From Thermodesulfovibrionales bacterium (lineage in GTDB: Bacteria > Nitrospirota > Thermodesulfovibrionia > Thermodesulfovibrionales > UBA6898), in NCBI GenBank assembly GCA_044450345.1, contig JBIOIY010000069.1:1-13087 (forward strand): a stretch of DNA of 13,087 nt, read 5' to 3'. The notes under the pieces are model-generated. The model was not told the DNA's origin. It did no database searches and worked only from the letters and a program-made list of their open reading frames with translations. Of this stretch, positions 1 to 13,087 are shown in pieces (the stretch's first letter is position 1; every line of letters starts with the position of its first letter). The translations under genes were made by a program, and so were the position numbers.

Positions 1-125
1 GTTGATGAATTTTGTTTAGCCATAAACTAATTCTTAACAGGAGGTTTCTATTTTGAATAGTCTACAAAATCAGTTCTCCCTATGATTTAATGGGGAAATC
101 TAACTTCATGCTTTATTCACATATA

Positions 126-188
126 ACCCATTTAGAGGACACCCATTTAGAGGACACCCATTTAGAGGACACCCATTTAGAGGACACC
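126..188. repeat. Perfect tandem repeat, 4 x 15 bp ACCCATTTAGAGGAC plus partial ACC
   Basis: Copies at 126-140, 141-155, 156-170 and 171-185. The unit equals the IS terminal bases plus most of the right inverted repeat. Confidence 0.97.
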
Positions 189-189
189 T

Positions 190-572
190 GTCAAGGGAAA
201 AAGATTCCCTTCCGAAGTTTTTGACTTCTTCTTTTTTTTGAGCTGCCGATAATCTTTGCCATTGCCGTTTTTTCTTTGAGTTTCGGCTCCAGTCTTCACT
301 GTGCCAGACACCCATCAGGATCGAGGCCACACCCAGAGATCACTCCCCAAAGAGGGCCCTTCCGCTTTATAGCGGACCAGAAAACCTTCGGTTCCGTGCC
401 GGGTCCAATTCGTTTCGTACAATTTCTATGGCTCATAGACCAGTCCGCGATGGCTCCCGGCCCGGGCAGTAAAGATACCAGTAACTCTTATGTTGCTGGA
501 TGAGGCAGTGTTCCAATCAAACTCTTGGTTGCGTCCCAGTCCCGAAACAGGTTAACTGCCTCACCCAGTTTT
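190..572 (-). ncRNA. Candidate seekRNA/bridge RNA region of the IS1111 element
   Basis: Non-coding region downstream of the transposase. A 14-bp stem (568-555 with 509-496) closes only on the minus strand via a G-U pair. Hairpin TCCGCT-TTAT-AGCGGA at 361-376. Segments match the flank (516-526 vs 1680-1690, 10/11) and the IS end (310-315 vs 126-131). Transcript boundaries unknown. Confidence 0.7.
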
Positions 573-1592
573 TTATCCAAACGCTTTCTCAGGGATAAAT
601 GGTACTCCATCCCTCATAATGCAAAATGCCGCCCTTGCCATCTTGTGTGACAGTGCACTGTGCGCAATAGGTGCGTTTGTCCTCCTTCGCTTCCGATCAT
701 AATAAGCCCTCGCTTCAGGGTCGAACCGTCGCGCAAGTTCTCCCGCCTCGGCATATGCCCAAGACAGATACTTGTTGCCGTTTTTCCGATTACTTGATCC
801 TTTCTTCTTCTCATTGCTGAATCTCGCGGCAGGTACCTTCCTGCAGTACGACACATAGTTGCCCACATCTGCAAAGCGCTCAATAGGACCTGTCTCCATC
901 ATGATCGTCAATGCCAGGACCCTTCCGACTCCCGGCATAGTTAGGAGAAGATCATACGGCCGCTTGAGGTTCATCTTTTTTTCTACTGCCACCTCGATTG
1001 CGGTAATCTGTCTTGTAAGAGAGTCAATCGCATCCTTGCTCACCTTTCCGGCAAGGGAGAGATCATCGTTGCCAGCCAGCAGTGGGGTCACCCGATCCTC
1101 TTTCAATGCCTTTAGCTGATTCGTCTTCATCTTTGCACCTATGTTCCTGGCGAGGATGTTCTGAAGGCTTGTGATGAGTGATGTCCTCAGCCTTACGAGA
1201 TGCCCTCTCTTTCTCAGAAGGTCTCGTAGAGGCCTTTGCTCCTTTGGATAAATGTATCCCTCAGGCAATATCTTCAGTCTCAGCATCTCGGCAAGCCAGA
1301 AAGCGTCATCTTCGTCGTCTCCATGCTTGAGTCCAGAATACTGCTGCACTCTGGAGGGATTTGCCAAGTGGACCTGATAGCCTTCCTCCATCATAAGATC
1401 GACCAGCCAGTACCAGTTGTACGTGGACTCCACGACAATCCCCTCAATATCCTTTTTGAATGGCCTGAGTGACTCTGAAATCAGACTTGGATCGTTCCGG
1501 AGTTTCTTCTTCCATAGTCTTTCACCATCCTCATCGATGATCCCCACAAATGTATTGGTTGAATGGAGATCAAATCCTGTGTACAATCCCAT
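573..1592 (-). CDS. IS110-family transposase (DEDD RuvC-like domain plus C-terminal Tnp20 domain)
   Basis: Motifs GFDLH, VVESTYNWYW, GDDEDDA, LLTMPGVG, RFSNEK and GNKYLSWA. Start placed at ATG 1592 because GAGGAGGT lies 5 nt upstream. Confidence 0.96.
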   Translation of the reverse strand: MGLYTGFDLHSTNTFVGIIDEDGERLWKKKLRNDPSLISESLRPFKKDIEGIVVESTYNWYWLVDLMMEEGYQVHLANPSRVQQYSGLKHGDDEDDAFWLAEMLRLKILPEGYIYPKEQRPLRDLLRKRGHLVRLRTSLITSLQNILARNIGAKMKTNQLKALKEDRVTPLLAGNDDLSLAGKVSKDAIDSLTRQITAIEVAVEKKMNLKRPYDLLLTMPGVGRVLALTIMMETGPIERFADVGNYVSYCRKVPAARFSNEKKKGSSNRKNGNKYLSWAYAEAGELARRFDPEARAYYDRKRRRTNAPIAHSALSHKMARAAFCIMRDGVPFIPEKAFG

Positions 1593-1660
1593 AAAGCACC
1601 TCCTCAAAGGTTAAGATTGGCGTCTTAACTCGAGCATACCGCAAATCGATATGCTCGGGG

Positions 1661-1676
1661 AGGTGTCCTCTATATG
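1661..1676. repeat. Left subterminal inverted repeat of the IS1111 element
   Basis: AGGTGTCCTCTATATG is the reverse complement of 174-189 with one mismatch. Confidence 0.9.
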
Positions 1677-1927
1677 ATTATCAGACTCTTCAACAGTTGC
1701 GGCTGGGAAGATCTGTTGGCTATCAGGTGTATTCAAATTCTGGTTGACGCGGGACAATACCAACTTTAGAGAGTAATCAAGAGCAGAGCCGGAGCATTGA
1801 TTCTGAATAGTGGAGGCGGCAAAAATGCATCCAAGAAATCGAAGCGAGTTACGAAATACCCTGGGAGGTAATGGTTATTCAGCCTCGTCGGGGCTACCGG
1901 TAATGTATTTAAGGAAATGGGGCCGCG

Positions 1928-1969
1928 TTGATTCACAGAATTATATATGGCATGATTAATTCATACCAT
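1928..1969 (+). promoter_or_regulatory. Putative sigma70 promoter and autoregulatory operator of the TA operon
   Basis: TTGATT (1928-1933), 17 bp, then CATGAT (1951-1956) with an extended -10 TG. Inverted repeat ATGGCATGA/TCATACCAT (1947-1955/1961-1969, 8/9) overlaps the -10. RBS AGGAGGTG at 1973-1980. Confidence 0.6.
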
Positions 1970-1985
1970 TATAGGAGGTGCTGAG

Positions 1986-2222
1986 ATGGGAACTGCAGTG
2001 AAAAAAACGATATCGCTACCGCTGGAACTGGCGGAAGAAATCGAAATGATAGCGGAGGAAGAAGGCAAGACCCTGAGTGCGGTGGTCCAGGAGGCTTTGA
2101 GAAGTGCAAGGAAGGAAAGGCTTAAGAAGGAGTTCAACCAGATTCAGGGTTACTTGAGCCGCAAGGCAAAAGAAAAAGGCATCCTCACGGAAAAAGACCT
2201 TGAGAGATACCTCAAAAAGTGA
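1986..2222 (+). CDS. Ribbon-helix-helix (CopG-like) antitoxin
   Basis: KKTISLP-ELAEEIE-IA-EEGKTLSAVVQEAL RHH pattern, strong RBS, 4-nt GTGA overlap with the PIN gene. Confidence 0.88.
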   Translation: MGTAVKKTISLPLELAEEIEMIAEEEGKTLSAVVQEALRSARKERLKKEFNQIQGYLSRKAKEKGILTEKDLERYLKK

Positions 2223-2686
2223 AACTTGTATTCGATACAAATATCTTCATTTCTGCAATAGCAATCCCCAAAGGCAAGGCCGAGAAGGCGGTTCTGAAGA
2301 TAATTGAAGGCTATGACTCGCTGATCATCCCGAAAGAAATCGTGGACGAGGTCTTATCCGTTCTTTCCACCAAATTTCATCGTGACAGCGACGCCATCAG
2401 TCATACAGCTCTTTACCTCTCAGACCTCGCTCACCTTGTAAAACCTGCCAAAAGGATCGATGTCCTTGAAGACGAGCCTGATAACAGGGTGCTTGAATGC
2501 GCATTGCAGGGGAAGGCTGACGCAATAGTCACCGGCGATAAGAAGATGCTGAAACTAAAAGAATTTGAAGGCATAAAGATTATGAGCTTAAAAGAGTATC
2601 TTGAAGGTCAGATGACGAACAATCGACAAACCTTGCTCCGGCAGCTGAGTCCGACATCGTTAGGCGTTGTGGCGCTCTCCACATAA
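2219..2686 (+). CDS. PIN-domain toxin (COG1569-like)
   Basis: Motifs VFDTNIFISA, DEPDNRVLECA and IVTGDKKML. The last ~25 residues look like read-through beyond the domain. Confidence 0.92.
   Translation: MKLVFDTNIFISAIAIPKGKAEKAVLKIIEGYDSLIIPKEIVDEVLSVLSTKFHRDSDAISHTALYLSDLAHLVKPAKRIDVLEDEPDNRVLECALQGKADAIVTGDKKMLKLKEFEGIKIMSLKEYLEGQMTNNRQTLLRQLSPTSLGVVALST
2614..2665 (+). other. Degenerate attC-like site
   Basis: GACGAAC (R''-like) at the natural end of the PIN domain and GCAGCTGAG...C-GTTAGGC (L'/R'-like, perfect GTTRRRY at 2659-2665). Only 52 bp and the left arm does not pair, so at best a deleted remnant. Confidence 0.4.
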
Positions 2687-2698
2687 TGATGTGCATTT

Positions 2699-2735
2699 TT
2701 AAAAACGGGTTGTGTGTGTTAAAAACGGGTTGTGT
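2699..2735. repeat. 17-bp direct repeat TTAAAAACGGGTTGTGT x2, period 20
   Basis: Identical copies at 2699-2715 and 2719-2735. Confidence 0.92.
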
Positions 2736-2798
2736 TGCAATTTTCCACCAAATACCTTTAAATAATTATCCGAATAAAATTCGCGGGAAGATGAAAAA

Positions 2799-3953
2799 AT
2801 GAAAAGCAGATTCAGGATAGACAAGACGCATTACGAGATCACGGCAAAGTCGACGATCAGGAAGGCCCTCGCATTTCTGAAGACGACCGACCTGGAACCG
2901 CCCTACCTTCTGATCGACGCCTCTATGGTCAAAAAAAAGGTGCGCTCCATAGGTAAGAACATCAAGAATTCGAGGGTCTTTTACGCGGTCAAGGCAAACC
3001 CGGATATAGAGGTCCTGAAACTGATCGACAGTCTCGGGCTCGGCTTCGAGATCGCCTCCGAGGGGGAGCTGGCGATCCTCACATCGATCGGGGTCAAGCC
3101 GGCGAGGATCATCACAAGCAACCCGATAAAGTCCTTCAGGTTCCTGCGCATGCTTGCGGAATTCAACCTGCCCTATTACGCCTTTGATTCAAAAGACGAG
3201 GTACGCAAGCTGCGGGACTATGTGCCGGGCTGCAACGTCTACGTCAGACTCACGGTCCCGAACGAGGGGTCCGAATGGCCGCTCAGCAAGAAGTTCGCAG
3301 TTGAACTCGATGAAGCGGAGGAACTGCTCCTCTATGCAAAGAAGAAGGGGCTGAACCCCGTCGGCATAACCTTCCACGTCGGCTCACAGTGCACCAATAT
3401 ATACAACTGGAATTCGGCCCTCGACAAGGCAAAGATACTCTGGGACAGGATGGAAGAGAGGGGGATACGTCTTTCGGTACTGAATATCGGCGGGGGCTAT
3501 CCGATACGCTATACGAAGAGTGTCGTGGATATCGCCTCAATTGACAAGAACGTCAACGCCCTCATCTACGAGAAATTTCCGAGAAATATAAAGGTCTTCA
3601 TCGAGCCCGGCAGGGCCGTCGTGGGGGATGCCGGCATCTTCGTATCGAGGGTCGCGGGAAAGGCCCGGCGGGGCGACGATGATTGGCTGTACATTGACGT
3701 AGGGGTGTTCAACGGCCTCATGGAGAGCGTAGGAGGGATAAAGTACAAATATATCGTCGAAGGTTTCAGCCACGTGAAGAAATGGACCCTTGCGGGGCCG
3801 AGCTGCGACAGCTTCGACGTAATCGACAAAGATATCCTTCTGCCGGAGCCGCCGATAGGAGGCAGGGTGTTGATCCTGTCGAGCGGGGCCTATACTATAT
3901 CGTATGCCTCGGAATTCAACGGCTTTTCGATACCAAAAACCATACTCATCTAG
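2799..3953 (+). CDS. PLP-dependent fold-type III ornithine (lysine/ornithine) decarboxylase
   Basis: Motifs FYAVKANP (PLP lysine), GFEIASEGE, FHVGSQ, NIGGG, EPGR, GPSCDSFD and GAYT. 384 aa, directly upstream of speE. Confidence 0.9.
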   Translation: MKSRFRIDKTHYEITAKSTIRKALAFLKTTDLEPPYLLIDASMVKKKVRSIGKNIKNSRVFYAVKANPDIEVLKLIDSLGLGFEIASEGELAILTSIGVKPARIITSNPIKSFRFLRMLAEFNLPYYAFDSKDEVRKLRDYVPGCNVYVRLTVPNEGSEWPLSKKFAVELDEAEELLLYAKKKGLNPVGITFHVGSQCTNIYNWNSALDKAKILWDRMEERGIRLSVLNIGGGYPIRYTKSVVDIASIDKNVNALIYEKFPRNIKVFIEPGRAVVGDAGIFVSRVAGKARRGDDDWLYIDVGVFNGLMESVGGIKYKYIVEGFSHVKKWTLAGPSCDSFDVIDKDILLPEPPIGGRVLILSSGAYTISYASEFNGFSIPKTILI

Positions 3954-3962
3954 GAGGCGCCG

Positions 3963-4799
3963 GTGATAAAGTTTATCGAGAAAGACCCTTATGCACCCAT
4001 CCAGTATTCCTACGAGGTGTCGAAGGTCCTCCACCATAAGAAGAGCAAATTTCAGGACATCCTGGTCTTCGAGAACCCTTTCTTCGGAAAGGTGCTGGTA
4101 CTCGACGGGGTCGTACAGATCACGGAGAAAGACGAATTCTTCTATCACGAGATGCTGGTCCATATCGTCCTGAACTCCCACCCCCACCCGAAAAAGGTCG
4201 TCGTCATCGGCGGGGGTGACGGCGGCACAGTGCGTGAAGTCCTGAAACATAAATCCGTAGAAAAGGTCTTTTTTATCGAGATAGACGAAGACGTCATCAG
4301 CGTATCGAAAAAATTCTTCCCTTCGGTCGCAAGCGGCGTCAAAGACAAACGCGTCGAGATCAAATGCATGGACGGGGCCGAGTTTATCAAGGGGCGGCGT
4401 TCCGATATCGACGCGGTCATCGTAGATTCCACCGATATAGTCGGTTTTGCAAAGAGCCTCTTCACGAGGAATTTTTTCAGGACGATCAATAATTGCCTTA
4501 CCGAGGACGGCATGTTCGTGACGCTTTCCGAGTCGCTGCACTTTCACAAAGACATGGTCGTGGAAGTCCAGAAGACGATGAAATCCTCTTTCCCGGTCGT
4601 CGATCTTTACACTGCCCCGATAGCGACGTACGCGGGGAACTGGTGGTCCTTTTCGGTGGGTTCGAAGAGGCTCGATCCGAGGGAAATAAGACGCAAGGAC
4701 AAGATCAAAACAAAATACTACACCCCCGAGATACACCGGTCCGCGTTCCTGCCGAAGGACATGTACGCCAAACTGCTTGCAGGAAAACTCGGCTGGTAA
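3963..4799 (+). CDS. speE: Polyamine aminopropyltransferase (spermidine synthase)
   Basis: Motifs SKFQDI, GKVLVLDG, DEFFYHEML, IGGGDGG, EID and DSTD. GTG start with AGGAGG RBS overlapping the upstream stop. Confidence 0.95.
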   Translation: MIKFIEKDPYAPIQYSYEVSKVLHHKKSKFQDILVFENPFFGKVLVLDGVVQITEKDEFFYHEMLVHIVLNSHPHPKKVVVIGGGDGGTVREVLKHKSVEKVFFIEIDEDVISVSKKFFPSVASGVKDKRVEIKCMDGAEFIKGRRSDIDAVIVDSTDIVGFAKSLFTRNFFRTINNCLTEDGMFVTLSESLHFHKDMVVEVQKTMKSSFPVVDLYTAPIATYAGNWWSFSVGSKRLDPREIRRKDKIKTKYYTPEIHRSAFLPKDMYAKLLAGKLGW

Positions 4800-4827
4800 A
4801 TGATCGTGCATTAATCTCGGGATACGC

Positions 4828-5601
4828 ATGATCCCTTACCCGAATATAGACCCGGTGATAGTCAGGATCGGCCCCTTCGCCGTCAGATGGTATGGGGTGA
4901 TGTACCTGCTCGGGTTCACATCATCTTTTTTCCTCGTGCATCAACAGATAAAAAAGAAAGGCCTCACTTTCGGGAGGGATTTCGTCGACTCCCTCTATTC
5001 CTATCTCATCCTGGGACTGCTTATAGGTGCAAGACTGGGGTATGTGGTCTTCTACGACCTCCCCGAATATATAAAAAACCCACTTGAGATATTCGCGCTA
5101 TGGCACGGTGGCATGTCCTTCCACGGCGGACTCGTCGGAAGCATCGTCGCCGGGGTAATTTTCTGCAGAAGATCGAGGGTGGATTTCTGGCAGGTCTCCG
5201 ACCTCGTTATTGTCACAGCCCCAATAGGGCTGGGCCTCGGGAGGCTTGGGAATTTCATAAACGGCGAGCTCTACGGAAGGGTCACCGACGTACCCTGGGC
5301 GATGGTCTTTCCGTCAGGCGGGCCGCTCCCGCGCCACCCGTCTCAACTCTATGAATTTTTTCTGGAGGGCGTGGTACTCTTTACTATCCTCTGGATTTTG
5401 AAGGACAGGGGCTTCAGGACCGGTGTACTCACCTCGATGTTTCTCATCCTTTACGGATTATTCCGGTTTGCTCTGGAGTTTGTCAGGGAACCCGATGTCC
5501 AGCTCGGCTATATTTTAGGTCCCTTCACGATGGGACAACTTCTGTCCGGATCGATGATCGTCGTCGGGGTACTTCTTCTTTTCATCAGGAAAAGCCGCTG
5601 A
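4828..5601 (+). CDS. lgt: Prolipoprotein diacylglyceryl transferase
   Basis: Motifs IGPFAVRWYG, GARLGY, GGMSFHGG, GRLGNFINGELYGR, RHPSQLYE and EFVREPD. Confidence 0.98.
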   Translation: MIPYPNIDPVIVRIGPFAVRWYGVMYLLGFTSSFFLVHQQIKKKGLTFGRDFVDSLYSYLILGLLIGARLGYVVFYDLPEYIKNPLEIFALWHGGMSFHGGLVGSIVAGVIFCRRSRVDFWQVSDLVIVTAPIGLGLGRLGNFINGELYGRVTDVPWAMVFPSGGPLPRHPSQLYEFFLEGVVLFTILWILKDRGFRTGVLTSMFLILYGLFRFALEFVREPDVQLGYILGPFTMGQLLSGSMIVVGVLLLFIRKSR

Positions 5602-5795
5602 CCTCCTCTGCTTCCTAACAAAAGTCTTGCTGCGTTGCTATACTGTGAGTAGTAATTGGGTAATGAACGGATAGATGTTTCTAAAGACTAAATGAGGGTG
5701 TCGTGAAAAGAACATTCTTTGTGATCGCTTCCTTTTCATGGGCTATTTCAATAATTTGCGCGGTCTCAATTTGATGTCACTCACGGAGTATCGAG

Positions 5796-6332
5796 ATGAC
5801 GAAGAAATCTTTTCCGTTATCTAAGGTCTATTGCCTGCTCGAACCAGGACCGGTCGTTTTGGTTACGACTACGAGCAAGGCGAAGATGAATATCATGACC
5901 ATGTCCTGGCATACGATGGTCGATTTTAATCCCCCGATAATCGGTTGCGTGATAAGCAACCGGAACTATACTTTCGGCATATTAAAGACGACCAAAAACT
6001 GCGTGATCAACATTCCAACGGTGGAACTGGCGGAAAAAGTGGTGGGCTGCGGGAACACATCCGGACGCAAGGTCGACAAGTTCAAGACCTTTCGTCTCAC
6101 GCCCGCGGCCGCATCATGCGTGAAAGCCCCCCTCATTGATGAGTGCTTTGCCAATCTTGAGTGCAAGGTCCTCGATGCACGCATGGTGACGAAATATAAT
6201 TTCTTCATTCTCGAAGTACTCAAGGCATGGATCGACCCCTCACGAAAAGACCCGCGGACAATGCATCATCTCGGAAGAGGCGCTTTTATGGTTGCCGGCG
6301 AGACGATTACATTGCCTTCAAAAATGAAATAG
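5796..6332 (+). CDS. Flavin reductase-like (FMN-binding split barrel) protein
   Basis: Motifs LLEPGPVVLVTT, NIMTMSWHT, VGCGNTSGRKVDKF and APLIDECFANLEC. Confidence 0.88.
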   Translation: MTKKSFPLSKVYCLLEPGPVVLVTTTSKAKMNIMTMSWHTMVDFNPPIIGCVISNRNYTFGILKTTKNCVINIPTVELAEKVVGCGNTSGRKVDKFKTFRLTPAAASCVKAPLIDECFANLECKVLDARMVTKYNFFILEVLKAWIDPSRKDPRTMHHLGRGAFMVAGETITLPSKMK

Positions 6333-6691
6333 CTTCACCTGAAAGTCTGCGCGGAGGATAGAGATGGTGGCGGCTACTGGATACGATGTTCATATAGAGG
6401 AACTCGTGCAGAACTGTCCAGACGTCTCCGGAATTCGGTGAGCGTCTGCCGAGTTGCCTACGATAACAGCTCGCGTTTTCCATCAGGTTTGCCGGTCATA
6501 CGGAAGATTGAGTGCCGATAGATGCCCACTTTCTTTAACAGGCTTATCACGGTATTTCTGCTCCTCTCCGCGTTGCTTGGCGAAGCTGATGGTAGCAGGC
6601 CTGCCGGCGATAATCCGGAGTTGTCCTAAATTGATTTAAAGGGAGAGGATACATGAAAAGGCTGTTTATACTGACAACTGTTTCTTTTTCA

Positions 6692-8176
6692 TCAATGTCC
6701 TGATGGACCGACCTTCCTGAAATCGATGTATCCCCGGTCAACGTCTACAAATGTCAGCTGTACTCGAATCCTGTTGCCGACGTCGATACCCTCAAACCCA
6801 TGGACCACTCTCCCTTCAACAGGGACCGTAAGAAGCCGTGCCCATGTGCCTTTAACGGAAGCGCCGGTCACAATAGCGTCAAACTGCTCTCCAATTCTGT
6901 GTTCCAGTAGCATTGCAGCAGCGGATTTGCCCACCTGGCGTTCCACTTTGTTTGCGGCGTCCTCTTCTTCGGTGCAATGTTTCGCCAGGGCCTCAAGCCC
7001 ATCATTGCTATACGGCAAAGGACTTCCTCCTATCGCGGCCTTCAACAGGCGTTGTGTTATAAGATCGGTGTACCGGCGATTAGGGGCTGTGGAATGGGTA
7101 TAGTCCCTGACAGCAAGACCAAAGTGTCCCGGGGCAGTTTCTCCGGGAAGTTCCGCCACGTATTCGCCGGCCCCCATCAGTTTGATAACAGCGAGGGAGA
7201 GGTCGGGGAATCTGACCGGATCGGCTGCTTTCTCCTTGGTCAGGAACTCCTCCAGGGCTTTTGAATCCGGCGTATAGGGGAGCTTGAATCCATGTTCATC
7301 AGCAAGCTCGACAATCCGTTCCCATCGTTTTGGAATACGGACCACACGGCGGATGGAAGGGAATTTCTTTGACGAGAGATACCGGGCCGTCACGCCGTTT
7401 GCCCCTATCATGAAATCTTCGATAATGTCCTTTGCCCGGTTCCTTTTTTCGACTTCGAGATCACGGATTTCATCGCCGTCAAATACCGGCCTCGCCTCAA
7501 CCGTCTCAAAACTTAGGGCACCGTGCACATGCCGGAGGTTCTTCATGCTTTGCGCTGCCCTGTCCTGCAGGCGCAGATTCTCCTCAAGTCCTTTTACCGC
7601 CGTCGCAGCCTCAGGCAGACTTCCATTGCCTTCAATCCATGCGGCCACGCTGTTATAGGCGAGCTTTGCATGATTGCTGACACGCGCCCTGTAGATATCG
7701 GAGGCCTCTAAAGATCCGTCCGCACCGATCGCCATTTCGACGACGATTGCCAGCCGGTCCTCATTAAAATTCAGGGATGTGAGGTTCGTTGAAAGTTTTT
7801 CGGGGAGCATCGGGAATATACTGCCTGCGGTATACACGGAGGTGGTATTATGGCGGGCGTGCTCATCGATTGCCGAGCCATTATTAACAAGCGCGTCTAC
7901 ATCAGCCACTGCAACAAGTATCTTTACCTTCTCTCCAGGCATTGCCTCGGCAACGGTAAGCTGGTCCAGGTCGCGGGAATCATCGTTATCGATAGACGCC
8001 CATAGCAGGCCCCTAAGGTCGCGGACCTGTTCACCTTCCATTGATGCGGGCGCCAGAATCCTGCCAAGTTCGACCAGTGCTTCGGCAGAAAAGTCAGGGA
8101 GTAATCCCCTCTGAAGCATGACCCTGTGCGCGATTTTCTGTAAGATAGAGCGGTGTTGCTTATCGTCGCTTTGCAT
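6692..8176 (-). CDS. RNB-domain ribonuclease (RNase II/R-like, short form lacking N-terminal cold-shock domains)
   Basis: Motifs DLR..WASIDNDDSRDLDQ, TSVYT...FPMLP, IIEDFMIGAN and HFGLA..YTHSTAPNRRYTD, with an S1-like C-terminus. 494 aa. Confidence 0.9.
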   Translation of the reverse strand: MQSDDKQHRSILQKIAHRVMLQRGLLPDFSAEALVELGRILAPASMEGEQVRDLRGLLWASIDNDDSRDLDQLTVAEAMPGEKVKILVAVADVDALVNNGSAIDEHARHNTTSVYTAGSIFPMLPEKLSTNLTSLNFNEDRLAIVVEMAIGADGSLEASDIYRARVSNHAKLAYNSVAAWIEGNGSLPEAATAVKGLEENLRLQDRAAQSMKNLRHVHGALSFETVEARPVFDGDEIRDLEVEKRNRAKDIIEDFMIGANGVTARYLSSKKFPSIRRVVRIPKRWERIVELADEHGFKLPYTPDSKALEEFLTKEKAADPVRFPDLSLAVIKLMGAGEYVAELPGETAPGHFGLAVRDYTHSTAPNRRYTDLITQRLLKAAIGGSPLPYSNDGLEALAKHCTEEEDAANKVERQVGKSAAAMLLEHRIGEQFDAIVTGASVKGTWARLLTVPVEGRVVHGFEGIDVGNRIRVQLTFVDVDRGYIDFRKVGPSGH

Positions 8177-8264
8177 AAATTGCTCACCTCATTCCTATTT
8201 TAATTATTACTCGTGTTACCATATCAGCAAACGTACACGCACCAAAGCATTAAGGTCCCCTTCC

Positions 8265-8714
8265 TCACCTCCTCACAATGAGCACCGGGATTTTTGTTTC
8301 TTTGTGCATTACGCCATAGGTAACGCTGCCGAGTACCGCAACTGCGAGAGCGCTCTTCCCGTGGGAGCCCATAATAATCAGATTTACCTTTGCCTTAGCA
8401 GCCTCTTTCACGATACCCTCGACAGGATGCCCTGCCGTTATCACAGTCCTTGATTGGACTCCTTTTTTATCGCAGAGCTTCTTTATTTCTCCGGCATACA
8501 CTTCCGCAGCCTCCCTCAGATAATCCTCGATAGGCTCTATTACGTGCCTTGAAGTCTTCCCGGCGGAAACTGTCTGGCCCATAAATGAGCGCTTATCAAT
8601 AACGCTCAGGACAATTACCGAGGCTTTTAACTGTTTTGCGAGGTCGACCGCATACATGGCTGCCTTTTGAGCCGTCCTGGACCCGTCTGTTGGAACAAGA
8701 ATCTTTGAAATCAT
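8265..8714 (-). CDS. Universal stress protein (USP family)
   Basis: Motifs KILVPTDGS, GHP, LIIMGSHG and LGSVT...PVLIV. AGGAGG RBS. Confidence 0.95.
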   Translation of the reverse strand: MISKILVPTDGSRTAQKAAMYAVDLAKQLKASVIVLSVIDKRSFMGQTVSAGKTSRHVIEPIEDYLREAAEVYAGEIKKLCDKKGVQSRTVITAGHPVEGIVKEAAKAKVNLIIMGSHGKSALAVAVLGSVTYGVMHKETKIPVLIVRR

Positions 8715-8829
8715 ATGTCCTCCTTTAACCGAGTGAGTTCCGCTAAAACAATCATCAATCTTTTCATCTTACTCCTCCTATCAAAGGGTAGCTATTTGCA
8801 AGAATAAGAACCTGATTTCAATGAATTAT

Positions 8830-9072
8830 TCAAAGAGAGCGCGCATTTTTCCGGTCAATAGAAGTTTGTTTCTTCCTGGACAACTTCATTCTAAAAAGAG
8901 ATGCTGCACTAACTCCTATAGCCACACCGGCCAAAACAGAGAGAAATAAAATGATTGCAAGGGACGCCTCGAATTTCCAGAAGAGAAACGAGATTACAAC
9001 AGGTATTGCATTCTGTACCGAAAAGACCGTCACCACCGTAATGATGACCAATGCGATTATTAGCGTGATCAT
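8830..9072 (-). CDS. LapA/DUF1049-family small membrane protein
   Basis: Two TM helices with FSVQN..V.I.FLFW. Start placed at ATG 9072 after AAGGAGGGAG. Confidence 0.8.
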   Translation of the reverse strand: MITLIIALVIITVVTVFSVQNAIPVVISFLFWKFEASLAIILFLSVLAGVAIGVSAASLFRMKLSRKKQTSIDRKNARSL

Positions 9073-9169
9073 TTCTCCCTCCTTGTTGTTTTTCGCCTCC
9101 ACCCTTTCCTCAGCAGTAAATCTGAATAGGATCCTGTGGACAATAAGTTAAAAGCCCGAATCTCCCGAA

Positions 9170-9448
9170 TCATACCTTTTTTGACACCCGTGGAATGCTT
9201 TCCGTGGGCGCCTCAGGCCTGAGCAATACCGCAATCCATCTTGTGCCTTTATTGCTCTCGCATGGAATGCGTTTACGTTCGAGCCAGAGTACCGGCGGCG
9301 TACCGATGACCGCGAGGAAAACAGCGACAAGGAATGATGCCGGAACCGACTGTGCCTGGTTGATGCCCCAGACGATGATCACGAGTGCTGCCGCGATGAC
9401 GAGGAAACGCATCCCCCGGTCAGGATGATTCTGTTCCGTCAAAGACAA
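9170..9448 (-). pseudogene. AI-2E family transporter with large in-frame internal deletion
   Basis: N-terminal AI-2E motif (LVIAAALVII..GINQAQS..FLVAVFLAVI..PPVLWLERKRIP) is joined directly to the C-terminal motif (ESN.GTRWIAVLL). 92 aa versus ~350 aa typical. Confidence 0.8.
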
Positions 9449-9568
9449 ATACCTCCTCGTCAGGGCCTTCCCGTTTCACTCTTTTCTGAAGCGAGCCCGA
9501 CGTGTTCTCACCTTCTATCCTTAAAACATGTCTGTAGTCTTCTCTGAAAAACGCAAAATTGTCCTTGC

Positions 9569-9859
9569 TCATTTGAACTTTGAGGCCGCACTGTGGAAGG
9601 CTGCCTTGACTTCATCCCAGGCCTTTTCCGCGCCTGTTTTGAGGTCTTCCCATGCCTCATCGCCTGCGGTCTTCAACTCGTGCAGCTTTGCCCTGGCCTC
9701 ATCTTGCCTGTGCTGCAAGGCTTCAATGGTTTTGTAGTATTCGATCTTCGCCTCGGACTTGCCCTTGTCCGCCCTGGCCTTGAGCAAAGCGATCTGCGCG
9801 TTCCATTCCTCCAACTGCGCATCGAGCTTCTCTTCGTATGCTTTTCGTTTGTCCTTCAT
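9569..9859 (-). CDS. Coiled-coil stress-response protein (sll1863-like)
   Basis: KRKAYEEKLDAQLEEWNAQI..LKA.AD and AWEDLKTG.EKAWDE pattern. ATG 9859 with GGGAGG RBS. Confidence 0.8.
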   Translation of the reverse strand: MKDKRKAYEEKLDAQLEEWNAQIALLKARADKGKSEAKIEYYKTIEALQHRQDEARAKLHELKTAGDEAWEDLKTGAEKAWDEVKAAFHSAASKFK

Positions 9860-9887
9860 CGCAACCTCCCTGTGGTTTGATTCAGGC

Positions 9888-9913
9888 CGTTGCCCCGTCA
9901 TGGCGGGGCAACG
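9888..9913 (-). other. Perfect 10-bp GC-rich intergenic hairpin (mRNA stem or terminator-like)
   Basis: CGTTGCCCCG-TCATGG-CGGGGCAACG just downstream of the BON remnant stop. No U-tract. Confidence 0.55.
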
Positions 9914-9922
9914 ATCCAGAAT

Positions 9923-9973
9923 CTATTTGGACTCCTTGATGGTCACCCAGTTCTTTACCTCCTTCACTCCCTT
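9923..9973 (-). pseudogene. 3' remnant of a second BON-domain gene
   Basis: Encodes KGVKEVKNWVTIKESK* versus KGVKNVENQMTIEESK* in 11089-11859. 9907-9973 matches 11073-11139 at 55/67 nt. Confidence 0.8.
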
Positions 9974-10763
9974 ACCTTCTATCCTTTTTTTCTTCCTCCC
10001 CTCTTGCAGGTTTTCCTTGAGGCTGAGAGTGTTGTTGCTGCTGTTTTTGTAGCTGCTTCTTCTGGGGCTGTTTCTGTTGATATTGCTGTTTCTGCTGCTG
10101 CTGTTTTTGTAGCTGCTTCTCTTGAGGCTGTCTTTGTTGATATTGCTGTTTCTGTTGCCGCTGTTTTTGTAGCTGCTTCTCTTGAGGCTGTCTCTGTTGA
10201 TATTGCTGTTTCTGCTGCTGCTGAACCTGAGGTCGCTTCTGTTGATATTGCTGTTGCCTTTGTTGTCTTAGTTCCTGTCTCTGTTGTTGCGGGCGAGGTT
10301 GATAGCTCTGTACACCCCATGTCCCTTGCCTTTCCCAATGTCGAGTAGTATGCCAACTGCTCCAGTTCTGATGAAGTCCTCGGTAAGGAATCCGTTCATA
10401 GTTCCACCGGTGCCCGTACCAATTATGATCTCTGTAGTATCCTCTCCAACCCGGGTCCACATCAAAATAGAAGCTTGGGACATTGTCATAATAACCCCAG
10501 CCCCGGTCATAATAATGTGAGCGGTACCAACGACCTTCCCATAGACGCCACCACCAACCATTCCAGAAAAAAAAGTCTACATCTATATCAGGAACAACAT
10601 ACACATCGTCCGTATCGGGCATCACTATAACATCCGGAGGCGCCTCAAATACGATGGGTGGTGGCAGAGAAATTCCAACACTTATATCTACCCCTGCCAT
10701 CGCTGGAATAGGAACTGCAATTACCAACGCCAAAAACAATGTTCCAAAAAATAACTTTTTCAT
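9972..10763 (-). CDS. Secreted Trp/Tyr-rich (YXWGXW-like) protein with Gln-rich repetitive tail
   Basis: AGGAGG RBS, signal peptide MKKLFFGTLFLALVIAVPIPAMA, PPP linker, FFWNGWWWRLWEGRWY..YY..GWGYY, then Q-rich repeats. Confidence 0.82.
   Translation of the reverse strand: MKKLFFGTLFLALVIAVPIPAMAGVDISVGISLPPPIVFEAPPDVIVMPDTDDVYVVPDIDVDFFFWNGWWWRLWEGRWYRSHYYDRGWGYYDNVPSFYFDVDPGWRGYYRDHNWYGHRWNYERIPYRGLHQNWSSWHTTRHWERQGTWGVQSYQPRPQQQRQELRQQRQQQYQQKRPQVQQQQKQQYQQRQPQEKQLQKQRQQKQQYQQRQPQEKQLQKQQQQKQQYQQKQPQKKQLQKQQQQHSQPQGKPARGEEEKKDRR
10035..10223. repeat. Coding tandem repeat, ~3 x 60 bp (peptide ~QQQKQQYQQRQPQEKQLQKQ)
   Basis: CTGTTTTTGTAGCTGCTTCT recurs at 10041, 10101 and 10161. TATTGCTGTTTCTG recurs at 10081, 10141 and 10201. 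Confidence 0.92.
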
Positions 10764-10801
10764 TTTGTTGCCTCCTATACATGCCATTGTTTTGTCTCCC
10801 A

Positions 10802-11023
10802 CTAGCCTTTCTTGCTTCCCATGACCAGCAATACAATGCCGCCCACGAGCGCGGCCCCTCCTACGATCGGCGGCAGGGGAAGCGTTTTCGTCTTATCAGC
10901 AGTCACCTGGATCGGACCGAGATCGACGACCTTCTCCCGGGTCGTATAGGTGATGCCCTGATACGCGAACGCGACGATCCCTATCACGATAAGGATGATG
11001 CCTACCAACGTGTATGTCTTCAT
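10802..11023 (-). CDS. DUF3185-like small membrane protein
   Basis: GIILIVIGIVAFAYQGITYTTREKVVDLGPIQV...KTLPLPPIVGG pattern. ATG 11023 with GGGGAG RBS. Confidence 0.78.
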   Translation of the reverse strand: MKTYTLVGIILIVIGIVAFAYQGITYTTREKVVDLGPIQVTADKTKTLPLPPIVGGAALVGGIVLLVMGSKKG

Positions 11024-11088
11024 TTTGCTCCCCTTTTCAGTTTGTTTTAGGTCCACTGCCCAGCCGTGGCCAGGCAACGATCCAGGGT

Positions 11089-11859
11089 CTATTTTGATTC
11101 CTCGATGGTCATCTGGTTCTCTACGTTCTTCACGCCCTTTATGTCTTTGACGAGTTTGGCGGCCAGGTCCTTTTCGGCCGCATTCCTGGCCTTGCCACTT
11201 AACGTGACCACGCCATGCATTGTCCTTACACTGGTGTACAGTGCACTGGTCGAGCGATGGAACAGCAAGGCCATTTTGACCTGGGCGGTGATGGAGGCGT
11301 CATCGATCTGTTCAATCACTGTTCGGGATGTCTTTCCCGAGGTATCTGACACTGTCATCTCATTCCGTACGTCTTTGACCCCTTCGACATCCCTGGCGTA
11401 TTCGGTTGTCAGGTCTTTCTCTGCCAGGCTCGTTGCATCGCCCTGCAGGGTCACGATTCCGTCTTTGGTGCTGACCTCCGTTTTGGCGCTCACGTTCTGA
11501 TGAAGCAGGAGCGTGGCTTTCACTTTCGCACTGAGCCACGCATCCGACTTCTCGGCGGGGTAATCACCTTTGACTTCCAGCCTGTTGTCCACGCTTTTCA
11601 CCCCGGGCAACTCCGCCACGGTCTCCTGGGCCAATGATTTATGGGATTCTTCCGAGACGGTCCCCGTCAGGGAGACGACGCCATCCTTAGACTGGATTTT
11701 AATATCATCACCCTTGAGGTAGGTCTTGAATACATACGATTTCTCGGCGGAGGCCTGGATTCGGTCATCCATCTGGGTCGCGTGCGCAGGCACGCCGGCC
11801 ACCGACAGAGCCGCCACGGCCACCATCAGCGCCACAGAATACATGGCTTTCATTTTCAT
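11089..11859 (-). CDS. Periplasmic triple-BON-domain (OsmY-like) protein
   Basis: Signal peptide plus three repeats of D..(I/L)...(V)K..L ... G(V/I)V(T/S)L.G ... GVK.V.N. Confidence 0.92.
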   Translation of the reverse strand: MKMKAMYSVALMVAVAALSVAGVPAHATQMDDRIQASAEKSYVFKTYLKGDDIKIQSKDGVVSLTGTVSEESHKSLAQETVAELPGVKSVDNRLEVKGDYPAEKSDAWLSAKVKATLLLHQNVSAKTEVSTKDGIVTLQGDATSLAEKDLTTEYARDVEGVKDVRNEMTVSDTSGKTSRTVIEQIDDASITAQVKMALLFHRSTSALYTSVRTMHGVVTLSGKARNAAEKDLAAKLVKDIKGVKNVENQMTIEESK

Positions 11860-12103
11860 TGTGCCTTCTCCTTTATTCTATTGCGTTTTGTGCCGGCTTA
11901 TTTCTTCTTCATGCCGCACTCCTGGTCGTGCTTCATCCCCATTTCTTCCATCATAAGCCCGGCCTCAATCATCTCTCTCAATGCTTAAACGTATTTCATT
12001 CCGGACACAGGTGCTCCGTTTCCACTCTATTGAGTTTCTGGTCAGCCTTTTCACCTCCGAGTATAAATCCCTGAGAAAGCGCCTTATGACTTCGATTGAA
12101 ATG

Positions 12104-12262
12104 TTAGGGATTCCAAGAACCAGCACTCCTGCAATTAAACCAATATTCTTTGTCCCCCGATGATATTTTGATGATTGAACTATCGCCCCCTTTGTAGGTC
12201 GCATTCTTGATTTCCATGTTCGGTATGTCCTTATCTTTCCAGTGGATAATCATAGTCGCCAT
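12104..12262 (-). CDS. Small 52-aa ORF not in the ORF track, probably frameshifted near its 3' end
   Basis: Strong RBS AAGGAGAAGGAGAG, 22 bp after the Thivi_2564-like stop. Translates to MATMIIHWKDKDIPNMEIKNATYKGGDSSIIKISSGDKEYWFNCRSAGSWNP. Confidence 0.65.
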   Translation of the reverse strand: MATMIIHWKDKDIPNMEIKNATYKGGDSSIIKISSGDKEYWFNCRSAGSWNP

Positions 12263-12284
12263 CTCTCCTTCTCCTTTCGAAGCT

Positions 12285-12476
12285 TTATCTCCCGATACGA
12301 ATCCCTTGGAGAGAGTTTATGATCCCGAAGGCACTCAGTAACCAGAGAACCACGACTCTAATCACTACTACATTCAATATTTTCTTTATCGTAGCCTGCA
12401 TCGGTATGTAGCTATTCACTAACCATAGAATCACCCCAACGACAACCAAAACGATTATTAAATTAACCAACGGCAT
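12285..12476 (-). CDS. Thivi_2564-like small membrane protein
   Basis: LIIVLVVVGVILWLVNSYIPM...IKKILNVVV..VVVLWLL..FG pattern. AAGGAG RBS. Confidence 0.82.
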   Translation of the reverse strand: MPLVNLIIVLVVVGVILWLVNSYIPMQATIKKILNVVVIRVVVLWLLSAFGIINSLQGIRIGR

Positions 12477-12567
12477 AGTATTTCTCCTTTCATGCTGCGC
12501 ATTGAAGGGGCACCCCGGGAAATTCAGGATAGATTAGGAGTGCTTTCACGGAATGCCCCTTATCCAT

Positions 12568-12882
12568 CTACTTTCTTTCTTCCATCTTCAAGAGGCTCTT
12601 TACGGATTTCACACCCTTAATTTCCCTGATCTTTGTCACAAGCCGTTCCTCGGTCTCTCTGCTATTCACAAAACCGGTAAGCACAACATCTCCTTGTGTA
12701 ACCGTTACATCGACCTTGAAATAGTGGGCATCCGGGTCTTTAACTACTATCGCAGAAACTTTCGAATGCATCGTTGTATCGTCGATATTTTCACCTGCTG
12801 TTTCGCCCGTCACAGAGGCGCAGCCCGAAAGCAAGGCCAATCCAAAAACCATTAACACTGCCATAAAAATAACTTTCCTCAT
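12568..12882 (-). CDS. Single-BON-domain lipoprotein
   Basis: Lipobox LSGC, then IDD, GDVVLTG and GVKSV. AGGAGG RBS. Confidence 0.9.
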   Translation of the reverse strand: MRKVIFMAVLMVFGLALLSGCASVTGETAGENIDDTTMHSKVSAIVVKDPDAHYFKVDVTVTQGDVVLTGFVNSRETEERLVTKIREIKGVKSVKSLLKMEERK

Positions 12883-12903
12883 TCTCTCCTCCTGTCTTTA
12901 GAT

Positions 12904-12923
12904 GTGCAATCATTCGATTGCAC
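12904..12923. promoter_or_regulatory. Perfect palindrome GTGCAATC-ATTC-GATTGCAC upstream of the BON operon (operator or leader hairpin)
   Basis: 8-bp arms located between a minus-strand TTGACA (12929-12924) and the RBS of 12568-12882. Confidence 0.45.
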
Positions 12924-12948
12924 TGTCAATAAATGCAACCAGGGCAAA

Positions 12949-13087
12949 ATGAACAACCCCGCAGCAAGCTGCGAGGTATCAAATACCATGAATATGTTAA
13001 TCAAACAGTTTGAGTTGATCTCGATGTATTATCTGATAGTCTTTCCCTTGGCTTTTCACATAATTCGCTATTACTTGTTCATTGCCA
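12949..13087 (-). mobile_element. Right end of an IS200/IS605-family element (continues beyond the window)
   Basis: tnpA 3' end followed by subterminal hairpin ACCTCGCAGC-TT-GCTGCGGGGT (12977-12956) and TTCAT (12953-12949) as the likely cleavage end. Confidence 0.8.
12997..13086 (-). CDS. tnpA: IS200/IS605 Y1 transposase TnpA, C-terminal 29 aa (partial)
   Basis: GNEQVIANYVKSQGKDYQIIHRDQLKLFD* contains the catalytic Y-x-x-x-Q helix of Y1 transposases. Confidence 0.82.
   Translation of the reverse strand, partial: GNEQVIANYVKSQGKDYQIIHRDQLKLFD

Follow-up and report, generated by a model that had tools for sequence, protein, structure and literature searches.

A predicted target-reading RNA hairpin behind the transposase gene of an ISGsu4-like IS110-family insertion sequence from a Thermodesulfovibrionales bacterium

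The kind of system considered here, a transposase of the IS110 family acting with a guide RNA, was already described in 2024. In the IS1111 elements ISEc11, ISKpn4 and ISPa11 (PMC11187229), a long non-coding region lies downstream of the transposase gene, the inverted repeats are subterminal, and the seekRNA (82-154 nt) holds in a stem-enclosed loop two guides that overlap at the insertion point, the match to the top strand of the target standing 5' of the match to the bottom strand; close relatives show natural retargeting, and the target is of a repeat type. In IS621 of the IS110 group (PMC11208160, PMC13626964), the bridge RNA comes from the left end, ahead of the recombinase gene, and has two internal loops, one for the target and one for the donor, each with two guides. 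Its opposite-strand guides flank the loop in the reverse order, both junctions carry a CT core, the partner DNA is read by handshake guides in the form of dinucleotide extensions, and the circle junction provides a promoter (PMC13626964).

The locus analyzed here shares with the IS1111 elements every one of these features except the size of the RNA, its conserved structured region being ~340 nt long. It further differs from them in a transposase that is nearest to ISGsu4, in a serine motif SN rather than SG, TG or TA, and in a second segment that tracks the right end, the core and two target bases. With the IS621 bridge RNA it has in common the opposite-strand guides around an internal loop, the core dinucleotide at both junctions (in its relatives), the dinucleotide extensions and, as a candidate, the junction promoter. 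On the other hand, its left end measures only 91 nt and the structured region is downstream of the gene, the guide order is reversed, and the core is NG (TG, AG, CG) instead of CT. For the ISGsu4 group itself, the compared portions of the IS110/IS1111 guide-RNA literature contain no account of an RNA.

Positions 127/172-1683 of the window (the whole 13,087-nt stretch under analysis) are occupied, on the minus strand, by an IS110-family insertion sequence with the IS1111-type layout known from PMC11187229 and PMC11208160 (Table 1). Its ends were set by pairwise alignment with a second, 91% identical copy in the same genome (G000:C27; copy 2 below), which places the right end, closing with ...GGTGTCCTCTAAATGGG, at 172. 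This leaves a downstream non-coding region of 401 nt (172-572) versus 91 nt upstream of the gene (1593-1683). The subterminal inverted repeats (12 bp, with terminal extensions of 11 and 6 nt) fall within the format of the IS1111 group (7-17 bp plus extensions), and the relatives carry a short NG core at both junctions without any long target duplication, as is usual for the IS110 family. In the window the core is TG at the left junction and is absent from the right one.

The transposase reading frame is intact and matches both Pfam domains of the family (PF01548, DEDD_Tnp_IS110, 8.2e-18; PF02371, Transposase_20, 6.5e-15), as well as the NCBIfam model NF033542 'IS110 family RNA-guided transposase' (169.4 bits, cut-off 140). 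The conserved serine of the Tnp domain (P-x4-S) is present, with VPAARFSN aligned to TPRRYESG of IS621, so that the serine coincides with the S of the IS621 ESG motif and is followed by N, not G. Judged from this alignment, the catalytic residue is likely the serine of ARFSN (Ser259 by our own count). The nearest annotated relatives belong to the ISGsu4 family (46-49% identity for the best plasmid hits). The source data of PMC11187229 list the ISGsu4 group under IS110 and, in those columns for the IS1111 and IS110 groups that were compared (1-161 of 345), give it identities of ~15-22%. The label 'IS1111' given to this element in the earlier sequence-only reading is therefore grounded in its layout and not in its phylogeny, and we have filed the element in the IS110 family, ISGsu4-like branch, with IS1111-type layout. 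At least four further and more distant IS110-family transposase genes are present in the genome (G000:C33, C42, C51 and the end of C36), with identities of up to 40% or hits to Pfam models only.

An element of the ISGsu4 family on a Paraburkholderia plasmid (L078) has the same layout at only 46% protein identity and in a different phylum. It has a hairpin after the stop codon, a GAUCCUGAUGGG-UG-UC segment and a CTTGAC...GCTAATGGG end, and its 5' guide matches its own right flank with one G-U.

Table 1. Features of the insertion sequence and of its predicted guide RNA, in window coordinates
Feature	Positions	Strand	Remarks
Whole insertion sequence including terminal array	127..1683	-	Ends from alignment with the 91%-identical copy G000:C27 and relatives
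Canonical single-end element	172-1683	-	Same alignment basis
Transposase gene	573..1592	-	339 aa; ATG at 1592, stop TAA 575-573; DEDD RuvC-like and Tnp domains
Left end	1593..1683	-	91 nt; begins TG-ATAATCATATAG; core at 1683-1682
Left subterminal inverted repeat	1661..1672		TAGAGGACACCT on minus strand, 11 nt in from the end; reverse complement of 178-189
Right subterminal inverted repeat	178..189		AGGTGTCCTCTA on minus strand, 6 nt from canonical end 172
Terminal 15 bp, three additional tandem units	127..171	-	TG + TCCTCTAAATGGG
Left target half	1684..1760		End approximate; lies in a low-copy repeat, with uninterrupted copies in C18, C32 and C46
Target-binding hairpin, predicted RNA	496..568	-	14-bp stem, 45-nt loop
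5' guide ('T') UGUUUCGGGAC	539..549	-	Complement of top strand of right target half: core G + TCCCGAAACA
3' guide ('B') AAGAGUU-UG-AU	516..526	-	Left flank sense, core, first 2 nt of left end
Inner-hairpin loop ('mid') GACGCAACC	527..535	-	Third patch differing from copy 2
Rest of structured non-coding-region RNA	225..495	-	Limits approximate; large domain with long-range closing helix
Second programmable segment AUGGG-UG-UC	307..315	-	Donor-loop-like, with handshake-like dinucleotide; A1 columns 279-287
TTGACA, candidate junction-promoter part	189..194	-	18 nt from GATAAT (1682-1677) if the element is circular

The hairpin that the sequence-only reading had described just behind the transposase gene (14 bp with one G-U, enclosing a 45-nt loop) is confirmed by the sequence itself, by folding statistics and by compensatory changes among 25 relatives. 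On the minus strand, CUGGGUGAGGCAGU (568-555) pairs with ACUGCCUCAUCCAG (509-496) around the loop 510-554, the stem starting 4 nt past the stop codon. The 86-nt stretch folds at -32 kcal/mol compared to -19.45 +/- 3.2 for its shuffled versions (z = -3.92), and none of the 200 shuffles was as good. The consensus fold of the non-coding region, derived from an alignment of this region in 25 relatives (A1), has 88 pairs and includes the hairpin stem. Over the whole fold 97.9% of the cells pair, as compared with 34-50% when the partners are slid (25 sequences). In the hairpin stem (helix 1) the paired fraction is 97.4%, and both sides change in 3 of the 11 pairs; for example, columns 18/80 contain 13 A-U, 9 C-G and 2 G-U pairs. 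The long-range helix (helix 4) comprises 20 pairs, two of them with changes on both sides. Overall, the 401-nt downstream region most likely gives rise to a structured RNA. Rfam contained no family matching window positions 1-2200 at E-values up to 1.

A hairpin located so close to the stop codon could also be a mere 3' stabilizer or terminator of the transposase mRNA, in which case its matches to the flanks would be due to chance. Against such a role, the hairpin has no U-tract after it, the promoter/terminator scan returned no terminator-like site, and among the relatives the variable positions are found in the loop while the stem is conserved. The same scan yielded two promoter-like sites versus 1.3 expected, including a weak one (9/12) on the minus strand at 724-696, ~130 nt upstream of the stem. 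Contigs from RNA libraries that overlap the region belong to relatives (X17 covering 267-521 and X18 covering 205-428) and, being assembled, indicate neither strand nor ends nor transcription; no sequencing run, compared in the form of assembled contigs, contained half of the query words.

Within the loop, the sequence-only reading had assigned UAACC (554-550) as the guide for the right target half, a role that falls instead to the adjacent segment UGUUUCGGGAC (549-539). UAACC is ruled out, as it is conserved whatever the flanks, and its CC is paired in the consensus fold with the GG of GAUUGG in 25 out of 25 sequences. A small inner hairpin of the loop pairs CUGG with ACC. Together, these two pairings leave the guides unpaired on opposite sides of an internal loop, one on each strand. 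The 5' guide (549-539) precedes the 3' guide (526-516), the two overlapping at the core, which is the order of the IS1111 seekRNAs.

Evidence for guide function is provided by uninterrupted versions of the target, a low-copy repeat found elsewhere in the genome. In transposase orientation these sites read ...CAACTGTTGAAGAGTC-TG-TCCCGAAACA... (C18), ...TTGAAGAGTT-TG-TCCCGAAAAA... (C32) and ...TTGAAGAGTC-TA-TCCCGAAACA... (C46). The 5' guide is an exact 11/11 complement of G+TCCCGAAACA in C18, with 10 nt matching in C46 and 9 nt in C32; among 20000 shuffled loops, only six attained an 11-nt match to the 42-nt site. In the 3' guide, AAGAGUU (526-520) has the sense of the left flank, UG (519-518) that of the core and AU (517-516) that of the element start. 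AAGAGUU agrees with the window left flank at six of seven positions, the seventh having U opposite G, whereas AAGAGUU-UG fits the C32 site contiguously (9/9). Taken as a whole, AAGAGUUUGAU (526-516) and the left junction AAGAGTCTGAT (1690-1680) agree at 10 of 11 positions, as had been noted in the sequence-only reading along with the U-G mismatch; this left guide is upheld by the C32 site and by the family covariation described below. Since 53 of 5000 shuffled loops also reached 10/11 (either strand, 36-nt junction), the left-junction match alone is only modestly unusual and would be compatible with a stabilizing hairpin matching its flank by chance; the exact 11-nt match to an uninterrupted site is hardly so.

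The same reading had held that the target can be recognized from the window. This is true of the left half; the right flank agrees with the guide at only 2 of 9 positions, and the intended target, of the form ...AAGAGTTTG-TCCCGAAACA..., becomes apparent by reference to the uninterrupted sites. By their guides, the two copies would specify different target types, TG-TCCCGAAACA for the window copy and NG-TCGGTGAA for copy 2.

Two additional segments were considered as guides but not adopted. The loop of the inner hairpin (535-527) matches CGCAAC located 12-17 nt upstream in the window left flank (the C32 site has GACGCAAC), but as an extra left-flank guide it was not significant in a family-wide test (251 of 3000 permutations equal to or above the observed value). 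The segment GAUUAUC (~247-253) could be viewed as directed at the left end GATAATC; its sequence is variable whereas that end does not change, and it is part of the long-range helix, with a compensatory pair at columns 108/345. Inspection of alignment A1 by eye showed no guide antisense to the left element end.

To assess the guides across the family, we used relatives with 75-95% protein identity, at 11 loci from genome contigs and 50 loci from metagenome contigs, including Nitrospirota and Thermodesulfovibrionales MAGs. Guides, cores and flanks were taken only where the landmarks could be located, and L051, a duplicate of the L050 locus, was left out. For the 5' guide against right-flank positions 2-10 (25 elements), 157 of 225 positions match, compared to 107.6 +/- 6.6 after permutation (0/20000). 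Ten elements have a contiguous match of 7-8 nt and seven of at most 4 nt, the latter including the window (2/9, contiguous run 0), L021 and L040; right-flank positions past the seventh are often mismatched. For the 3' guide against the last seven bases of the left flank (27 elements), the count is 108 of 189 versus 75.7 +/- 5.4 (0/20000). This is the covariation with flanks across relatives that the sequence-only reading had named as a check on its idea. Eleven elements score at least 5/7, and 11 of the 27 at most 3/7, copy 2 (3/7) being one of them; all carriers of the common guide AACGGUU score at most 3/7 on the left flank, except for L031 (4/7). The guide and the start of the left end share the same first core base, which may be T, A or C, in 26 of 27 elements. 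The flanks are host DNA and differ among loci; the elements themselves are kin and not independent, and therefore the permutation figures overstate the significance. Examples of retargeting are TCCTTCAC in L030, TCCGGTTA in L044, TAGGT in L034/L035, TTTCG in L038/L060, and TCCC..AA in the window and L068. With both guides and the core co-varying family-wide, we give hardly any credence to the hairpin as a simple mRNA stabilizer or terminator.

In two relatives (L002 and L056), TG stands at the left junction and CG at the right one. The first 'core' base apparently moves with the downstream DNA, so that the shared core may be only G.

The comparison of the two copies in this genome points in the same direction on a smaller scale. 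They differ in 9 of 50 loop columns versus 29 of 390 columns elsewhere (p = 0.027), the differences in the loop being clustered in three patches, and the 5' guide of copy 2 is complementary to copy 2's own right flank GTCGGTGAA. The left halves of the uninterrupted paralogues of the copy-2 target (e.g. C39 and C54) do not fit the copy-2 3' guide.

Because of the guide complementarity, the covariation of guides and flanks, and the conserved fold, we consider it very probable that the hairpin is the target-reading loop of an IS110-family guide RNA (of the seekRNA/bridge-RNA type) that would direct a DEDD/serine recombinase. The guide-loop idea of the sequence-only reading is thereby borne out by three findings beyond its own, the exact 11-nt complement in the genome, the covariation in 25-27 relatives and the compensatory changes in the stem. 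In the proposed mechanism, the RNA would be made, perhaps from a promoter at the circle junction, and would bind the enzyme and direct recombination. The 5' loop strand UGUUUCGGGAC (549-539) would pair with the right target half on its top strand, and the 3' loop strand AAGAGUU-UG-AU (526-516) with the bottom strand, from the left target half across the core to the second base of the element. Both guides would in this way bring the recombinase to ...AAGAGT(C/T)-TG-TCCCGAAACA..., and AUGGG-UG-UC (315-307) would read the right end of the element together with the core and target bases 1-2.

An alternative is that, as in IS200/IS605, it is the element's own DNA in single-stranded form, and not an RNA, in which the very same sequences act as guides. 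The covariation of guides and flanks would be identical for RNA and for same-strand DNA, and the RNA-library contigs of relatives show no transcription. On the other hand, RNA guides have been demonstrated biochemically for this enzyme family (PMC11187229, PMC11208160), the transposase exceeds the cut-off of the RNA-guided model of NCBIfam, and the G-U pairs at many helix positions (11 of 25 sequences at columns 20/78) suit RNA. A DNA guide is, in our estimate, very improbable.

The second programmable segment, AUGGG-UG-UC, has the sense of the right end, followed by the core and by nucleotides 1 and 2 of the right target half. It carries the same core base as the element in 32 of 33 cases, and the dinucleotide at its end (TC, TA, TT or AC) is identical to right-flank positions 1-2 in 28 of 30; the window was omitted from the latter count because its right flank is not cognate. 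By analogy, the segment resembles a donor-loop guide with the handshake dinucleotide of IS621 (PMC13626964). The target loop is complete, whereas on the donor side AUGGG-NG-NN alone was found, that is, one strand of a donor-type loop.

TTGACA near the right end and GATAAT at the left end would be brought together by circularization and represent a candidate circle-junction promoter, a function suggested by their spacing and by the conservation of TTGAC and GATAAT in relatives. Extra units of the terminal array (see below) would push the two motifs apart.

The right flank of the window copy is anomalous. Positions 124-128, which the sequence-only reading had taken as the right junction and thus as a target half, do not represent it. 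The element end is followed by three extra copies of its terminal 15 bp, and the array by non-cognate DNA (TTATATG...) with no TG core (GGG|TTATATG). Window positions 1-126 are unique in the genome, and the sequencing contigs compared included none bridging the right junction. This flank could have arisen by deletion, by rearrangement between copies, through insertion at a half-matched site or as an artefact of the contig end. A 12-nt sequence of positions 1-126, ATATGTGAATAA, recurs 22 nt past the right end of a related element (L068).

This anomaly bears on whether the guide is still in use. If the cognate right flank has been lost, no excision would be possible, and the guide, even if genuine, would be idle in an immobile relic. 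The non-cognate, coreless flank agrees with this view, as does the report that the donor flanks of ISEc11 had to match the seekRNA (PMC11187229). Conversely, the transposase frame and the RNA fold are intact, excision of IS621 is reported to need the donor arms only (10.64898/2026.08.31.748434), and, as the window begins 126 nt past the array, the flank may be an assembly artefact of the contig end. We regard the relic status of this copy as possible, though on balance unlikely.

The 15-bp terminal arrays are not confined to the window. They occur in 8 of 16 TG-core elements with a GGTGT(C/T)C inverted repeat and in none of the 16 others (Fisher p = 0.0024), a grouping made by hand that includes L034 and concerns kin that are not independent. 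The arrays contain from two to at least eight units (window 127-186, L028, L029, L035, L037, L043, L044, L047). L028 and L037 both have seven units in spite of different guides and flanks, so that arrays may travel with the element. A pattern of one unit plus core (16 nt) gave nine matches in 54 genomes of the family. The six outside the window array are all solo units situated between target-like halves without an element body (G000:C10:62286-62301 and G000:C36:1161-1176, and L079, L081, L082 and L084 from three relatives), for example ...GTGTT-TG-TCCTCTAAATGGG-TG-TCGGTGTAA... Such units may be footprints left by excision, or they may result from recombination at a pseudo-core within the inverted repeat. 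Tandem non-coding repeats beside IS110 transposases, whose unit boundaries likewise keep a match to one donor end, have been explained by half-match recombination (10.64898/2026.08.14.744561), an explanation that fits the 15-bp arrays. Here, unlike there, the unit is made up of just the core and the terminal 13 bp of the element, and solo units also occur at target-like sites.

A broader and rather doubtful generalization is that the ISGsu4-like branch employs a guide RNA of ~340 nt with two target-reading programmable sites (the two-guide loop and the segment for the right end, core and two target bases), and that a near-copy of the second of these sites within the right inverted repeat (..AGG-TG-TC.. 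vs ..GGG-TG-TC..) drives the recombinase to make the 15-bp arrays and leaves the solo footprints. If true, the solo footprints would constitute a readable record of past insertions and excisions at places where the element is now gone.

The known working of these systems is unchanged by our analysis, which adds a well-resolved natural example of RNA-guided recombinases, with two 91%-identical copies carrying different guides in one genome and uninterrupted sites that permit the targets to be read directly. According to the ~30 relatives, the programmable positions comprise ~7-10 nt for the right side, ~5-7 nt for the left side, the base of the core and two extensions of 2 nt each, which should be useful in annotating such elements and in choosing compact recombinases from the little-studied ISGsu4-like branch.

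A few observations concern the surroundings of these elements. At the end of contig C32 (L004 ~1560-1722), another related element has its diverged right end inserted at CG-TCCCGCGTCAACC. In the window (~1745-1760) this site is undisturbed and lies 60-75 nt from the element, and hence the repeat has two different target sites. At 1986-2686 of the window, ~300 nt away from the element, a small ORF (78 aa, without Pfam matches) runs into the beginning of a 155-aa ORF with a PIN_3 domain, the two probably being a toxin-antitoxin pair. The rest of the window is of housekeeping character, encoding an ornithine/arginine-type decarboxylase, spermidine synthase, Lgt, an RNB-domain exonuclease, and Usp and BON-domain proteins. 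Finally, in one relative (L019, ~3546-4697) the guide loop is split by a 1.15-kb insertion encoding a 359-aa transposase with DDE_3 and helix-turn-helix domains, presumably IS630-like; such a nested insertion would disable the guide.
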